A stretch of 64,000 nt of DNA from Longimicrobiales bacterium (lineage in GTDB: Bacteria; Gemmatimonadota; Gemmatimonadetes; Longimicrobiales; Gaopeijiaceae), in the NCBI GenBank assembly GCA_965218325.1, contig CBDCKR010000002.1, forward strand, positions 2,339,869 to 2,403,868, in the 5' to 3' direction. Position 1 is the first letter of the stretch. The number at the start of each line of letters is the position of its first letter. This document shows positions 1 through 64,000 of this stretch, piece by piece. The position numbers and the translations under genes are program-made. The notes beneath the pieces were generated by a model that made no database searches, was not told the origin of the DNA, and worked only from the letters and a program-made list of their open reading frames with translations.

Positions 1-2
1 GA

Positions 3-239
3 AACCCAAGCGTTTGGGTGAAGGTTGAGGGATCTGGAAACGGCGGTTGGGGTATCTCGTTCGGTGCTTATCTGAATCGCAGCCAATCCAGTATCGGAAC
101 CTATCTGACGTGGCGAAGGGACTACCGCGAAAACGGCAGAATCTTTGCTGAGATCGTTGGTGCTTTGGACGGTAACGAGGAACTGGAAAGCGCGCTCGAC
201 GGATGGAAGCGTTGGTCCAACTCCACAGGACTGACCTGA
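3..239 (+). pseudogene. 3' end of unidentified gene entering from left edge, truncated by an IS3 fragment
   Basis: Frame is open from the window edge (..GNGGWGISFGAYLNRSQSSIGTYLTWRRDY..). Its TGA (237-239) lies inside the IS terminal repeat TGACCTGAC. Confidence 0.3.
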
Positions 240-424
240 CCCCCTGAAACGAGACCAGGTGCAATGTTAGGATCGACCTGGTCTGAAGCTTTTCAGCGAA
301 GAGGTCAGGATGGGAAAGAAGCGACACACTCCGGAGCAGATCATCACTGCACTGCGGGAGGCAGAGGTCAGTCTGGCCCGCGGCAAATCCGTGAAGCTGA
401 TCAGCCGGGAGCTCGGCATCACCG
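233..424 (+). mobile_element. ~190 bp left-end fragment of the IS3-family element found complete at 34912..36182 (inverted orientation)
   Basis: Near-identical to the reverse complement of 35990-36182, including terminus TGACCTGACCCCCTGAAACGAGACC and the first 38 orfA codons (MGKKRHTPEQIITALREAEV..LGIT). Homology stops at ~424. Confidence 0.85.
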
Positions 425-648
425 GCTCGAGCGAGCCCGACGCTGGGATCCGCGAGGAACTGGCCCGGATCGAGCGGGCGATCCTTCAGGGCGCGGTGCA
501 GATCCTGGAGGAGTTCGGAGGCCTGCAGGCCGCCATGAAGCGTAGCGTCGTGCTCGAGAAGCAGGTGCACCGCCAGCCCGAACCCGGGTCCATCCGGCGG
601 GCCAGCACCTGGCGGACGGTGCGTCTCGCGGGGGCGCGCTACCGATGA
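425..648 (+). pseudogene. Copy A of a conserved ~70-aa C-terminal coding fragment (family also at 11641..11862 and 19797..20126)
   Basis: IREELARIERAILQG..GGLQAAMKRSVVLEK..STWRTVRLAG aligns with EIVRIEQAIRAKDDRVLKEYGDLQACLKRIVELK..ATWRSRRLPGG. It is fused in frame to the IS3 orfA fragment. Confidence 0.5.
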
Positions 649-946
649 CCGGCGCGCGACTTACGGCCGCACTGGAGTGCGCAAACGACGCGGGGGGCCG
701 ATGCGCACTTTGGCCCTCCGGCGATGCGCACGCGTTTTTACGGAGTAAGCCACGACACGGCCACGTCTTGCGCCCTTCGCGGCCGGGTCGGTCAGCGCCG
801 CACGGGCAGCACTGACCGGGACGGGAGCGACCCCCCAGTCCGAGGGCCTGGTACGGGCGCGGGGCCGAGTGTGTTTTCACACCCTCGGCCCCTGCCCTCC
901 AGGGGTCGCTCCCGGTCCAGGTATCCCTTTCGGGAAGGCAAACGCC
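649..946 (+). repeat. Structured repeat copy A (candidate ncRNA or recombination site)
   Basis: Outer stem GGGAGCGACCCC (823-834) / GGGGTCGCTCCC (902-913) encloses hairpin GGGGCCGAG.GTGTG-TTTT-CACACCCTCGGCCCC. Followed by TCCAGGTATCCCTTTCGGGAAGGC. Same architecture as copies B and C. Confidence 0.5.
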
Positions 947-1450
947 ACGGCAGTCCTCGCGGCCTTGGCAAACGAGGTCTCCCTCCGGGCGTCCATGGCG
1001 GTGCTCCGGGCCGGGCAGGAGTCCCGCCCGATGTGCAGGGGGTTCCTGGTTACCCCAGCTTAGTCGCTCGCGCTACATTCTAATCCGTTCGCTGGCTGAA
1101 ACACCGGCAGAGCAATCTTGCCTGCTTCCACGTTCGCCAGGATGATCTCGACCTTCATTTCGTTGGCTCTTCCCTCCGTACCCTCATCAGCAACGTTTGC
1201 GTTGCTGGTCAGAAATACCGTATTGGCACATTGCGATGCCGTCGGGAGGGGGCGTCCATTCCATCGGAGTAGGCACCGGCGAGTAGGCGGCGATCATCTT
1301 TGATCGCCAGTCCGGACGGCCTCCTCGTGGGGCACCCTCTGCTTACGGACGATCTCAAGGATCGCGGCCTGTCGCCGGCGCTTGCCCCCGGAGGTCACCG
1401 GTTACCGTCTCCCGCGTGCTTCGGGCACAGCGCAGGCGGTTGTTCTCCCG

Positions 1451-4114
1451 TCAGAAGTCGTACCGCACCCGAAACAGGAGCAGCCTGCCGACTTCCGGAG
1501 CTCCCACAAACTCGCGGTGCAGATTGTTGAGGATGTTGTTCGCGGTGAGCGACACCTGGGTGCTCGGCTGGAAGGGCAGCCGATAGCCAAGGCCCGCGTC
1601 CACAATCGCGTAACCGTCCACATTGCCGATGTAGACGCCGGAATTTATGGGGAAGCCGTCGGTGACCCGGACCCGCCCCTGCACCGAAAAGCCGGAGGCC
1701 TGGTCGTCGAAGGTGAGCCCCAGGGACCCCTTGTGGCTCGGTGCGTTCAGCGCGATGTCGTTGGTGCTGGTGCAGTCGCCGTCCTCGTTGAAGTCGAAGC
1801 ACTCGTCGCTCTGGTGGGAGTAGTTTGCGGTGATGCTCAAACGGTCGGAGGCCAAGATTTCGGCGGACAGATCGACGCCGAAGAAGTCGACTTCACCGAA
1901 GTTGCGGTAGGTGACGAGAAGGTCGCCGTTGTCCACCTGATCGGGCACCACGGTCCCCAGTGGAAGGGCGGCCGCCGTTCCCACGATCGTGGCAACGTCC
2001 TGGGCCGACAACAGTCCCGCCTGGATGAGTGGCGCCAGGCGCCCGGTGACGAAGGCCTGAAGGCTCGCCGGGTCGAAGAAGACGTTGGGAGTGATGACCC
2101 GAAGCGGACCGACGAAGTTCTCGACGCGTGAGTAGTAGGCGTCCGCGGCCAGCAGGACCCGGTCTCCGAGCAGCCCCTTGTATCCCACTTCGAAGGTGTT
2201 GTTGATGGTCGAGGTGAGGTCCGCGATGCCGTCGATGGCCGTTTCGCCGTCCGGGAAGGGATTGCCGCCGGTCGCGGCCGCGGCCTGGTCGAGGGTGCGG
2301 AAGACGGTCCCGATCGCCGGATCCCCGGGCAACGCACCCGGCATCTTCAGGAAGTCGACGACCAGGGCCAGCCTGGGGTCGAGGCTCGGGAGGAGCGCAA
2401 GGATGCCCTCCCACAGGACCAGCGCGTTCGCGGGGATCTGCCCTGGGGCGAAGGGCGAGCGCATGCAGTAACCCATGTGCCCCCCGGGGCACTGGGCCGA
2501 GAAGGTAAAGCCGCCGTCGGGTACGCCCAGGGCGCGAATGTTGTAGCTGAGGGGCAGCGGATCGAGTGGTATCTGCGCCGCCACGATGTCCAGGAAGAGG
2601 TTGGTCGACGTCGGGGTGGCAAAGGCGCGGTTGAAGGTCAGGCGGAAGTTCTGGGTCTCGGTGGGCTTGAAGACGAACGCCGCTCGGGGCGAGATGTTCA
2701 CGTCCGTGAGGCGGTCGTGGTCGTCGACGCGGATCGCCGCCACGAGGTCGACCTTGTCGCCGAGGGAGGTCTCGGAGTGAAGGTACGTCCCTATCTCGGT
2801 GATGATGTCGTCGTCCTCGTTGCGCCCGAAGATCGTGCCCCCGCTGCGCGGCTCGGTCCTCTGCCAGTCGACGCCGTAGGTGAAACTCTGCCAGGAGCCC
2901 AGGTCGAAACCGTACTGGAACTGCAAAGCCATCGTGCGCGACTGGTCGACGACGGGATCGTTGGTGCGGAGCAGGAAGGTCCCTTCGTCGGCATCGGTCT
3001 GGTTCAGGAATGCCTGAGCGAAGAGCCTGCCTTTGGAAAGCCGGACCTGCCCGTAGTTGTAGCCCCAACCATCCACCTGGCTGGCGCCGATGCCGGTCAT
3101 CTCTACCCCGCTGCCGATCGTGGACGTCCCGCCGTTAATGACCAGATCGCCGTCGTCGCCAAAACGGAAGTCCATGCGGGCGTCCGCGCTGTACCGCTCG
3201 ACGGAGTAGTCCCTGCCTACGACTTCCAGGGGATCGACGTATTCCCAATCGTTACCCCGCGCGTACTGGCCGGAGAACTTGAGGCCGAAGCGGTCGGAAA
3301 CCGAGTGAGCGCTTCGGAACTGACCGTGGAAGAACGAACGTTCTCCACCAGCCAGCGAGATCGAGGTGCCCGGCTTGTCGATCGGCGAGGGCGTGATCAT
3401 GTGCATGACCCCGTTCGCCGCGTTGGGTCCATAGAGGGCCGCGCCCGGCCCCAGAGAGACTTCGATCCGGTCGATGTCAAGGTCGTTCGTCGGGAACATC
3501 GAGTACGCATTGAACCGCAGAGACGGGATGCGGGCGTACCGGTTGTCGATGATTGTGAGTAGCGCACCCGAGAAGACGTTGTTGAAACCGCGCGCGACGA
3601 GGGTCCCCGAACCGATCCCCGTCTGGGCGGCATCGATGCCGGCTACGGTTCTCACGTGGTCGGCGACGGTGGTGGCTGCGGTTCTGGCGATTTCCGAGGA
3701 GGACACGGTCGCGATCGAGGCCGGGGCGTCCAGCGCCTTTTCCTGGCGCCGCGAGGCCGTAATCACGATGGGGTTGAGGACAAGGGCCTGCGAGCGCATG
3801 GTGATCATCACCTCCGTGCTCTCCCCGGCTCCTACGCTGACCCTGTCGACGCGCGTCGTCTCGTGACCAATGAATGTGACGACCACCGAGTGGGTGCCGG
3901 GGGCCACCGCAAGCGTGAACCGGCCGGCGTCGTTCGTGCCCTGCGGCCCACCCTGTCCGAGCGCCTCGACGGCGGCACCCGAAAGGGATTCTCCCGTCTC
4001 GGCATCGGTCACCTGACCGGTGATGGTGCCCTGCTGCGCCTGGACCGGAGCGGCCCACACGGTGGCCGCCACTGCGAGTCCCAAGAGTCCGGACAACCTT
4101 GCTCTCGAATCCAT
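1451..4114 (-). CDS. TonB-dependent outer-membrane receptor with N-terminal carboxypeptidase-regulatory-like domain
   Basis: Signal peptide MDSRARLSGLLGLAVAATVWAAPVQAQQ; CarbopepD_reg-like TITGQVTDAETGESLSGAAVE; plug region (DAPASIATVS..RGFNN..); long beta-barrel ending ..LLLFRVRYDF. Start set at the ATG at 4114 inside the longer ORF. Confidence 0.9.
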   Translation of the reverse strand: MDSRARLSGLLGLAVAATVWAAPVQAQQGTITGQVTDAETGESLSGAAVEALGQGGPQGTNDAGRFTLAVAPGTHSVVVTFIGHETTRVDRVSVGAGESTEVMITMRSQALVLNPIVITASRRQEKALDAPASIATVSSSEIARTAATTVADHVRTVAGIDAAQTGIGSGTLVARGFNNVFSGALLTIIDNRYARIPSLRFNAYSMFPTNDLDIDRIEVSLGPGAALYGPNAANGVMHMITPSPIDKPGTSISLAGGERSFFHGQFRSAHSVSDRFGLKFSGQYARGNDWEYVDPLEVVGRDYSVERYSADARMDFRFGDDGDLVINGGTSTIGSGVEMTGIGASQVDGWGYNYGQVRLSKGRLFAQAFLNQTDADEGTFLLRTNDPVVDQSRTMALQFQYGFDLGSWQSFTYGVDWQRTEPRSGGTIFGRNEDDDIITEIGTYLHSETSLGDKVDLVAAIRVDDHDRLTDVNISPRAAFVFKPTETQNFRLTFNRAFATPTSTNLFLDIVAAQIPLDPLPLSYNIRALGVPDGGFTFSAQCPGGHMGYCMRSPFAPGQIPANALVLWEGILALLPSLDPRLALVVDFLKMPGALPGDPAIGTVFRTLDQAAAATGGNPFPDGETAIDGIADLTSTINNTFEVGYKGLLGDRVLLAADAYYSRVENFVGPLRVITPNVFFDPASLQAFVTGRLAPLIQAGLLSAQDVATIVGTAAALPLGTVVPDQVDNGDLLVTYRNFGEVDFFGVDLSAEILASDRLSITANYSHQSDECFDFNEDGDCTSTNDIALNAPSHKGSLGLTFDDQASGFSVQGRVRVTDGFPINSGVYIGNVDGYAIVDAGLGYRLPFQPSTQVSLTANNILNNLHREFVGAPEVGRLLLFRVRYDF

Positions 4115-4257
4115 GAAACCCCATCGCCTTGGGAATGAACTTCCCGTCGTAGACCACTTCCGCCGGTTGCGGTGCCAACTGCCCCAATATTGGGGCTTGC
4201 CGCAGCGGAAAGGTAATCTCGGACCGGGGGGGTGGCAGGAGCAAGGCAAGTTCACCG

Positions 4258-4592
4258 GGCAAGCTGATGACCTACGTCGGGCTGGTGCCAAGCGAGGAGT
4301 CGAGCGGGGGCATGAGGCGGCAGGGCTCGATCACGAAGGTGGGTTACAGCTGGGTCCGGCATGTGGTGCCGCAGTCGCCTGGAGCTACCGCTTCCGCATC
4401 GGCAACGGGCCGGTGCTGGAGCGTCGCCAGGAGGGCCAGCCGCCGGATGCCGTCGTCCAGAGCTGGAAGGCGCAGCACGGGCTCCACCAGATGTTCAAGC
4501 GGCTGGCGTTGAGAAAGAACAGCCAGATCGGGGCCGTGACGATGGCACGGGAACCGGTCGGATTCGCCTGGGCGCCGCCTGAGCAAGCATAG
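4258..4592 (+). pseudogene. IS110-family transposase C-terminal remnant (frameshifted)
   Basis: LMTYVGLVPSEESSGGMRRQGSITKVG.., then in another frame AAVAWSYRFR..RRQEGQPPDAVVQSWKAQHGLHQMFKRLALRKNSQIGAVTMAREPVGFAW. This is typical of the IS110 Transposase_20 region. Confidence 0.6.
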
Positions 4593-4644
4593 ACCCTACC
4601 GCTTCCGCCGACTTGCGGTACGTCCGTTCTACGAGCCAGCACGG

Positions 4645-4836
4645 TCAATGCCGCTTCTCCTCGAAGCATTCACGGCAGAGAAGGTGCTTGTTGCCGACCT
4701 CGTCGGCCCCGCCCTTGTGCAGCGGCTTGATATACTCGACCACCCATCCATCCAGAACTCGAACGTCCTGCTGCACCTGCCCGCCAGGAAGGGCGGATGC
4801 GGCGTGTGGCAGATACCGGGCCGGGTGCACTGACAT
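4645..4836 (-). CDS. Small ORF with degenerate HNH-like C-terminus
   Basis: ..EYIKPLHKGGADEVGNKHLLCRECFEEKRH resembles the DHIxPxxxGG..N.xxLC..CH..K motif, but D-H is replaced by E-Y. Confidence 0.2.
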   Translation of the reverse strand: MSVHPARYLPHAASALPGGQVQQDVRVLDGWVVEYIKPLHKGGADEVGNKHLLCRECFEEKRH

Positions 4837-5040
4837 CGTCCCGTCGGCCGGTCGAACACCTCGCGGCGGTCGCTGAGCTCCCTCGGAAATGTCCCCATCG
4901 CCTGCTCCCCTCACCGACTATCGGGGCGGAACAGAGTGCGGGATGGCACGCGGCCACGCAAGGCCGTGGGAGTGCTAAGGGTACCGGACCGGTTTTCACC
5001 CGTTCGCATGGGAGAGCAGCTTACCCAATGTGCAACATTC

Positions 5041-5125
5041 GGGGCTGGCAAGGGGTGGCTCCGCCCCCTTCGATCCCCCGGACGCCCGCGCTCCGGCGGA
5101 GTTCGCGGGCGGGGGGCTCGCCCCC
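5041..5125 (-). repeat. GC-rich REP-like repeat, copy a (reverse orientation)
   Basis: GGGGCTGGCAAGGGGTGGCTCCGCCCCCTTCGATCCCCCGGACGCCCGCGCTCCGGCGG is the reverse complement of the core shared by 7941..8037 and 12346..12438. Confidence 0.7.
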
Positions 5126-5263
5126 CGTCCCTCTTGCCGGTGCGTCCTGAGTCGCGCGCCACACGAAGGACATATGGCGGCAGGCAGCTGCTGGGGTCGG
5201 TTGAGGGGACGCGGACTAGGAGAGGCCGCTAGTACACCGGTACAGAAGTTCGATGACGTATAC

Positions 5264-6139
5264 TCATGCGGCATGGTCAAGTGAGGGCGTCGCGGACCCG
5301 GGCGTGCGGGCCATGAGACGGGTGAGGTCCTGTCGGGTGAACTTCCATTGGAAGGGGGAGGCGATCTGCTGGTAGTGCTGCTGAAAGCCGAGGATACGGT
5401 CGGCGACCTCGTCTTGGGAAGTGAAGTGAGCGGGCGTAAGGGCCTTGCGCTGCAGGATCGAGAAGTAGATCTCGATCTGGTTGATCCAGCTCGCGTGCGT
5501 GGGCAGGTGCACCAGGGTGAGATTGTGGAACTGTGCCTGGAGACGGTCGGCGGCACGCTGGCCGCGGTGGATGGTGCCGCCGTCGACGATCCAGAAGACG
5601 CGCTTGGCCGAATGATAGGGTTCTCGGGCCATCACTTTGGCGACGAGCGCGTCGAAGGCGACGATGGAGATCTTGCTGACGACTTCGCCGAAGAGCCGGG
5701 CGCGGTGCACGTCCCAGGCGGCGATGTACGCACAGACGCCATGACGCCGGTACTCGTGCTCGACGCGAGTGACGCGGCCCGGGGCCGGTGGGGTGATCGG
5801 GTGAAGCCGACTCCGGATCGGGATCTGCGTCTTCTCGTCGGCACTGATGACGAATTCGCCCCCGGTGAGCGCACGGCCGTTCCAGCGCCGGTGGTAGAGG
5901 TCGAGGACGCGTCCCGCCTTGGTCGCGAACTCCGGATCGCGCGGGAAGATCCAACTCCGCCGACTCCAGGGACGCAGCGCATCCTCATGCAGCCACCGCC
6001 AGATGGTGACCCCGCTGATGTTGGCGACGATCCCCGCGGCCAGCACATGGCGGCGCAGCTCCGAGCGACTGAAGCGCGACAAGGGCAGCCCCAGCTTGGC
6101 GGGGAGTTCACACGCCAGGGCCTTCACTTCAGCGACCAC
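5264..6139 (-). CDS. IS630 transposase orf2 (DDE domain)
   Basis: ..FVISADEKTQIPI..EYRRHGVCAYIAAWDV..VFWIVDGGTIHRG..LVHLPTHASWINQIEIYFS.. Confidence 0.85.
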   Translation of the reverse strand: MVAEVKALACELPAKLGLPLSRFSRSELRRHVLAAGIVANISGVTIWRWLHEDALRPWSRRSWIFPRDPEFATKAGRVLDLYHRRWNGRALTGGEFVISADEKTQIPIRSRLHPITPPAPGRVTRVEHEYRRHGVCAYIAAWDVHRARLFGEVVSKISIVAFDALVAKVMAREPYHSAKRVFWIVDGGTIHRGQRAADRLQAQFHNLTLVHLPTHASWINQIEIYFSILQRKALTPAHFTSQDEVADRILGFQQHYQQIASPFQWKFTRQDLTRLMARTPGSATPSLDHAA

Positions 6140-6416
6140 CCGAGGGGGAAAAGGCCAGCGGGCGACCGCCGCGCGACCGGTCCTCGAGTCCCGCGAGTCG
6201 TTCGAGGAAGAAGCGCTTTCGCCACTTGCTCACGACAGGCCGGGGCATGTCGAGGCGCTCTCCGATCTCCTTGTTCTCGAGTCCCTCGGCGGCCAGCAGC
6301 ACGATCTTGGCGCGCATCACGTCACGGTACGGTAACGTATATCGACGGGTTCTGGCCTCCAGCACACTATGCTCCTTGGGGGTCAACGCGATGACGTACG
6401 GGCTGGATCTGGGCAT
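6129..6416 (-). CDS. IS630 transposase orf1 (HTH)
   Basis: ..RAKIVLLAAEGLENKEIGERLDMPRPVVSKWRKRFFLERLAGLEDRSRGGRP. Overlaps orf2 by 11 nt (frameshift-type arrangement). Confidence 0.85.
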   Translation of the reverse strand: MPRSSPYVIALTPKEHSVLEARTRRYTLPYRDVMRAKIVLLAAEGLENKEIGERLDMPRPVVSKWRKRFFLERLAGLEDRSRGGRPLAFSPSGGR

Positions 6417-6688
6417 TTCTCGCCTCCTTGGTCAGATCCAAAGATGGCGACTCACGCCCGCAAGTGCCAGTCTATATATACGTCATTGTATTTATGTCCA
6501 CGTGTACTAGAGGTCTCGTCGGCCAAATCAATGGGGAACTCGCCGAGGACACACGAGCAAAGTCTGCGCTCCGAACAGCCCTGCAGGCTCACCGTGGAAA
6601 ACCAGGCAATGTTGATCCCAAAGCGCTGGCCGCGTAGTGGTCGGACCGCACCGACGCGGCGCATGTCAATATCCGTCGGGACGATCCC

Positions 6689-7549
6689 TCAATCGCTGAG
6701 CAACAGGTACTTCAAGCCGAGCATCATAGACCAGGGATTTATGCGACTGATTTCGGTGTCGTTCATTATAGGAAGCGGATGCACCTCGTAAGGACTCGTG
6801 TCCTCAAGGTCGTCGACCCAGCTGTAGGACGCCTTCAGGCCGAGCAGGAGCTTGTCGCCCAAACGATAGTCGGCACCGGCAAAGAGCTGCTTCGCAAGCC
6901 CGCTGTCGGACAGATCGACGTCCTGTCGGCTGTTGTACTCCGCCGCGGGACGACCATCGCACGGCGGATTGATGCAGGAATATTCGCTGCTGAAATACAG
7001 CCCGGACAATTCGATGAAGGACAGGCCCAGTCCGGCGCCCAAGTAAGGCATGATCCGGTTTTCTGCGAACGCGAAGTCGTGATAGGCGTTCAGGGACAGC
7101 GTGCGCGCGGCCAAGGCATCGACCCTGGTGGTGTTGGTCGACGTATAGTTGCTGTTTTCGTTAGGCAGGATCGGAGATCCATCGAGAAAGGTAATGTCGG
7201 TGAACTCTTGCTCGACGTTGTTCGATCGCTGGGAGACCGACACCTCCAGGCGCACCTCGCCGAAATTTCGACCGAAGGCGACTTCAAAGGCAGTACCGAG
7301 ATCCGAGGGAAGGTCGTAAAACCAGCGGTAGCCATCGGGCGTGCCGCTGCAAAGGTCATTCGGGTAACAGATATTGTCCCGGTTATGGCCCGCCTGCTTC
7401 ATGACGGGATTCCAGTTCGTCCCGCCGCTCGCGCTCACGTACCACCCGTAAGACCCCGGCTGTTGACCCGCACCTTGTTCCGCTTGGCCGAGCAGGGTGC
7501 AGATCGCAAGCGTGGCTCCGAAGGCGTGTAACTGCCAGGACAAAGGCAT
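6689..7549 (-). CDS. Outer-membrane beta-barrel protein (OmpA-like/opacity-type barrel)
   Basis: AGGTG RBS plus ATG at 7549. Signal peptide MPLSWQLHAFGATLAICTLLGQA. Alternating beta-strand pattern. C-terminal ..MMLGLKYLL. Confidence 0.7.
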   Translation of the reverse strand: MPLSWQLHAFGATLAICTLLGQAEQGAGQQPGSYGWYVSASGGTNWNPVMKQAGHNRDNICYPNDLCSGTPDGYRWFYDLPSDLGTAFEVAFGRNFGEVRLEVSVSQRSNNVEQEFTDITFLDGSPILPNENSNYTSTNTTRVDALAARTLSLNAYHDFAFAENRIMPYLGAGLGLSFIELSGLYFSSEYSCINPPCDGRPAAEYNSRQDVDLSDSGLAKQLFAGADYRLGDKLLLGLKASYSWVDDLEDTSPYEVHPLPIMNDTEISRINPWSMMLGLKYLLLSD

Positions 7550-7940
7550 TTGAGTCACCTCCAGTTGAGTCCGATGGCCTTCGTTTGAGGATACCACCTC
7601 CCAAGGACCCCGATCAACGGATCCCACACTATCGAGCCGATAACGGGAGATTCCAATCGCCCCACGCGGGGGGTAGCCCGGGGAATGACCCGCCTCCGAG
7701 TGGCAGATTCATGTTGACGAGCACATGGCTGATCCCCACCACGGCGGCGGCGCTGGCAAGGCCGAGCTGGTCTTGGCTCCTCCCCTAGACTAGGGGAGGG
7801 AGCTCAGGAGTTGATTCAGGGCATCCTGGAGGAAGCGGAGAGCGGCACGCCAGCGACCGCGGCCTTGGCCCGCCAGTCGGTGAGCTCAGCCGGCGATCCG
7901 TGGGCGGAGGCGGTGACCGTGCGGCGATCAGCCGTCAGGA

Positions 7941-8037
7941 CGCGCTCCGCCGGAGGGCGGACCTCCGGGGGATCGAAGGGGGCGGAGCACCCTCGCTAGC
8001 CCCTGCCGGGGACCCGCGAAGCGTGGCCCCAAAGGGT
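7941..8037 (+). repeat. GC-rich REP-like repeat, copy b
   Basis: ..CTCCGCCGGAGGGCGGACCTCCGGGGGATCGAAGGGGGCGGAGCACCCTCGCTAGCCCCTGCCGGGGACCCGCGAAGCGTGGCCCCAAAGGGTA. About 90% identical to 12346..12438. Confidence 0.75.
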
Positions 8038-8058
8038 AAGCGGAACACGGGTGGCGCG

Positions 8059-8156
8059 AATCACGGCAGAATATCGTCTAAAGTCAACCAGGACTGCACG
8101 ATCTGCGTTTCTTGCCGTTCGACCATACCTGAGTCCACCGCACTGGAATGGCGGGG
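8059..8156 (-). repeat. Hairpin repeat family, copy 1
   Basis: AATCACGGCAGAATATCGTCTAAAGTCAACCAGGACTGCACGATCTGCGTTTCTTGCCGT plus ~40 nt of subterminal homology. Arms ACGGCA..GATCG / CGATC..TTGCCGT can pair. Confidence 0.7.
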
Positions 8157-8511
8157 AAATCGCATCAAATCGCGGGAACCCCGGTCGGCTCGAACTGCTA
8201 ACGGTACCTGCCCCGGGCCGCCTCCCTCCGTTTAACGATTCGGGGGGCCGACCACGCGTCCTTCCAGGCCCTTGCCGTCCTCCGAAGTCACGGCATCATA
8301 GGCGATGTGGTCTGCTCCCACAGCCCGCTGCCGGATCTCTTCGGCCAGAATGATCGCGGCCGCCATTCGTGTTGCTATTAGTCCGACCGGCTCGGAGCGA
8401 AAGCGAGTGCCAATTGCCTCCCGTTGGCAACCACTAACTGATGACACGGTGCCTTTCTTCGTGCCTGAGTGAATTCTCCAACACATACACCTCGACATGT
8501 CGCCTATAGGC

Positions 8512-8946
8512 CGCGTAACCGAGGCCTCCCCGTAGCTCACGCCGTCCGCCTCAAGCTCGACCAGCGCCTCCCCCAGCCGGTCGGACTCGGTCGCGGCGGC
8601 GGAGTCGACCATCGCGGCCGCCGTGCCCTCGGTCTCCTGCACGTGCGCCATCATCGAGTAGCGCCTAGCGAAATAGTGGCGCTGCGCGCCACGGATCCGG
8701 CGCCGGGCCGCCTCCATCGCCCACGGACGCCACTCGAGCGACACCGTCATCGCCGCGTCCAGGCAGTAGAGCTCCCGGAGCAGGTTCGCATGCGCCTGCC
8801 CGGGCGGAGAGAGGAGCGAGTACAGGATCACTGGCTCCCCGTCGAGGCGGAGGTGAGAGCGCTCGGCCTCGAGTTCCGAGAGGGCCAGCCGCCAGTTCAT
8901 CCCGCTCCCCGTCGCGCCGTCCCACACCGTGCCCGGGCGGTTGATC
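8512..8946 (-). pseudogene. trbE: trbE/virB4 internal fragment (continues the 5' fragment at 22026..22643)
   Basis: ..INRPGTVWDGATGSGMNWRLALSELEAERSHLRLDGEPVILYSLLSPPGQ..SLEWRPWAMEAARRRIRGAQRHYF.. matches the TrbE/VirB4 N-terminal region. Homology ends at an AT-richer junction at ~8510. Confidence 0.65.
8938..8946. repeat. 9-bp direct repeat CGGTTGATC (left copy) flanking the 13 kb insertion in trbE
   Basis: Identical 9-mer at 22026..22034. Joining the two copies restores a continuous TrbE reading frame (..LLSELINR|PGTVWDG..). Confidence 0.7.
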
Positions 8947-9222
8947 TGCTGTCTGTCCTGTCCCTATGTCATCATAAGTATATGATCTATAGTGAGTTAT
9001 GGATGCAGTAGTTTCTGGTCCGACTCGTTTCTATCGTATGTGATCCCGTATAATTAGCGGGCGATTACACGGGAGCTTACGGTACGTTCGCGGAACCCGT
9101 GACGAGTGGACCGTAGCGGAGGTTCCCGGAGGAGGCGAAGGAGCGAACCTTGCGGGAGGGCGGGTTGTCGATGGCCCCTGTCCTCTCGCATTGCGAACGA
9201 TTCAGATGGTTATCGTCTCAGA

Positions 9223-9450
9223 TCACTCGGCACTGCTACGGCTCGCGGCGATCTGTTCTCGGATCCACGCATCCACCTCGGACTCGATCCAGCCGACGGC
9301 GCGCGCGCCTAGCCGGATCGGTTGGGGAAAGCTCCCGTCGGCCACCCGCACGTAGATCGTGCTCCGCGCCAGCCCGGTGCGGGCCTGCACTCGAGGTAAC
9401 CTCAGGACGCGCGCGGGCGCGTCCATGCCCTGTTCCATTGCTCTCGTCAT
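9223..9450 (-). CDS. alpA: AlpA-family transcriptional regulator / excisionase
   Basis: GGAGG RBS plus ATG at 9450. ..VLRLPRVQARTGLARSTIYVRVADGSFPQPIRLGARAVGWIESEVDAWI.. is the classic AlpA/MerR-like HTH. Confidence 0.8.
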   Translation of the reverse strand: MTRAMEQGMDAPARVLRLPRVQARTGLARSTIYVRVADGSFPQPIRLGARAVGWIESEVDAWIREQIAASRSSAE

Positions 9451-9739
9451 CGGTCTGCCTCCGTTCTGTTCGGTGAAGAATTCCGGGGCGCGTTGCCCCG
9501 GGGGAGGGAACAGGGGCCACATGGGCCCGGCGGCAGGCTTCGATGAACACGGGGACCTGACAGGCCATCGCCAGTCTCGGGGGAGCGGCCAGGACGGAGC
9601 TGACGCACCGGGTTGGGATCTCCCACCGCCTGCAGGCCGAACGTCGACGGCTTCACGCCCGTGCGCTCGAGGGTTGCATCCACTCGCGATTCGAAGTGCC
9701 TCGTCAGCGTCTCCATGGCAGTTGGGGTCGAGACCCGGC

Positions 9740-11640
9740 ATGTGAGGACCCGCTCATGCACTGCGGTGGACTGAAGCCGGCTCAGGAAGTTCCGGCCCAT
9801 ATCGCGCTCCATCCCACGCCTGAGCTCACGGCCCGCGAACCGGCCCCGGAAGCCCGAGGCTCTGGACGCCTCCAGACGCGCCTCCACCTGCTCCATCACG
9901 TGGAGCGCCGTGGCCCGCCCGAACCGCGCCAGCAGCGCGCGCGGCAGCGGGTCCCGGTTCTTGATCGTCCCGGTCGCCGTTCCGTCCGTGATCCGTGCGC
10001 CGGAGGCGTTGGACAGCGTCAGCGTCACCGTTTCCTCGCCCTCGTCGTGATCGTCGTCAAGCACCGCGACCGAGACGCTCTTCGACTGCTCGCCCGCCGC
10101 GAAGCGGAGCGTGCCGCTCGTGGCGGTGTAGTCCGCGCCCGCCGTGGCCGTGCCGTTCGATGTGGCGTAGTCCACCGTCACCGTGCCGCTCGCGGCGCGG
10201 TCCAGCGTGACCGCGAAGGCCAGCGCCGCGTGCGTGTTCTCGTCCACCCGCGCATCGGCGACCGCGATCCCCGCCGGGCCGTTGACCGTCGCCGACACGC
10301 TGCTCTCAAGACCGCGCCCGTCCGAGGTCTCCACCGCCCCGGCGGGCAGCCTGATGGATACAGCTCCGTTGCCGGACGGCTCAACCGTGATCGTCCAGCC
10401 CTGACTGCTGCCCTGCTGCTTGCGCTGCGCATTGCGTACATCGCCACCCGTCACCGCGAACGCCGCGTCCCGCAACGTCTTGAAGCTCAGCCCCGCCACG
10501 TCCTCGCTGAACGTCAGCCCGAACGTGAAGCGCTCCCCGGTGTGCTCACCCGGCACGCCGCTGAAACTCGCCGTCAGCGGATCGGAGGGCGGATCTCCCT
10601 CGCTGGCCGACGGTCCCTTCACCGTCGCCGACGGGGTGTTGGTCAGCGCCCGCGGCGTGTCCTCGCGGGTGCAGACGGCCCCGGTCGTGCCGCAGTCGCG
10701 GCCCCGGGGGAGCGTGATCGTCACGTTGTCCGCGCCCGATGGCTCGACCGTGATCTCCCACAGGTCGTGGCGCCCGTCGACGCGCCGTGCGCCGGTGACC
10801 GCGCCGCCCGTCGTCGTGAAGGACTCGTCGCGCAGCGTCTGGTAGCTGATCCCGATGTCCTCGCTGAAGGCGACCCGGACGCTGAAGGCGCTCTGCCCGT
10901 CGTGCGCCTCGGGCACGCCCTCGAAGCTCGCCGTGAGCGGTTCGGTGTTGCGGATTAAGCCCGTCGCCTGCGTGTCGGGGAGCGTCGCGCCCGTGGCATT
11001 GCTGAAGTTCAGATAGAACGTTTCGCCATTGTCACTCACCGCGTCGTCGATGATCCCGACAGCCACGATCTTCTTGGTCTCGCCCGGCGCGAAGGTGAGC
11101 GTGCCGCTCGTGGCGTCGTAGTCCTGACCTGCCCGTGCTCTCCTTGTCCCCGACGGGCGGTCCGCGGTCGCGTAATCCACCGTCACCGTGCCGGAAGACG
11201 GCGGATCGAGTTCCACCCCGAACGCCATGGGGCTGCGCCCCTCGTACCCGCTGCCGTCTCGCACCCTGAGTACTGAGGGGGCGGTCGAGAGGCCGCAGTC
11301 CACGGCGTTGGCCGACCCCACGGCCGGACAGTCGATCCGCAGGAACGTCTTGCCGGACGCCAACCACTCGTCGCCGACCACCTCAAGGGTGTAGGTGAAC
11401 GCAACGTCGTGGTCACTTTGGTTGTTGTTGTCGCTGGTGGAGGTCGGGTGTTGGACCGTGTACCTGTTGCCCCGGCTCAGCGGGTCGCCGAACCTGGTCT
11501 CCAGGTCACTGAGCGCCCAGGTCGTGTTACGCCTGCCACCCGACACCGTAACCCCGTACCCATCCGGCTGGTCCGGCAACGGCGTGCCGTCGATTGTGAT
11601 GTCGTTCCAGGTGATCTTGACGTTCCCGGCGCGGTAGCGT
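9740..11640 (-). pseudogene. Calx-beta repeat surface protein fragment, truncated at both ends
   Basis: Calx-beta motifs (GETKKIVAVGIIDDAVSDNGETFYLNFSNATGATL; GEQSKSVSVAVLDDDHDEGEETVTLTLSNASGARI). Two ~105-aa internal repeats (PLTASF.GVP..H.G..F.F...FSED..). No signal peptide or credible start. The tail is out of character after ~9740. Confidence 0.65.
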
Positions 11641-11862
11641 TTGGCGAACACGCTGGACCACGAAATCGGCCGCGAGATCGTCCGAATCGAGCAGGCCATC
11701 CGCGCCAAGGATGACCGGGTGCTCAAAGAGTATGGCGACCTGCAGGCCTGCCTCAAGCGGATCGTCGAGCTGAAGGACCTCCACCGATCCTCGACTCCAG
11801 GAACGATGATCCACGGCTTCGCGACATGGCGCTCGAGACGGCTCCCTGGAGGCGGATTTTGA
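11641..11862 (+). pseudogene. Copy B of the conserved ~70-aa C-terminal coding fragment
   Basis: ..DHEIGREIVRIEQAIRAKDDRVLKEYGDLQACLKRIVELKDLHRSSTPGTMIHGFATWRSRRLPGGGF*. About 60% identical to the C-terminus of the 19797..20126 ORF. Confidence 0.55.
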
Positions 11863-12166
11863 ACGCGGATCGGCGAGGGTGGGTGCTGATCGGCGAGTGC
11901 ACATCAGACAACGGGGTGCATGTGCACCGAAACGCCATTTCGATGTGCGCGCCAGCGCTCCCGTATGTGGCTGGCTGTCTTACAGTTGCGGCACGGCCGC
12001 CGGAGCGGCGACGCCGCTCCGGAGCTTTCGGCCGAAGAAGGGAGCGACCCCCCGGATTCGATGCCTCGATCGGCATCGCGGAGGGTTGGCATGTGCACAC
12101 GCATGCCACCCTCCGCCGGGGGTCGCTCCCCTCCAGCAATCCCTAGCGGGAAGGCCATCAAGCGCC
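11863..12166 (+). repeat. Structured repeat copy B (candidate ncRNA or recombination site)
   Basis: Hairpin GTGCACAT(11897)..ATGTGCAC(11927). Outer stem GGGAGCGACCCCCC(12040)/GGGGGTCGCTCCC(12130) encloses GGAGGGTTGGCATGTGCACACGCATGCCACCCTCC. Tail TCCAGCAATCCCTAGCGGGAAGGCC. Confidence 0.55.
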
Positions 12167-12345
12167 GCTGCGAGCGCGGCGTATCAACGAATCCGGCCGC
12201 CAGTCGCGGCTTTTCACCAGCTAGGTGGCTCGGCAAGTCGTCCCAGTGAGGTCGGCGTCGGCGCTCGACCAAGCCCGAAACTGCCCCGAGGTGGTTGAGG
12301 TTGCCGCCGATGCGCGCGACCTGCCGGCCGCGTGCGCGCCATGGC

Positions 12346-12438
12346 CTGCCGGAGCGCGGGCGTCCAGGGGATCGAAGGGGGCGGAGCCACCCTCGCCAGC
12401 CCCTGCCGGGGACCCGCGAAGCGTGGCCCCAAAGGGTA
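12346..12438 (+). repeat. GC-rich REP-like repeat, copy c
   Basis: CCGGAGCGCGGGCGTCCAGGGGATCGAAGGGGGCGGAGCCACCCTCGCCAGCCCCTGCCGGGGACCCGCGAAGCGTGGCCCCAAAGGGTA. Confidence 0.75.
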
Positions 12439-12811
12439 GGCTGGCTTGACCACCTTAGAGTGGCTCAAGCCAGCGCTGACGGACCTCCGTCACGCACCTC
12501 CAGGCACCGCCCGGAACAGCGTCCACCGGGCCGTTGCGGGCAAGCTCCTCCGCCTCGTTGCCACCAGTCTCGCGGGCGGCGAGGGCGAGTCCGTTCGCCT
12601 TGGCGATGGCGGCGACCTCTCCCGCGCCCCGCTTTCGTACCCCTCAGGGACGGGAGTTCGTCGATCTTGGGCGATCCTACGGCCCGGCAAGGCGCTTTGA
12701 AGGGCGAGGAGCAGCGCTATTCGCCCGAAAAGCAACGCAGAACGCAGCGTCCCGGCCCGGATGCATCGCCGGTCGAATGCCGAGAGGGTTTCTTCCACGG
12801 GCTGCCAGGAT

Positions 12812-13303
12812 TCATGACCCATGCACATGCGCGTGGACGGGAGTCGTCACGAAGTCGGGATGTCCGGACCCGATGGTACCATGCATGAGCTTGAAAGTCA
12901 CTCCCGTTTCACCCTCCGCGACGCCGTGTAGATGGCCACCGAACTCTCCCGGCGTATCCTGTTCGAACTCGGCAATCGATTCATCTTCGATATCCACCTC
13001 CAGGTAGAGCTCCTGGCCGAGAGTGATCGCATCGCCGTCATGATCGACAAATCGCACCGCGATGTGGGGCGTCTCCTCACCTGCATCGACCTCCATCTCG
13101 CCGACCCATCTCTGAGTCTCCCCATCGTAGGTGGCGATCACGAGGCCGCCCATGACCAGCTCGACTCCCTCGGGTTCCGCATGTTCCTCTTCGACCTCGG
13201 TCATCGACTCGCTGCAGCCGGCAAGCGTCAGGGCGAGAATGGCCGCCAATGCGGCCAGCGGGCTTCTGTAGCTCTTCGTGTTCATCTGTATTCTCGTGTT
13301 CAT
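12812..13303 (-). CDS. His-rich lipoprotein, possibly metal-binding
   Basis: AAGGAG RBS 7 nt before the ATG at 13303. Lipobox LALTLAGC. C-terminal HLHGVAEGE..KLMHGTIGSGHPDFVTTPVHAHVHGS. Confidence 0.6.
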   Translation of the reverse strand: MNTRIQMNTKSYRSPLAALAAILALTLAGCSESMTEVEEEHAEPEGVELVMGGLVIATYDGETQRWVGEMEVDAGEETPHIAVRFVDHDGDAITLGQELYLEVDIEDESIAEFEQDTPGEFGGHLHGVAEGETGVTFKLMHGTIGSGHPDFVTTPVHAHVHGS

Positions 13304-13313
13304 CTGTATTCTC
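13278..13313. repeat. Perfect 18-bp tandem duplication spanning the lipoprotein start codon
   Basis: GTGTTCATCTGTATTCTC occurs twice (13278-13295, 13296-13313). This duplicates the ATG and gives MNTRIQ-MNTKSY. Confidence 0.9.
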
Positions 13314-13503
13314 CTTCGATAGCTCTTGAGTTTTTCATTGTGTCGGTCAGCACCACGCCCTCGATCTCGCCTTCGTGCTCCGGCTCCTGCGATGATGCGG
13401 GTGCCGATAGCGCGGCGAGTCCGGCGATGGTTATGACGACGCCGGTACGGAGCAAGTCGAGCAGCGTTTTCTTCAATGGATGGCGGATTCGCTTTGGACG
13501 CAC
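13300..13503 (-). CDS. Small hypothetical exported protein
   Basis: ORF with hydrophobic segment VVITIAGLAALSAPASS. Its stop overlaps the start of the downstream lipoprotein gene. Confidence 0.3.
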   Translation of the reverse strand: MRPKRIRHPLKKTLLDLLRTGVVITIAGLAALSAPASSQEPEHEGEIEGVVLTDTMKNSRAIEGEYR

Positions 13504-13587
13504 GGTTCACGGATACGGGCCACCCGCGATAGGGTGACCAGACCGTGAAAGGACGGAAGGAGCGGGGCGCGGGCGCCCCGAGGCGCG

Positions 13588-13950
13588 TCAAGCGGTGGGC
13601 GGAGCCCTGGGAAAGACCGAACCGACCAGGACCCGCGCGATGGGGACTCGGTCAGCGTCTCGGTTCGCCTCGGGTAGTCGGAGGGGAGGCTCGCCTACCT
13701 GGGAAAGCGTGATCCCTTCCGAGACCCTGGCCTTGGAGAGCGATCGCACCACTTGGCAGAAGAAGTGCCCGTGATCGACGGCACAATCTGAATTTTCCGG
13801 CGATTCGATATGAACCGGTGACCCGAATAGCTCGATGTCGAGGATCGCATCGGCGGGACTCAGGCTGGCCGAAACGCCGATCTGAAGCGTGGCGATGCAC
13901 GAAATGCCCACCCGGCGCAGGTCCCATCTGCTCGATTGCCGGAAGAACAA
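13588..13950 (-). CDS. Hypothetical protein with Cys/His cluster
   Basis: ORF ..VHIESPENSDCAVDHGHFFCQVV.., upstream of the His-rich lipoprotein. No family recognised. Confidence 0.3.
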   Translation of the reverse strand: MFFRQSSRWDLRRVGISCIATLQIGVSASLSPADAILDIELFGSPVHIESPENSDCAVDHGHFFCQVVRSLSKARVSEGITLSQVGEPPLRLPEANRDADRVPIARVLVGSVFPRAPPTA

Positions 13951-14053
13951 GTGCCGCCGCCTTCAGAGTTTGAGAAGCGCGAGAACCTACGAAAATTAAA
14001 GCCGCTTTTCCTCGGTCGTCAAGTGCTCGAAGGCCACAAAGCCCGCGCACTCA

Positions 14054-14127
14054 TGGGCCCAGAGAGACTTGAACCCCCGACCGTCGGATTATGAGTCCGC
14101 TGCTCTAACCGCCTGAGCTATGGGCCC
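14054..14127 (-). tRNA. tRNA with CAT anticodon (Met, or Ile2 if lysidine-modified)
   Basis: GGGCCCATAGCTCAGGCGGTTAGAGCAGCGGACTCATAATCCGACGGTCGGGGGTTCAAGTCTCTCTGGGCCCA. The acceptor, D, anticodon (CTCATAA loop) and T arms (GGTTCAAGT) all pair. CCA is not encoded. Confidence 0.9.
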
Positions 14128-14159
14128 ATCTTAACGGTAACCGAAAGGTGAGCCGCCTG

Positions 14160-14795
14160 CTACAGGGTGCCGAACAGACGGTCGCCCCCGTCCCCGAGGC
14201 CTGGAAGGATGTAGCCACGCTTGTTGAGCCTGCGGTCGAGTGCCGCAGCGAATATGGGCACGTCAGGGTGCTCCATAGCCAGGCGGCCGGCTCCCTCGGG
14301 CGCCGCAATCAGACACATCAGTGCGATGTCGTGCGCCCCGCGTGCCTTCAGATCCGCGATAGAGGCACAGGCAGTGCCACCGGTTCCAAGCATCGGATCC
14401 ACCAGCAGAAAGCTGCACCGTTCGGCGTCGGGGGGCAGTTTTCCGTAGTAGCGCACGGGCTGCAGCGTCTCTTCGTTCCGATAGAAGCCCAGATGGCCCA
14501 CCCGCGCTCCCGGAATCAGCCGCAGCACTCCCTCGACCATGCCCAGCCCCGCCCTCAGGATCGGGACGACGACGATCCGGTCTTCGCGGATACGACGCGC
14601 CCGCGTCTCTTCGAGTGGTGTCGAGAAGGCCACCTCTTCGCCCCTCAGTCCTCGCAGGGCCTGGAAGGTCATCAGCAGCGTGATCTCCTCGACGAGTTCC
14701 CGCATCCGCTTCTGCCCGGTGCTCCGGTCCCGCACAAAGGACAGCTTGTGTTCGATGAGCGGATGCTCGACCACCTCGATTGTCAGCTCAGCCAT
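14160..14795 (-). CDS. upp: Uracil phosphoribosyltransferase
   Basis: ..VEHPLIEHKLSFVRD..VVVPILRAGLGM..LLVDPMLGTGGTA..YILPGLGDGGDRLFGT. Confidence 0.9.
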   Translation of the reverse strand: MAELTIEVVEHPLIEHKLSFVRDRSTGQKRMRELVEEITLLMTFQALRGLRGEEVAFSTPLEETRARRIREDRIVVVPILRAGLGMVEGVLRLIPGARVGHLGFYRNEETLQPVRYYGKLPPDAERCSFLLVDPMLGTGGTACASIADLKARGAHDIALMCLIAAPEGAGRLAMEHPDVPIFAAALDRRLNKRGYILPGLGDGGDRLFGTL

Positions 14796-14805
14796 TCCAT
14801 CTCCT

Positions 14806-15528
14806 CTAGCGACGCGACCGGCCGCGGCCCCCTCGCCGGATCAGGGCGCGCGCCTCCGCAAGTTCCGATGTGTGCGCCGGCCTCCAGATGCCGGGCTTCA
14901 GTTTTCCCAGACGGAAGGGGCCGAAGCGCGTGCGTACGAGTTCCACCACCGGATGCCCCACCGCCTTCAGCAGCCGCCGCACCTCCCGCTTTCGGCCTTC
15001 CGCCAGGACCAGCCTCACACCCCAATCCTCTGCGCCGAATCGGACCTTGCGGACCGACCTGGGCCGCGCAAAGCCGTCTTCCAGCTCGATGCCATGCCTC
15101 AGCGACCGCAGCCCCCGGGCTGTTATCTGCCCGGCCACCATCTCGACGCCCCCGCTGGGATGAGCCAACGCGAACCCCATGTCCCCGTCGTTGGTGAGGA
15201 GCAGCAGCCCCGAAGTATCGCGATCGAGTCGACCCACGTAGCGCAGCGATCGTGCCGAGTTGGGGCGGAGGGCGTAGATCGTCTCGCCGCCGTGAGGATC
15301 GCCACGGGTGCAGAGAACTCCACGCGGCTTGTGGAAGACGATCCACCGCCGCGGCGCGACTTCCACCACACGCCCATCCAGCATCACGGTGTCGACGCCC
15401 GGGGTCACGAGCGTCCCCATGACGGTGACTGGCACGCCGTTTACCGCGATCCGGCCATCGCGCATCAGGACTTCGGCCTGACGGCGCGACGCCGCCCCTG
15501 CCCGGGAGATGTACTTCTGGACCCGCAT
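14806..15528 (-). CDS. rluB: Pseudouridine synthase, RsuA/RluB family (S4 domain plus catalytic domain)
   Basis: MRVQKYISRAGAASRRQAEVLMRDGRIAVNG.. (S4 domain) and ..YVGRLDRDTSGLLLLTNDG.. (catalytic Asp motif). Start is the internal ATG at 15528. Confidence 0.85.
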   Translation of the reverse strand: MRVQKYISRAGAASRRQAEVLMRDGRIAVNGVPVTVMGTLVTPGVDTVMLDGRVVEVAPRRWIVFHKPRGVLCTRGDPHGGETIYALRPNSARSLRYVGRLDRDTSGLLLLTNDGDMGFALAHPSGGVEMVAGQITARGLRSLRHGIELEDGFARPRSVRKVRFGAEDWGVRLVLAEGRKREVRRLLKAVGHPVVELVRTRFGPFRLGKLKPGIWRPAHTSELAEARALIRRGGRGRSRR

Positions 15529-15541
15529 GGGGGCGGAGGCC

Positions 15542-16095
15542 CTACCCTTTCGCACTCGCAGGTTCCCCAAGCGGTGTCCCTTCGCGGAGCACGACCGGCA
15601 GCTCCTCGGGACGCGGCAGGTCGTCGAGCGAGGCAAACCCGAAGTGCTCCATGAACCGGCCGGTGGTCCCGTAGAGGACCGGGCGCCCAACCCCGTCCCC
15701 GCGCCCCACCGCCTCGATCAGGCCGCGATCGAGCAGTGTACGGATCACCCCCGTGGAATTGACGCCCCGGATGTACTCCATCTCCACCCGGCTGATCGGC
15801 TGTCTGTAGGCCACGATCGCCAGGGCCTCGAGCGCGGGGCCCGAAAGGCGCGATGTCTTCGGCACCGTATCGAAGCGTTCCAGATAGGGCGCGAACTCCG
15901 GCCGCGTCATGAGCCGTCGGCCACCTCACGCAGTTCGAAGGCTCGGCCAGACCGGTCGTATTCGCCCTGAAGGGCCGCGAGGGCCGCCTCGACCCGGTCC
16001 TCGTCCAGCGTCTCGTCAGCCCGCGCGATGTCGCCGGGCGCGAGCGGCGCGTCACTCGCAAAGAGGATCGCTTCCACGATGCTGGCGTCGTTCAT
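15542..16095 (-). CDS. scpB: Segregation and condensation protein B, interrupted by a frameshift at ~15907-15910
   Basis: N-terminal part MNDASIVEAILFASDAPL..FELREVADGS* (15907..16095). C-terminal part MTRPEFAPYLERF..LEALAIVAYRQPISRVEMEYIRGVNS.. (15542..15910) is in another frame. Confidence 0.75.
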
Positions 16096-16230
16096 CCCGG
16101 CGCCCCTTGATGTTGTTCGGGAGCAGCTGGGCCGCCGTCGGTGCCGGAAGCACCAGCCACGTCGGGATCGCCACCGCCCACCCCTGCGTTCGGCCCGCGA
16201 TAGATCCACAGCGGCGCGAACGGCTCCGTC
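16092..16230 (-). pseudogene. scpA: Possible scpA 3' remnant
   Basis: ..AAVLGFVNSILRARVTAATMRSTEPFAPLWIYRG resembles the ScpA C-terminus. No FEGPLDLL-type N-terminus is found upstream in any frame. Confidence 0.3.
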
Positions 16231-16910
16231 GACCTCATCGTCGCCGCGGTGACGCGGGCGCGCAGGATCGAGTTCACGAAACCCAGGACCGCTGCCGGGG
16301 CGCGCTGATCGGCGCAGGCTCCTAGGAGGCGGATAGATGTCGCAGCGCGTTGCGCACAGGGGCTCGGCGGTATGCAACCGGAAGTCGCGCTTGTTCCTGT
16401 CGCCGTTGAACCGCTGGCCCGGGACCGAGCGGAAGCCCTCGTCCCCCTCTTCGCTACTCCGCTAGATGAAGTGCCGAACCAGCTCATCAGGCGCCGTCCT
16501 CAGACGGTGGTCGTGGAGGCGAAGTGCCGGACGGTCCTGCCGGTGTCTGCCGGGGGGACCGTGCGCAGGTTGGTGTAAGGCGAGGTCAACTCTCTCGTGG
16601 CCAGCGAACCGAGCGACTCGGCCCTTGAGGGGTGCGGGTTCAGTCCGTTTGTTCATGGGGTAATAATAGCAGGGAAGGCGCCAGCAAGCCCGGCTAAGGG
16701 CGAGGGGAGACGTACCGGGCATTCGGAGGGACGGTCTGCCGGTCCTCGCCCCCGGAAGGCTTAGGCCGCGAGGGCAAGATCGGAGTTCGGGAGACCAGTC
16801 GGTTGCGGAACTGGTGGCATGAGGCGTACCGAACGGCTCGAAGGATCCATCCGAAGTCCTCGAACGGCGTCGAAATCAACCGTCCGGTTTCCCGCCTTTC
16901 ACTACTATAT

Positions 16911-17007
16911 TCCGGCCATTTCGGGACGGTTCATTCGGATGTCTTCCAACGGCAAGAGTGGCAGATCGTGCAACCCTGATTGAACTTACGTGATTTTTGC
17001 CGTGATT
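16911..17007 (+). repeat. Hairpin repeat family, copy 2
   Basis: ..ACGGCAAGAGTGGCAGATCGTGCAACCCTGATTGAACTTACGTGATTTTTGCCGTGATT is the reverse complement of copies 1 and 3. It supplies the TTG 'start' of the truncated 16980 ORF. Confidence 0.7.
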
Positions 17008-19205
17008 CATACCGCCCGCAATCTGCCGGGCCGGCATCAGGCTCCGCGGTGGTGACGGTGACGCAGTCGGTGGCCTCGGTGGAGGTGTCGCCGTCCGTGG
17101 ACGAGCTGACCGCGTTGGGTCAGACCGTTCAGCTGACGGCAGAGGCGTTCGACGAGAACGGCTATGCGGTGGCAGGCGCCGAATTCTCGTGGGAGTCCAG
17201 TGATGCTGCGGTGGCAACGGTTGACGCTGGGGGTCTGGTGACGGCGGTCGCCGAAGGGGTGGCAACGATTACGGCGTCCGCCGGGTCGGCATCAGGCTCC
17301 ACGGTAGTGACGGTGATGCAATCGGTGGCCTCGGTGGAGGTGTCGCCCTCTGCACAGACGATTGGGTTGGGCAGTACGCTGCAGCTGACGGCGGAGGTGT
17401 TCGACGAGAACGGGGATGCCGTGGCGGGAGCGGAGTTCTCGTGGGAGTCCAGTGACGCCGCAGTGGCAGCGGTGGACGCCGGGGGTCTGGTGACGGGGGT
17501 CGCCGAAGGAGTGGCCACGATTACGGCGAGCGCGGGCGAGGCGTCAGGCTCGGCGGTGGTGACGGTGATGCAGCCGGTGGCCTCGGTGGAGGTGTCGCCG
17601 TCCGCAGAGACGATTGGGTTGGGCAGTACGCTACAGCTGACGGCGGAGGCGTTCGACGAGAATGGGGAGGCGGTGGCAGGAGCGGAGTTCTCGTGGGAGT
17701 CCAGTGACGCCGCGGTGGCGACGGTGGACGGCTCGGGTCTCGTTACGGCGGTGGGCAACGGGGAAGTGACGATCACGGCTAGTGCGGGAGAGGGCGAAGG
17801 GTCCGCAGTGGTGACGGTGGTCGAGAATCCGGACCGTGCGGCGCTGGTCGCGCTCTACAACGCGACGAACGGGCCGAACTGGACCAACAATGACAACTGG
17901 CTGGCCGACGTGCCGCTGGAGGAGTGGTACGGGGTGGTGACGGGCAGTGACGGGCGTGTTACACGACTCTCTCTGTGGGAGAACAATCTCACCGGCCCGA
18001 TCCCGCCCGAACTCGGCAACCTGACCCTACTGACAGATTTGGAACTGGCGAGCAACGACCTCTCCGGTCCCATTCCGCCCGAACTCGGCAACCTGACGAG
18101 CCTGTGGTGGCTAAACCTCCGCAGTAACGACCTTTCCGGCCCAATCCCGCCGGAGTTGGCCAATCTGTCGAACCCGGGGATGGCGATTCTCTTGCCCGGT
18201 GGCGTTTGCGTTCCCGACGATCTCTTGGCATGGGCGGTTGAGCTACGTGTTTCCGTGTTCCGGTGCAGCTCCGGGGGGCGGCTGTTGCCCAGTGCGCTGA
18301 TACGCGAGGACGGGAACGGCCTGTCGCTCGCGTTGCCGGACGATCTCCGCGAACCGTCGGCGCTGACCGTCTCCGACCCCTCGGTTGTGGCCGCCTCCGT
18401 CTCCGGCGGCTGGCTTGAGCTTGTCCCCCTCGGCCGCGGGTCCGCGGAGGTGGAGGTGGTGCCGTCCGGCGGGGGAGCCCCCGCGAACGCCAGGGTTGTG
18501 GTGCGCGCGGCCGTCGGGACGTTCGGCATCGACATCGTCATGGAACGGCCCGCCCCGGTGACCTACGAAAAGGCCCTGACGGCGGCCGCGGACTGGTGGT
18601 CCTCCGTGCTCGACGGAACGGAGTGGCCCGACCGGCGGCCCACATGCCTCAATGATCGGGCAACGGCGCTGGCGGATGAATTGCTGATCCATGCCCGGAT
18701 CGACCCTGAATCGGCGGGTGGGTGGGCCGACACATGTTTCAGGAGCGACGGGAATCAAGCGGCCCTCGACCCTGGTGGTGGGGTCATTGCAGCGGCCCCG
18801 GGCAATGCCCAGTCACTACTGGCACGGCATGAGATCGGCCACCTTCTCGGACTGGTGTTTTGGGGGCCGGAATCGGGGCTGGCGACGAAGGGGGAAGAAT
18901 ACCTCTACTTCACGGGTCCACAGGCGGTGAAGGCGTTCCGCGAGCGCGGCGGAGATCCCGACCTGACCGGAGTGCCGTTCGATGGAAACGGTCATTGGGT
19001 TAGGGGCGTGGTGGAGGATTTTATGGGCGGAGGGGCGGACGACGGGACGATCTCGGCCGCTGCCCTGGCGGACGCGGGCTACACCGTGGACATGACGAAG
19101 GCAAAGGACCCGCCGTACTGGCCCGACAACGCGCAAGCGGTTGGCGGTCACGCGAACGACGTTGTGCGGGTGGGCAGGCCCGGAGGAGCTGGCCCGCCGC
19201 GATGA
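16980..19205 (+). CDS. Surface protein with Big_2 Ig-like repeats, leucine-rich repeats and a C-terminal HExxH zincin domain; 5'-truncated
   Basis: At least 3.5 Big_2 units (VVTVMQ.VASVEVSP..LQLTAEAFDENG..FSWESSDAAVA..GLVT..EGVATITAS). Plant-type LRRs (N.LSGPIPPELGNLT.L). HEIGHLLG. No signal peptide; the frame opens inside a repeat unit. Confidence 0.75.
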   Translation: MNLRDFCRDSYRPQSAGPASGSAVVTVTQSVASVEVSPSVDELTALGQTVQLTAEAFDENGYAVAGAEFSWESSDAAVATVDAGGLVTAVAEGVATITASAGSASGSTVVTVMQSVASVEVSPSAQTIGLGSTLQLTAEVFDENGDAVAGAEFSWESSDAAVAAVDAGGLVTGVAEGVATITASAGEASGSAVVTVMQPVASVEVSPSAETIGLGSTLQLTAEAFDENGEAVAGAEFSWESSDAAVATVDGSGLVTAVGNGEVTITASAGEGEGSAVVTVVENPDRAALVALYNATNGPNWTNNDNWLADVPLEEWYGVVTGSDGRVTRLSLWENNLTGPIPPELGNLTLLTDLELASNDLSGPIPPELGNLTSLWWLNLRSNDLSGPIPPELANLSNPGMAILLPGGVCVPDDLLAWAVELRVSVFRCSSGGRLLPSALIREDGNGLSLALPDDLREPSALTVSDPSVVAASVSGGWLELVPLGRGSAEVEVVPSGGGAPANARVVVRAAVGTFGIDIVMERPAPVTYEKALTAAADWWSSVLDGTEWPDRRPTCLNDRATALADELLIHARIDPESAGGWADTCFRSDGNQAALDPGGGVIAAAPGNAQSLLARHEIGHLLGLVFWGPESGLATKGEEYLYFTGPQAVKAFRERGGDPDLTGVPFDGNGHWVRGVVEDFMGGGADDGTISAAALADAGYTVDMTKAKDPPYWPDNAQAVGGHANDVVRVGRPGGAGPPR
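17049..17807 (+). repeat. Three tandem 252-255 bp DNA repeats encoding Big_2 domains
   Basis: Unit starts at GT(G/A)GTGACGGTG (17049, 17304, 17556, 17808). High nucleotide identity between units. Confidence 0.85.
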
Positions 19206-19490
19206 ACGTCCCGCTACGGGCCGGGGAGGAACTTGACGCAAGAGCCGAGCGTCCCTTCAAGTCATCGCCGCCGAAGCGACAGGAGATGGCCACACCTCGG
19301 GCAAGGAGCAGGAGATGACGAAAGCCGATCTCGTGAGCAGGTCGCCGGCCGGAAGCCGACAAGTCGTGGCCGACACTGCAACGAAGCGGCCAGCCGTTCC
19401 CCGCAAGGGAACACGGCCCGCGATCGTTCGTCGGGACGCCACCGATCCCTTGCCCGGCGCATCGGCGAACTCTCATCGACGCCTCCCAAA

Positions 19491-19796
19491 GGCGCTTGAC
19501 GGCCTTCCCGCCAGGGATTGCTGGAAGGGAGCGACCCGCGAGCGGAGGGTGGCATGGCCGTGCACATGCCAACCCTCCGCGGTGCCGATCGGGGCATGCC
19601 GATCGGGTGGGTCGCTCCCTCTTATCCCCGAGACCCTCGGGAACGAGCTGCCGCGCAAGCGGCCCGCCCGTAACCGCAATACGGCCAACGACATAAGAAG
19701 GAGCTCGTGCTTGCCGGGAAACGGCCTTCCGGCGCACATGCACCCATTTGTCAGATGTGCGCTCCCCGTACGGCGCGGATCCTCGCCGATCAGCGT
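19491..19796 (-). repeat. Structured repeat copy C (candidate ncRNA or recombination site)
   Basis: The reverse complement aligns along the whole of copy B. Hairpin GCGCACAT/ATGTGCGC (19742-19772). Outer stem at 19527-19539 / 19604-19619 encloses GGAGGGTTGGCATGTGCACGGCCATGCCACCCTCC. Confidence 0.55.
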
Positions 19797-20640
19797 TCAT
19801 GACCACCCTCCGGGGAGGCGGGTCGAGCGCCAGGTGGCGAAGCAATCGATCGTCGCTGGGGAGCGAAGCGTGCGCTGCATCTCCTTCAGCTCGACGATCC
19901 GCTCAAGCCCGGTCTGGAGATCCCCGTACTCGTCGAGCGTGCGGTCATCCCCCTCGAGGATGGCACGCCCGATCCGGGCGATCTCGCGCCTGGCCGCCTG
20001 AACCGAGTAGGACGAGCCGGAGGAGTCGGATGCGCGGGCACGCACCCAGTGCTCGAGGATCGTCCGGGCGCGCCGGAGCTCCCTCACCGTGCGGACGACG
20101 GCGACGCGACCCCGACGGCTCGGCACCGCTTCGTGAGCGCCTTCCAGAGGCTGCCGTGGGCTGCGCCCCAGGAGCGGAGCGGCTTGGCGGTCTCGTATCC
20201 CGGATCGACGAAGACGAAGAGGGCGTGCTCGGCCTCGAGCGCGACCGGCAGGATGCGGCGCTTGATGCGGAGCGCCTTGAGCGATTCAGCGGCTGAGACC
20301 GGGCTCGGGGCCGTCAGCGTGTCCATGCCGGCTACATCGAGGAGCCCGTTTCGTGCAGTGTCAAGCATGGGAAGAGAGGGGATATTCCAAGAGATACAAC
20401 CACGTCCCACAGCCGGACCGGGCTCCGCCAGCGCCCGCTCGAGCTGCTCCCAGAGGGGATGAGGAGAACCTCGATCCCGGCCGGTTGAATTGCGTTCGAT
20501 CCGCGACAGCTCGGTAACCGCGGCACGCCCCGGAGCCTGGCCGAGGATGAACGTGAAGCCACGGCCTGGCTCACGCCTGCCGCTGACTCGGACTCTCGTC
20601 CAACCTGATGCGGGTTAGACGATGCGCGGTGGTTCAAACA
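19797..20640 (-). pseudogene. Longest member of the fragment family: multi-frameshifted gene with a possible XRE-like HTH N-terminus and the conserved C-terminal domain
   Basis: Three overlapping frames: ..VTELSRIERN.. / ..AESLKALRIKRRILPVALEAEHALFVFVDPGYETAKPL.. / ..ARREIARIGRAILEGDDRTLDEYGDLQTGLERIVELKEMQ..FATWRSTRLPGGWS*. Lies directly downstream of int. Confidence 0.4.
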
Positions 20641-20672
20641 GACGCTTCGGCTGCATGGTCGGATCGGAACGA

Positions 20673-21920
20673 TCAGTGATCTGCCGTAGGCTCCTTACTC
20701 AGATACGCAGCCCAATTGTCCATCAGGACGCGCCTGCGCTCGAACAGGTCGGAACGCGCATAGGCAGCTTCCACCTTGTTACGAACCGCATGAGCCAACG
20801 CGGCCTCGGCGACTTCACGCGGTGCGTTGGAACACTCGCCGCACCAGTCCCTGAAGCTCGACCGGAAGCCGTGCGGCACGGCCGCGATACCCAGGTCTCG
20901 AAGCAGCGTGGAGAGTCTGCTGTGGGCAGATGCGCGGCCCTCCGGCGACGGGAAAACGAGACCGCTGCCGCCCCCGAGCGTCCGCGCCTCGCTCAGTATC
21001 TCCACAGCGCGCCCGGACAGCGGCACCCTGTGGGGGCGATGGGCCTTCGTGCGTTCGGCGGGAACCGTCCACTCTCGAGCCTCCAGGTCGATTTCATCCC
21101 AGTGCGCCAAGCGAACCTCTCCCGAGCGGGCCGCCGTCAACACCAGGAACTCGAAGGCGAGTTTCGTGGCCGGGTAAGCGTGCGACTTCCGTACCGTCTC
21201 CATCGCGCCCGTGACCTTCGAGTGATGCAACGCGCGCATGTGCCGGACTACGGCTCGTTGTCGGCCAAGCGCTTGACCGAGCACATCGCTGGCGGGGTTG
21301 TCCGGCCGAAGCCCCATCGCCACCGCCCACTTCATCACCGCCCCGATGCGCTGGCGCACCCGCCGGGCAGTCACCTGCTTGTCGTGCCAGATCGGTGTCA
21401 GCACTGCCAGGATGTCGGCTGTCGTTATCTCCCCAACCGGTCGATGGCCCAGCTGTGGGAACGCATAGACGCGCAGGCTGGAGACCCAGTCCTTTGCATG
21501 CCTGGCGCTGCGCCAGCCCGGCCGCAGCTGTTCCAGAACGCGGGCGGTCGCTTCGGCGAACGTGGGCATGTCCCGGACCTTGTGCCGCTCGGTACGCGGA
21601 TCGCCGCCCGAGCGCGCGATCTTGCGGTTCATGAATGCCTTCTCGCGGGCCTCGGCCAGCGATACCAGCTGGTAGCCCCCGAGCCCCAGCGTGCGGTTTC
21701 GACCCTGGATCCGCAGACGCTGCTCCCATCGGCGCGCGCCGGATCGGTCCACGCGCAGATAGAGGCCGTTCCCATCGCAGTAGTATCCGGGCTTGGCGCT
21801 GCGCACGAAGGCCGCGCTGAGTGCGTTATGCGGTCGCCTGCCTCGGTGTTTGGGCAAATCCAATTCGGGAGTCCCCGTACAAAGTATCGTATGTTGTATA
21901 CGGGAACATAGTGGACACAC
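20673..21920 (-). CDS. int: Tyrosine recombinase, P4-like integrase with N-terminal arm-binding domain
   Basis: ..SAKPGYYCDGNGLYLRVDRSGARRWEQRLRIQGRNRTLGLGGYQLVSLAEAREKA.. (DUF4102-type arm-binding domain). ..LTAARSGEVRLAHW..HGFRSSFRDW..VEAAYARSD. The exact start is uncertain. Confidence 0.9.
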   Translation of the reverse strand: MCPLCSRIQHTILCTGTPELDLPKHRGRRPHNALSAAFVRSAKPGYYCDGNGLYLRVDRSGARRWEQRLRIQGRNRTLGLGGYQLVSLAEAREKAFMNRKIARSGGDPRTERHKVRDMPTFAEATARVLEQLRPGWRSARHAKDWVSSLRVYAFPQLGHRPVGEITTADILAVLTPIWHDKQVTARRVRQRIGAVMKWAVAMGLRPDNPASDVLGQALGRQRAVVRHMRALHHSKVTGAMETVRKSHAYPATKLAFEFLVLTAARSGEVRLAHWDEIDLEAREWTVPAERTKAHRPHRVPLSGRAVEILSEARTLGGGSGLVFPSPEGRASAHSRLSTLLRDLGIAAVPHGFRSSFRDWCGECSNAPREVAEAALAHAVRNKVEAAYARSDLFERRRVLMDNWAAYLSKEPTADH

Positions 21921-22025
21921 AGCGACAGTGCAACCGGGAGTGTCTTACATAACTCACTGTAATAACTATAGTTAAAGAACCTTATCAGACACATATGGAT
22001 TGTATTGGAATCTATATGTAGCAGA

Positions 22026-22643
22026 CGGTTGATCAGCTCGGAGAGGAGCCGGGAAGCCTCGGCGGCCCCGAGCATCTCGATCGGCGTGTGCTCCCCTACG
22101 AGCGCCCGGCCCGCGTCCACCAGAGCCCGGAAGCGGGCAGCGGCCCCCTCGATCTCGGAACCGAGGTAGGTCGGCGCGCTCGCCCTCCTGCGCTTCCACC
22201 ACTGCGTGAGACGGGACGCTCGTCCCGACGCGGGCCCGTCCGCCACCGTCCGTAGCCTGGGATTGTGCGCCCAGACCAGGTAGGCCTCGAGCTGCTGCAC
22301 GCGGCCTGCCAGAAACGCGCGGCGCTTCCGCTGCGAGACCGCTACGATGCCGGAGCCGTCGGCGTCCCCGCCCTCGGGTGCCCTCGGCCGGCGGAGCATA
22401 TAGAAGTAGAGGCGTGTGTCGGCGTCGAGGCCCGAGAGGAGGCGCTGCCAGCGGCCGAGCACGCGGTCGATCTGCTCGGGCGAACGCCCGTCGACCACCG
22501 GCGGGCACGAGCCGGCCTGCGGCGATCAGCTCGCCGGAGCGGGTCAGGCACGTGCGGCCGTCCTCGAGCCAGCCCCAGTAGGGGAGCTCGTCGGCCAGCG
22601 AACCGGCCGCCTCGTGGTCCTGGAGCTCCGCGGAGATCCTCAC
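22026..22643 (-). pseudogene. trbE: trbE/virB4 5' fragment (frameshift near 22500, then interrupted by the 13 kb element)
   Basis: GTG at 22643 overlaps the trbD stop (GTGA). ..LADELPYWGWLEDGRTCLTRSGELIAAG.., then in another frame ..VDGRSPEQIDRVLGRWQRLLSGLDADTRLYFYMLRR..EASRLLSELINR. Confidence 0.65.
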
Positions 22644-22942
22644 TGCCCGCTCCGGATCACGAGATGCCAGGGCACCTCGGCCCACTTGCCCGGGTCGAAG
22701 CGCGCCGGGTAGCGCGTCCCGGCCCGGAGCACCGCGAGCATGTCAGGGTCCCTCCGGCCGGCCAGCCAACCGGCCGCGTAGCCCACAGCGAAGACCACGC
22801 CGCCCGTCACGAGCGAGTTCATCGCGTTCCACATCGCGAGCCCGAGCGTCGCGACGAGCAGGAACCCCCTACGCTCCACGCCCAGGATCGTGAGCGGTCG
22901 GTTGAGGGCCGGATAGCCGGCCCAGCGCCTCAGACCCCTCAT
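22640..22942 (-). CDS. trbD: Conjugal transfer protein TrbD (VirB3-like)
   Basis: MRGLRRWAGYPALNRPLTILGVERRGFLLVATLGLAMWN..DPDMLAVL. The start overlaps the trbC stop. Confidence 0.75.
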   Translation of the reverse strand: MRGLRRWAGYPALNRPLTILGVERRGFLLVATLGLAMWNAMNSLVTGGVVFAVGYAAGWLAGRRDPDMLAVLRAGTRYPARFDPGKWAEVPWHLVIRSGQ

Positions 22943-23235
22943 CAGAAGAGCCAGGCCAGGAAGTTCGCCGCGCCCATCGCCATCCCCAGCCCGAAGATGA
23001 TCCCGGCCAGCGTCCGCTTGCTCCCGCCCTCGCCGAACGCGAACATCAGCCCGCCTACCACGATCGCGATCAGAGACAGCCCCCGAGCGATCGGACCCGT
23101 GAACTGCACCTGCAGCTCGTTCACCGCCTCCACCCACGGGCTCGTCCCCTGCGCCCAGAACAGCCCGGGGGACAGCAACCACAGCGTTAGCGTGGTCCAG
23201 GCCGCCGCTCGTACCGTCCTTAACAAAGGTTGCAT
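22942..23235 (-). CDS. trbC: Conjugal transfer pilin TrbC (VirB2-like)
   Basis: Signal-like N-terminus. ..VNELQVQFTGPIARGLSLIAIVVGGLMFAFGEGGSKRTLAGIIFGLGMAMGAANFLAWLF. Confidence 0.75.
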   Translation of the reverse strand: MQPLLRTVRAAAWTTLTLWLLSPGLFWAQGTSPWVEAVNELQVQFTGPIARGLSLIAIVVGGLMFAFGEGGSKRTLAGIIFGLGMAMGAANFLAWLF

Positions 23236-23440
23236 CGTCTTCGAATCTTGGAGGTGACCGAGGTCCTGGGCTTACCGCAAACGGCTTGCCTTATTTCACG
23301 GCGGCGTGATACTAGGACCGAGACTTCGGAGGTCGGCCAGCTTTCCGGAGCGATAATCTGCCGCCGATTTGGCCGCTAAAGGGTTGAGCCTGCCGTGGAC
23401 AAGGAGATCCCGGCGGCCACCAGTGTGAGCATCATCGTAC

Positions 23441-23960
23441 GTGACACGGACATCGACAGGAGCTGCCAGAGTGGAGCGGACTGAGCCCCGGCTTGTTGTC
23501 ATTGACTGCGAGACGACCGGGTTCAGCCGGTACGATCGCATCGTCGAGCTCGCGGCGGTCACGCTGGACCCCCGGACGTTGGAACCGGTCGACGAGTACG
23601 ACACACTTGTCAACCCGGAGCGCGATCTCGGACCGGTCGGTGTACACGGCATTACGGCGTCGATGGTGGAGGCTGCGCCCGTGTTCGGCGAGATCGCATC
23701 TGCAGTTGCGCGCAGGATTGATGGTGCGACTCTCGTCGCGCACAACCTGCCATTCGATACACGGATGCTTGCGTGTGAATTCAAACGACTCGGAGCGGCT
23801 TTTGATGCCGGCACTGGTCTGTGCACACTCAGAGCCACGGGAGACAAGCTCAGTATCGCGTGCGCCCGATTCGGCATTGCATTGAACCTGCAACATCGGG
23901 CGCTCACCGACGCCCGGGCTACCGCCGAACTCGCGCACTGGTTTCGCCGCCGACATGCGG
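23441..23960 (+). CDS. DEDDh 3'-5' exonuclease (DnaQ/epsilon-like); probably the N-terminal part of a fusion with the next ORF
   Basis: Exo I VVIDCETTG, Exo II LVAHNLPFDTRML, Exo III HRALTDARATAEL. The annotated frame runs on as low-complexity sequence to 24142. Confidence 0.8.
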
Positions 23961-24662
23961 CAGGACACCAGAGCAGCGACGGTCGGCTACTTCGCAGACA
24001 CTCCGAGCCCACGAACGCTGCGACGAGAAGCAACAGGGGCCGCAGTCAGCGACCTGGCCCGCGTCGTCTCCGACGCATACTACCCGTATTCCGACGAAGT
24101 GCTGCTGCAGTACCTCGACGCACTCGACTGGGTGCTCGATGATCGCCACATCGACGAGCGGGAGCACGCCGAGCTCGTCGAGTTGGCCAATAGCCTTGAG
24201 ATCTCCCACCAGCAACGGGCTGAAGCGCACCGCTCGTACATGACGTCGATCATCGCTGCGGCGAAACGTGACAGCATCATCACCGAAGCGGAGCAGCGCC
24301 TCATCAAGCAGGTGGCCGATGCACTCGAGCTCTCGGATGTCGCCATGCCCGAGGTCACAAAGCTTCCGCCCGCCAGCAACCTTCGCCAGGGGATGCATGT
24401 CTGCTTCACTGGCGAGGCCATCGTAGGGGGACGGCCGATTGCCCGACAGGTGCTGGAACGACACGCCGCGTGCGCCGGCTTGCAACCCGTGCGATCGGTC
24501 ACCAAAAGGGGATGCGATTTTCTTGTTGCGGCCGACTCCTCGAGCCAGTCCGGCAAAGCGCGCACGGCGCGACGCTACGGCGTGCCAGTGATGGCCGTAG
24601 CCGATTTCCTCGAGCAGGTCGGGGCTGACACTACAGCCGCGCTGGAGGGTTGGCCGCAGTGA
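23955..24662 (+). CDS. TerB-like plus BRCT domain protein (or the C-terminal part of the exonuclease after a frameshift)
   Basis: ..DDRHIDEREHAELVELANSLEIS..SIITEAEQRLIKQVADALELS (TerB-like repeats). C-terminal BRCT GMHVCFTGEA..VTKRGCDFLVAADSSSQSGKARTARRYGVPVMAVADFL. This frame is open from 23886. Confidence 0.7.
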   Translation: MRQDTRAATVGYFADTPSPRTLRREATGAAVSDLARVVSDAYYPYSDEVLLQYLDALDWVLDDRHIDEREHAELVELANSLEISHQQRAEAHRSYMTSIIAAAKRDSIITEAEQRLIKQVADALELSDVAMPEVTKLPPASNLRQGMHVCFTGEAIVGGRPIARQVLERHAACAGLQPVRSVTKRGCDFLVAADSSSQSGKARTARRYGVPVMAVADFLEQVGADTTAALEGWPQ

Positions 24663-24959
24663 GGGCACGGCCTGACAATCTCACGGGCTCAGCAATCACG
24701 ACGTCCAAAGGTATGAGGACGCTCCGCGCGGCCTCCGGATTTGCGGTGGGTACCTACGCCCAGTTCTCCGCCAGCACGCTCAACGATCTTGAGCTCAGCG
24801 ACGATTTTCTGGTTCGGCTCCAGGAGATCATGAACAGCCTCGGCAAGCTCTGGGGTCGGGCGGCGCCGTTTGCCCCGGCCCTCGGGAACGCGATCCGTGT
24901 CGCCAAGGCTGTACAGAGATGGTAATGACCTGACACTCGGCCCTCGCCGGAGCTGCGTC

Positions 24960-25155
24960 TAAGGCTGCGTTCTTGTTGGCGTCCTCCTTCTTGGCCTTTG
25001 CGGCCTTCCTGGCGGCCGGGAGACCGGCCTTGAAGACCTGATAGGGCGTGCGGCCCTCCATGCCTCGGCCGCGGTGTGTCGCTTTCGGTTGTAGGTCTCG
25101 AGGTAGGCCTCCAGGTCGGTCTGCATCTCCTCGACGGTCTCGTACCAGGTGGTGC
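24960..25155 (-). pseudogene. rve-type (DDE) transposase C-terminal remnant, frameshifted
   Basis: ..TWYETVEEMQTDLEAYLETYNRKR / ..RGRGMEGRTPYQVFKAGL.., typical of the integrase-core C-terminus. Confidence 0.5.
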
Positions 25156-25299
25156 GGCACCTGAGGCGGTTCTATCTCTGACGCCGTACCCTCTGTAGCA
25201 CTGCTCGCACCATTGCGAGCCGTTCACTCGTGGTCGTTCACCGCACTCTTCGCACGGCTCCGTCCAGCCGCAGCGGCACTTGAGCGGGCCAGGGTTCAC

Positions 25300-25464
25300 G
25301 TGGCCCGCTACCAGACCAGCCTGGATCTCTTCTGGCTCCGGGACAAGAGCCTGACCGACCTCGAAACCTCCCTCGGCCGGACGAGCTCGCTGAGGAGATC
25401 ATCGAGAACCTAGCAGCCGGCCTCGACAAGCTTCCGGGAGGTTCTGCCGGGGCTCGGGAGCTGA
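25300..25464 (+). pseudogene. hsdM: Type I R-M methyltransferase (HsdM) extreme 3' remnant, two frameshifts
   Basis: ..ARYQTSLDLFWLRDKSLTDLE / NLPRPDELAEEIIENLAAGLD / FREVLPGLGS* matches the characteristic HsdM C-terminal tail (..LDIFWL.D.SL...NLP.P..LA.EI.E.L..AL..F..I). Confidence 0.55.
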
Positions 25465-25528
25465 GCAGTAGCCGTCCAGGTTGCAGCATACACGCGAGTC
25501 TCTCCGGATGCGACGCAACTCCGCCGCC

Positions 25529-27508
25529 TTACCATGTGGCGATCTCTTCGGCCGTGGCTGAGATGACTGCCCTCGCGAGTCCAGTCTGAGAGCGGATGAT
25601 CCCGAGGTTCTGCCATGCCACGAGGAACTTCGTGGCCAAATAGTCGCGGCTGTCTCCGCTGTGACCTTGAAGAACCTCAATTGCAGCATCGCGCGCCGCC
25701 GTCATACCCGCTGTGCACGCGTAGTTGATGTGGCATTGAAAGAAATCTGGGAAGCCGTCACGGAGAGCCTCAAACGTAGCCCGGTCGATGGAAAGCGCCT
25801 TTTGAAACGCCACGCTCGATGCGTCATCCTCAAACTGGCGGACCGCTCTCAGGTAGAGTGCGAGTTCGAACCTCACCAGGTCTACTGCGGGATGGCCGGG
25901 TCCTAACGCTTCATAGTCGATTAGGTGGACTTCGCTTTCGCCCCGGATTAGCACGTTTCGTAGATGGACATCCCCGTGCACGACGGCCGACCTCTCCATG
26001 CTCCGGAAGCGCTCCGCGGCCGCCTTCCGCGCTCTTATAGCGCAATCACCTAAGCCCCAGAGGAAACCGTCGCGCTCAAGTGCTTCCAGGTGTGTAGCGG
26101 GGGGGTTGACGAAGGATTCGAGATCGATACTTGGCGGGGGCGTGTACTTGTTAAGCTTTGCCAGGGTTTGGGCAACGCGCGCCAGCGCCCGCGCTAAGAA
26201 CAGCCGATCCTCCTCCACCCCATCCGGATGACTCTGCATCCACTGTCTATCCCAGAGCTTGCCCAATCGCTCCTCAAGGGACTCGGCCGGAAGTGAAGGG
26301 TTCCCGTCACCACTGACTAGGCCGAAGAGGATGACTGCGGCCTTCCCGTGAAAGTGACACTCAGGTCTCAGTGCATCGTTCCAGGGCCGTACAAACGTCC
26401 GGACCCGCCGCATCTCATCTAGCGCGAGGCGTTTAGACGTGATCTTGGCCACGAATGGCGGAGTCTCACCGCACATGACGGTTGCCAGCCTTGCTTCGGA
26501 AAGCCCTCCCGGTAGAAAGCGAACGGTTAGCGGCCTCGAATCCAATTCCGGATCGAAGCCCTCTGCCCGCACTCGGGCTCGTGCTGCCGCGACGAGCAGG
26601 TGAGCTTCGTCTGAGGTCAGATCACCTAGGACGAAAGACGCGGATTCATGAGATTGCAGCAGCTTCGCCGCATTCCGGAAGAAGGACAGCTCAGCGTCCC
26701 GGATCGTCCTATTCGTCCGAAACGAGATTGTGTCGTGTGAAACAGGGGTGCCGAGCTGTCGCACCGTCTTGATGATTTGAGACGCGCCGTCGCGGGAAAG
26801 CTGTAGCCCGGCAGCTTCGTGCACGCGAATCGCAATGAAGCTGGAATAACCCGCGAGGGTCTTGAAGAGGGCATTCTGGGCTGTCGCATCGAGGAGCGTG
26901 AGTCCTGACTCGTCGATCGCGCACCCACAGACATCGGTACTTGTAGCCAGCACCTTTGCTAGGTCAGCGGGGGTCTCGACGACCACAGGGTCCAACCCCT
27001 TTCTCTGAAGCAGCCTTCGGTTAGCGTGCTGATGATCGGGATGGCACAGCAGCAGGACCGTTGAATAGGCCAGCCGTTCCTCGGCTGTTTCAAGGCTCCC
27101 TTGGCCACGACGGTCCGGTGCTACAACTGGAGACGGAGCCTCCGTTGTCTCTTGCGCCGCAAGTGTTGGTGTTCCCCGCTGGGACCCATAGACTTCCAGC
27201 CGGGCGCTGGCGGGAATGACGTTGGCAACGGTCGCGCGCAAATGAGCCGGGAATCCACGCGCCATTTGAGCAAGCGGCGAAAGCTGGTCTCGACGTAGCT
27301 GGAGACCCCGCAGCAGCGTCCCCAGGCGCTTCGCTTGAGTGCGCTTAGAAAGAAGGGGATTCCGGCTGAGAGCATCCGATACGTCACGCACGAGCTGCAC
27401 GGCAGAGTCTCCAGTCGGGACCTGCCAGCGCCCCAACGCGAGCGCGTCCTGAGCAATCCGATCAGCGTTGGCCGCGACACCCTCGATGAACTCATCGCGC
27501 GTCATCAC
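25529..27508 (-). CDS. Multidomain protein: helical N-terminus, REC-like (flavodoxin-fold) domain, C-terminal APH/protein-kinase-like phosphotransferase domain
   Basis: REC-like: VLLLCHPD..DPVVVET..VCGCAIDES..SFIAIRV. Kinase N-lobe: FLPGGLSEARLATV..PFVAKIT..DEMRRV. Catalytic loop VVHGDVHLRNVLI and IDYE. GTG 27508 / ATG 27505 overlaps the ATPase stop. Confidence 0.75.
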   Translation of the reverse strand: MMTRDEFIEGVAANADRIAQDALALGRWQVPTGDSAVQLVRDVSDALSRNPLLSKRTQAKRLGTLLRGLQLRRDQLSPLAQMARGFPAHLRATVANVIPASARLEVYGSQRGTPTLAAQETTEAPSPVVAPDRRGQGSLETAEERLAYSTVLLLCHPDHQHANRRLLQRKGLDPVVVETPADLAKVLATSTDVCGCAIDESGLTLLDATAQNALFKTLAGYSSFIAIRVHEAAGLQLSRDGASQIIKTVRQLGTPVSHDTISFRTNRTIRDAELSFFRNAAKLLQSHESASFVLGDLTSDEAHLLVAAARARVRAEGFDPELDSRPLTVRFLPGGLSEARLATVMCGETPPFVAKITSKRLALDEMRRVRTFVRPWNDALRPECHFHGKAAVILFGLVSGDGNPSLPAESLEERLGKLWDRQWMQSHPDGVEEDRLFLARALARVAQTLAKLNKYTPPPSIDLESFVNPPATHLEALERDGFLWGLGDCAIRARKAAAERFRSMERSAVVHGDVHLRNVLIRGESEVHLIDYEALGPGHPAVDLVRFELALYLRAVRQFEDDASSVAFQKALSIDRATFEALRDGFPDFFQCHINYACTAGMTAARDAAIEVLQGHSGDSRDYLATKFLVAWQNLGIIRSQTGLARAVISATAEEIATW

Positions 27509-29442
27509 GTCTCCGCGTTCACTGTCTCCGCTATCTCGCCATCCGACCCAGCCAAGAGTTCGCCATAGTGGCGTTCGCGCTCAACGAATGCTTCTGCCCC
27601 TCCCTCCAGGAGGTCGAGAATCTCCTGTTTCCGGATGTCCACACTCCCAGTCAGTGCGGGCGCCGCCTTCGTCGGGCCTTCCATGCTCATCACTACGATT
27701 TTCTCTGCTTCACCCAGCACGGGAATGTTCGCATTGTGAGTGACAAATATCAGTTGCCGCTTGGACTTTAGCTGGCGTAACGTGGTGATCAACGAGTTGA
27801 AGACGAAGCTATTGTCCAAATCGTCCTCCGGCTGGTCGAACAGCAGAGGATAAGGCAGAGGCCGAAGAATGATCGGTAAGAGAGCTGTCGCCCGCTGACC
27901 CTTGGAGAGCGTCTCGACCGGCTTGGGTTCCCCCTCATCAAAGAGGGTGACCTCCAAGCGAGCCGCCGGAAGTTCTGTCTCAACGTCATACAAGTCGCGA
28001 TGATCGCCGAGGTGCGCGATGACCCGCGTCATCTGCCCCAGATCGCGCCCGAGAAGGTCCGCGAGTCGCTGCGCATCCCCTGTCTCAGTCAAGTCGATCA
28101 GCGTGCTAGGTTCAATGCGGTCTGCGATTGAGCGTGCTACCTCTTCTTGCGACCGGATCCGGGAACCAGTAAGAAACGCACTCAGGCGCCCAGCGTACGT
28201 GCGGCTGTTCCACGATGATCCCAGCGTGAGTTGGACGGTATCACCGTGCTCGCGGTTGATCGAATCGATCTCAGCGATTCGCAACTCGTAAAGTTGGTCA
28301 TCAATCCGCTGCAGTTCGCCACGCAGGTTCGTCCGTTCCTTCAGAAGACGCGACTCCTCCACCCGTGCCGCTTCTGCCTGCGTCTTCAGCTGTTCCAGAT
28401 GTTCCACCTGTCGCTTCAGGACGTGCTGCTGCTTGAGCGACTCATTCACGGCTTGCTCCTGCTGCCGTAACTGATAGTACAGCTCGCTCGCTTCCTCGAA
28501 GCGCCTATCGAGAGCATCGATGAGCGGCGCCAGGCGTACCGAATCTACCTTCTGGGCCACCGTCATGACTTCGCCAACGGCGGCAGCTAGGTCCATCAGC
28601 GGAGCCGTCTCGTCTCGCAAGGCGCTTTCCGTATCCGCCGTGACTGATGCTATAGACTCGGCAATTCGGCGGGCTGGCCCCCGAACACGTTCGAGACGAT
28701 CCGCAAGACCTTCCCGCTCGACCTCTACGCCCCTTACTGCTTCTAGCATTTTCTGTCGGCGCTCGTGGCTTTGGCGTTCCGCTTCTAACTCTGGACTCGC
28801 AGTAGGGGCTTCCTTCGTAAGACTATCGAGCTGACTCCGGGCTGCGTCTAGTTGGGTGATCTCGTGATCCAAGGTGGAGAGCTGCCCCCGGATCTTTCGG
28901 AGGCCAGGCCCAAGGTACCTCAGCCTCTCAGCTGTCTTCTGTCGTTCCGCATTCAGCTCTGCCACTTGGTTTCTGTGCGGACGGTCGATCAACGCAAGAC
29001 GTAACTTGTCATTGTCGTCCTCTGCGAGCCGTTGAAGGTCTCCCTGAGAAAAAATCTCGATGTCCCGAAGGAGGTCACGGTTCGTGTGTTCCCGAACTCC
29101 ATCTACGAAGATTCGCGGTTCGCCACCGACTTCGCGTTCGAGCGTGACCTCCTGCTGCGAACTGCTATCGGCAGTCTCAAGCGCACACCGCACGCTACCC
29201 GCGCGTAGCGTGTTCTTGATGATCCCGTATGTTGGCCACCTCGGCTCACCGTCGTCGTCCTCCCCGATGAGCGTGGCAACCCGGACCTCTTCCAACTCGA
29301 ACGCAAAGCGGATGCTCTCGATGAGTGTGGACTTGCATGTGCCCCGGGCACCGATGATGCAGGTGAGGCCACGCCCGAGGTCAACGGGACAGTCCTCCAA
29401 AAACCCCGACGAGGTTGATACCGCCTTCAGGTAGGTGCTCAT
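27505..29442 (-). CDS. SMC/ABC-type ATPase with long coiled-coil insert (TrlF-like AAA ATPase signature)
   Basis: Walker A GARGTCKSTLIES. About 330 aa of heptad-rich coiled coil. Signature LSKGQRATALL. Walker B LLFDQPEDDLDN. QLIFVTHNANIPVLGEAEKIVVM. Confidence 0.8.
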   Translation of the reverse strand: MSTYLKAVSTSSGFLEDCPVDLGRGLTCIIGARGTCKSTLIESIRFAFELEEVRVATLIGEDDDGEPRWPTYGIIKNTLRAGSVRCALETADSSSQQEVTLEREVGGEPRIFVDGVREHTNRDLLRDIEIFSQGDLQRLAEDDNDKLRLALIDRPHRNQVAELNAERQKTAERLRYLGPGLRKIRGQLSTLDHEITQLDAARSQLDSLTKEAPTASPELEAERQSHERRQKMLEAVRGVEVEREGLADRLERVRGPARRIAESIASVTADTESALRDETAPLMDLAAAVGEVMTVAQKVDSVRLAPLIDALDRRFEEASELYYQLRQQEQAVNESLKQQHVLKRQVEHLEQLKTQAEAARVEESRLLKERTNLRGELQRIDDQLYELRIAEIDSINREHGDTVQLTLGSSWNSRTYAGRLSAFLTGSRIRSQEEVARSIADRIEPSTLIDLTETGDAQRLADLLGRDLGQMTRVIAHLGDHRDLYDVETELPAARLEVTLFDEGEPKPVETLSKGQRATALLPIILRPLPYPLLFDQPEDDLDNSFVFNSLITTLRQLKSKRQLIFVTHNANIPVLGEAEKIVVMSMEGPTKAAPALTGSVDIRKQEILDLLEGGAEAFVERERHYGELLAGSDGEIAETVNAET

Positions 29443-29474
29443 AGCAGGTCACCGGGCAATTGGGCTTTGGCTTC

Positions 29475-29504
29475 TTGTTCGCAGCAAGGTATTAGTATTA
29501 TAAT
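29475..29504 (+). promoter_or_regulatory. Putative sigma70-type promoter giving a (near-)leaderless mRNA for the 29513 gene
   Basis: TTGTTC (29475-29480), 18-nt spacer, perfect TATAAT (29499-29504). The ATG at 29513 lies only 8 nt past the -10 box. No RBS. AT-rich divergent intergenic region. Confidence 0.4.
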
Positions 29505-29512
29505 CTCGTTCA

Positions 29513-30082
29513 ATGGATGAGATCAAGAGACCACGCGACTATAGCGTCCTGCTCAGGAAGCCGGGAGACGGGCCGGACGCCTGGGGAACGTCGGCCGGCA
29601 TCAACGTCTTCTCGAGACTCAATGCCGAGCTGGTCCGGCTCACGGACAGCACCGTCGTTGTACTCGACTACTCAGGCGTCGAGCGGACGGATGTGAGCTT
29701 TCAACGAGAGGGGGTAGTCGAGACGGTGAAAAAGCATCGTCCCCGGCTCCTCTTCATCGCCTCTAACGTGGGTGACGAAGACGTGCTCGCGAATCTGGGC
29801 GCGGCACTGGAGGCTCGCGGCGAAACTCTGCTCGTCCGGCAGCGGGGGGAGCCGCCGCGTATTCTCGGCCGCCGATTGGCCAAGGAGCACGAGGATACTC
29901 TTTGGGCGGTCCACGAGCATCCTGGGTTCACATCAACTCAGCTGACTGTCCCACCGTATGGACTCGAAGGGTCTACGGCCTCTGCACGGCTGACAGCACT
30001 CTGGAAGGCGGGGTTGCTGGGCCGCATCCAAGGAGCCTCTCCGAGCGGTGGCCGAGAGTACCGGTACTATCCGATCCGTTGA
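29513..30082 (+). CDS. STAS-like (DUF4325-type) domain fused to a winged-helix DNA-binding domain
   Basis: ..VVVLDYSGVERTDVSFQREGVVETV.. (STAS-like). C-terminal ..WAVHEHPGFTSTQLT..ASARLTALWKAGLLGRIQ..REYRYYP (MarR-like wHTH). Confidence 0.55.
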   Translation: MDEIKRPRDYSVLLRKPGDGPDAWGTSAGINVFSRLNAELVRLTDSTVVVLDYSGVERTDVSFQREGVVETVKKHRPRLLFIASNVGDEDVLANLGAALEARGETLLVRQRGEPPRILGRRLAKEHEDTLWAVHEHPGFTSTQLTVPPYGLEGSTASARLTALWKAGLLGRIQGASPSGGREYRYYPIR

Positions 30083-30532
30083 CGCGTACGGCAGACCCTG
30101 GACTTTCCTCGTCCTTGGCAAGGCTTTGCATGACCTCATCGACCTGCGACGGCGATACGGATCATTCCCCACGCGCCGTCTCGGCCATGCGCAGCAGGAT
30201 GTCACCGGCGATGCCGAGGTGGCGCACTCGCTGCTCGCCCTCCAGTTGCGCAAGAGGCTGCCGTTCGAGGCCGTACCTGTTCACGGGCCCATCGTCCTGC
30301 CGGCCCCGCCCGGAACGGGCAAGACCACCCTGGCGCGAGGGTTGGCGAACACGGTCGCCGAAGCGCTTGAGGGGGCGAAAGCGCATTTCATCCAGATCGA
30401 TCCGCACCCCTGGCTACCGCGGCCCTGGGGAGGAGCCAGAAGGAAGTCGCCGAGCTCCTCCACCAGATCATCAGTAAGACTTCGTCGCTCGACTTCCCCT
30501 ATGCTTTCTACAAACGGAGGTGCACCCCATGA
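30048..30532 (+). pseudogene. Truncated and frameshifted AAA+ ATPase (Walker A only, TRIP13/Pch2-like spacing)
   Basis: ..VHGPIVLPAPPGTGKTTLARGLANTVAEAL..HFIQIDPH, then in the +1-shifted frame PLATAALGRSQKEVAELLHQII..RRCTP*. Its TGA overlaps the Ubl ATG (ATGA). No Walker B. Confidence 0.55.
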
Positions 30533-30777
30533 ATGGTGACACGCAAATTTTCGTGAGCGGTCGCGAGTACAAGGTCCCTGGCAATGTCGTCAGCTACGAG
30601 CAGGTCGTGAAGATCTGGAACCAGCTGCACGAGGCGGAGAACAAGCACATCATCGGCACGCCCGGCATCGACTACGAAGACAGCTTGAAAGGCGAGGACG
30701 GTATTCTCCTTCCGGGCAAGGACGTTCAAGTCAAGGACGGCACGAGCTTTTCGGTAGATCCCGAGCATGTCTCCTAA
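30529..30777 (+). CDS. Single-domain multiubiquitin-family ubiquitin-like protein
   Basis: GGAGG RBS. MNGDTQIFVSGREYKVPGNVVSYEQVV..LLPGKDVQVKDGTSFSVDPEHVS fits the multiubiquitin beta-grasp pattern. Overlaps the E1 gene by 11 nt. Confidence 0.65.
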   Translation: MNGDTQIFVSGREYKVPGNVVSYEQVVKIWNQLHEAENKHIIGTPGIDYEDSLKGEDGILLPGKDVQVKDGTSFSVDPEHVS

Positions 30778-31969
30778 GGATCGCCTCTCCGCGTTCGCGG
30801 AGCAGGCCGGGTTTACCGTCAGGGTCGAATCCGACGTTGTCCTGGCCGTCCAGGTTCCTTGTCTCCTTGCAGATGGGGTTGTGGGCACTTGCACTATTGA
30901 GAAGTCCTACGACCCGGCGAGCGAGAAACCGAATGACCGGATAGGCGGCGCAGCCCATGCGGTGCGGATCACCACTGACGAAGAGCACGACGGGCGTGTG
31001 TACCACGCGGATGGGAACCCTATTGAGAGCCGCATCGACGGCGACGGAAAAACCTGGTCGAACATCTCCATCCGGAAAGGTAGCCAAGGCAGCCCGGAGG
31101 AGGACGAGTCGGTGAGCGACTTGATCCACCGCTATGCGAAGCAGATCGTCGGGGCCGTGTCGGCGGCTGGCTACTCCGAAACCGCTTCTCTCGCGATGCG
31201 GGGTCCGTTCAAGATACCCAACACTTTCGAGGCACGGGCGGCGATAGGCCCGGTTCAGGATCGAATCCGCGATCAGCGGATTGCGATCATCGGCCTAGGC
31301 GGAACGGGCGCCTACGTCCTGGATCTTGTTGCCAAGACGCCCGTGATGGAAATTCATCTTTTGGATTCCGACGACGTTAACTGGCACAACTTCATGCGGG
31401 CGCCCGGCGCACCTACTGCCGAGGAGATTGAGTCGCGTCGCAAGGAGCCTCTTCGCAAAGTGGACTACTACCACTCCAAGTACGCTTCCCTCCGGGAAGG
31501 CATTTACCCCCACGCTGTCCGGGTGGATAGCCCGTCCAAGTTCGCCGCGTTTCTATCAGCTCATCCCATTGACTATGGCTTCGTGTGTATCGACCAACTG
31601 ACTGACAGCGATTCGCCGCGTCAGGATGTCGTCTACGCTGCGCTCTCGGAGGCGAGCGTTCCGTTCATAGATTCCGGTGTAAGCATCACGCTGGACAACC
31701 GCGCCATTGGGGGCGCTGTCACCACGAGCGCCTACTCTGGAGGCTCGCTGGCGTGGCAGGATGCCATACCGAATGCCAGAGTTCACGGCGATCGTCCCCG
31801 CTATCGCAACGTTCAACTGCCGGAAGTGAACGCGTTGGCGGCAGCGCTTGCGGTGATGGAGTGGCGGCGGCGCACCGGGCAGTATGTCTCAGAGTCCACT
31901 TCGTTCCTCCATAAGTTCCGGCTCGAGGCGCCGCGCATTGTCCCACAGCGGACTGACTCACAGGAGTGA
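30767..31969 (+). CDS. ThiF/E1-like adenylyltransferase with a ~130-aa N-terminal extra domain (possibly E2-like)
   Basis: Rossmann motif RIAIIGLGGTGAYVLDLVAKTPVMEIHLLDSDDV..NFMR, FVCIDQ, PFIDSG. The N-terminal domain is ..VQVPCLLADGVVGTCTIEKS..GRVYHADGNPIESRIDGDG.. Confidence 0.75.
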   Translation: MSPKDRLSAFAEQAGFTVRVESDVVLAVQVPCLLADGVVGTCTIEKSYDPASEKPNDRIGGAAHAVRITTDEEHDGRVYHADGNPIESRIDGDGKTWSNISIRKGSQGSPEEDESVSDLIHRYAKQIVGAVSAAGYSETASLAMRGPFKIPNTFEARAAIGPVQDRIRDQRIAIIGLGGTGAYVLDLVAKTPVMEIHLLDSDDVNWHNFMRAPGAPTAEEIESRRKEPLRKVDYYHSKYASLREGIYPHAVRVDSPSKFAAFLSAHPIDYGFVCIDQLTDSDSPRQDVVYAALSEASVPFIDSGVSITLDNRAIGGAVTTSAYSGGSLAWQDAIPNARVHGDRPRYRNVQLPEVNALAAALAVMEWRRRTGQYVSESTSFLHKFRLEAPRIVPQRTDSQE

Positions 31970-32391
31970 GGCCGGTGAGACTCCGCCCCTTCTTCGTAGA
32001 CGTATTGCCCGATTTTGACGCAATCAAAGCCGGTGAGCTCTGGATTAGCCACAGATACCGGACTGTCAACTTGCGCTGCCCCTGCGGTTGTGGCGATCTG
32101 ACCGTCCTGTCTCTCCACCCAAGTCGGTGGCACGTTCATTTCGATGGCAAGTCGGTCTCTCTGGACGGTCCTACGGGTGGGTCCGTGTGGGCCAATTCCG
32201 GCTGCGGCAGCCACTACTTCATAAGGAACAACGCCGTCATTTGGGCACGTAGAATCGATCCAGGCCGTCATTTGGAGTATGCCCAAGTCGAGCGGACCCG
32301 GCTGATTGCGTCTCACCGGAGCCGTCTGGCGTGGCGCTCCTGGCTCAAACGTGTATGCCGCTGTCTTTCGCTACGGAGTTGGCGTAAGTAG
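31966..32391 (+). CDS. DUF6527-family Zn-ribbon-like protein
   Basis: ..GELWISHRYRTVNLRCPCGCGDLTVLSLHP..WANSGCGSHYFIRNNAVIW.. The GTG start overlaps the E1 stop (GTGA). Confidence 0.6.
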   Translation: MRPVRLRPFFVDVLPDFDAIKAGELWISHRYRTVNLRCPCGCGDLTVLSLHPSRWHVHFDGKSVSLDGPTGGSVWANSGCGSHYFIRNNAVIWARRIDPGRHLEYAQVERTRLIASHRSRLAWRSWLKRVCRCLSLRSWRK

Positions 32392-32528
32392 AGCTCGAGC
32401 GGGCGAGGAGACCAGCCTGCTGAAGCGTCCAGTGGCCAGCCCGCCCTCCCGGGGGTCACTCCAGGCGTCGGTCCCGTCTCAATGGTCGCCGTGGGAAGCC
32501 TGTCGAGTGCCGCTGAGAGCGCGGCGGC

Positions 32529-32650
32529 TCACAAGATCAGTCCGGCGTCCAAGTCTCGGCTCTCGCCAGCCAGGTAGGCAGCCCAGTCGTCCATGAGTCC
32601 CCGCCGGCGCTCGAACAGATCCGTGCGCCGATAGGCCGCCTCGGCACAGT
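32529..32650 (-). pseudogene. Tyrosine integrase C-terminal remnant
   Basis: ..AEAAYRRTDLFERRRGLMDDWAAYLAGES..* parallels the C-terminus of int at 20673 (VEAAYARSDLFERRRVLMDNWAAYL). It is cut off at hairpin repeat copy 3. Confidence 0.65.
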
Positions 32651-32661
32651 ACAGATGACGT

Positions 32662-32722
32662 AATTCACGGCAAGTGATCGTCTAAATTCGACTAGGACTG
32701 CACGATCTGCCGCACTTGCCGT
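32662..32722 (-). repeat. Hairpin repeat family, copy 3
   Basis: AATTCACGGCAAGTGATCGTCTAAATTCGACTAGGACTGCACGATCTGCCGCACTTGCCGT. Confidence 0.7.
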
Positions 32723-32749
32723 CCGACGATATCAGCAACCTGCCTTGAG

Positions 32750-33200
32750 TTGAGTTCCTCACGCTGGCTGTTGCAGCGTGTTCATCGGTAAACAACGATG
32801 GACGTTGACGCCCTTGCCATTGCCCGCTGCAGTGCGCCGGGCCGCGTGCACGCGGCGGCATAGACGGGATGAGGAGGGATAGCTCCAGTGTCGTTGTCTC
32901 CTGCGTTGGGATCGCTCCCAGCATCGAGTAGTGCGCGGTAATGCCCGGGAACACCCGCACTCATGCTGCTTCGCGAGAGAGTTCCCAGCAGTCAACGCAC
33001 GCGATGAGCGGAACTCGGCTCCCCGCACCACCGCACTTCCGGCAGGCTCTGCCCGGCACAACCTGCATTTGGCCGATGTGATTCGGGGAGTTTAGGAAAT
33101 CGGCCACCGTCTCGTCCCCACACGACGATAGTCAGCCGAGATGGATCTGGAAACGGACGTCCAACTGGTACCGAGGGCCACTTGAGACGACCGGTCGGTC
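32750..33200 (-). pseudogene. Possible decayed ankyrin-repeat gene
   Basis: Fragments such as ..GHYRALLDAGSDPNAGDNDTGAIPPHP.. resemble the ankyrin consensus (..LLDAGADPNA.D..G.TPLH), but they are spread over several frames. Confidence 0.25.
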
Positions 33201-33215
33201 CGCTTTTCCTGTCCG

Positions 33216-33944
33216 TCAATAGTCACTCCAATAGACCTCGGTCGCGAGATATTCGAACAGCACAGACCTGACGAGGTTCCCGCCGCATTGCTCCACGTGA
33301 AAGCGGTAGACACCGTCCTGTACGATGACCCAGCCATCACTCATGTCCTGCCCCGTGACGACACGCGTCATCATCCGGCTACCCAATTCGGCGGGCCACG
33401 GCGCCAGTGCTCCGGCCCTGCCGACAGTATCGAATTCCTCGCGCTCCGCCACCGTCATCGAGACCAGAGGCAGTGTCCAGACATGCTCCGGCTCGGTCAG
33501 CATCGGTTCTCCGCATTCGTAGAACGTGTGGCCGCGCGCGTTCTTGACGACGATACGCTCTACCCTCTTCGTTTCAGGCTTCCAGACGTAGCGCGTCTCG
33601 CCGCCGATGGTCTGGTATTCCGTCTTCGATCGCTCGATCCTGGCGCGCAGTCCCCGGTGGCGTCGTAAAGCACGCGCGACCTTTTTGTCCGTGTGTTGCT
33701 CCGGGTTTGTCGAACCGACGAGCACACAGTATAGGCACAGCGACAGGTATTCCTCGTCCGGTGAAAGACCGTTGTTGCAGGTGGTACAGATTGCGATGAC
33801 GGGGAGGTTGTCCGGGTAGGGCTTACGCAAGAGACCCTTGGACGGAACGTGATCCCTGCTGGTGTCTACTTCGCCGATCCCTGCGCCGCACTGAATACAC
33901 CACGATTTTTGCCGTTCGTCGACGTATTAGTTGATGTAGTCCAT
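33216..33944 (-). pseudogene. HNH endonuclease-domain protein with an in-frame TAA at codon 6
   Basis: GAGG RBS plus ATG at 33944: MDYIN-TAA(33927-33929)-YVDERQKSWCIQCGAGIGEVDTSRDHVPSKG..NLPVIAICTTCNNGLSPDEEYL (HNH motif), then a ~170-aa C-terminal domain. The only downstream start is a TTG at 33830, inside the HNH motif. Confidence 0.65.
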
Positions 33945-33953
33945 CTGCCTGCC

Positions 33954-34634
33954 TCAGGTCTCTATGCGGCAGTCCAGCTTGACCGCTTCCATGCGCACGC
34001 CGGAAAGCGTCGCGATGCGCTTGCGCGCCCGATCCATGACATCGGCGATCGTTTGCGGCTCCGGCGTGGCGGGAGCGCCGACCGCTTCGCCATCCTCCTC
34101 CTCCGCGGCCGGTTCGGCCTCGGTCTCCGCGATCAGCCTTTCGAGCGGGAAGGCGGCGATCGGCGGATACACCGCCGCGAGCCCCGCGCCGGCGCTGGCC
34201 GGGAGACCCCGGTCGTCTTCGTCGAGACCCAGCCACATCCCGAAATCGTCTCGCACCGTCTGCCTGGCGCCGATCCTGGCCGCGCGGGACTCGTCGAACC
34301 GCTTTCGAACTTCCTCTGCGTCGAACCTGTAGACCTCGACGTTCCGCGGATCGTCGCGATCATCCACCGCGGCGACGATGACGATGTCCACGTCATCAAG
34401 CGTTTTCCATTCCGTTCCCTTCTTCAGAGGCTGGAAAGCGAACCACCTGTCCTTCGTAGTGCGGATAGAGACGCGCTTGTGTCGCCCGCTTTCCTCAACC
34501 TCCCAGACATTGGACCGGCCTCGGCCCGGCACCCGCTTGGGTGCGAATCCTGCATCCCCCAGTGCGCGCGTCGCCGCGCCCACTAGTATGCTCCATGTCC
34601 GAGATTCAGACATTTCGTTGAATCGGTTCGACAT
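33954..34634 (-). CDS. Hypothetical protein; N-terminal half possibly PD-(D/E)xK-like, acidic C-terminal tail
   Basis: ATG at 34634. ..ALGDAGF..SNVWEVEESGRHKRVSIRTTKD..VDIVIVAAVDD.. 19 nt upstream of the HNH gene. Confidence 0.4.
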   Translation of the reverse strand: MSNRFNEMSESRTWSILVGAATRALGDAGFAPKRVPGRGRSNVWEVEESGRHKRVSIRTTKDRWFAFQPLKKGTEWKTLDDVDIVIVAAVDDRDDPRNVEVYRFDAEEVRKRFDESRAARIGARQTVRDDFGMWLGLDEDDRGLPASAGAGLAAVYPPIAAFPLERLIAETEAEPAAEEEDGEAVGAPATPEPQTIADVMDRARKRIATLSGVRMEAVKLDCRIET

Positions 34635-34940
34635 AGTGCGCGCTCCAGTGTATGTAGTTGTTGACGTATCCACACACTATATATAATAGAATGAGACCTT
34701 ATGCAAGTGAATATCAGACGGTTTGGCACACTTCGAAACGAATAGCGCACATCGCCTAGGGGTTGATGACAAAAAAGGAGAGTTGCCGCGTCCCTGCGTC
34801 GGCTGCAGCGAGGCCGTATGTCAGACTAAACTGTGGCTAGGTCCAGCTGATGAGGCCTTTGGCGAGACGCACGGTGATGGTCTCGATCCCCACAGAGCAC
34901 AGGCGCCCCACTGACCTGCCCCCAAGAGTGGTACCACATC

Positions 34941-35838
34941 CTATGTTAGTCCCAGCACCTGTGGAGGGCCGTGAAGGACGGGCATCCTCAGGAACCAGGG
35001 CGACGGCTTAATCGCCTCAGGGGCCGGGGGAAAGCCGCCGCAGGCGCTGTGGGGTCGGACGGTATTGTACTCGCGCCTCCATTGCTCGACCAGCACGGCC
35101 GCCTCCGCCAACGAGTAGAAGATCTCCCCGTTCAACAGCTCGTCCCTGAGCTTGCCGTTGAAGCTCTCGTTGTAGCCGTTCTCCCACGGGCTGCCCGGCT
35201 CGATAAAGAGCATCTCGACGCCCACGCGCCCCAACCACCGCCGCACGAGCTTCGCGGTGAACTCCGGTCCGTTGTCCCGACCTCAGATACTCGGGAGGCC
35301 CGTGTCGGACGAACAGATCGGCCAGCACCTCGAGCACGTCGTGCGAGCGGATCTTGCGAGCCACCACGATCGCCAGGCACTCCCTCGTGTGCTCGTCCAG
35401 CACTGTCAGCAGCTTCAGCGCACGCCCGTCGTGCGTCCTCGAGGCCACGAAGTCGTACGACCAGACGTGGCCCCGATACAGCGGCCTCAGCCGGATGCAC
35501 GATCCGTCGTTGAGCCACAGCCGACCTCGCTTCGGCTGCCGCTGCGGGACCTTCAGCCCCTCCTGCCTCCAGATCCGCTCCACCCGCTTGTGGTTCACCC
35601 CCCAGCCCTCGATGCGGAGCATGTCCGTGACGCGTCGGTAGCCGTAGCGGCCGAATCGACTCGCAAGTCGCACGATATCACCTCGGAGCGCCCCCTCGTC
35701 ACTCGCCACTTTCCTCGCCCGGCGCTGGGTCGTGCGTGGCTGCCCGAGCACCCGGCACGCTCTCCTCTCCGACGCCCCGAGCTGCTGACGTACACGCACC
35801 ACACAACGTCGTCGGCGCTCGGGGCTCAGAAGTTTCCC
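34941..35838 (-). pseudogene. IS3 transposase OrfB (rve/DDE), disrupted by a 1-nt insertion near 35270
   Basis: ..HVWSYDFVASRTHDGRALKLLTVLDEHTRECL..HGPPEYLRS, then a frame change to ..MLFIEPGSPWENGYNESFNGKLRDELL..YNTVRPHS. TCGGGACAAC is found where TCGGACAAC (S-D-N) is expected. Confidence 0.85.
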
Positions 35839-36104
35839 TCGGCCGCTTCCTCCAGGATCAGCTTGTCCAGTGTCAAGTCCGCCACTGCTCGCTTCAGGCG
35901 CCCGTTCTCGCGCTCGAGCTCCTTCAGGCGCCGTGCCTGGCTCACCTTCATCCCGCCGTACTCCCGCCTCCACCGGTAGTACGTCTGCTCGGTGATGCCC
36001 AGCTCCCGGCTGATCAGCTTCACGGATTTGCCGCGGGCCAGACCCACCTCTGCCTCCCGCAGTGCAGTGATGATCTGCTCCGGAGTGTGTCGCTTCCTTC
36101 CCAT
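35826..36104 (-). CDS. IS3 transposase OrfA (HTH)
   Basis: MGRKRHTPEQIITALREAEVGLARGKSVKLISRELGITEQTYYRWRREYGG..LKELERENGRLKRAVADL. Confidence 0.9.
   Translation of the reverse strand: MGRKRHTPEQIITALREAEVGLARGKSVKLISRELGITEQTYYRWRREYGGMKVSQARRLKELERENGRLKRAVADLTLDKLILEEAAEGNF
35832..35838 (-). promoter_or_regulatory. Programmed -1 frameshift heptamer G GGA AAC at the orfA/orfB junction
   Basis: GGGAAAC lies 6 nt before the orfA stop. The -1 frame reads GKLLSPERRRRCVV.. into orfB. Confidence 0.6.
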
Positions 36105-36174
36105 CCTGACCTCCTCGCTGAAAAGCTTCAGACCAGGTCGATCCTAACATTGCACCTGGTCTCGTTTCAGGGGG

Positions 36175-36459
36175 TCAGGTCAGCTGGGCGGGTGGGTCGC
36201 GTCGCTCTCTCACTTGGTCGAAGTACCACTCCCGCGTCTTGTCACATCGGGCTAGGTCCCGAGTATCGCTAGCAGAGATCCGAAGCTGACGTGGGATATG
36301 GTGGTTGCCTTCTTTCAGACTATGGGAATATCCAAAATGCGTCTCAAGGATGCCGTCGACATAGATCTTGACCTTCATATGCTTGCTGCCTGATGTCGTA
36401 GCAGCCTTAAGCTTGGTCGCGATCTTTTCGGCTTCGCGTCTGGTGATGTCAATCATCAA
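36175..36459 (-). CDS. Small protein, weakly HicA-like toxin candidate; 3' end abuts and overlaps the IS3 terminus
   Basis: ..GSKHMKVKIYVDGILETHFGYSHSLKEGNHHIPRQLRIS.. The last codons (36175-36182) are IS sequence. 11-nt overlap with the upstream ORF. Confidence 0.3.
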   Translation of the reverse strand: MMIDITRREAEKIATKLKAATTSGSKHMKVKIYVDGILETHFGYSHSLKEGNHHIPRQLRISASDTRDLARCDKTREWYFDQVRERRDPPAQLT

Positions 36460-36841
36460 CGCGACGGATGTATTTTCGGAGCACGGTCAGCTGGCGGGCG
36501 GGGTCTCTCCCGAGCGTTTCTTGGGGCTCGTCCAGGAGGTCTCCGAACAGGTCCACCATCCAATGCACCAACAGCTCATGGGCGTCTTCCCGGCTGCCTC
36601 CTGCAATGGACACGTCGGCCTCTTCAAAGCTGGCGACTACAGACCCGCCCAATTCCTCATAGGCCACTGGAATGGGCCTCAGCAGCTCAAACCGATGGTC
36701 AGGAAGCTCTTGGATGGCGTCAAGGGTAGCTTGTCGGATCAGGCCGGAGATACCCACATATGCCCACGTGGTGGTGTAGGATGGGGTAGTCCGATGGAAA
36801 GGGTCGCCGCTCCATACGACGCTCGTCTCCGTATTTAGCAA
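36449..36841 (-). CDS. Hypothetical protein, possible antitoxin partner (HicB-like pattern)
   Basis: ..VAYEELGGSVVASFEEADVSIAGGSREDAHELLVHWMVDLF.. Overlaps the downstream small ORF. Confidence 0.3.
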   Translation of the reverse strand: MLNTETSVVWSGDPFHRTTPSYTTTWAYVGISGLIRQATLDAIQELPDHRFELLRPIPVAYEELGGSVVASFEEADVSIAGGSREDAHELLVHWMVDLFGDLLDEPQETLGRDPARQLTVLRKYIRRVDD

Positions 36842-36884
36842 CCTGTTGACCGGTTTTTGAGGTGGTGCTGCCGTGTTGTCATTC

Positions 36885-37091
36885 TTAGTATGCAGAGATG
36901 AGGGTGGACGTCGATGTTCGTACTGAGATCTCCCCGCTACCTGTCATGACTGGGCGGCCGTCGTCGTCTCGCTCGATCTCTATTTTTCCCACGACGAGCC
37001 TTACGCGTACCGTGATGCCATCCCTGGTTCGGTACTCATTCCATTCCTCCGAGATCGTCTCAAACGGCTCACGCTTGAAGTTCGTCGTCAT
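36885..37091 (-). CDS. Small hypothetical protein
   Basis: 68-aa ORF in a lower-GC segment (MTTNFKREPFETISEEWNEYRTRDGITVRVRLVVGKIEIE..). No family recognised. Confidence 0.3.
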   Translation of the reverse strand: MTTNFKREPFETISEEWNEYRTRDGITVRVRLVVGKIEIERDDDGRPVMTGSGEISVRTSTSTLISAY

Positions 37092-37393
37092 GGTATCCTG
37101 GCGGGCTGAGGGTCTCTCAAATCACCCCCTCTGGGCAAGAATCCTCACGGTGGGCGCACGCCCGTTAAGGGCATATGCTCCGTTGCGGGTCCTAGGCTAT
37201 AGCAATTAGGGTTGACAGGGGTCAAGTACACATGGTAGTAGCATGTGCTCCATGTCAAGGTGTTTCTCGCGGCGGAACCGCTCTCAGCCCCTCCCCTCCA
37301 CGTACTCCCTGAATACGGCCCTTGAGGCCCGGGCTAGTGTCCTGTTTGATAAATAGGCTTGTATAATAGAAAGTGAGCCGTAGATTGTAGTCT

Positions 37394-37561
37394 ATGGCCA
37401 GACCGCCGAAGGAAACGGTTGTTAGCAAGCGGGACCGGGAGGAGCTCGAAGGGTGGTTGCGAGCAGGCAACACGCCCAAGAAGCTTGCCGAGCGCGCACA
37501 GATTCTTCTGGGATTCGCCGACGGAGAGACCTCCACCGAGATCGCCGAGCGGCTGGGTCTA
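37394..37561 (+). pseudogene. IS630-family orf1 N-terminal (HTH) fragment
   Basis: MARPPKETVVSKRDREELEGWLRAGNTPKKLAERAQILLGFADGETSTEIAERLGL. Runs in frame straight into the IS110 fragment. Confidence 0.6.
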
Positions 37562-38030
37562 ATGGAAGAGGTTAGCCTCATCGGGATCGATCTGGCAAAG
37601 CGCAGCTTTCAGGTGCACGGGGCGAGGGCGGACGGGTCGGTGGCGTACCGCAGGAAGCTGAGCCGCGGGAAGCTGCTGAGCTTTCTGGCCTCGCAGCCGC
37701 CGTGCACGGTGGCGATGGAGGCCTGCGCCGGCGCCCACTACTGGGGCCGACAGATCGTGGCGCTCGGCCACGAAGTGAGGCTGGTCCCCCCGATCTACGT
37801 GAAGCCCTTCGTCAAGCGTAGCAAGAACGACGCAGCCGACGCGGAGGCGATCACGGAAACGGCGCAGCGACCGACCATGCACTTCGTGGCGGTCAAGACC
37901 GAGGCACAGCAGGCGCAGGGGATGCTCTTTCGCACGCGCGACCTGCTGGTGCGCCAGCGCACGCAGACGATCAACGCGCTTCGGGGTCACCTGGCCGAGT
38001 ACGGCGTCGTGGCTCCGCAGGGCAGGGCAG
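37562..38030 (+). pseudogene. IS110-family transposase N-terminal fragment (DEDD domain), 3'-truncated
   Basis: MEEVSLIGIDLAKRSFQVHGA..CTVAMEACAGAHYWGRQ..LVPPIYVKPFVKRSKNDAADAEAI..LVRQRTQTINALRGHLAEYGVV. The C-terminal domain is missing. Confidence 0.75.
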
Positions 38031-38084
38031 TGATTTCGCGACCTGTGACGACGGCGGGGATTCCCGCCATCCGACCCCCTTTTT

Positions 38085-38181
38085 CCCGCTATCGCGACAC
38101 GGTGACATCAGGTGCGGCCCAACGGCAAGAGTGGCAGATCGTGCAGCCCTGATTGAACTTACGTGATCTCCTGCCGTGATT
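38085..38181 (+). repeat. Hairpin repeat family, copy 4
   Basis: ..ACGGCAAGAGTGGCAGATCGTGCAGCCCTGATTGAACTTACGTGATCTCCTGCCGTGATT. About 90% identical to copy 2. Confidence 0.7.
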
Positions 38182-38219
38182 CGGACCTTGGTCACTCCGC
38201 CTACGAGGCGGACGGTTCT

Positions 38220-38819
38220 CTAACGGATCTCGGGTCCGTCCTGTCGATCATCGGCGACGAACCGGTCGCGGGCCGGCATCATGACCGCAGGCAGGGTCTC
38301 GGCATCCATCACCGCGTCATCCGACACGATACCGTTCAGGTTGAGGAGGTAGGCGACGACCGCGTACGTCTCGTCTGCGGTGAGGATTCCGGGGGTGAGC
38401 TGGGGCATCGCTCTCCGGATGTAGTCGTACAAGGTCGTTGCGTACGGCCAATAGCCGCCAATAGTGCGGGCCCCCGGCCACTCCTCCCACGGGGCCGTGC
38501 CTACCAAGACATCGTAGGGGCCCTCGGTCCCGGTCGGTCCGTGGCACACGGCACAATGGGCCTCATACACGACCTCCCCTTCCGCCACCGTCCCGCTCCC
38601 CTCGGGGAGCCCTTCCCCGTCCGGCTTGACGTCGATATCCCAGAGAGAGATGCGCTCCTCCGAGGCCTCCGAACCGAACGAGAAGCGCTCGGGTGCCTCC
38701 GAGTGAAGCGGATACGGGGTTCCCACCCTCGTTTCGAGGGTCGGCGCCCCGTTCCCCGATCCAACGATCTCGCAAGCGACTAGGATCAGCGACACCCCAG
38801 CAGCGACTACGCTCTTCAC
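38220..38819 (-). CDS. sorB: Monoheme cytochrome c subunit of sulfite dehydrogenase (SorB-like), lipoprotein-type signal
   Basis: GTG at 38819 overlaps the sorA stop (GTGA). LILVAC lipobox. Heme motif CAVCHG. Confidence 0.7.
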   Translation of the reverse strand: MKSVVAAGVSLILVACEIVGSGNGAPTLETRVGTPYPLHSEAPERFSFGSEASEERISLWDIDVKPDGEGLPEGSGTVAEGEVVYEAHCAVCHGPTGTEGPYDVLVGTAPWEEWPGARTIGGYWPYATTLYDYIRRAMPQLTPGILTADETYAVVAYLLNLNGIVSDDAVMDAETLPAVMMPARDRFVADDRQDGPEIR

Positions 38820-40072
38820 ACGAGATCTCCCAGTCCGAATGACACCTCTCCGGTCGATGCGACCTTCCAAGCGCGCTGATGATTGTGATGATAGGACGTC
38901 CGCTCTCCCCGAGCATCCCAGAGTTGGTGCACCGTAGGCTGCACGTACCCCGTCTCATCCGTGGCGCGGCTCAGGATCAGTGCCTCATCGCCATTCCATG
39001 CCCAGAGGTGCCGGAATCGGACAGTCGACTTCGGCAGGACCGGCTGCTGGAGCTCGGCGTCAGCCCAGCTGCGGCCTCCATCCGTGCTGACCTCGACGCG
39101 GGTGATGCGGCCACGACCGGTCCACGCGAGACCCTTGATCTCCCACCACCCGCGATCCGGCAGGACGTAGGGGTACGACGGGAAGGTGATGACCGACTTG
39201 GCATCCATTACGAAGCTGAACTGGCGGGCCGTGCCACCACGCAGCGGATCCGTGTACTTCGACGTCTCGTCCCGGGTCATCGTCGGCCGATCCGTGATCT
39301 CGAGGCGGCGAAGCCACTTCACGCTGATGTTCCCCTCCCAGCCCGGCAGAAAGAGACGCAGCGGATACCCCTGTTCGGGCCGGATCGCTTCTCCGTTTTG
39401 CCCGTAGGCAAGGAGTGCATCGTCCATCGCCTTGTCCAGCGGCACGCTCCGGGACATGAGGGCCGCGTCCCCGCTTTCGGCCAGGATCCAACTTGCCCCC
39501 GGGCGCACTCCGAGCTCCCGCAGCACCCATGCGAGCGGGACGCCGGTCCACTCACTCGTGCTGAGAAGACCGTCGAGCGCCTGGACCGTGACTTCGGTGG
39601 GCATCCGATCGCGATTGTAGGCCCCTCCTCCGTTGCCGGAGCACTCCAGAAAGTAGATCTGAGAGACGCTCGGGTAGCGCTTCAGGTCGGCAATCCGGAA
39701 CACCATGGGACGATCGACCATGCCATGAATCAGGAGCTCGTGGTCTTCAGCGACAATGTTGGGGACGCCCGCGTGGTGCCGTTCGAAGTGCAGATCGGCA
39801 GGGGTGATGATCCCGTTCAGATCCTGCAGTGGGGTACGCGACGAGCTGGACGGCTCCCGATTCCGGACGAGCCGCCGCAGCTGCTCACCGGGGGCTCTCA
39901 CGCCGACTTCGGAGGTCGGACGTCCGGGCGCCTTGCTCGGATCGGGCGGACTCGCGGGGGCTTCCTGGGCCCCCAGCCTCATCGCATCCGCTTGCGTCCG
40001 GAGCAGGCCCGCCGCGACTACGCCAGAGGTGGTCGTGAGCCAGGCGCGTCGAGACAGCTTGGATCGGTCCAT
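38816..40072 (-). CDS. sorA: Sulfite oxidase-family molybdopterin oxidoreductase (SorA/SoxC-like), Tat signal
   Basis: MDRSKLSRRAWLTTTSGVVAAGLL (twin-arginine). ..HFERHHAGVP..YFLECSGNGG..GYPLRLFLPGWEGNISVKWLRRLE.. plus a dimerisation domain. Confidence 0.85.
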   Translation of the reverse strand: MDRSKLSRRAWLTTTSGVVAAGLLRTQADAMRLGAQEAPASPPDPSKAPGRPTSEVGVRAPGEQLRRLVRNREPSSSSRTPLQDLNGIITPADLHFERHHAGVPNIVAEDHELLIHGMVDRPMVFRIADLKRYPSVSQIYFLECSGNGGGAYNRDRMPTEVTVQALDGLLSTSEWTGVPLAWVLRELGVRPGASWILAESGDAALMSRSVPLDKAMDDALLAYGQNGEAIRPEQGYPLRLFLPGWEGNISVKWLRRLEITDRPTMTRDETSKYTDPLRGGTARQFSFVMDAKSVITFPSYPYVLPDRGWWEIKGLAWTGRGRITRVEVSTDGGRSWADAELQQPVLPKSTVRFRHLWAWNGDEALILSRATDETGYVQPTVHQLWDARGERTSYHHNHQRAWKVASTGEVSFGLGDLV

Positions 40073-40434
40073 GTGCAGGCTCCGTGGTCCCTTCAGGTGT
40101 AGGAGAATCGCCCAAACCTGCGACAAGAACCGTCCAGGGACAAGAAAGATGTACGGACCGTAGCGTCCACCCCCCACCCCGCTTTCCTACGAGCCGAGGA
40201 AGCACGGTCCGAAGCGCACCGACGCCCAAGCGTGCGGAGAACGCTGCCTACCCTCAGGGCAGCGCGCCACCCCCCTGACTCTACCGGAAAAGCGTGTGAA
40301 CAGCCGAAACAGAACCTATACAGCCGATTCGATCATCGCGACGACGCACCTGGACGCCACGTTCTCGCCCGCTGACTGTCATACTACTCTTATCTGCGAC
40401 GCAGTTCTGGAGGCGTCCGACGCGGAGATTGCCG

Positions 40435-41964
40435 ATGCGCGCCAAGCTCGGTCATAACAATGCCCAGTTCCTGGGCTTCGACGTCCACCGCTCCGTCTTC
40501 GTCATCTCCAGCCTCACCATCATCGCGTTCGTAGCCGGAGTGCTCGCGTTCCGGAACGAGGCCGCGGGCGCCTTCGAAGCGTTGTACGCCTGGCTAACCT
40601 CCACGTTCGACTGGGTGTTCATGGCCGCTGGCAACGTCTTCGTCCTCTTCTGCTTGCTGCTGCTCGTGACGCCCCTCGGTCGCGTCCGCCTGGGTGGTCC
40701 GGACGCCGAGCCGGACTACAGCACCTGGTCGTGGTTCGCCATGGTGTTTGCGGCTGGCATCGGCATCGGCTTGATGTTCTTCGGCGTGGCGGAACCGGTC
40801 GAGCACTTCCGGAATCCGCCGCTCGGTGTCGACCCTGCGGACACCGCCGCCGCGCACCGGCTGGCCATCGTCTCCGCGATCTTTCACTGGGGCGTGCATC
40901 CGTGGGCCATGTTCGCGGTCGTCGCGCTCGCGCTTGCCTTCGCCGCCTACAACCTCGGGTTGCCGCTGACTCTGCGGTCAGCGTTCTACCCGGTTCTGGG
41001 CGACGCAGTGTGGGGCGGTTTCGGCGACGTCATCGACATCCTCGCCGTGTTCGCCACGCTGTTCGGGTTGGCGACCTCGCTCGGCCTGGGCGCCGAGCAG
41101 ATTGTGGCAGGATTGGATTTTCTGTTCGGCGTGCCGGCGACCGACACGACCATGGTACTGGTGATCGCCGCCATCACGTCCGTCGCAATGGCGTCGGTGG
41201 TCGCGGGAATGGACAAGGGCATCAAGCGCCTGAGCCAAGCCAACCTGCTCCTGGCCCTGCTCCTACTTGCCTTCGTGCTGGCGGTCGGGCCGACCCTCGA
41301 CCTGTTCGTTGGGTTCGTCGCTAGCCTCGGCCACTATCTCGCGGCGCTCGGACCGCTCAGCAACTGGGTGGGCCGCGACGATGTCGATTTCGTGCACGGC
41401 TGGACCACTTTCTTCTGGGCGTGGTGGCTCTCCTGGTCACCCTTCGTCGGCATGTTCATCGCCCAGATCTCGCGAGGCCGCACGGTGCGCGGCCTCGTCG
41501 GCTGCATGCTGGTCGTCCCGGTGGTGATCTCCGCGCTCTGGATGAACGTGTTCGGCGCGACCGCGCTGTCGCACTATCTCGACGGAGGCCATACCGAAGT
41601 CATCGATGCGGTGCAGGCGCAGCGGCCGGAGCTGGCCCTGTTCAGGATGCTGGAGGTGCTACCGCTCGGCGGCATTACCTCGTGCATCGGCATCGTCCTA
41701 GTGGTCGTCTTCTTCGTCACCTCCTCCGATTCCGGATCGCTGGTGATCGACACTATCACCGCTGGCGGCAAGCTCGACGCGCCGATCAGACAGCGCGTCT
41801 TCTGGTGCGCGTTCGAAGGCATCGTCGCGATCACCCTGCTGCTCGGCGGCGGGCTGGTGGCGCTGCAGACGGCCGCTCTCACCACCGGGTTCCCCATCTC
41901 GCTCGTGCTGATCGCGATGTGCTACAGTACCTGGAAGGGGCTGCGCGCCGTCCGGCGAGACTGA
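40435..41964 (+). CDS. BCCT-family (betaine/carnitine/choline) transporter
   Basis: Twelve hydrophobic segments. Signature WTTFFWAWWLSWSPFVGMFIAQISRGRTVR. Confidence 0.9.
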   Translation: MRAKLGHNNAQFLGFDVHRSVFVISSLTIIAFVAGVLAFRNEAAGAFEALYAWLTSTFDWVFMAAGNVFVLFCLLLLVTPLGRVRLGGPDAEPDYSTWSWFAMVFAAGIGIGLMFFGVAEPVEHFRNPPLGVDPADTAAAHRLAIVSAIFHWGVHPWAMFAVVALALAFAAYNLGLPLTLRSAFYPVLGDAVWGGFGDVIDILAVFATLFGLATSLGLGAEQIVAGLDFLFGVPATDTTMVLVIAAITSVAMASVVAGMDKGIKRLSQANLLLALLLLAFVLAVGPTLDLFVGFVASLGHYLAALGPLSNWVGRDDVDFVHGWTTFFWAWWLSWSPFVGMFIAQISRGRTVRGLVGCMLVVPVVISALWMNVFGATALSHYLDGGHTEVIDAVQAQRPELALFRMLEVLPLGGITSCIGIVLVVVFFVTSSDSGSLVIDTITAGGKLDAPIRQRVFWCAFEGIVAITLLLGGGLVALQTAALTTGFPISLVLIAMCYSTWKGLRAVRRD

Positions 41965-43280
41965 GGTAGTGGAGGCGGCCTATGGGCGTACCGGCATGTT
42001 CGAGCGCCGGCGTCGAGGTCGGGCCCCCCTCTGGGTTCAGTCCCAGCCGCCGTCGGAGTACAAAGACGACTGCGGCCGATCGCCGATCCTTGCGCCGCTG
42101 TCGACCCAGACGGTGCGGTCGACGCCAGCCGCCCCGGCAACGCCCACCAAGACGACCGTCGTGGATGGACCTGCCGACGCCTTCTTGAAGGCACTCGCGA
42201 GCGCGTGGGTGCAAGTACAGGAGACGTGGTCGCGGTGTGCGTCGCCACGGAGGTCCGACCGGTTCCTCCTCACCAGTCTTCCCGTGTCTTCTCCAACCGC
42301 GTCCGCAAGCTTGTCGGCTTGGACATCACCTGCGGCGGTGAGGGTCTTCGCCTGGCACCAAATCGCATGATTGCCGCGACCTCGACGCCATGGGGTCGGC
42401 TTCTTCGTCTAGAATTACGGCACCCGTTGGCGCGCTCAATGCGCGATTTCGCGTCAACCGCACTGGCCAAGCGATGCGACGGTCGGCGGCACTCCCGCGG
42501 AATCGACCGCCTCCCTCTTATGGTAGGGGGCAAGCCGGTCAATCTCCACGATCGTATCCGGTCAGCTCCCGCACCCACCGGTACGCATTCGCCTGGGACA
42601 TCAGCCGCCCGGGCACCCGTCACCACGCGCACACGGGTTTCGAGCCTTTCCGCCTCTGCGGTGAGAGCGGGATCTCAGGTCGCGGGCCGGTGCTGGCAAG
42701 TTGGCCGGACGCGGTGCCGTCCCAAGGGCGTTACTACGACCGATAGCCGCCGCACCTGTGGCCGCCCGAGAGGAGCCTCCGCGTTGTGGCAGCCCACCCT
42801 AGGCCGTTACCGTAAGCCATGCCCACACGAAGGGCCGCACAGATGCGCCGCTCCGGCGCCACAGGCGGAGGGCTGCCATGACCCGCGGCGCCGCCACCGG
42901 CGTCCGGCCAGGAATCCACCCGCAACTTCGAAGCGGGCGTGCTCTCCGCGGCTGGAGAATCATGCGGAACCCCTCGACCCAGGGGGGCGACTCCCGTTCG
43001 GTCACCAGGAGCCGGACGCCCACGACAGCTTGGGCCACTCCGACCTCGACGGCTGCATCAACGTCAGCAGCACCCTCTTGGAAAACCACAAGAATTCACC
43101 GTCGACGCCGCAGTCTATCGTCTCGACGGTATGGCGTCCTCGGGCCCGGAAACTCCTAGCCCCCGTGCCGCCAGCGCCTTGGTCCTGCACCCGGCAGCTC
43201 GTGCCGCCATCAGCTTGCCGGAGCCTGCCAAGGTCAGGCGTCTGCCTAGTCTCCTAGCCAGTAGATCGGACTTACTCAAC

Positions 43281-44429
43281 ATGAAACCACTCTACGTTGC
43301 CTGCGTCGCGGCCATCGGCTTGCCCGCTTGTGGCGATGAGACTGCCCCGACTTCCACTGTGGAACCCGGCGATGCCGCCGTGAAAGTTGGATTCCTGGTT
43401 TCGGGCGACCGGATCACGTATCCGAACGGAGCCAGGATTGCGGTGGACGAAGTCAACGAGCGCGGGGGGTTGCTGGGTCGCTCCGTCGAACTGGTCATCC
43501 AGATGGACCTGCAGGAGGCTGCGGCTGCGGTGCAGGCCGCAGAGACCATGATTCTCACCGATGAGGTGGTTGCCCTCATTGGCCCCAACCGCTCGTCGCA
43601 CGCCATCGAGGTAGCGGCCGTGGCCCAGAGCCATGGCGTGCCGATGGTTACGACGGCGGCCACCAACCCAGCCGTGACAGCAGCCGGCAACCTTGTCTTC
43701 ATGGCCGCGTTCACCGACCAGTTTCAGGGGCACGTCATGGCGCAATTTGCCGCGGAGACCCTCGGGGTGACCGCAGCCGCTGTCCTGACGCAGCGCGGGG
43801 AAGTCTATAGCGAGGGGATCGGCGAATTCTTCATCGACCATTTCGGCGGCCTTGGAGGGATGATCGTCGCCGACGAGTCCTACGAGGGCGGTGCGACGGT
43901 TTTTGCCGCGCAATTGACGCGCATCGCGGCGGCTACTCCTGGGGCCATGTTTCTCCCGGGTCTGCCGACAGAAGTCGCGCTCCTGACCACGCAAGCGCGT
44001 GCCCTTCCGCTGCGAGACGCGGCCGGGGAACCGACGCTCTTTCTCGGAGCGGATGCGTGGGACAATCCGACGCTGCTGGACAATGAAGAAGCCGACATCG
44101 ATGGCAGCTTCTTCAGCAGCCACTTTTCGCCGGACACGAACGAGCCAAGCGCACGCGCATTCGTCGATACGTATCAGGGTCTGTACGGGGCTGTCCCCAC
44201 CGGCGGTGATGCGGTGAGCTACGATGCGGTCCGGTTGCTCTTGGAAGCCGCAGAGCGAGCGGGCAGTCTCGACGCAAACGCCGTGCGCCAGGAACTGCTA
44301 GCTACCGAAGGATACGCCGGGGCAACCCACATCGCCCACTACAACGAACATCGCCATCCGACCAAGAGCGCGGTCATTATGACCATCGAGAACGGCGTGA
44401 AGAAGTTTCTTCAGCACGTGGATCCGTAA
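43281..44429 (+). CDS. ABC transporter substrate-binding lipoprotein, LivK/branched-chain amino-acid-binding family
   Basis: MKPLYVACVAAIGLPAC lipobox. ..VKVGFLVSGD..ALIGPNRSSHAIEVAAVAQSHGVPMVT.. Start is the internal ATG at 43281. Confidence 0.8.
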   Translation: MKPLYVACVAAIGLPACGDETAPTSTVEPGDAAVKVGFLVSGDRITYPNGARIAVDEVNERGGLLGRSVELVIQMDLQEAAAAVQAAETMILTDEVVALIGPNRSSHAIEVAAVAQSHGVPMVTTAATNPAVTAAGNLVFMAAFTDQFQGHVMAQFAAETLGVTAAAVLTQRGEVYSEGIGEFFIDHFGGLGGMIVADESYEGGATVFAAQLTRIAAATPGAMFLPGLPTEVALLTTQARALPLRDAAGEPTLFLGADAWDNPTLLDNEEADIDGSFFSSHFSPDTNEPSARAFVDTYQGLYGAVPTGGDAVSYDAVRLLLEAAERAGSLDANAVRQELLATEGYAGATHIAHYNEHRHPTKSAVIMTIENGVKKFLQHVDP

Positions 44430-45305
44430 GGAGGCGGGCCGGCCCTGACCGCGGGATCTGAGGGACCCGGAGCCGCTCCTCTGCAGGCCTGCCGCCCAGA
44501 GCCTGGGTCGAACTGGGTCTGAGTACGGGTTACGGACCCCCCCAAGGGGGCGCTCCCCACCTGCTCAGGGACGTGCGCGAAGGAAGAACCCTCAGAGACG
44601 GAAAGCCCGTCTCAACTCATCAGCCCAAGGAAGCCGCCTGAGACGTTTACACCCCTAGTTGACCCGACCTCAATTTCCGGTTGCCCCTGACATACGCCAC
44701 AGACATTTCGCGACTCGGCCAAGGGGACCTACTTCAACGCAATCGCCGGGTCGGTACGGGGTGGACGAGGGAGGTAGCGGCCGATGTCGCCCTTCACCCG
44801 CGCATCATGCTCTCGGCAGGGTGTCTGCTTCAGAAAGTCCACGCGCCAGGTGTCGCCGAAGGACGGTAGGGGGTTCAAGATTGCAGCTCCGGGCGGACAG
44901 CTACGACTGGCGATCCGAAACGGGCCCGGTTATCGGGGGCCTATCCAACGCACAGCGCCCGTCGTCGCTCGTCTCGACCCGGCCGTGACCCACAACCCCC
45001 GCAGCGCCCCCGGCCTGGGGCCATCGCGGTCGGACTCGGGACGCCGTTCCTCCGGTTCGAGTCGTCCCAGGCCCGCGACACTGAGCTAAGCGCGGTCTGG
45101 TGCTTCCCGGCCATCAGCGCGATCACGGCGACCAACGCCCGAGCGAGCGCCATCGCAAACAGCGCTCTTTGCCATTCCCTCTTCCGTGTTCAGTTGGTCG
45201 TTCACGATGATCGCCTCCCGCGATCGTGCCGTGTCGCTCTCCCACTGGGGCTTCGTCTAGATTGGCATCAGGCAACCGCCCAATCTTCCCGAGACAGGAT
45301 TGAAC

Positions 45306-46001
45306 ATGCACGGCCCGCCGGGACGAAGACGACCTGTAGGCGAAACCACCAACCCTCAGCGACCCGGCGAGTGGTTGCGATCGGGCAAATGGTTGGCCGG
45401 GGTATGCGGCGGCGCGATCGCCTTCCCCTTCGCGGTGATGCTTCACGAACTCGGACACTTTGGGGCATTCACCGCGTTCGGGTTTCCCGATCCGGTCCTG
45501 CGGTTCGCCTCTGCCAGCTGGTCCGGTTCCGGGGAGTTCGGCAGGCTCATACGGGCGGGAGACGTGGAGGCTGCGGCGGCGCTTGTTCAACCGTGGCAAG
45601 TGGCGGTCGGCGTCGCTGCAGGAGCGATTGTCACCTATCTCACAGTCATCGCCTGCGTGCTTGCGGTCCGCCGATTCGGCCCCGGCCCCCTTTCTCTGGT
45701 TCTCGGAATCGGGTTGGTGTCCCCCGCGCGCTGGCTGGGGGCGATTCCCCTTCTTGCCCTGAAGCTCAGCGGCAGGCGATTCACATCGCACACGGACGAA
45801 GGGTGGCTGGCGGTGCTCACGGGAATCCCCGAGTCCCTTCTCTTCCTGCTCGGCCTCGCCTGTCTCCTGCTCGGATACTGGTTTCTGGTGACCGCCATCC
45901 CTCGTGACCAGAGGGTGCGGGTGGTCGTCCCGACCTTGCTCGGCGTGGTTCTAGGTGGCCTCCTGTGGGTCCTGTGGCTGGGGCCCCTGCTTCTTCCGTG
46001 A
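45306..46001 (+). CDS. Integral membrane protein with HExxH motif (putative zinc metalloprotease)
   Basis: ..AFPFAVMLHELGHFGAFTAFG.. followed by about 5 hydrophobic helices. Confidence 0.5.
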   Translation: MHGPPGRRRPVGETTNPQRPGEWLRSGKWLAGVCGGAIAFPFAVMLHELGHFGAFTAFGFPDPVLRFASASWSGSGEFGRLIRAGDVEAAAALVQPWQVAVGVAAGAIVTYLTVIACVLAVRRFGPGPLSLVLGIGLVSPARWLGAIPLLALKLSGRRFTSHTDEGWLAVLTGIPESLLFLLGLACLLLGYWFLVTAIPRDQRVRVVVPTLLGVVLGGLLWVLWLGPLLLP

Positions 46002-46896
46002 AGACCAGTGGACCTGGCGGTTCTGCATTGGCAGGACCGCCGACATGGCAACATAGAATCCGGGAGCATGGAGACTCCCCCGACCGCAGACCACCTCTGT
46101 GACTGCAGAGCCGGCCGCTGTCTCTGGACATGCGTCGTGCTATCCGCGTGGATGACACTGGCTGCTCAGCGCGCCTCGGTCCTGGCCTGGACGGCGCCGC
46201 ACATCCCGACCGACCACCGGAAGCCACACTGTCCGGCCTCCGTGCGGGTCTGGCTCGTATTTTCGTGGGCCGCGAGAGCGTGGAACGCGGAGGCACGCTC
46301 CCGCCACCTTTCCCAGTAAGCTGTTGCAATACCATAGGTTACGTGGAACAGTGGAAGTTTATTATCACCTTGCATATGAAATGTCACACGAGAGAACGCA
46401 CATGGCTGGAAGATCTCAGGTGCCCCTCTGGCAAGCTTTGGACGTGATGTCGATGGACGGTTGATCGTCAGTTTCAATGAAGCGATTGGGGCCGGCCAGG
46501 GAACCGTCGTCGGAACGGCGAGCTTCTGGTCTCAGCAAATGATGCACAAGCAACAGCTGGACGCTATGCGAACATCGAGGGGCTTACGGTAGCCCTGCTC
46601 CGGTTTACGGGCGTCATTACCGTGGCGACGATGCTCAATACTCATCGCGGCAGTTATCGCAGTGAGCGCTTTCTTCACCTAGGAGCGGCCCTGCCAGAGG
46701 GTGGATTTTGCCCCCCAGCGCTACGCCTGGCATGGATGTCCGATCAATGGACGCATCGTGGGCGTAGAATGAAGAACCGGACGAGACCGAGAAATCCTAT
46801 CTCCTGCCCGCCCCCTCGCCCGGCGCGTGGAGCCGCTCGTCTCAACCGGACACCGAGTGAACCGGTTCCGATTTCTTGGACAAGGGGGCGGCCTAA

Positions 46897-47791
46897 TCAT
46901 GCCGCCTTGCGGGTGAGCTCCTCGCGGGCCTGGGCCGGGGTCCGGTAGGCGTGCCGCTCTAAGAGCCATCCGTGGTTGTAGGATTCGATGAACTGGCCGA
47001 TCTCGTGTCTGGCTTCCTCGAGGCTCTCGAAGTCGTGGAGGTAGAGGCACTCCTCCTTGAGCGTGCGGATGAAGCGCTCCGCGACACCGTTGCACTCCGG
47101 CTCCCCCACATAGGCCGCGGTCGACCGTATCCCGAGCCATCGGAGCTCGGCCTGGAACTGGTGGGCCGTGTACTGCGGACCCCAGTCATGGCGTAGTCCG
47201 AGTCCGAGCGCGATCCTGGGCGCGTAGACGGCCATATGGGTCCGCACGCCCTGGCGGACCGGCTCGAGGGCCGCCCACCGGTCTCCCTTCTTGGCCACAT
47301 GCCATCCCACGACGTCGCTGACACAGTGATCGACTGCCATGAAGAACCAGCACCAGCCGTCCGCCTTCGTGTAGAACCGTGTGGCATCGGTGCCCCACAT
47401 CGGTGCCCCACAGCTCGTTGGGCGCATCGGTCGTGATCCGGCCGCTGTGGCTCCGGTCTCCTCGCGGGTGCCCGCGGCGCACCGGCGCCAACAGCCCGTT
47501 CTCCCGCATCAGCCTCAGCACACGGTTCTTGCCCACACCAATCCCTTTCGGCCTCAGGCGGGCTCTCACCTTCCTGTGCCCCTCGCCCAGGAAGTCGCTC
47601 TCCCGAAGGACCTTGCGGATCTCAGTCACCAACTCCTCGTCCGTGATCTCCGTCTTCGGGCCCCGCTTCTTCGGCTCCCCAACCTCAGAGCCCAGCCCTC
47701 GAGCCCGCACCGTGTAGACCGTCGATCGTGCCACCCGCCACACCTCGCAGACCATCGTCAGAGGGTAGCGTCGTCCCGTCCCCGAACTCAC
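46897..47791 (-). pseudogene. IS3-family transposase OrfB (rve), frameshifted by a 13-bp tandem duplication
   Basis: ..ITTDAPNELWGTD | ATRFYTKADGWCWFFMAVDHCVSDVVGW..HDWGPQYTA..PECNGVAERFIRTLKEE..YNHGWLLERH. Confidence 0.8.
47385..47410. repeat. 13-bp tandem duplication CATCGGTGCCCCA x2 inside orfB
   Basis: Direct reading at 47385-47397 and 47398-47410. It duplicates the WGTD codons and shifts the frame. Confidence 0.9.
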
Positions 47792-48153
47792 TCGCTTCCG
47801 CGCCTCAAGAGCTTCCTCAGCTCTTGCCCGTGCCCCCTTTTTTCGAGGAGCTCTGTCGCCAGCTCCATTCGCATCGTCAGCTCACCCAACTTCGCCCGCG
47901 TACGCATCAGCTCCCGCTCCGCCGGATCACCCCTCCGTCGCTTCAGCCCCTGCTGGCCTCTCTCCAAGAACACTCGGCGCCACTCTTCCAGATCCACCGG
48001 CGAAACCTGAAGCTCACGGCTCACTTCCCCCAAGTCTTCTCCCCGAAGCAGCCGCAGCACCACCTCCACCTTCCGCCGCGTACTCCATCGCTCCGGCAGC
48101 TCCTCCCCTCCACGACCTTCGGTCGCTTCCCTCTCCCTGCTCTCCCGGGACAT
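47788..48153 (-). CDS. IS3-family transposase OrfA
   Basis: ..RKVEVVLRLLRGEDLGEVSRELQVSPVDLEEWRRVFLERGQQGLKRR.. plus a leucine-zipper-like tail. Confidence 0.75.
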   Translation of the reverse strand: MSRESREREATEGRGGEELPERWSTRRKVEVVLRLLRGEDLGEVSRELQVSPVDLEEWRRVFLERGQQGLKRRRGDPAERELMRTRAKLGELTMRMELATELLEKRGHGQELRKLLRRGSE

Positions 48154-48205
48154 ATCCTCTCCCCCTCTCTCTGGACCCCAACTCTTCTTGCCAATCTACT
48201 GTCCA

Positions 48206-48539
48206 GATAAATCGGGGGCGGTAAACGAGCGGCTTGCTGACGGCTATCGTGTGGGTCGTTTCGCGAGTTTCGAGCGAGTAGCCCAGCGCAAGATCGCTCA
48301 ATTGGACGCCGCCGAGACGCTCGACTTCCTTCGAGTGCCGCCCGGGAACCGGCTCGAGGCGCTGCAGGGGCGGCCGTAGCGGCTCATACCGCATCCGGAT
48401 CAACGACCAATGGCGGCTCTGTTTCCGCTTCGTCGACGGAGACGCCTATGACGCCGAGATTGTGGACTATCACTACTGCCATGCGAGGAGGTGTTCGCCA
48501 TGGCCCGGCTGGAGCCGATCCACCCAGGCGAGGTTCTGA
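48206..48539 (+). pseudogene. higB: HigB-type (RelE/ParE superfamily) toxin, 5'-truncated by the IS and frameshifted
   Basis: ..FERVAQRKIAQLDAAETLDFLRVPPGNRLEALQG, then frame +1 ..RSGSYRIRINDQWRLCFRFVDGDAYDAEIVDYHY.. Confidence 0.65.
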
Positions 48540-48792
48540 AGCACGAGTTCATGGACCCCTTCGGGTTGTCCGCCCCGGCGCTGGCGAAGGCGGTTGGCGT
48601 GACGCCAGAGCGCATCAACGAGATTGTCGTGGCGGCCGGGGCATCACGGCGGAAACCGCGCTGCGTCTGGCGCGGTATTTCGGCACCGATGCTCGGAGTT
48701 GGATGCACCTTCAGGGCCGCTACGAACTCGAAATCGCGGCGCGGGACAAGGCCGACGCCTTGCGCGCCATACGACCGCGCGAAGTGGCGTGA
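48500..48792 (+). pseudogene. higA: HigA-type HTH antitoxin, frameshift near 48630
   Basis: MARLEPIHPGEVLKHEFMDPFGLSAPALAKAVGVTPERINEIV, then ..GRGITAETALRLARYFGTDARSWMHLQGRYELEIA.. in another frame. Confidence 0.65.
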
Positions 48793-48958
48793 GCGTGGAC
48801 GTTCCAGGCCCGACACTGAAGCGCTCCCGCCCTGCGGTGTGCATGCCCTGATCGCCAGATTCCCTATCAATACACCTTGGTCCTTTGGCGTCCCGGGCGT
48901 TCGCCCGGCTGCACGCTTTGCTCTTGCTCCACGGGGAAGCGGTTGCGATAGTCGGGGC

Positions 48959-49348
48959 ATGGAGACGAGGGGATTCATCCACCGCCGCGGTTTCTGGCTG
49001 CTCGCGCTGCTGTGGCTGCCGGCCGGTGTCATGGCGACTGCGGCGGTGCGCTTCGGACCGGGGACGGGATCGGTGCCGCCCGGCATGTGGGTGATGGTGA
49101 TGCTGATGTCGGCGGGATCGCTGGTGTTCGTCGCGCCCTGCGGTCTGCCGCTGGCGCTGGGTTGTCGGCGGCTGTGGCATCTGGGCTACCGCCGCGGCGC
49201 CTGGTGGGCGGGCATCGGGCTAGGTGCGGTCACGGTGGCGGCGTCGCTGTTGGCGGGGCTGCTCGGGCCGCTGGCGATCGCGGTCTATGCGGCCGTGATC
49301 AGCCTGCCGGTGTGGATCGCTTGGTGGTGGTTGGCGCGCCGGAGTTGA
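48959..49348 (+). CDS. Small integral membrane protein
   Basis: METRGFIHRRGFWLLALLWLPAGV.. Four hydrophobic segments. Confidence 0.4.
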   Translation: METRGFIHRRGFWLLALLWLPAGVMATAAVRFGPGTGSVPPGMWVMVMLMSAGSLVFVAPCGLPLALGCRRLWHLGYRRGAWWAGIGLGAVTVAASLLAGLLGPLAIAVYAAVISLPVWIAWWWLARRS

Positions 49349-49399
49349 TAACTGACGACCCCTGGCCAGGAGCGCAGCAGGACGCGGCACACGGGCTCC

Positions 49400-49590
49400 C
49401 GGCCCGCACGGAAGCTTAACGTGTTCCTCCCGATCTCGTAGCACTGCTGCCGGCGGTAGCCCACGATCTTGCACGCCTTGCTCACCTTGCCGCGCTCCTG
49501 GGCCAGCTGCAACAGACTCAGCTTGCGGCGCTCTCTCTTCCCCTCTGGACGGTGGCTATCTTCTCTCCCGTGTTTGCGGCGAATCTGAAG
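49400..49590 (-). pseudogene. rve-type transposase N-terminal HTH remnant
   Basis: ..RRKLSLLQLAQERGKVSKACKIVGYRRQQCYEIGRN.. Homology then stops. Confidence 0.45.
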
Positions 49591-49691
49591 CGACGCTAGG
49601 AGGTAGGCTCGTGATCGAAGTTGCTGGACGTAAGTTGGCTTTGGGCGTTGGCCAGGGAGTTCGACCGTGTCCGTTGCGCGCGGTGGGACTG

Positions 49692-50873
49692 ATGGTCACG
49701 GTGTTGCCGACGCTGGTGGCATGCGCAACTCAAGCCCAGCAGGGCCCTCCCAGGCCCTCGGCGCCCGTGCCTGTGAGTCCGACGGTGCAGGTTCCCCTCA
49801 CGGCCGACTCCCACCTCCATATCGTGGACTTCTTACAGAACGGCGAATACCTCGTCGATGGGAGGCTGGTCTACAGCTCTCCGGCCAACACTCTGCCCGC
49901 CGGCGAACGGGGCCGGCGTATCGAGGCGGTGCTGTGGGCCATGGACCAGGCCAACGTGAGCCACGCGGTCATCACGGGTATGCCGTTTCTCAAGAAATGG
50001 GCGGTGGGTGACCCCGCCCGGCCAGCGTATTACCTGGATAGCAGTTCCCACGTCGTGCGAGCGCGAGACACCGATTACGTCCTAGCACTAGCCATCGAAG
50101 ACTACCGTCGAGTACACGGGGCGGCGGCTCAGCTCGAACGGCTGTTCCCGCTTGTCTCCGGGTTCGACGGGACGGACCTCGGTGCGGTGGACATGATCAT
50201 AAAGCGCATTAAGGAGTTCCCCGGTGTGTTCAAGGGAATCGGCGAGGTGATGTCTCGCCATGACGACTTGACCAACCTGACGACCGGTGAGCGTCCTCAC
50301 GCGGATCACCCGGCGCTGTTCCGCATCTTCGACTTCGCTGGCCGAGTCGGCCTGCCCGTGAGCATTCACCACAACGTTGCCGCCATCTCACCGCAAGGAG
50401 AGGCGAGGGACGCCGACTATCTTCCGGAGCTGCTGAATGCGTTCAACGAGTTCCCCAACACGACCTTCATCTGGTGCCATGCCGGCATCAGCCGTCGCAT
50501 AGTCGTCGATTCTCTTCCAGTGGTTCTGGCGTCGGTGCTCGCGACTCACAGAAACCACGTCTACATCGACCTATCCTGGGTGGTCTACGAGGACTACGTG
50601 CTAGAGGACCTGAGTGCGTGGACGGAATTGATCGAGCAATACCCCGACAACTTCATGATTGGATCAGACGCGGTTGGGCGCTACGAAGGGTACGAGGATA
50701 CTATTCGCCAGTACGATCGGCTCCTATCGAGATTGACCACTGGCGCTGCAGAGAAAGTGGCCCGGGACAACCTCCTGCGAATCATGCCAGCGGACGGGAC
50801 CACCCTGGACCCCGGTTACGTCTATCCAGAAGAGGCCTACGCACGGAGAGGGAGTCCCGACCGGTCCCGGTAA
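49692..50873 (+). CDS. Amidohydrolase-family metal-dependent hydrolase (TIM barrel), lipoprotein-type signal
   Basis: MVTVLPTLVAC.. DSHLHIVDF (HxH). ..PVSIHHN..WCHAGISRR..IGSDA. Confidence 0.7.
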   Translation: MVTVLPTLVACATQAQQGPPRPSAPVPVSPTVQVPLTADSHLHIVDFLQNGEYLVDGRLVYSSPANTLPAGERGRRIEAVLWAMDQANVSHAVITGMPFLKKWAVGDPARPAYYLDSSSHVVRARDTDYVLALAIEDYRRVHGAAAQLERLFPLVSGFDGTDLGAVDMIIKRIKEFPGVFKGIGEVMSRHDDLTNLTTGERPHADHPALFRIFDFAGRVGLPVSIHHNVAAISPQGEARDADYLPELLNAFNEFPNTTFIWCHAGISRRIVVDSLPVVLASVLATHRNHVYIDLSWVVYEDYVLEDLSAWTELIEQYPDNFMIGSDAVGRYEGYEDTIRQYDRLLSRLTTGAAEKVARDNLLRIMPADGTTLDPGYVYPEEAYARRGSPDRSR

Positions 50874-51689
50874 ACACGTGTAGGACATGACGCCTTCCAA
50901 GCCGCTGCGGGACTTGGGCTGCGTTACTACCGGCCAGTGGACGCGACGATCACGAGATCGGACACGGCGTTAGGCACGGACGCGGTGGTGGGCTCCGCCG
51001 CTTCGGGAACCAGCAGCGAGTCGGTGCGGCTGACCGCGCTGTCAAACCCCGCAACCTCCCCCACCGTCCTCGTTCGCCCAAAATGGCTGCTGACGGCAAG
51101 GGTCAAGGCGGCACTACGACGCCGGGCCGAGCCCGAGTCCTTCGTGTTGGGCGAGCTGCTTGCCCAGGTCTGGAGCCGGCACGCCGGGAGCGATTCCGAG
51201 CCGGTGTGCGTGCGGCGCGCCACGAGGGGAGGTGGGGTCGCGCACCAGGCTGGCCCAGGGCCGCACTACCCTCCCACTCCCACGCCCCGCGCGCGGGACT
51301 TCCGGTCTGCGGGGGGGGGATCAACGTTCTTCCCGATCACCGGCTCGGTGGTCGAAGCGAAGCGCGGGCATCGTCGCCGAAGCTGTCCCTCCCGGGGATC
51401 AGGGTCCCAGCCAAAGGCCGCAACCAGGGCCATTGACGGCGAGCGGCGAGGAGCCGTACCTTCGCCAGCGACGCCAACTCATCGAGACCGGTCGAGGGAC
51501 AGGCCCGACGACACCGGGGCAACCTGCGGAAGATGGCTCTTTCGCTGATGTGCCAACTCCTGCGATGGGAAGTATTTCCATCGGGAAGATGAGCCGCCCG
51601 CCGCGTTGGTAATCGCGGAGCCGAAGCATCTAACGGGCGACGATTCTCCGGGAGTCCGATGAGGAAAACGGACACTCGGAGAGAAACGT

Positions 51690-52697
51690 ATGGCTCCCCT
51701 CGGTACGGTTCAGCCGGCCCACATCACCTCCTCTGTTCTTGATCGGGGCGAGGTGTCTGCGGTCATCCGCTTCGAGCACCTGGGTGCTCACTGTGTGCGA
51801 ATTCCCTACCAGGTGGAGGGACCCCCGGACGCGCAGTGTACGGTGGCTATGGGCGGGATCTCGGCGGGGCGCACCCTCGGTTGGTGGCCGGGTGTGGCTG
51901 GCGCCGGGTGTGCGTTGGACCCGCAACATCGCCGCCTCGTCGGCATGGACTTCCTGGGAGGCGATCCGGATACGGGCCCCGAGGGTAGCGTCACGACCCA
52001 CGACCAGGCTCGAGCGCTGGTGTCGCTGCTCGATCACCTTGGCGTGGACCACGCGGATCTCGTCGGGGCCTCGTACGGAGGCATGGTGGCCCTGGCCTTC
52101 GCGGAACTCTTCCCGGACAGGGTTCGCCGCCTTGTGGTTCTTTGCGCCGCGCACCGGAGCCATCCGATGGCGACGGCACTGCGCTCGGTCCAAAGGTCGC
52201 TGGTGCGCTTCGGCGTCGAATCGAGCCAGCCAGCCCGAGGTCTTTCGCTGGCCCGCGCTCTCGCCATGACGACCTACCGTAGCGCCCGCGAATTCGACGA
52301 GCGGTTCTCGTCGGAGGCGCTGGCAGGAGAAGGGGGAGGGGCCAGCGAAGGTGCTCCAGAGGTGCGATTCCGCTTTCCCGTGGAGGAATATCTCGCTTCC
52401 CGAGGTGCGGCCTTTTCGGACCAGTTCGACTCCGGGCGCTATCTCTGTCTCTCGGAGTCCACCGACCTGCACCGCACATGTCAGACTCGGCTTCCCGATT
52501 CCACGCTGCTGGTCTCGGTCGACAGCGACACTCTGGTGCCGCCGTCGCTGGTGGGCGAACTGGCCAGCGCGACCGGAGCGGCCCACGCGACCCTTTCATC
52601 TCCCTTCGGCCACGACGCCTTCCTGAAGGAGGTCGAGGTTGTGTCAGCGCTCCTGGTGCGCATCCTGGATGTGGAAGACCCCGAGGTGGTTCGATGA
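51690..52697 (+). CDS. metX: Homoserine O-acetyltransferase
   Basis: alpha/beta hydrolase. ..LVGASYGGMVALAFAELFPDRV..MTTYRSAREFDERF..PFGHDAFL. Confidence 0.8.
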   Translation: MAPLGTVQPAHITSSVLDRGEVSAVIRFEHLGAHCVRIPYQVEGPPDAQCTVAMGGISAGRTLGWWPGVAGAGCALDPQHRRLVGMDFLGGDPDTGPEGSVTTHDQARALVSLLDHLGVDHADLVGASYGGMVALAFAELFPDRVRRLVVLCAAHRSHPMATALRSVQRSLVRFGVESSQPARGLSLARALAMTTYRSAREFDERFSSEALAGEGGGASEGAPEVRFRFPVEEYLASRGAAFSDQFDSGRYLCLSESTDLHRTCQTRLPDSTLLVSVDSDTLVPPSLVGELASATGAAHATLSSPFGHDAFLKEVEVVSALLVRILDVEDPEVVR

Positions 52698-53902
52698 TTG
52701 CCGTCACGCCGGACTCCGCCAGCACCGCTTCCCGCGCCCAGACCCGCTCGGTCCAGGCGGGCGTCGGAACGGACCAGGCTCACCGTGCGGTCATGCCGCC
52801 GATCTACTTGTCCTCCAACTTCGTTTTCGACGCGCCGGGCGTGTGTGGACGGTACGACTATACGCGTAGCGGAAACCCCACCCGCGACCTTTGCGCCGAG
52901 GCGATTGCGGCCTTGGAGGGGGGCGTCGGCGGCGTGGTGGTTTCCTCCGGAATGGCTGCCGTGGCGATGGTCACGCGGCTCCTCGTCGCTGGCGATGTTC
53001 TGGTTGCGCCGCACGACTGTTACGGTGGCACACAGCGGCTCTTCGTGGCCGAAAGCCACAGGGGCAACTACTCGGTGCACTTCGTCGACCAACAGGATCC
53101 CGGCACGCGGGATGCCGTGCGCGCACTCAGACCCCGCATGATCTGGTTGGAAACGCCGAGCAATCCGATGCTGCGCATTACGGACATTGCTGCATGGGCT
53201 CGGTTGGCCCGGGAAATCGGCGCTGTCTGTGTAGTGGACAATACATTCCTGTCCCCAGTGAACCAGCAGCCACTGCGCCTTGGCGCGGACATCGCCGTTC
53301 ATTCCACGACGAAGTTTCTCAACGGGCACAGCGATGTCGTGGGCGGCGCCATCGTCGCTTCCTCCAACGAGGTCTTGGAGGAGTTGGCCTGGTGGACCAA
53401 CTGCGTGGGGGCCGCCGCGGCCCCCTTTGATTCCTACATGACTCTGAGGGGAATCCGCACCCTTCATGCCCGCATTCGGGTTCACGAAGAAAACACACTT
53501 CGGATCGTCGATGCGTTGACCGATGCACAGAACGACACGGTCAAGGCAGTCCATCATCCGGGCCTGCCGGATCATCTGGGCCACGATATCGCGCTCGCGC
53601 AACAACAGGGCTGGGGAAGCATGGTTTCCTTCGAGCTCAGGAACGGGCGCGCGGCTGTGAATGCGTTCCTGAAGAGCCTGCGTCACTTCGTCCTGGCAGA
53701 GTCACTGGGGGGGGTCGAAAGCCTGGTGGCCCATCCCGCTACCATGACCCACGCCGCCATGAGCCAGGAGGCCCGTGACGTGGCCGGCATCGGGGAAGGC
53801 CTTCTCCGGTTGTCGGTCGGTCTGGAGGCCCCCCATGACCTGGTAGCCGATCTGCAACAGGCGCTCGCTCGAGCCGGGGAAGCGGCGTGCCAGCCAGCGT
53901 GA
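52694..53902 (+). CDS. Cys/Met-metabolism PLP enzyme (cystathionine gamma-synthase / O-acylhomoserine sulfhydrylase)
   Basis: The ATG overlaps the metX stop (ATGA). ..YTRSGNPTR..VHSTTKFLNGHSDVVGG..ESLGGVESL..HPATMTHA. Confidence 0.85.
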   Translation: MIAVTPDSASTASRAQTRSVQAGVGTDQAHRAVMPPIYLSSNFVFDAPGVCGRYDYTRSGNPTRDLCAEAIAALEGGVGGVVVSSGMAAVAMVTRLLVAGDVLVAPHDCYGGTQRLFVAESHRGNYSVHFVDQQDPGTRDAVRALRPRMIWLETPSNPMLRITDIAAWARLAREIGAVCVVDNTFLSPVNQQPLRLGADIAVHSTTKFLNGHSDVVGGAIVASSNEVLEELAWWTNCVGAAAAPFDSYMTLRGIRTLHARIRVHEENTLRIVDALTDAQNDTVKAVHHPGLPDHLGHDIALAQQQGWGSMVSFELRNGRAAVNAFLKSLRHFVLAESLGGVESLVAHPATMTHAAMSQEARDVAGIGEGLLRLSVGLEAPHDLVADLQQALARAGEAACQPA

Positions 53903-54675
53903 CTTCAGGGGTGCAACCGGCTCCGCATGCAACTCCGCCGATTCCTATACTTGTGCTGAAGTTCGGATCTTCGGTGCTATCGGAACCCAGCGGCTTTCGT
54001 ACAGCGGCCCGAGAGATCCGCGCCGAGACCGAGCGGGGCATGCGGGTCGTGGCCGTGGTGTCCGCGATGGGCAACGCGACCAACAGGTTGCTCGCCGCAG
54101 CACAAGCCGTGACGCCGGCCCCCCCGGATGCTCTCGTCGGCCCACTATTGGCGACTGGCGAGGATGCTTCCGTCGCCCTCCTCCTAATCGCCCTGTTTGG
54201 GGCCGGCGTCGACGCAGAGGGAGCGACGGCGTCGCGGATTCCGGTGCGAACGAAAGGCTGCCTTCTGGATGCCGATCCTGTAGAGGTGGATGTCGAGGCA
54301 CTTGTCGAAGTGCTGCGCCGACGACAGGTGTTGGTCGTCCCCGGCTTTGTGGGCGTGGATATGGCTACGGGTGCTCCGTCGCTGCTGGGGAGGGGCGGTT
54401 CGGATCTGACGGCACTGTTTCTGGGGCAGGCGCTGCGAGCCGTCTCCGTGCGGCTGCTGAAGGACGTTGACGGGATCTTTCCGGCAGACCCCAAGCGGGT
54501 GAAGGGTCTCTCCGCCTTCACCCGTGCCAACTGGGAGGCCGCCCGCCGATTTGGTGGCGGCGTGGTGCAGGAGAAGGCCCTCAACTTTGCGAGCCGTCAC
54601 GCCCTGGGATTTCGGGTCGGGGCGGTGGGTGGTGTGGGGACGCGGGTAGGCCCCGCAAACGGGGATGACTGCTAG
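53887..54675 (+). CDS. Aspartate kinase catalytic domain only (no ACT domains)
   Basis: ILVLKFGSSVL..VVAVVSAMGNATNRLL..VVPGFVG..LLGRGGSDLTA..LKDVDGIFPADP. The ORF is only 262 aa. Confidence 0.65.
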   Translation: MPASVTSGVQPAPHATPPIPILVLKFGSSVLSEPSGFRTAAREIRAETERGMRVVAVVSAMGNATNRLLAAAQAVTPAPPDALVGPLLATGEDASVALLLIALFGAGVDAEGATASRIPVRTKGCLLDADPVEVDVEALVEVLRRRQVLVVPGFVGVDMATGAPSLLGRGGSDLTALFLGQALRAVSVRLLKDVDGIFPADPKRVKGLSAFTRANWEAARRFGGGVVQEKALNFASRHALGFRVGAVGGVGTRVGPANGDDC

Positions 54676-55703
54676 TGGCCAGAATCCCCGTTGCTGTCCT
54701 CGGCTCCACCGGTATCGTTGGGCAGCGGCTGATTCGAATGCTGGCTTCCCACCCGATCTTCCGTCTGGCCGAAGTCACGGCGTCGAACCGCCGGACCGGA
54801 CAGCGCTACGGCATGGCGGCGTCATGGTGTATTGGCGGGGATCCGCCGAGGGATGCCAGGGCGCTTGTCCTCCTGGGTTCGCGGGATCGACTTCAGAGTC
54901 GCGTGGTGATGTCGGCGCTGCCTTCGACCGTCGCTGCCGAGGTCGAGGTGAGGCTGGCGGAAGCGGGACATGTAGTGTGCACCAATGCATCCGCGCACCG
55001 CATGCGCCGTGATGTGCCCCTGATCGTGCCCGAGGTGAACGCAGACGCCGCAGAGGGCGTGGTGCGTCAGCGCTGGTCGGAGCGGGGCGGTGCCCTGGTG
55101 GCGAACCCGAACTGCGTAGTGACGGGGCTGGCCGTGGCGCTCGCGCCCATTGAGCGAGCTTTCGGCATCCACTCTGCCACGGTCGTCACCCTGCAGGCGC
55201 TGTCCGGCGCTGGCCGGCGCGGTTTGGCCGCAATGGAAATGGCGGGCAATATCGTCCCCTGGATCAGGGGCGAGGAGGAGAAGATCGGCGACGAGCTCAA
55301 CAAGGTCCTTGGTACCCGCATTCACTCAGCCGTGACGGTGACGAGAGTACCCGTACCCGACGGACATACGGCCCATGTCTTCCTGAAGCTGCGGAACCCC
55401 GCCCCGGCCGCCGAAGTGGAGGGCGTCCTGCGGTCATTCAAGCGCCCGCCCGACCTCGATGGACTCCCGACCTTGCCGGCGCGGCCCCTGAGGGTGCGTG
55501 ATGAGCCGGACCGACCCCAGCCCAGGCTTGATGCGGACGCCGGGCGGGGGATGGCGGTGAGCGTGGGCCGGATCCGGACGTTCCCGCCCTACGATGCGGG
55601 GATGGTGGTCCTTTCGCACAACGCCATCCGTGGGGCTGCCGGGGCTTGCCTGGCCAACGCAGAGCTATGTGTCGCCCGGGGGCTCGTGGCTCATTGCCAG
55701 TAG
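54675..55703 (+). CDS. asd: Aspartate-semialdehyde dehydrogenase
   Basis: IPVAVLGSTGIVGQRL..NPNCVVTGLAVALAPI..LQALSGAG..SHNAIRGAAG. Confidence 0.85.
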   Translation: MARIPVAVLGSTGIVGQRLIRMLASHPIFRLAEVTASNRRTGQRYGMAASWCIGGDPPRDARALVLLGSRDRLQSRVVMSALPSTVAAEVEVRLAEAGHVVCTNASAHRMRRDVPLIVPEVNADAAEGVVRQRWSERGGALVANPNCVVTGLAVALAPIERAFGIHSATVVTLQALSGAGRRGLAAMEMAGNIVPWIRGEEEKIGDELNKVLGTRIHSAVTVTRVPVPDGHTAHVFLKLRNPAPAAEVEGVLRSFKRPPDLDGLPTLPARPLRVRDEPDRPQPRLDADAGRGMAVSVGRIRTFPPYDAGMVVLSHNAIRGAAGACLANAELCVARGLVAHCQ

Positions 55704-55847
55704 GTGGCCAGGAGCACGGGTATGAAGAAGCTCGACGCCCCTTCCTTGCGCCTCCCGGGGCGCGTGTAGGAAATTGATCCGGGCTGATACGCCCCTTTAG
55801 CGCGTCCCAAACAATCCACTGAGTTGGGGTCGACAACCCGCCATGCC

Positions 55848-56788
55848 ATGACCGCCCTCAACCTCGCGATTCTCGGCACCGGGCGCATCGCCGACCAGGC
55901 ACTGGCCCCGGCCCTTACTCTGGCGAGTGGCTTGAGACTCTGGAGCGTGCTGAGCCGCGACGCCGGCCGGGCAACCGAGTTCGCACGCAGACACCAAGCT
56001 GCCGCGTCCCATCCAGCCTACGAGAGTCTCGATGCTCTACTGGCCGATCCGGAGCTCGACGGCGTTGTGATCGCCACGCCCGACGGCTTACACGCTGATC
56101 AAGCGCTCTCCGCGATACGGTCCGGCAAGCACGTTCTGGTCGAAAAGCCGATGGCAACCTCCTCGGCCGATGCCCTTGAGATGGTCTCTGCCGCACGAGA
56201 GGCGGATGTCAGGCTAGGGGTTGCTTACCATCTGCGCTGGCACGGTGGCCACAGAGCGATCCGGGATCTGGTGGGTGAGGGCGCGTTGGGGGAGCTCCGT
56301 CACGTCCGCCTCAGTGGACGTGGCCCGCCCCGGACGACTCGAATTGGAGGGCTCACCCCGAGGTCGGACGCTGGTGGAGCCTGGCTGGCGTGGGGACCCA
56401 CTGTCTTGACCTGATCCGATGGCTGATGGTGCCCTTGTGCGGCGAGGTGACTGAAATCCACGGTGTGATAAGCCGGTCGGTCTGGGAGGGACCGCATGAC
56501 GAGACTGCGATCGTCACCCTGAAGCTCGCGTCGGGGGCCACGGCCGAGTTCTTGTCGTCGGTGCAGTTCGAATCGCCCAGTCGCGTGGAGGTTTATGGCG
56601 TGCGGGGTCATGTGATCGACACCGACACGATGGGCCCTCATGGCACCGGGAGCATCTTGACTCACGAGGGCGAACTCGAGGACTTCGCCGCCGCCATTCG
56701 CGGCGGCCGCGCTCCCGAAGTGGATGGCGTGGAGGGACTTCGGAACGTCGAGCTCTTGGAGAGGGTCGCAGGAGCCAGCGAGGGCTAG
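55848..56788 (+). CDS. Gfo/Idh/MocA-family oxidoreductase with a frameshift at ~56310
   Basis: MTALNLAILGTGRIAD..HVLVEKPMA..LRHVRL, then frame +1 QWTWPAPDDSNWR..GVGTHCLDLIRWL.. Confidence 0.75.
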
Positions 56789-57262
56789 CCAGCATCAACG
56801 AGGCCCTCCCCTCAAGTGCCTCGCCAGCTATCCGGCAACGGCCAGGACAAGGCGGCCGCGGCCGCCCGGCTCGCGTACTTACTCACAGCTATGACCCCAG
56901 CGCGCCTTCCTTCTTGTGGACCGCCACCACAGACTCCATCCTCCAAGAGATTTGGAGTTGCCCCGGCGGTCTCAAGCGGTGAACGCAACAGCCTTGGCGA
57001 AGACTTCTGTCGTTATGTCACCACCGGAGTAGGCGGGTCCCTGGCTTGGATTCGCGCTGCACCGGGCGCGACGGAGAGGCTACGGGTATGGGTTCGCGGG
57101 CCAAGCCCCGCGGGCATGCCGCCTGGAGCCTGGGCCGGATTCGGGCTGACGGCGGGTTTGCGGACCCTCAAGGAGACGCTCCCCACCAAGGAGGGCCCGT
57201 GGGGTGCGTGAAGAAATGCCGCTGGCCCTTGATCTTCAGGGCACCACCCACTTAGGCGTCCC

Positions 57263-57757
57263 TTGAGGTCTCTCTACTACCTGAGCGTCTGGATTCACGT
57301 CCTCGCCGCCCTCTTCTGGCTCGGTGGAATGTGGTTCCTTGCACTCGTAGGAGCTCCGGTCCTCCGCCGGATAGAGTCTGCCGAGCTTCGAAGAGACATC
57401 TTCCGGATGTTGGGGGAGCACTTCCGAAGGCTCGGGTGGGTGGCGATCGGCGTTCTCGTGGCGACGGGCGTCTTGAACCTCTCCATGAGAGGGCTCTTGG
57501 ACGTAGAGATCCTGGCGTCCGGCGCCTTCTGGCGGAGTCGGCTCGGTCAGGCCCTAGGTTGGAAGCTGGCGGGTGTGGCGGCGATGATCGTTGCGGGCGT
57601 CGTTCATGATTTCTACATCGGCCCCGCGGCCTCCCGCCTCGAGCCGGGGTCGCCGGCTCAGGTCAGGGCGCGGAGGAGGGCGGCCTGGCTCGCTCGAGCC
57701 AACGCCGTGCTCGGAATCGGCGTGGTCTACGCCGCCGTCATCCTCACTCGGGGCTAA
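57263..57757 (+). CDS. CopD-like / DUF-type four-helix membrane protein
   Basis: ..LSVWIHVLAALFWLGGMWFLALVG.. Four hydrophobic helices. Confidence 0.4.
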   Translation: MRSLYYLSVWIHVLAALFWLGGMWFLALVGAPVLRRIESAELRRDIFRMLGEHFRRLGWVAIGVLVATGVLNLSMRGLLDVEILASGAFWRSRLGQALGWKLAGVAAMIVAGVVHDFYIGPAASRLEPGSPAQVRARRRAAWLARANAVLGIGVVYAAVILTRG

Positions 57758-57936
57758 GGCCCCTACCCCGCTCCGGTCCCTCGGGGGGTCGGCTTGCGGA
57801 CACGAAGTCGGAGCGCACTGATTCGAGCCTGGATGGTCTTGCATTGGAACGTGCTCCATGGCACCCAGGGCTCGCGCCGTGCGGTGATCAGAGGCCTTCC
57901 AGCCTATCGGGCCGCCCGCAGAAGTGAGAGGAGAGC

Positions 57937-58707
57937 GTGTTCCAATATCTTTCACCGCACTACGACGGAGATCCATTCCGACTATTCGGCACGTCGCACC
58001 TCCTCACGATCGGTGTCATCGTCACCGCCGCCGTTGTGCTTATCCGCTTCGCCCGAGCCGGAGGCGCGGGACGGAGAAGACGCCTCAGGCTCGCTCTTGC
58101 CCTTTCGCTCCTGCTGAATGAGCTCGTCTGGCATCTCTGGAATCTGAGTGCGGGTTGGTGGACCGTCGAGCGGATGCTCCCGCTCCACATGTGCAGCGCC
58201 ATGGTGTGGATCACCGTAGCGGCGCTCCTCCCCGAGAAGCGCGTGATGTATCCCCTGCTCTACTTCTTCGGCACTGCGGGCGCCGCTCAAGCGCTGATTA
58301 CCCCCGATGTGGGAGACTTCGGTTTTCCTCACTATCGCTTCTTTCAAACCATGCTTTCTCACGGCTTGCTTGTGACGGCGGGACTCTGGGTTGTGACGGT
58401 TGAGGGCTGGCGGCCGACGCTCCGATCGCTGGGCGCCGTCCTGCTTGGGCTGAACGCTTACGCCCTCGTCATTCTGTGGGTCAACCTGCGCATCGGGAGC
58501 AACTACCTCTTCGTGGCCGGGAAGCCCGAGAGCGCTTCCTTGATGGACTTCTTTCCGGAGTGGCCCTGGTATTTGTTGCTTCTGGAGGGCCTGGTCCTCG
58601 TCATCTGCACGGCGATGTACCTCCCCTTTCGCGGTCGCCCCAGCCGCAAGCCGACCGCGTCGTTTCCGAGCGAAGCTTCCGAACGAGGCGTTCGTGAACA
58701 ACGCTGA
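57937..58707 (+). CDS. YwaF/TIGR02206-like integral membrane protein
   Basis: ..FRLFGTSHLL..LPLHMCSAMVW..FPHYRFFQTMLSHGLLV.. Confidence 0.55.
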   Translation: MFQYLSPHYDGDPFRLFGTSHLLTIGVIVTAAVVLIRFARAGGAGRRRRLRLALALSLLLNELVWHLWNLSAGWWTVERMLPLHMCSAMVWITVAALLPEKRVMYPLLYFFGTAGAAQALITPDVGDFGFPHYRFFQTMLSHGLLVTAGLWVVTVEGWRPTLRSLGAVLLGLNAYALVILWVNLRIGSNYLFVAGKPESASLMDFFPEWPWYLLLLEGLVLVICTAMYLPFRGRPSRKPTASFPSEASERGVREQR

Positions 58708-58869
58708 GGCGGCGTCCGAGATGGCTGCTCCAACCGTGTAAGCGACGGTCGAGTGCCGCCACGGCTTGATCCCTCGCCCGACCGCCTCACGCCGTCCCCT
58801 GAGGTGCCGAACGCGCTTCTTGCACTCCGCCGCCGGAACCGACCGGAGTCCCGCCAGCCAGGTCGAGCC

Positions 58870-60051
58870 CTAACCGTGCAGCTCGGCTGGCGCCCGTTCC
58901 GCGACGTCCGCGAAGCGGGACCGTCGGAAGGGGTGGAGGGGCAGAGATGGCTCCTGCCCCATCGTAAGCTCGCATGCGAGTTGCCCGGTAATGGGCCCCA
59001 GGCAGAAGCCGTGTCCTGAGAATCCGGCGGCGATGACGAGCCCCTCGACCTCCGAGGATCGCTCGATGACCGGCAGGCCGTCGGGGGTCATGGCGAGGAG
59101 CCCACCCCACACGGCCGCAACGCGCGCTTCCGCGAGCGGCGGGAGAACCGCGACTCCGCGTTCGATGGCTTCTGCCACCATCTGCGCCGGCGGCAGCACG
59201 TGCTCCGGCCGCAGTTGGCCCCTCACCCCGTCCTCGTCACCAGCGGAGGGCCACGCCCAGGGCCCGATCCGAGAGGTCATCCGTATCCGCCCTCCCACTT
59301 CCTGGCGGCCTGCGAAGTCTGCGTTGGCCACGCCGATCACCTGCCGGATCAGCGGAGCGAGCGGCACGGTCTGCACCACAGAGACGTGGGTCACGGACAA
59401 CGCTAGCTCCAGCCCGGCCGCCTCGCAGAGGCCATCGGAGTGCACGCCGGCGGCAATGACGACGGCATCGGCAGCGATGGGGCCAGCAGTGGTCCGCACG
59501 CCACTGACGCGCCCGCCTGTCACGTCAATGCCTGTGACAGCGGTGTCGGTGCGGATGGTCGCCCCATGCCGCGTTGCGGAGGCTGCGTAGCCCTGGACGG
59601 TTGCGATCGGGTTGGCGTGGCCATCGGTCGGGCAATACGCGGCGGCCAGCACGTTCTCCGAGAGCGCCGGCGCCACCTCCCGCACGGACTCGGTACCTTC
59701 GAGGCACCCGAGTTCCAGCCCATGCGCCCGCTGCTCCTCCACAAGGGCACGAATGATGGTCACTTCCTCGGGCGTGCGGGCCAGACGCAGATTGCCCCCC
59801 TGGCGGTACTCGACGTCTGTCGCCAGCTCCTCTGTCAACCCTTCCCATCGACGAACGGCGGCCTTGGCGAGGGGGAGCTCCGCCGGATGCCGCCCCGACT
59901 GACGAACTCCGGCGAGCGTCCATCCGGAAGCCATGCTGGCGAGGGCGCCCTTCTCGATCAGCGTGACGGACACGTCACGGCGGGCCAGCTCGTACGCCGC
60001 TGCCGTGCCGCTGATGCCACCCCCGATGACGACCACGTCCTGGACGTTCAC
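58870..60051 (-). CDS. FAD-dependent oxidoreductase (DAO / glycine-sarcosine oxidase family)
   Basis: MNVQDVVVIGGGISGTAAAYELARRDVSVTLIEKG.. Confidence 0.8.
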   Translation of the reverse strand: MNVQDVVVIGGGISGTAAAYELARRDVSVTLIEKGALASMASGWTLAGVRQSGRHPAELPLAKAAVRRWEGLTEELATDVEYRQGGNLRLARTPEEVTIIRALVEEQRAHGLELGCLEGTESVREVAPALSENVLAAAYCPTDGHANPIATVQGYAASATRHGATIRTDTAVTGIDVTGGRVSGVRTTAGPIAADAVVIAAGVHSDGLCEAAGLELALSVTHVSVVQTVPLAPLIRQVIGVANADFAGRQEVGGRIRMTSRIGPWAWPSAGDEDGVRGQLRPEHVLPPAQMVAEAIERGVAVLPPLAEARVAAVWGGLLAMTPDGLPVIERSSEVEGLVIAAGFSGHGFCLGPITGQLACELTMGQEPSLPLHPFRRSRFADVAERAPAELHG

Positions 60052-60417
60052 AGCCGTCTAGCGCGTTTCACCCGTGGCCTCCCGCTCACCCAGAGGACTC
60101 GGGCAGCGGCCGCATCGGGCCGCGTTCGGGAAGCTCGAGATCGACGCCGCCGGGCGCGGCGAAGCGGACGTGGATGGCTCGGTCGAGATCCTCGCGAGAC
60201 AGCTGCCTCGCTGACCGTGCCCCCGCAGCGTCCCCTCGGATATCCCCGGTACCCGGCAATGACCTCGTTACGGAATTGTCTCCGGCGTGCCCGAGGGACG
60301 CGGAGGTCGGCTCGAGGGAATTGCAAACGGGCCCCGATCCTGGCGTCGGCTTCTCCCGGGCGGGGCGGGACCCACTGCGGGACCCACTGCGGGACCCACT
60401 GCCCGCCCCCAGGGCCG

Positions 60418-62163
60418 TCACGCCTCGTACATCGTGCGCCCTCCCACGACCGTGCGCACGACCTGGATCTCCTTGATCCGTGCAGGATCCGCGTCGTGAG
60501 GATCTTCGGCCAAGATCACGAAGTCCGCGAGCTTGCCCGGGGTGATCGAGCCCTTGAGATCCTCCTCGAAGGAGGCGTACGCTCCGTTCCGGGTGCAGAT
60601 TCGGAGCGCCTCCGCCACGGTGATCCGCTGGTTCGGACCCCACACCCTTCCCCTCGTGTCCGTACGGGTCACCATGCTTTGGATGGCCATCAGCGGCTCG
60701 AACGGACCGGGCACGTAGTCTGACGCCGGGGCCACAGGAATGTCGTGGTCGAGGAAGGAACGGTGGGCGAACATCCGGGTGAGCTTGTCCTCTCCGTACT
60801 CCAGCCACTTGTTGCCGTGATAGTGGACGTACGTATAGAAGGGCGCGGGAATCGCTCCCACTGCACGGATCCGGCGGAGAAGGCTCTCGTTGACCAAGGT
60901 GCAGTGCTCGAGGCGGTGCCTGGGATCGGGCCGCGGAAACTCCTCCTGGACCCGCTCATACGCGTTCAGGACCATGTCGATGGCCACGTCGCCGTTCGCA
61001 TGGATACCTACCTGCCACCCTTGGCGGTGGCCTTCCTCGACGACCTCGAAGATCTCGTCCTGTTCCATGGTGAGAATCCCGTAGTCGTCGGGCCGTCCGA
61101 CGTAGGGTGTGCTCATCGACATTGTCCGCCCCGAAGCCGAGCCGTCGGCCGTGTACTTTACGGCCCCGACGCTGAGCCACTCGTCTCCCAGCCCGGTTCG
61201 GACGCCCGCATCCTTGAGTGGCCCATACGCGTTGCCGTAGCCGCTCGGGAAGAAGTACATCCGATACCGCATCACACCCGCCTGATAGGCGTCCTGGAGG
61301 GCTACGAGATCGTTCCGGCTCCCGCCGGTCCAGTGCACGGACGTGAGGCCCGCCGCTGTCATCATGCCGGACATGTGCGCGATCCCGTCCCGTCGGTTCT
61401 CGCGCGTGATCTCGGGCTCTTCTCCCACGCCGCTGAAGGCCTCCTGCGCCTCCTCCTCGACGAGTCCCGTGAGCTCTCCGTTGACGTCCCGCTCAAAGCG
61501 GCCCCCCGGAGGGTCCTCGACGTCAGCCGTCACCCCCGCCATCTCGATCGCCTTGCTGTTGTACCAGGCGATGTGCCCACCGCGGTGAGACACGCGAACG
61601 GGGTGGTCGACGGCGGCTTCGTCCAGGTCCCAGCGATGAATCCTTCGATAGGCGCCGCCGTCAGGGTCCACCACCTTGGTATCGTCATACTTGAAGGCGT
61701 CAATCCACTGGCCGAGCGGTGTCTCTTGCGCCCTTTCCCTGATCAGGCGCTGGATGTCGGCAATGGTCTCCACCCGGCCCAGGTCGACATGCAAGAGCTC
61801 GAGGACGCCGCCGGGATGGCAGTGGGCGTCGATGAAGCCCGGGGTCACGGTCATCTCCGCGGCATCGATCACCTCGGTGCCGGGCCCCGCCATGGCGCGC
61901 ACGTCGTCGCTCGAGCCGACCGCAATGAAGCGGCCGTGCTTGACCGCGAAGGCTTCTGTTCGAGGACGCTCGTCGTCGATCGTGTGGACCCGCCCGTTCA
62001 CCAGGATGAGGTCGGGCGCTCCCTGGGGGGCGGCCTGCTGCCCCGGGGGGTTTCCGGTAGCTGCGGACGGATCCTTCTTCGACCCTGGCTCGCCCGTGCC
62101 GGCGGCTCCCAGCAGGAAAGCTCCGCCGACTCCCAGAAACTCACCTCGCGTGTAGTCCGTCAT
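60418..62163 (-). CDS. Amidohydrolase-3 family (YtcJ-like) exported metallohydrolase
   Basis: N-terminal signal-like FLGVGGAFLLGAAG. ..GFIDAHCH..IHANGD..SD.. Confidence 0.8.
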   Translation of the reverse strand: MTDYTRGEFLGVGGAFLLGAAGTGEPGSKKDPSAATGNPPGQQAAPQGAPDLILVNGRVHTIDDERPRTEAFAVKHGRFIAVGSSDDVRAMAGPGTEVIDAAEMTVTPGFIDAHCHPGGVLELLHVDLGRVETIADIQRLIRERAQETPLGQWIDAFKYDDTKVVDPDGGAYRRIHRWDLDEAAVDHPVRVSHRGGHIAWYNSKAIEMAGVTADVEDPPGGRFERDVNGELTGLVEEEAQEAFSGVGEEPEITRENRRDGIAHMSGMMTAAGLTSVHWTGGSRNDLVALQDAYQAGVMRYRMYFFPSGYGNAYGPLKDAGVRTGLGDEWLSVGAVKYTADGSASGRTMSMSTPYVGRPDDYGILTMEQDEIFEVVEEGHRQGWQVGIHANGDVAIDMVLNAYERVQEEFPRPDPRHRLEHCTLVNESLLRRIRAVGAIPAPFYTYVHYHGNKWLEYGEDKLTRMFAHRSFLDHDIPVAPASDYVPGPFEPLMAIQSMVTRTDTRGRVWGPNQRITVAEALRICTRNGAYASFEEDLKGSITPGKLADFVILAEDPHDADPARIKEIQVVRTVVGGRTMYEA

Positions 62164-62397
62164 GATTCTGCTCCCGAGATGAAGATGCAGCGCCCCACCG
62201 CTGGCAGCCGTCGAGTGGGTGCGGGGCGACCGGTCAAGCTACGAATCGGGGGACACCGAGGGTAGGGTCGGCTCGGGGGGGTAGCGTCCTAACTCGGCCG
62301 GCACCCGCCCCTGTCCGCGGGGGACGACGGACCCCTGGAGATGAGCCGCGTCGCGGCCTTCTCGTCGGGGCTCTCTCCCGAGCGTCGTCAGGCGTCG

Positions 62398-62772
62398 TCA
62401 GGGAACGATCGTCACGGTCACGGCGGTCATGGTCGTACCCCGTTGGGCATCCACGGCAGAGGCACTCGCCGTGTACGTTCCTGGAGCGGCGTACGCGTGC
62501 GTGGGAGACCCGCTGGACTCGCTGGCTCCGAACGCCTCCACCGAATCTCCCGCGCCGTCCCCATAGTCCAGGACCACTCTCGTGAGGGACGCTCCAGTGG
62601 CCCTGAATTCGAAGACCACGTCCATCCCCACCCCGGTCCTCGGCGGCGTAGCGGTGAGCGAGATCGACACCCCCGGCTGGAACGGATCGTCGGTAGTGCA
62701 GGCCACGGCGAGCAGGGCGCAAAGCAGGAGTGCGACCAGAGGCGCTCGGCGGCACCGGAAGGCGCAGCTCAT
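62398..62772 (-). CDS. PKD-domain lipoprotein
   Basis: Lipobox LLAVAC. ..DYGDGAGD..HAYAAPGTYTASASAVD.. Confidence 0.65.
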   Translation of the reverse strand: MSCAFRCRRAPLVALLLCALLAVACTTDDPFQPGVSISLTATPPRTGVGMDVVFEFRATGASLTRVVLDYGDGAGDSVEAFGASESSGSPTHAYAAPGTYTASASAVDAQRGTTMTAVTVTIVP

Positions 62773-63399
62773 CGGTCGGCACCCGCCCTAGCTGCACGGC
62801 AAGCGTCGAGGAATGAGGCCACCTGGATCGACGCCCCCTCCCTGTCGCCGGGTGACGCGCGTGGGGGCCCGGCCAGCAGCAGGAGGGGAGTGGCTTGCAC
62901 CGACCCTCGGACGCCCGGCATCCGAGCACAGGCTCGTGGCGAGGTTTCCATCATGAGCCGGCTCCTCATGGCCTCTCGCACCCCATCCGTGGGGTTCGTG
63001 GCGGCGGAGGGGTCCCCGGTCTCGGGGCCGCTCTCCGTCGCCATGCCGCTATCGGGCGTGCAGACGCAGCGGACACGAGCATCAGGCAGCGCATGCCGTC
63101 TACATACAGCACGGGACGCACTCCGGAAAGTCGTTCCCGACGGCCGACGAGGCATGGGTGAAGGATCGGGCGAGGTAGAAACGTCGCCTCATGAGGGAGC
63201 ATATCGCGGGAATGGGAATGAGTCCACCAGGGCGCCGTGGGAGACACTGAGGGGTTTGGTACGGGAGCGGGCGGGCCCGGGAGTTCATTCAACGCATCCT
63301 GAACGAGGAGGTTACCGATAGAGTGAACGCCTCCTTCGGACGGCGTCAGGATACGCCGTCGGAGCTGCTGGGGGTGAGAAGTCGGAACGAAAGCGGGCT

Positions 63400-63560
63400 G
63401 TGGACGCGGCTCCGGGCTATCGGACCGGATGCGGCAAGCTGCGGCGGCTGGTGATGCACTCGGGGACGATCGTGGCGAGGCGTCCGAGGGTTCGGGGTCT
63501 CGAGGAGCGGTTCGAGGGCCGAGTGCCGGTGTTGTTTGCGCGGAGGGCGCAACTCGAAGT
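63400..63560 (+). pseudogene. Mutator/IS256-family transposase internal remnant
   Basis: ..GYRTGCGKLRRLVMHSGTIVARRPRVRGLEERFEGRVPVLFARR.. resembles the GYRNG..G.I...PR.RG..F.S..LP.F.RR block. The downstream sequence is degraded. Confidence 0.35.
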
Positions 63561-63824
63561 CCCTCGGCCAAACCCTGTAGGTACAGCTCGCGGGCCGGCT
63601 TCAATCAACCACTTCGCCCGATCCCCATCGGTTCTGTCCGATGCATGCATGCTGCATCGGCCCGGATCTTGTGGTGACGACGCAGTCCTTGATTGGAGCG
63701 TGCCCCACGGCGTGCCGTGTCAGCCCATTGGCGACCGGAGAGTACTCCGTGGTCCTATACTCTACCACTTCATGGAGGAAGCCCGCCCTCCGTCACCGCG
63801 GCTTCCGGACCGGGAGCGACGCCC

Positions 63825-64000
63825 TAGCGTACGTCGGGTCTGATCCTACCCAGCCGAATGAGCAGCTCCTGATAGAGCTCATGGGCGGCGCGGACCCGGG
63901 GCTCGAGAAGCGGACGCTGCCGTTCCCATTGCTCGATCAAGAGCTCGCGCGTCTCCCAGGGCTCCAGGTCCTCGTCGGGGTCGACGGGATCTGAGAGGAA
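63825..64000 (-). CDS. 3' end of an unidentified gene entering from the right edge
   Basis: Open frame ..DPVDPDEDLEPWETRELLIEQWERQRPLLEPRVRAAHELYQELLIRLGRIRPDVR* ending at the TAG at 63825-63827. Confidence 0.3.

What the first reader, a model, noticed from the sequence alone, without database searches (positions are those of the whole stretch)
29443..30082. Divergent STAS-like/wHTH gene with a leaderless-type promoter: possible partner-switching-style regulator of the ATPase-kinase pair
Seen in sequence:
- The 70-bp AT-rich divergent intergenic region has TTGTTC-18nt-TATAAT, with the ATG only 8 nt past the -10 box and no RBS.
- The ATTATAAT core is palindromic, so it reads the same on both strands.
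- The 189-aa product has a STAS/DUF4325-like segment (VLDYSGVERTDVSFQRE), with Thr/Ser at the position phosphorylated in SpoIIAA/RsbV-type STAS proteins, and a C-terminal winged helix.

Inference: a DNA-binding STAS protein encoded head-to-head with a kinase operon suggests regulation by phosphorylation. Here the kinase would have an APH fold rather than a GHKL fold.
Basis: inference. Interest (0 to 1): 0.6.

Follow-up and report, generated by a model that had tools for sequence, protein, structure and literature searches.

The report
CapS repressor with a non-CapK kinase
The small gene is a member of the CapS family, a DNA-binding repressor shown in 2026 to be switched off by phosphorylation. 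Here its usual partner kinase CapK is missing, and an unrelated ATPase-plus-kinase gene pair sits in that position, which suggests a second way of feeding signals into this immune-gene switch.

Summary
ORF 29513-30082 is real. It has a perfect TATAAT 8 nt before its ATG, no ribosome-binding site, and a STAS + winged-helix product.

It is not a new kind of protein. A profile of its 46-member family matches the CapS crystal structures over full length (PDB 9z72, E 3e-23; 9z71, E 1e-17). CapS is the repressor of Chambers et al., EMBO J 2026. The phosphorylated Ser54 of CapS aligns with Ser62 here, which is kept in 45 of 46 relatives.

As in published loci, a Bub ubiquitin-like operon lies downstream. 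The partner is the new part. Published capS always follows the GHKL kinase gene capK. Here, and in 6 other diverged loci, capK is absent, and none was found in this genome. Instead, a TrlF-like SMC/ABC ATPase and an APH/TCAD9-fold kinase are transcribed divergently. All 21 informative loci of this clade have one partner type or the other.

The leaderless-type promoter is conserved family-wide. A conserved palindrome centred on the start codon (29503-29523) looks like the CapS operator.

That the APH kinase phosphorylates Ser62 stays an inference (about 45%). The kinase pair also occurs without CapS.

This scan has met canonical CapK/CapS before on other DNA, but not this variant.

The parts
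29513..30082 (+). capS-family gene (P0001, 189 aa). STAS domain is about residues 1-120 and the winged HTH about 121-189. Predicted phospho-acceptor is Ser62; the wing-tip Gly179-Gly180 are kept.
   Evidence: Family profile against PDB 9z72/9z73 (E 2.8e-23) and 9z71 (E 1e-17), full length. AF2 model pLDDT 92. MarR-type fold hits. 65 homologues found. Ser62 kept in 45/46.
29499..29504 (+). -10 hexamer TATAAT of the capS promoter. It ends 8 nt before the ATG, which makes the mRNA leaderless-type.
   Evidence: The position is conserved in type A and type B loci and in canonical capS.
29475..29480 (+). Weak -35 candidate TTGTTC, with an 18-nt spacer to the -10.
   Evidence: It matches 3/6 and was not called by the scan. 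Type B relatives have TTGAC[ACG] at a 17-nt spacing.
29503..29523 (.). Inverted repeat ATCTCGTTCA-a-TGGATGAGAT (8/10), centred on the A of the ATG. Predicted CapS operator of the 'narrow' type, with half-site cores TTCA/TGGA.
   Evidence: The repeat sits at the same place in relatives, with a gap of 1 or 10 nt and changes matched between the arms.
29497..29526 (-). Minus-strand promoter TTGATC-18-TATAAT for the ATPase-kinase operon. It shares the palindromic -10 region, and its -35 lies inside the predicted operator.
   Evidence: 10/12 matches; 0.3 expected in shuffles. The same elements are read in L006, L008 and L010.
27505..29442 (-). SMC/ABC-type ATPase (P0002, 645 aa) with a long coiled coil. 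It is TrlF/Ppl-like but lacks the N-terminal ~296 positions of the TrlF model.
   Evidence: NCBIfam NF045780 E 6e-79, 266.8 bits (cut-off 350), profile positions 297-944. PADLOC Ppl E 2e-24. Pfam AAA_21 and SMC_N.
25529..27505 (-). Kinase (P0003, 658-659 aa). Domains: helical N-domain 1-107, REC-like alpha/beta domain about 150-290, APH/TCAD9 kinase domain about 325-659. Its start overlaps the ATPase stop (GTGATG).
   Evidence: Pfam TCAD9 45.6 bits (GA 40) and APH 39.6 bits (GA 23.2). K355, E365, H511-G-D513, N518 and D531 are invariant. Model and REC-like fold hits.
30048..30539 (+). Frameshifted stub of an AAA+ ATPase (Walker A PPGTGKTT) between capS and the Bub operon.
   Evidence: In L005, a relative's capS is followed by a Trip13-like AAA gene of a CBASS operon.
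30520..30777 (+). Ubiquitin-like protein (Multi_ubiq), first gene of the Bub operon.
   Evidence: Pfam PF14452 E 1.6e-6.
30767..31969 (+). E1-like ThiF-family adenylyltransferase of the Bub operon.
   Evidence: Pfam ThiF E 4e-10. 34% identical to the E1 of the capKS-linked Bub operon in L002.
31966..32391 (+). DUF6527/BubE protein of the Bub operon.
   Evidence: Pfam PF20137 E 1e-15.

Best explanation
P0001 is a CapS-family repressor ('controller of associated pathways'). Each step below is marked as shown or inferred.

Shown by homology: it has the CapS STAS-wHTH architecture, the serine equivalent to the phosphorylated Ser54 of Enterobacter CapS (Ser62 here), and the wing-tip Gly-Gly.

Inferred from conserved sequence: a CapS dimer binds the inverted repeat centred on its own start codon (29503-29523). 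That repeat overlaps the start site of its own leaderless-type promoter. It also overlaps the -35 and spacer of the back-to-back minus-strand promoter. In the resting state, CapS would therefore repress both itself and the divergent ATPase-kinase operon. It probably also limits read-through into the Bub operon downstream.

Inferred from gene neighbourhoods only: in this lineage the CapK GHKL kinase has been replaced as signal input by the translationally coupled pair P0002 and P0003. P0002 is an SMC/ABC ATPase and the likely sensor of DNA ends, ssDNA or a phage product. P0003 is a REC-like + APH/TCAD9 kinase. Once activated, P0003 would phosphorylate Ser62, break the CapS dimer and de-repress the locus, which would give positive feedback on its own expression.
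For: Membership:
- Family profile against CapS crystal structures: 9z72/9z73 E 2.8e-23, 9z71 E 1e-17, end to end.
- 27% identity, E 7e-18, to the CapS of a canonical capK-capS-Bub locus on a Citrobacter plasmid.
- Ser62 sits at the N-terminus of helix alpha2 and is kept in 45/46 members; D60 and E66 are invariant.
- A Bub operon lies downstream, which is the commonest published cargo.

Partner:
- Of 21 informative loci, 14 have a CapK homologue directly upstream (hhalign against Citrobacter CapK: 99.9%, E 8e-35).
- The other 7 have the divergent ATPase + APH kinase. No locus has neither.
- Type A persists from 100% down to 52% CapS identity, beside unrelated flanks: type I R-M, BREX, Z1, XhoI.
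- On the CapS tree, partner type follows phylogeny.
- On the ATPase tree, CapS-linked loci lie on both sides of the midpoint root.
- No CapK was found in the 94.8%-complete genome.
- The kinase catalytic residues are invariant.

Operator:
- An inverted repeat sits at exactly -8..-1 and beyond the ATG, with a gap of 1 or 10 nt. These are the two spacings published for CapS narrow and wide palindromes.
- It matches at >=7/8 in 8 of 15 loci, against a background of 0.0015 per site.
- Second palindromes lie downstream of capS in L012, L017, L020, L022 and L023.

Promoters.
Against: - No experiment or RNA data exists for this locus.
- The ATPase-kinase pair also occurs without CapS: beside an XRE-HTH/M78-peptidase fusion (L034), beside an unknown 315-aa protein (L032, L035), or decayed (L033). 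Its catalytic residues are intact in all of these. The kinase therefore has a role that does not need CapS, and the pair may simply be regulated cargo.
- One type A CapS (L012/P0041) has Asn instead of the phospho-serine.
- APH-fold enzymes are mostly small-molecule kinases.
- P0003 shows no similarity to CapK.
- The window's own palindrome is imperfect (8/10).
- No second operator was found before the Bub operon in the window.
- DNA-contact residues N145 and K151 of Enterobacter CapS are Thr here.
- The plus-strand -35 is weak.
Confidence: 0.55

Rival explanations
1. Cargo-only model. CapS is the repressor of the divergent ATPase-kinase operon, which is a self-contained immune module. The kinase acts on other targets (phage or host proteins, or a small molecule) and does not phosphorylate CapS. 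CapS would then be relieved some other way: an unlinked kinase, titration, proteolysis or direct ligand binding. Alternatively it is a plain autoregulator.
For: - In L034 the same slot is filled by an XRE-HTH + M78 peptidase fusion, a CapH/CapP-like self-contained damage-responsive regulator. In L032 and L035 it is filled by another gene.
- These CapS-less loci form one clade on the ATPase tree (100/100), which looks like a regulator swap upstream of a constant cargo.
- Kinase catalytic residues are conserved with or without CapS.
- P0002 resembles defence ATPases: Ppl, AriA, LmuB, GajA.
- L012 lacks the phospho-serine.
Against: - In this clade CapS was never seen without a kinase gene next to it (21/21 loci).
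- No CapK in the genome could act in trans.
- Ser62 and its surroundings remain under strong conservation in type A. That conservation could also reflect the dimer interface.
- Where type A loci have a co-directional cargo (window, L012), the ATPase-kinase pair occupies the upstream 'CapK side'.
Confidence: 0.33
2. The inverted repeat over the start codon acts in RNA, not DNA. A hairpin would sequester the AUG in transcripts that start upstream, for example read-through from capK in type B loci. In that case the repeat is a translational control element, not the CapS operator.
For: The two arms change together between loci while staying complementary, which is typical of RNA stems: CTCATTCA/TGAATGAG-like, CTGTTTCA/TGAATCAG, CCGTTTCA/TGAAACGG.
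Against: - The conserved -10 hexamer ends 8 nt before the ATG, so the upstream arm would not be in the transcript made from this promoter.
- Type A loci have no co-directional gene upstream.
- The two arm spacings (1 and 10 nt) equal the two spacings shown experimentally for CapS DNA sites.
- Similar palindromes recur downstream of capS in front of cargo operons.
Confidence: 0.07
3. Chance juxtaposition. The window's capS would be an orphan left behind after rearrangement of a capK-capS-CBASS locus (see the AAA+ stub), and its position next to the ATPase-kinase pair would have no function.
For: A frameshifted AAA+ stub follows capS. The island is mosaic, with an integrase and a transposase nearby.
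Against: The same divergent three-gene arrangement, with a conserved intergenic layout, occurs in 6 further loci down to 52% CapS, 53% ATPase and 42% kinase identity, in different surroundings and phyla.
Confidence: 0.05

Closest known systems
CapK + CapS, 'controller of associated pathways' (Chambers, Rani, Min, Villa, Corbett, EMBO J 2026, PMC13373217; CapS structures PDB 9Z71, 9Z72, 9Z73)
   Same: - STAS + wHTH protein of about 185 aa, homologous over full length.
- Conserved serine at the start of STAS helix alpha2 and a Gly-Gly wing tip.
- Sits at the head of a Bub operon.
- Its own promoter is overlapped by a palindrome.
- Palindrome arm spacings of 1 and 10 nt occur in the clade.
- Sister lineage (type B loci) has a genuine CapK directly upstream.
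   Different: - No capK next to it, and none found in the genome.
- A divergently transcribed SMC/ABC ATPase plus an APH/TCAD9-fold kinase, unrelated to GHKL, lies upstream instead.
- Half-site core is TTCA/TGAA rather than TTAA, and the recognition-helix residues differ (T155, T161 against N145, K151).
- The operator is centred on the start codon rather than on the -10.
- Only about 27-30% identity to the characterised proteins.
SpoIIAA/SpoIIAB and RsbV/RsbW partner-switching modules
   Same: A STAS domain with a phosphorylatable serine at the N-terminus of alpha2. Regulation of gene expression by a dedicated serine kinase, as established for CapS/CapK by analogy and experiment.
   Different: - The STAS protein is itself the DNA-binding repressor.
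- No sigma factor or anti-sigma factor was seen in the locus.
- The candidate kinase has a protein-kinase-like (APH) fold.
CapH + CapP and CapW/BrxR regulators of CBASS, BREX and Bub operons
   Same: Small repressor genes at the 5' edge of immune operons that de-repress on a damage or infection signal. In one relative of the ATPase-kinase pair (L034), an XRE-HTH + M78 peptidase fusion of the CapH/CapP type occupies the CapS position.
   Different: Unrelated folds and mechanisms: proteolysis of an XRE repressor, or ligand binding by a WYL domain.
Ppl / TrlF-family and other ABC-type defence ATPases (AriA, GajA, LmuB)
   Same: P0002 shares the ABC/SMC head and coiled-coil architecture. It matches the TrlF model over positions 297-944 and the Ppl C-terminus.
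   Different: It lacks the N-terminal ~296 positions of the TrlF/Ppl models, scores below the NCBIfam cut-off, and is coupled to a kinase rather than a nuclease.

Membership tests
CapS (Chambers et al. 2026) | N-terminal STAS domain followed by a C-terminal winged HTH, about 180-190 aa, homologous to the crystallised CapS proteins | tested here: met
   Family profile against 9z72/9z73 (E 2.8e-23, residues 7-189 aligned to 4-184) and 9z71 (E 1e-17). AF2 topology. MarR-type fold hits for the C-terminal domain. BLASTP E 7e-18 to Citrobacter CapS.
CapS (Chambers et al. 2026) | Absolutely conserved serine on STAS helix alpha2 (Ser54 in E. roggenkampii), the site phosphorylated by CapK | tested here: met
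   Ser62 in D-V-S-F aligns with D-S-S-F (9z71) and D-A-A-F (9z72, the S58A mutant). Kept in 45/46 family members; the exception is P0041 with Asn.
CapS (Chambers et al. 2026) | Conserved DNA-contact residues N145 and K151, and Gly169-Gly170 at the wing tip | tested here: inconclusive
   Gly179-Gly180 are kept (45/46). N145 aligns with Thr155 and K151 with Thr161 in this clade. This is consistent with a different half-site.
CapS (Chambers et al. 2026) | Encoded immediately downstream of capK (all 443 published cases) | tested here: not met
   The upstream neighbour is the divergent ATPase gene. No CapK homologue was found in the genome; the best GHKL hit is E 6e-7 in an unrelated 503-aa ORF. 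Sister type B loci do have CapK.
CapS (Chambers et al. 2026) | Placed at the head of an immune or stress operon (Bub, CBASS, Bil and others) | tested here: met
   Multi_ubiq, ThiF E1 and DUF6527 genes lie at 30520-32391, co-directional. An AAA+ stub lies between them and capS.
CapS (Chambers et al. 2026) | Binds palindromes with half-sites 1 bp or 10 bp apart that overlap its own promoter and the cargo promoter | not testable with these tools
   In silico only. No second site was found in the window.
SpoIIAA/RsbV partner-switching module | Cognate GHKL anti-sigma kinase and a sigma factor as the output | tested here: not met
   No HATPase_c, sigma factor or anti-sigma gene appeared among the ORFs scanned around the locus.
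Pfam DUF4325 (STAS-like) / STAS_2 | Score above the Pfam gathering threshold | tested here: not met
   P0001 against STAS_2: 13.1 bits (GA 29.2), E 0.11. Among family members, DUF4325 is hit weakly in 3/46 and STAS_2 in 5/46.
TCAD9 / APH protein-kinase-like family (P0003) | Pfam gathering score, plus the catalytic Lys, Glu, HxD..N loop and metal-binding Asp | tested here: met
   TCAD9 45.6 bits (GA 40) and APH 39.6 bits (GA 23.2). K355, E365, H511, D513, N518 and D531 are invariant in 18 homologues and in L010 and L012.
TrlF-family AAA-like ATPase, NF045780 (P0002) | Score above the NCBIfam equivalog cut-off over the whole model | tested here: not met
   266.8 bits against a cut-off of 350. 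Only profile positions 297-944 of 944 are matched.

The most novel reading that the evidence does not exclude
A kinase of an unrelated fold (APH/TCAD9, with a REC-like domain), working with an SMC/ABC ATPase sensor, has taken over CapK's job of phosphorylating the CapS serine. The CapS switch would then be a general output module that can be wired to non-homologous kinases and to a different danger signal than ssDNA binding by CapK. The three genes would form a self-amplifying immune module, which in this genome also gates a Bub operon.
Probability: 0.4. Interest if true: 0.7.

Novelty: new variant of a known kind. Interest (0 to 1): 0.55.

Why it matters
CapK/CapS was described only in 2026, as a fixed gene pair found by searching from CapK. 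Searching from CapS instead shows a lineage in which the repressor, its phospho-serine and its promoter-operator layout are kept, but CapK is replaced by an ABC ATPase plus a protein-kinase-like enzyme.

If that kinase acts on CapS, it would be a clear case of non-orthologous displacement in a bacterial immune signalling switch. It would also point to a new sensor input and give a testable function to an uncharacterised ATPase-kinase module found in defence islands.

Independently of that, the analysis adds two general features of capS genes that the paper does not mention. One is a family-wide leaderless-type promoter. The other, in this clade, is an operator centred on the start codon that sits between back-to-back promoters.

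Tried and rejected
- P0003 as a disguised CapK: hhalign of the kinase family against the CapK family gave no similarity (probability 0.2%).
- Fold of P0003: the AF2 model is only moderately confident (pLDDT 62, kinase C-lobe below 50). The fold search gave weak REC-domain and APH hits, none with E <= 0.001, so I use it only as a hint for a REC-like middle domain.
- Fold search of the whole P0001 model returned only wHTH matches. That library predates the CapS entries, so the STAS assignment rests on sequence homology to the CapS structures and on topology.
- More loci: viral contigs held no relative of CapS and only a trivial kinase fragment. Plasmids held no kinase homologue and only canonical, distant CapS.
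- A sample of 401 genomes of the same phylum held the module in 2, one of them decayed. It is therefore sporadic, and no phylum-level statistic was possible.
- One kinase context (L045) ended inside the ATPase gene and was uninformative.
It remains plausible as a shared -10 for both strands.
- A second CapS site in front of the window's Bub operon: none found.
- PADLOC and NCBIfam have no model for P0001.
Full report
**Observation**

- The ATPase gene P0002 starts at 29442 on the minus strand.
- The 70-bp spacer 29443-29512 has 45.7% GC, in a window of 64.7% GC.
- TTGTTC (29475-29480) is followed after 18 nt by a perfect TATAAT (29499-29504). Then come 8 nt (CTCGTTCA) and the ATG at 29513.
- There is no Shine-Dalgarno-like motif. 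An in-frame TAA at 29501-29503 rules out any earlier start.
- A neutral consensus scan does not call the plus-strand promoter, because its -35 matches only 3 of 6.
- The scan does call a minus-strand promoter, TTGATC-18-TATAAT (29526->29497, 10/12, 0.3 expected in shuffles).

**What the protein is**

P0001 has 65 homologues of about 47% identity or more, all unannotated and from metagenomes. The N-terminus M-x-x-[IM]-K is conserved, which supports the start codon.

AlphaFold2 on the 46-sequence alignment gives pLDDT 92. The model shows a beta-beta-alpha-beta-alpha-beta-alpha-beta-beta domain followed by a winged helix. The C-terminal part matches MarR-type wHTH structures. Pfam evidence is weak: STAS_2 at E 0.11 for P0001 itself, and among family members MarR in 15/46, STAS_2 in 5/46 and DUF4325 in 3/46.

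A literature search found Chambers et al., EMBO J 2026 (PMC13373217). That paper reports the following:
- CapS is a STAS-wHTH repressor encoded after the HTH-STAS-GHKL kinase CapK, upstream of Bub, CBASS, Bil and other operons.
- ssDNA activates CapK, which phosphorylates CapS Ser54 on STAS helix alpha2. This breaks the CapS dimer and de-represses transcription.
- CapS binds TTAA half-sites spaced 1 bp apart ('narrow', in its own promoter) or 10 bp apart ('wide', in the cargo promoter).

The P0001 family profile matches the deposited CapS structures end to end: 9z72/9z73 at E 2.8e-23 and 9z71 at E 1e-17. P0001 is 27% identical (E 7e-18) to the CapS of a canonical capK-capS-Bub locus on a Citrobacter koseri plasmid.
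- The phospho-serine aligns with Ser62 (D60-V-S62-F63), at the N-terminus of predicted helix 61-75.
- Ser62 is kept in 45 of 46 relatives, whereas Thr59 is not conserved.
- The wing-tip Gly-Gly is kept. The DNA-contact residues N145 and K151 are Thr in this clade, which suggests a different half-site.

**Surroundings**

Downstream and co-directional lie four features:
- a frameshifted AAA+ stub (30048-30539);
- a multiubiquitin Ubl gene (30520-30777);
- a ThiF E1 gene (30767-31969);
- a DUF6527/BubE gene (31966-32391).

The last three form a Bub operon, which is the commonest published CapS cargo.

Upstream and divergent lie P0002 and P0003.
- P0002 is an SMC/ABC ATPase. It matches the TrlF-family model at positions 297-944 (E 6e-79, below cut-off) and the Ppl C-terminus at E 2e-24.
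- P0003 overlaps the ATPase stop codon. It has an APH/TCAD9 kinase domain scoring above both Pfam thresholds. The catalytic Lys, Glu, HGD..N loop and metal-binding Asp are invariant.
- P0003 also has a confident helical N-domain and a REC-like alpha/beta domain (weak fold evidence).

**The partner is what is new**

I collected 30 loci holding CapS relatives and typed their neighbours by tblastn.
- Fourteen distinct loci (type B) have a gene of about 305 aa directly upstream on the same strand. It is homologous to canonical CapK but lacks CapK's N-terminal HTH (hhalign 99.9%, E 8e-35 against Citrobacter CapK). Bub, Bil-like or type III CBASS operons follow.
- Seven distinct loci (type A: the window, L006, L008, L010, L012, L013, L020) have no CapK. 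They have the divergent ATPase + APH-kinase pair instead.
- No informative locus had neither partner. Two further copies are decayed fragments.

Type A spans CapS identities from 100% to 52% and kinase identities down to 42%. It lies beside unrelated flanks (type I R-M, BREX, Z1/GHKL, XhoI R-M) in Gemmatimonadota and a gammaproteobacterial MAG.

On a CapS tree rooted with the crystallised proteins, type B is one clade (92/92) and type A is the grade below it. The window's genome, 94.8% complete, has no CapK homologue. The paper searched from CapK and contains no occurrence of the search words orphan, phosphotransferase, leaderless or ABC, nor of the phrases 'lacking capK' or 'without capK'.

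**Evidence that tempers the kinase-to-CapS inference**

I searched from the kinase and looked up five contexts.
- The pair occurs beside an XRE-HTH + M78-peptidase fusion (L034), which is a CapH/CapP-like regulator.
- It occurs beside a conserved unknown 315-aa protein (L032, L035).
- It occurs in decayed form (L033).
- The fifth context ended at a contig edge and was uninformative.

These CapS-less loci form one clade on the ATPase tree (100/100), and CapS-linked loci lie on both sides of the midpoint root. CapS linkage therefore looks ancestral, with one regulator swap.

Kinase catalytic residues are intact everywhere, so the kinase has a function that does not depend on CapS. One type A CapS (L012) has Asn at the phosphosite. 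The kinase family shows no similarity to CapK.

**Promoter and operator**

Family-wide, a -10-like hexamer ends 8 nt before the ATG, followed by a conserved CTCRTTCA/CYGTTTCG stretch and no SD. It ends 7 nt before the ATG in distant members and in the Citrobacter locus.
- Eight of nine type B loci have TTGAC[ACG] at a 17-nt spacing.
- The leaderless-type layout is therefore a conserved property of capS genes. It still needs a mapped 5' end.

An inverted repeat occupies -10..-1 and the first codons.
- With a 1-nt gap: ATCTCATTCA-a-TGGATGAGAT in L006, L008 and L013; ATCTGTTTCA-a-TGAATCAGAT in L010; 8/10 in the window at 29503-29523.
- With a 10-nt gap: L012 and most type B loci, for example TTCCGTTTCA-N10-TGAAACGGAA in L021.
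- Its inner core is TTCA/TGAA, and the two gaps equal the published narrow and wide CapS spacings.
- At that exact position, 8 of 15 loci reach >=7/8 matches, against a background of 0.0015 per site. The loci are not fully independent.
- Similar palindromes lie just downstream of capS in L012, L017, L020, L022 and L023. None was found in the window.
- In the window the repeat also covers the -35 of the minus-strand promoter, so one bound dimer could shut both promoters.

**Verdict**

The gene is a CapS-family repressor, which is a known kind, in a previously undescribed CapK-less arrangement. For this locus it is supported by synteny but unproven.

My estimates:
- about 0.95 that it is a CapS homologue;
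- about 0.75 that it autoregulates through the start-codon palindrome and controls the divergent operon;
- about 0.4-0.45 that the APH/TCAD9 kinase phosphorylates Ser62.

The main rival is that the ATPase-kinase pair is only regulated cargo.

Earlier notes of this scan record canonical CapK/CapS pairs in other genomes, but none with this partner.

Noticed in passing
window 30048-30539: Frameshifted AAA+ ATPase stub (Walker A PPGTGKTT) between capS and the Bub operon. In relative L005, capS is followed by YjzC and a Trip13-like AAA gene of a type III CBASS operon. The stub may therefore be a remnant of an earlier CBASS cargo replaced by Bub.
   Followed up: partly
L002 8646-8837; L005 8742-8927; L015 8006-8192: A 61-63 aa YjzC-like ORF sits directly after capS in several type B loci, before the cargo operon. 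It is frameshifted in L015. The paper mentions YegP-like genes after capS, not YjzC.
   Followed up: no
L034 2643-3797 (minus strand): A 384-aa XRE-HTH + M78 peptidase fusion, like a fused CapH/CapP, sits divergently upstream of an ATPase/APH-kinase pair, in the position CapS holds in the window.
   Followed up: partly
L032 2852-3799 and L035 3-539 (minus strand): A conserved protein of about 315 aa with no Pfam match lies divergently upstream of the ATPase/kinase pair in two loci. In both, N6_N4 methyltransferase and N6_Mtase/Eco57I genes follow the kinase.
   Followed up: no
L012 8001-8570 (P0041): This type A CapS has Asn (ADVNF) where all 45 other aligned relatives have the phospho-acceptor Ser. 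It could be a one-base change, an inactive copy or a sequencing error.
   Followed up: no
L037/L038 (G342, same family as the window's genome), kinase fragment next to CapS fragments: A decayed copy of the module. The last ~90 residues of the kinase abut two CapS fragments, so the ATPase and most of the kinase have been deleted.
   Followed up: partly
window 25529-27505 (P0003 residues ~150-290): The middle domain of the kinase is predicted with high confidence as a flavodoxin/REC-like alpha/beta domain. It has an invariant Asp199 at the end of the third strand (CAID), where receiver domains carry their phospho-Asp.
   Followed up: partly
L047 4919-4958 (Citrobacter koseri plasmid NZ_CP136753.1): A canonical capS also has TTGACA-17-TTAATT with only 7 nt to its ATG. 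TTAAtTTAA overlaps the -10, and the promoter lies inside the 3' end of capK. The leaderless layout therefore seems general for capS, and the 2026 paper does not mention it.
   Followed up: partly
L008 56-3720: Beyond the kinase gene lies a Multi_ubiq/ThiF operon with its own HTH_31 + Peptidase_M78 (CapH/CapP-like) regulator pair. Two differently regulated modules are thus adjacent in one island, next to BREX genes.
   Followed up: no

What the first reader, a model, noticed from the sequence alone, without database searches (positions are those of the whole stretch)
30529..32391. Ubiquitin-like conjugation operon: multiubiquitin Ubl, ThiF/E1 with an extra N-terminal domain, DUF6527 Zn-ribbon protein; no cysteine where an E1 thioester would form
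Seen in sequence: three overlapping genes (11-nt overlap, then a GTGA overlap).
- The 82-aa product fits the multiubiquitin beta-grasp pattern, but ends ..DGTSFSVDPEHVS with no terminal Gly-Gly.
- The E1 has the Rossmann motif GLGGTG..DSDDV.
- Its adenylation domain contains one Cys only (FVCIDQ, a core strand) and none in the crossover-loop region, which is Ser/Thr-rich (VTTSAYSGGS).
- Its ~130-aa N-terminal domain (..RVYHADGNPIESRIDGDG..) could be a divergent E2-like fold.
- DUF6527 carries CPCGCG...C.SH metal ligands.
- No JAB or other peptidase gene is present. The operon is followed directly by an integrase remnant.

Established knowledge: Iyer, Burroughs and Aravind predicted such multiubiquitin/E1/DUF6527-type operons. 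As far as I recall, related 'Bub' operons were recently reported to use oxyester (serine) intermediates and to be defence-associated.

Inference: this locus is a member or variant, possibly lacking its peptidase.
Basis: partly seen in the sequence, partly recalled or inferred. Interest (0 to 1): 0.8.

Follow-up and report, generated by a model that had tools for sequence, protein, structure and literature searches.

The report
Complete Type II Bub ubiquitin-like operon

Summary
The three overlapping genes are real and are a complete Type II Bub (formerly 6E.2/DUF6527) operon, as described by Ye, Gong, Chambers and Corbett (bioRxiv 10.1101/2024.11.21.623953).

- **BubA (30529-30777):** a single beta-grasp Ubl.
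- **BubBD (30767-31969):** an E2-E1 fusion.
- **BubE (31966-32391):** DUF6527, a zinc-binding Ser-His protease.

Every residue the paper names as catalytic is present, except that the E2 Lys at Ser+2 is Arg (R103) with K104 adjacent. In BubBD these are E2 H64 and S101, adenylation R211 and crossover-loop Y346. In BubE they are C38/C40/C42/C80 plus S73/H83, each exactly 19 positions below the Citrobacter numbering.

All 83 homologous loci keep BubE directly after BubBD. All 72 recovered BubAs end in Ser, as does the crystallised E. coli BubA (PDB 9cd2). So the absent Gly-Gly, absent Cys and absent JAB are family norms. No peptidase was lost, because DUF6527 is the peptidase.

The locus belongs to a divergent sub-branch. 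Its E2-like domain escapes Pfam DUF6791 but matches it by profile comparison (97%). The sub-branch is spread across several phyla of MAGs.

The most interesting by-product is next door: a conserved cassette of a CapS-like repressor, an SMC-like ATPase and an APH/TCAD9 kinase, with no CapK.

Verdict: a new member of a known kind, of modest interest.

The parts
30516..30520 (+). Shine-Dalgarno-like GGAGG, 8 nt upstream of the bubA ATG
   Evidence: Read directly from the sequence. It supports the ATG at 30529 over the GTG at 30520 as the start codon.
30529..30777 (+). bubA: an 82-aa ubiquitin-like protein with a single beta-grasp domain, ending in Ser82 (codon 30772-30774)
   Evidence: Pfam Multi_ubiq scores 28.8 bits against a cutoff of 24.5. 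[quoted passage not shown] G58, F74, V76 and S82 are invariant in the alignment. All 72 BubAs recovered end in Ser.
30767..31180 (+). bubBD, N-terminal E2-like (BubB) domain, residues 1-138. The conserved active-site residues are H64 (30956-30958) and S101 (31067-31069); R103/K104 stand where most relatives have Lys at Ser+2.
   Evidence: H64 is conserved in 99% and S101 in 94% of 99 diverse relatives, and both in 120 of 120 close relatives. hhalign against the DUF6791-type N-domains gives 97.2% probability, E = 4.7e-11. The AF2 model has pLDDT 95 and an alpha1 / four-strand sheet / long alpha2 layout. Foldseek finds no significant match, only weak hits about half of which are E2 enzymes.
31214..31969 (+). 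bubBD, E1 adenylation (BubD) domain, residues ~150-400. It has the nucleotide-binding GLGGTG motif, D200/D202, R211 (31397-31399), K231, D276, D302 and the crossover-loop Tyr Y346 (31802-31804). There is no Cys in the crossover loop.
   Evidence: Pfam ThiF scores 39.7 bits. The invariant columns are listed. Y346 lies in the conserved Y-x(1-2)-N-x-Q motif, present in 98 of 99 relatives. The best structural matches are Citrobacter BubCD chains (9eav, 9eae, 9ea5; E about 1e-12 to 1e-10). The crossover loop (residues 338-346) has pLDDT below 50, consistent with a mobile loop.
31966..32391 (+). bubE: a 141-aa DUF6527 protein. The C4 zinc site is C38/C40/C42/C80, the catalytic dyad is S73 (32182-32184) and H83 (32212-32214), and the C-terminal tail is rich in Trp, Leu and Arg.
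   Evidence: Pfam DUF6527 scores 57.8 bits; the same family is labelled BubE in the precomputed annotation. All six residues sit exactly 19 positions below Citrobacter C57/C59/C61/S92/C99/H102. A BubE ORF lies directly after BubBD in 83 of 83 loci. The protein is full length and its tail is conserved.
30084..30528 (+). Frameshifted, 3'-truncated remnant of a classic AAA+ ATPase gene, lying between capS-like and bubA. It is not part of the operon.
   Evidence: Pfam AAA scores 21.5 bits on the Walker A region. The reading frame switches after FIQIDPH. The frame-repaired fragment aligns with p97/VCP and Pch2 across the shift. No counterpart lies near any other Bub locus.
29513..30082 (+). capS-like gene (STAS-wHTH repressor homologue, 189 aa), upstream neighbour. 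Whether it is linked to the Bub operon is uncertain.
   Evidence: It aligns over its full length with two PDB sequences deposited as a MarR-family and a winged-helix regulator (9z72/9z73 and 9z71; E = 6e-9 and 1.5e-7). I identify these as the CapS structures of PMC13373217 from their chain lengths and protomer counts; no CapS name is attached to the entries. The conserved STAS Ser is retained as S62 (TDVSF, against TDASF in L044 CapS, which has a CapK next to it). The conserved cassette ends at 30113.
32529..32681 (-). C-terminal remnant (about 50 codons) of a tyrosine integrase
   Evidence: The translation reads ...AEAAYRRTDLFERRRGLMDDWAAYLAGESRDLDAGLIL*. A nucleotide match to the 3' end of an intact integrase gene in L086 has E = 8e-13. 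No Pfam hit was found, because the fragment is too short.

Best explanation

**Proposed mechanism.** It is inferred by homology to the Citrobacter and E. coli ZDHYS365 systems, whose biochemistry is published.
1. The E1 domain of BubBD, probably acting as a homodimer, binds the 82-aa beta-grasp protein BubA. It adenylates the carboxylate of BubA's C-terminal Ser82, using the GLGGTG/D200/R211/K231 site.
2. Tyr346 on the mobile crossover loop attacks the adenylate, forming a BubA~Tyr oxyester.
3. BubA passes to Ser101 of the fused E2-like domain, assisted by His64 and a nearby basic residue (R103/K104), forming a BubA~Ser oxyester.
4. BubA is then transferred to a lysine of a target that is still unknown.
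5. BubE removes BubA from conjugates. BubE is a Zn-stabilised beta-sandwich protease with an S73-H83 dyad and an amphipathic C-terminal tail, and it acts as the pathway's deconjugating, negative-regulatory enzyme.

**Shown here:** gene content, synteny, conservation of every named residue, the E1 fold, and the beta-grasp assignment. **Inferred:** all the chemistry, dimerisation, the targets, and the biological role (stress response or anti-phage defence).
For: - **Family assignment.** All three Pfam hits are above cutoff. The architecture matches the published Type II definition: Ubl + E2-E1 fusion + DUF6527, with no JAB.
- **BubBD residues.** H64, S101, R211, K231 and Y346 are conserved in 94-100% of 99 diverse relatives and in 120 of 120 close relatives. 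Canonical relatives carry Ser at 105-107, Arg at 217-220 and Tyr at 339-343 in the same alignment columns, matching the published E. coli S106, R219 and Y342.
- **BubE residues.** C38/C40/C42/S73/C80/H83 are in exact register with Citrobacter C57/C59/C61/S92/C99/H102.
- **Synteny.** BubE lies directly downstream of BubBD in 83 of 83 loci, usually with the same 4-nt overlap. A BubA ending in Ser lies upstream in 72 of them.
- **BubA.** Its profile matches the third beta-grasp of PDB 9cd2 with E = 7e-22, including the terminal Ser.
- **Structure.** The full-length AF2 model has pLDDT 86.6, and its best PDB matches are Citrobacter BubCD.
- **E2-like domain.** It is homologous to the DUF6791-type domain (hhalign 97%).
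- **Intactness.** None of the three genes has a frameshift or internal stop, and BubE is full length with the conserved tail.
Against: - The E2 fold of the N-terminal domain was not confirmed by my own structural test. Foldseek against the PDB gave no significant match (best E = 0.07, TM <= 0.41). hhalign against a canonical E2 (UBE2D3) gave 0.4% probability.
- The window's N-domain matches no Pfam family, whereas 23 of 30 relatives match DUF6791.
- The Lys found at Ser+2 in 76% of relatives is Arg here (R103), with K104 adjacent.
- The chemistry has only been shown for Citrobacter and E. coli proteins, which are distant from this sub-branch (about 30% identity or less).
- Published BubE activity in vitro was very weak.
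- No phage protection has been demonstrated for any Bub operon (PMC13373217).
- No dedicated regulator can be assigned to this copy.
Confidence: 0.88

Rival explanations
1. The operon is a decayed or incomplete Bub variant that lost a JAB (or other) peptidase gene at about 32.4 kb when the adjacent mobile element rearranged.
For: An integrase remnant lies 138 nt after bubE. IS3- and IS110-family elements lie within 6 kb. An AAA+ pseudogene sits immediately upstream. The locus is therefore in a rearranged region.
Against: None of the Type II loci whose gene tables were examined has a called JAB/JAMM gene (L001 and L002). BubBD is followed directly by BubE in 83 of 83 loci; I did not run a JAB-specific scan across all 83. 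The published definition states that Type II operons typically lack JAB and that BubE is the peptidase. BubA is made as a free protein ending in the family's invariant Ser, so no processing peptidase is needed. All three genes are intact.
Confidence: 0.03
2. The three proteins do not conjugate proteins. Instead they form a ThiF/MoeB-type sulfur-carrier or peptide-modification pathway (as with ThiS-ThiF or MccB), in which the small beta-grasp protein is only adenylated or thiocarboxylated.
For: The E1 domain also resembles MccB, ThiF, MoeB and UBA5 structurally (E about 1e-10 to 1e-9). There is no catalytic Cys. The Ubl does not end in Gly-Gly.
Against: The best structural matches are BubCD. 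The fused E2-like domain with invariant His and Ser, and the obligatory DUF6527 protease, have no role in sulfur transfer. No thiamine, molybdopterin or sulfurtransferase gene was seen among the neighbours scanned. ATP-, Tyr- and Ser-dependent conjugation has been published for the E. coli Type II homologue.
Confidence: 0.04
3. The operon is a cargo module controlled by the upstream cassette. The CapS-like repressor would be inactivated by the divergently encoded APH/TCAD9 kinase (helped by the SMC-like ATPase) in place of the missing GHKL kinase CapK, so that Bub is switched on by a damage or infection signal.
For: - The CapS-like gene sits upstream of bubA on the same strand.
- CapS normally needs CapK, and no CapK is detectable in the 64-kb window.
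- The STAS Ser is retained (S62), and the kinase has intact HGDVHLRN and DYE motifs.
- In L087 the kinase is only 47% identical, yet the same divergent ATPase-kinase / CapS-like arrangement is again followed by a Ubl-conjugation operon, of a different type: Ubl, a 120-aa protein and a JAB-E1 fusion.
- The cargo downstream of the cassette varies, as it does for the published Cap regulators.
Against: - Cassette homology stops 31 nt after capS, and a 446-bp spacer holding a pseudogene separates it from bubA.
- In L086 the genes after capS-like are convergent (Kiwa), so they cannot be its cargo.
- The ATPase-kinase pair occurs without CapS-like in L088, L090 and L091, and in L089 it is paired with an HTH-M78 regulator. 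This suggests the pair is itself the regulated cargo.
- Only 1 of 5 contexts of the close cassette carries Bub.
Confidence: 0.15

Closest known systems
Type II Bub operon (6E.2 / DUF6527 operons): BubA, BubBD, BubE. Reference system: E. coli ZDHYS365 (Ye, Gong, Chambers, Corbett, bioRxiv 10.1101/2024.11.21.623953).
   Same: The gene order and content are the same: Ubl, E2-E1 fusion, DUF6527, with overlapping genes and no JAB. The Ubl ends in Ser. The E2 domain has His and Ser, the E1 domain has Arg and a crossover-loop Tyr, and no catalytic Cys is present. BubE has the C4 zinc site, the Ser-His dyad and a hydrophobic tail.
   Different: - BubA has one beta-grasp domain (82 aa), whereas the E. 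coli protein has three.
- Its C-terminal motif is FSVDPEHVS, against F.VT.TDKS.
- The E2-like domain is too divergent to match Pfam DUF6791. It has Arg at Ser+2 and two sub-branch-specific Cys residues (C32, C42).
- The crossover motif is Y-x-N-x-Q, against Y-x-x-N-x-Q.
- BubE has Ser-x6-Cys spacing (as in Type I Citrobacter BubE), against Ser-x7-Cys in the other Type II loci.
- No CapW, CapH+CapP or CapK+CapS regulator can be assigned.
Type I Bub operon (6E.1): BubAB, BubCD, BubE. Reference system: Citrobacter sp. RHBSTW-00271 (PDB 9ea4, 9ea5, 9ea8, 9eae, 9eav).
   Same: The E1 domain is the closest solved structure. The BubE residues are in exact register (offset 19). The oxyester logic is the same, with Tyr on the E1 and Ser on the E2.
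   Different: Type I fuses the Ubl to the E2 and a JAB peptidase to the E1. Its Ubl C-terminus is a Gly exposed by JAB cleavage, and its E2 uses Ser+His+Asp. In this locus the Ubl is free, the E2 is fused to the E1, and there is no JAB.
Type II CBASS Cap2/Cap3, and Bil (BilABCD) operons
   Same: They are bacterial E1/E2-based conjugation systems found in defence contexts. Cap2 is also an E2-E1 fusion.
   Different: They use catalytic cysteines (thioesters) and JAB-family peptidases. They have no DUF6527. Sequence matches to PADLOC E1-E2 models and to Cap2 are confined to the nucleotide-binding loop.
CapK+CapS regulators (PMC13373217)
   Same: The upstream 189-aa protein is a full-length CapS homologue (STAS + wHTH) that retains the conserved STAS Ser. 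It lies upstream of a Bub operon, as in 231 published cases.
   Different: No GHKL kinase CapK is present. Instead the gene is part of a conserved cassette with a divergent SMC/TrlF-like ATPase and an APH/TCAD9 kinase. The cassette boundary excludes the Bub operon.

Membership tests
Type II Bub operon | Three-gene architecture: Ubl (BubA), E2-E1 fusion (BubBD), DUF6527 (BubE), typically without a JAB/JAMM gene | tested here: met
   ORFs and overlaps. Pfam Multi_ubiq, ThiF and DUF6527 are all above cutoff. The same order is seen in 83 of 83 loci for BubBD-BubE, and in 72 loci for BubA.
Type II Bub operon | The E1 lacks a catalytic Cys and has an invariant Tyr on the crossover loop (E. coli Y342) | tested here: met
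   Y346 lies in the conserved Y-x-N-x-Q motif. Tyr is present in 98 of 99 diverse and 120 of 120 close relatives. The window protein has no Cys in residues 305-350.
Type II Bub operon | Intact adenylation site (E. coli R219 and the nucleotide-binding glycine loop) | tested here: met
   G176, G178, G179, G181, D186, D200, D202, R211 and K231 fall in invariant columns.
Type II Bub operon | E2 domain with an invariant Ser (E. coli S106) accompanied by invariant His and Lys | tested here: inconclusive
   Ser (S101) and His (H64) are present and conserved. The Lys I could identify, at Ser+2, is conserved in only 76% of relatives and is R103 here, with K104 adjacent (116 of 120 close relatives). I could not see the paper's Figure 3f to confirm which Lys is meant.
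Type II Bub operon | The N-terminal domain of BubBD adopts a UBC/E2-like fold | tested here: inconclusive
   The confident AF2 model (pLDDT 95) has an alpha1 / four-strand sheet / alpha2 topology. Foldseek gives only non-significant hits, about half of them E2 enzymes. hhalign against UBE2D3 is negative. Homology to the DUF6791-type BubB domain is strong (97%).
Type II Bub operon | BubE (DUF6527): C4 zinc site plus Ser-His catalytic dyad | tested here: met
   C38, C40, C42, C80, S73 and H83 correspond to Citrobacter C57, C59, C61, C99, S92 and H102, each shifted by 19. DUF6527 scores 57.8 bits.
Type II Bub operon | BubE carries a terminal extension rich in exposed hydrophobic residues | tested here: met
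   The C-terminal 46 residues are 39% hydrophobic and 28% basic, rich in Trp and Leu, and conserved in the sub-branch.
Type II Bub operon | BubA is a beta-grasp Ubl whose free C-terminus is the conjugated end | tested here: met
   Multi_ubiq is above cutoff. The BubA profile matches the third beta-grasp of PDB 9cd2 with E = 7e-22, end to end. The terminal Ser is invariant in 72 of 72 BubAs. Conjugation itself was not tested.
Type II Bub operon | ATP-dependent conjugation through Tyr and Ser oxyester intermediates, and deconjugation by BubE | not testable with these tools
   This needs biochemistry. It has been published only for the Citrobacter and E. coli systems.
Type I Bub operon | Ubl-E2 fusion (BubAB) and JAB-E1 fusion (BubCD) | tested here: not met
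   BubA is a separate 82-aa gene. The E1 protein's N-terminal domain is E2-like and has no JAMM motif. No JAB was found by Pfam.
CapK+CapS-regulated immune operon | capK (HTH-STAS-GHKL kinase) and capS (STAS-wHTH) lie immediately upstream on the same strand | tested here: not met
   A CapS homologue is present, but no CapK is detectable in the window by tblastn with a bona fide CapK from L044. The genes upstream of capS-like are divergent and unrelated to CapK.

The most novel reading that the evidence does not exclude
The CapS-like repressor next to this Bub operon belongs to a previously undescribed three-gene cassette with an SMC/TrlF-like ATPase and an APH-fold TCAD9 kinase. In this cassette a protein-kinase-fold enzyme would replace the GHKL kinase CapK as the enzyme that phosphorylates the STAS serine (S62). 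That would couple a new sensor to expression of Ubl-conjugation cargo: Bub here, and a JAB-E1/E2/Ubl operon in the distant relative L087.
Probability: 0.12. Interest if true: 0.65.

Novelty: new member of a known kind. Interest (0 to 1): 0.3.

Why it matters
**The finding itself.** It mainly clarifies how to read such loci. In Type II Bub operons the absence of a cysteine, a Gly-Gly tail and a JAB gene are the family's defining peculiarities, not defects. A DUF6527 gene should be annotated as the peptidase BubE.

**What is mildly useful.**
- This sub-branch supplies a minimal, single-beta-grasp (82-aa) BubA and a divergent E2-like domain that current Pfam models miss. Both could help define which residues are truly essential.
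- Near-identical operons in MAGs assigned to at least seven phyla point to active horizontal transfer, which is consistent with a defence or stress role that has not yet been demonstrated for any Bub operon.

**The neighbouring cassette.** The cassette of CapS-like gene, ATPase and kinase is the part most likely to repay further work, either as a candidate regulator or as a candidate defence system.

Tried and rejected
- **Y323 as the E1 nucleophile.** I first took Y323 (in TSAYSGGS) for the catalytic Tyr. The alignment shows that the family-conserved Tyr is Y346.
- **Loss of the CapS phospho-serine.** I first thought the CapS-like protein had lost its phospho-acceptor Ser (V61). A CapS with a neighbouring CapK in L044 reads TDASF, so the conserved Ser is the next position, which is S62 here.
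- **BubE regex.** My S-x6-C-x2-H regex missed BubE in the distant loci, which have S-x7-C. An iterated HMM then found BubE in 83 of 83 loci.
- **Sequence searches that reached nothing useful.** BubA alone and BubE alone against PDB sequences gave no meaningful hits. The BubBD profile against PDB reached only E1 domains, not BubB or other E2s.
- **Tests of the N-domain fold.** Foldseek gave no significant match, and hhalign against UBE2D3 was negative.
- **PADLOC v2.** It has no models for BubA or BubE, and only weak E1-E2 loop matches for BubBD.
- **Paper supplement.** Table S1 of the Bub paper is not held, so I could not check whether this sub-branch is in the published catalogue.
- **Regulatory elements.** The promoter, terminator and inverted-repeat scans of the capS-bubA spacer gave nothing above chance.
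- **AAA-like ORF as a fourth component.** The ORF at 30048-30539 was considered and rejected. It is a frameshifted pseudogene with no counterpart at other Bub loci.


Full report
**1.

The three + strand ORFs are at 30529-30777 (82 aa), 30767-31969 (400 aa) and 31966-32391 (141 aa). They overlap by 11 nt and then by 4 nt (GTGA). A GGAGG lies 8 nt upstream of the first ATG.

Each product scores above the curated Pfam cutoff: Multi_ubiq 28.8 bits against 24.5, ThiF 39.7 against 28.1, and DUF6527 57.8 against 23.6.

A roughly 50-codon C-terminal remnant of a tyrosine integrase lies on the minus strand at 32529-32681. It matches the 3' end of an intact integrase gene in another contig.

**2. What the locus is**

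The multiubiquitin/E1/DUF6527 operons that had been predicted bioinformatically ('6E') have since been characterised and renamed Bub (bioRxiv 10.1101/2024.11.21.623953).

- **Type II Bub (6E.2)** is defined as BubA (Ubl), BubBD (E2-E1 fusion) and BubE (DUF6527), "typically" without a JAB/JAMM peptidase.
- **The chemistry is oxyester-based.** A tyrosine on the E1 crossover loop (E. coli Y342) and a serine in the E2 domain (E. coli S106) carry the Ubl.
- **DUF6527 is a new serine protease.** It has a Ser-His dyad and a C4 zinc site, and it removes BubA from conjugates.

The window's gene set is exactly this architecture. In the protein database's precomputed annotation PF20137 is already labelled 'BubE'.

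**3. Residue-level tests**

*BubBD.* The family is large. One search returned 1863 hits, including the identical protein, which is already in NCBI. The representative library holds 801 clusters at 50% identity.

In an alignment of 99 full-length, diverse representatives, these window residues fall in conserved columns:
- in the N-terminal domain: H64 (99%), G83, S101 (94%) and Y123;
- in the adenylation domain: G176, G178, G179, G181, D186, D200, D202, R211, K231, D276 and D302.

The crossover loop holds a Tyr in 98 of 99 sequences. In the window it is Y346, within RYRNVQ. The motif is Y-x-N-x-Q in this sub-branch and Y-x-x-N-x-Q elsewhere.

Canonical relatives have Ser at 105-107, Arg at 217-220 and Tyr at 339-343 in those same columns. 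That agrees with the published E. coli S106, R219 and Y342. In the 120 closest relatives, H64, S101, R211, K231 and Y346 are invariant.

The one departure concerns the lysine. Lys at Ser+2 occurs in 76% of the diverse set, but here that position is R103, followed by K104.

*BubE.* C38, C40, C42, S73, C80 and H83 match Citrobacter C57, C59, C61, S92, C99 and H102, each shifted by exactly 19 positions. The protein is full length, and its Trp/Leu/Arg-rich C-terminal tail is conserved. That tail corresponds to the hydrophobic extension described for BubE.

*BubA.* A profile of C-terminal beta-grasp domains that includes the window protein matches residues 143-222 of the crystallised E. coli ZDHYS365 BubA (PDB 9cd2) with E = 7e-22, running to the last residue.

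**4. Co-conservation and the 'missing' features**

A scan of one genome per species returned 80 loci.
- Counting the window, L001 and L002 as well, 83 of 83 loci have a BubE ORF directly after BubBD, mostly with the same 4-nt overlap.
- 72 loci yielded an upstream BubA, and all 72 end in Ser: 22 in ...VS, as here, and the rest in ...KS...RS...QS or ...LS.
- The biochemically active E. coli BubA also ends ...TQTDKS.

The absent Gly-Gly is therefore normal for the family. BubA needs no processing, and nothing suggests that a peptidase gene was lost. The membership claim stands, and the 'lacking its peptidase' inference falls.

**5. Structure**

A full-length AF2 model built from 40 diverse sequences is confident (pLDDT 86.6). 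Only the crossover loop (residues 338-346) is disordered, as expected for a mobile catalytic loop. Its best PDB matches are Citrobacter BubCD chains (E about 1e-12), ahead of MccB, UBA5, ThiF and MoeB.

The N-terminal domain modelled alone is very confident (pLDDT 95, pTM 0.89). It shows a helix, a four-strand sheet, a set of short strands bearing S101, and a long helix. Three further tests gave mixed results:
- Foldseek found no significant PDB match (best E = 0.07), though about half of the top 50 weak hits are UBC/E2 enzymes.
- hhalign against UBE2D3 was negative.
- 23 of 30 diverse N-domains match Pfam DUF6791, while the window's sub-branch matches nothing. Even so, the two groups are homologous by profile-profile comparison (97.2%, E = 4.7e-11), with His, Gly, Ser and Tyr in register.

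I therefore treat 'homologous to the BubB/E2-like domain' as shown, and 'UBC fold' as inherited from the literature and not independently confirmed here.

**6. Mechanism**

The mechanism is inferred by homology; none of it was tested here.
1. The BubBD E1 domain adenylates the carboxylate of BubA Ser82.
2. Y346 takes BubA as a tyrosyl oxyester.
3. S101 of the E2-like domain takes it as a seryl oxyester, helped by H64 and by R103/K104.
4. BubA is transferred to a lysine on an unknown target.
5. BubE (S73/H83, with zinc bound by C38/C40/C42/C80) reverses the modification.

The biological role is still open. The authors note that no Bub operon has yet been shown to protect against phage (PMC13373217).

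**7. Distribution**

Relatives at 57-87% identity occur in MAGs assigned to Chloroflexota (Dehalococcoidia), Acidobacteriota, Alphaproteobacteria, Binatia, Gemmatimonadota (Longimicrobiales), Latescibacterota and Acidimicrobiales. Several are on complete chromosomes. This suggests horizontal spread of the sub-branch. Regulators differ between copies: CapH+CapP in L002 and seven other loci, and CapK+CapS in L044.

**8. Neighbourhood (outside the finding)**

The 189-aa gene at 29513-30082 is a full-length CapS homologue. It matches PDB 9z72/9z73 and 9z71, deposited as MarR-family and winged-helix regulators (E = 6e-9 and 1.5e-7). I identify those entries as CapS from their chain lengths and protomer counts. 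The protein retains the conserved STAS Ser (S62). No CapK exists in the window.

Instead, the gene forms a roughly 4.7-kb cassette (25453-30113) with a divergent SMC/TrlF-like ATPase and an APH/TCAD9 kinase. The cassette is about 91% identical in four other contigs, each with different downstream genes.

More distant homologues of the kinase (47-66% identity) always keep the ATPase. Their other partner varies:
- a CapS-like gene followed by a different Ubl/E2/JAB-E1 operon in L087;
- an HTH-M78 regulator in L089;
- neither in L088, L090 and L091. L092, at 72% identity, also keeps the ATPase, but the contig ends within that gene, so its upstream side cannot be read.

The simplest reading is that the ATPase-kinase pair is a self-contained candidate defence unit, and that in some lineages the CapS-like protein is its regulator. 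A link to Bub remains possible but is unsupported: a 446-bp spacer holding a frameshifted AAA+ pseudogene separates the cassette from bubA.

**9. Verdict**

This is a complete, intact Type II Bub operon from a divergent sub-branch, so it is a new member of a known kind. However, those oddities are the published hallmarks of the family, and the supposedly missing peptidase is the DUF6527 protein.

Noticed in passing
window 25453-30113 (kinase 25529-27508 -, ATPase 27505-29442 -, capS-like 29513-30082 +): A conserved three-gene cassette. It holds an APH-fold kinase with a TCAD9 domain (intact HGDVHLRN and DYE motifs), an SMC-like ATPase whose nearest NCBIfam families are the TrlF/Ppl anti-phage ATPases (below cutoff), and a divergently transcribed CapS-like STAS-wHTH repressor. 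No GHKL kinase CapK is present. The cassette is about 91% identical in four other contigs, each with different downstream genes. The ATPase-kinase pair persists in homologues down to 47% identity. It is not in PADLOC v2.
   Followed up: partly
L087 838-8097: In a distant relative (kinase 47% identical) the same arrangement recurs: an ATPase-kinase pair divergent from a CapS-like gene (E = 3e-66 to the window's). It is followed by a different Ubl-conjugation operon: a Multi_ubiq Ubl that also ends in Ser, a 120-aa protein, and a 452-aa JAB-E1 fusion with a JAMM motif and CxxC cysteines, with no DUF6527.
   Followed up: partly
window 30084-30528 (+): A frameshifted, 3'-truncated remnant of a classic AAA+ ATPase gene (Walker A GPPGTGKT-like; similar to p97/VCP and Pch2) fills the spacer between capS-like and bubA. 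It is present only here and in the near-identical contig L001.
   Followed up: yes
window 32529-32681 (-) and 32664-32733: A C-terminal remnant of a tyrosine integrase and an adjacent short sequence. They match the 3' end and the flank of intact integrase genes in L085 and L086, which suggests a decayed integrative element bordering the Bub operon.
   Followed up: partly
window 34941-36150 (-) and 37394-38152 (+): IS elements: an IS3-family transposase (HTH_Tnp_1 at 35826-36104, rve_3 at 34941-35246, apparently split by the usual frameshift) and an IS110-family DEDD transposase. Together with the integrase remnant they mark a region rich in mobile elements.
   Followed up: no
L003-L024 (genome-contig loci): Bub operons 57-87% identical to the window's occur in MAGs assigned to at least seven phyla, several on closed chromosomes. 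One Rhodobacter MAG carries two copies (L021 and L022). This pattern suggests recent horizontal transfer.
   Followed up: partly
window 30860-30862 and 30890-30892 (BubBD C32 and C42): Two cysteines in the E2-like domain are invariant in the 120 closest relatives, but they are not conserved in the wider family (position 42 is Gly in 84%). Their role is unknown; a disulfide or a metal site are possibilities.
   Followed up: no
window 33216-33830 (-) and 33954-34673 (-): Two ORFs of 204 and 239 aa just beyond the integrase remnant have no Pfam, PADLOC or NCBIfam match, and no homologue in any fetched locus.
   Followed up: no
L001 (whole locus; window 27021-32501): A 2x-coverage metagenome contig is 99.93% identical to the window across the ATPase, capS-like and Bub genes. 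It has apparent frameshifts in the ATPase, capS-like and bubE genes, most likely assembly errors. It diverges from the window after 32501, into an IS element.
   Followed up: partly
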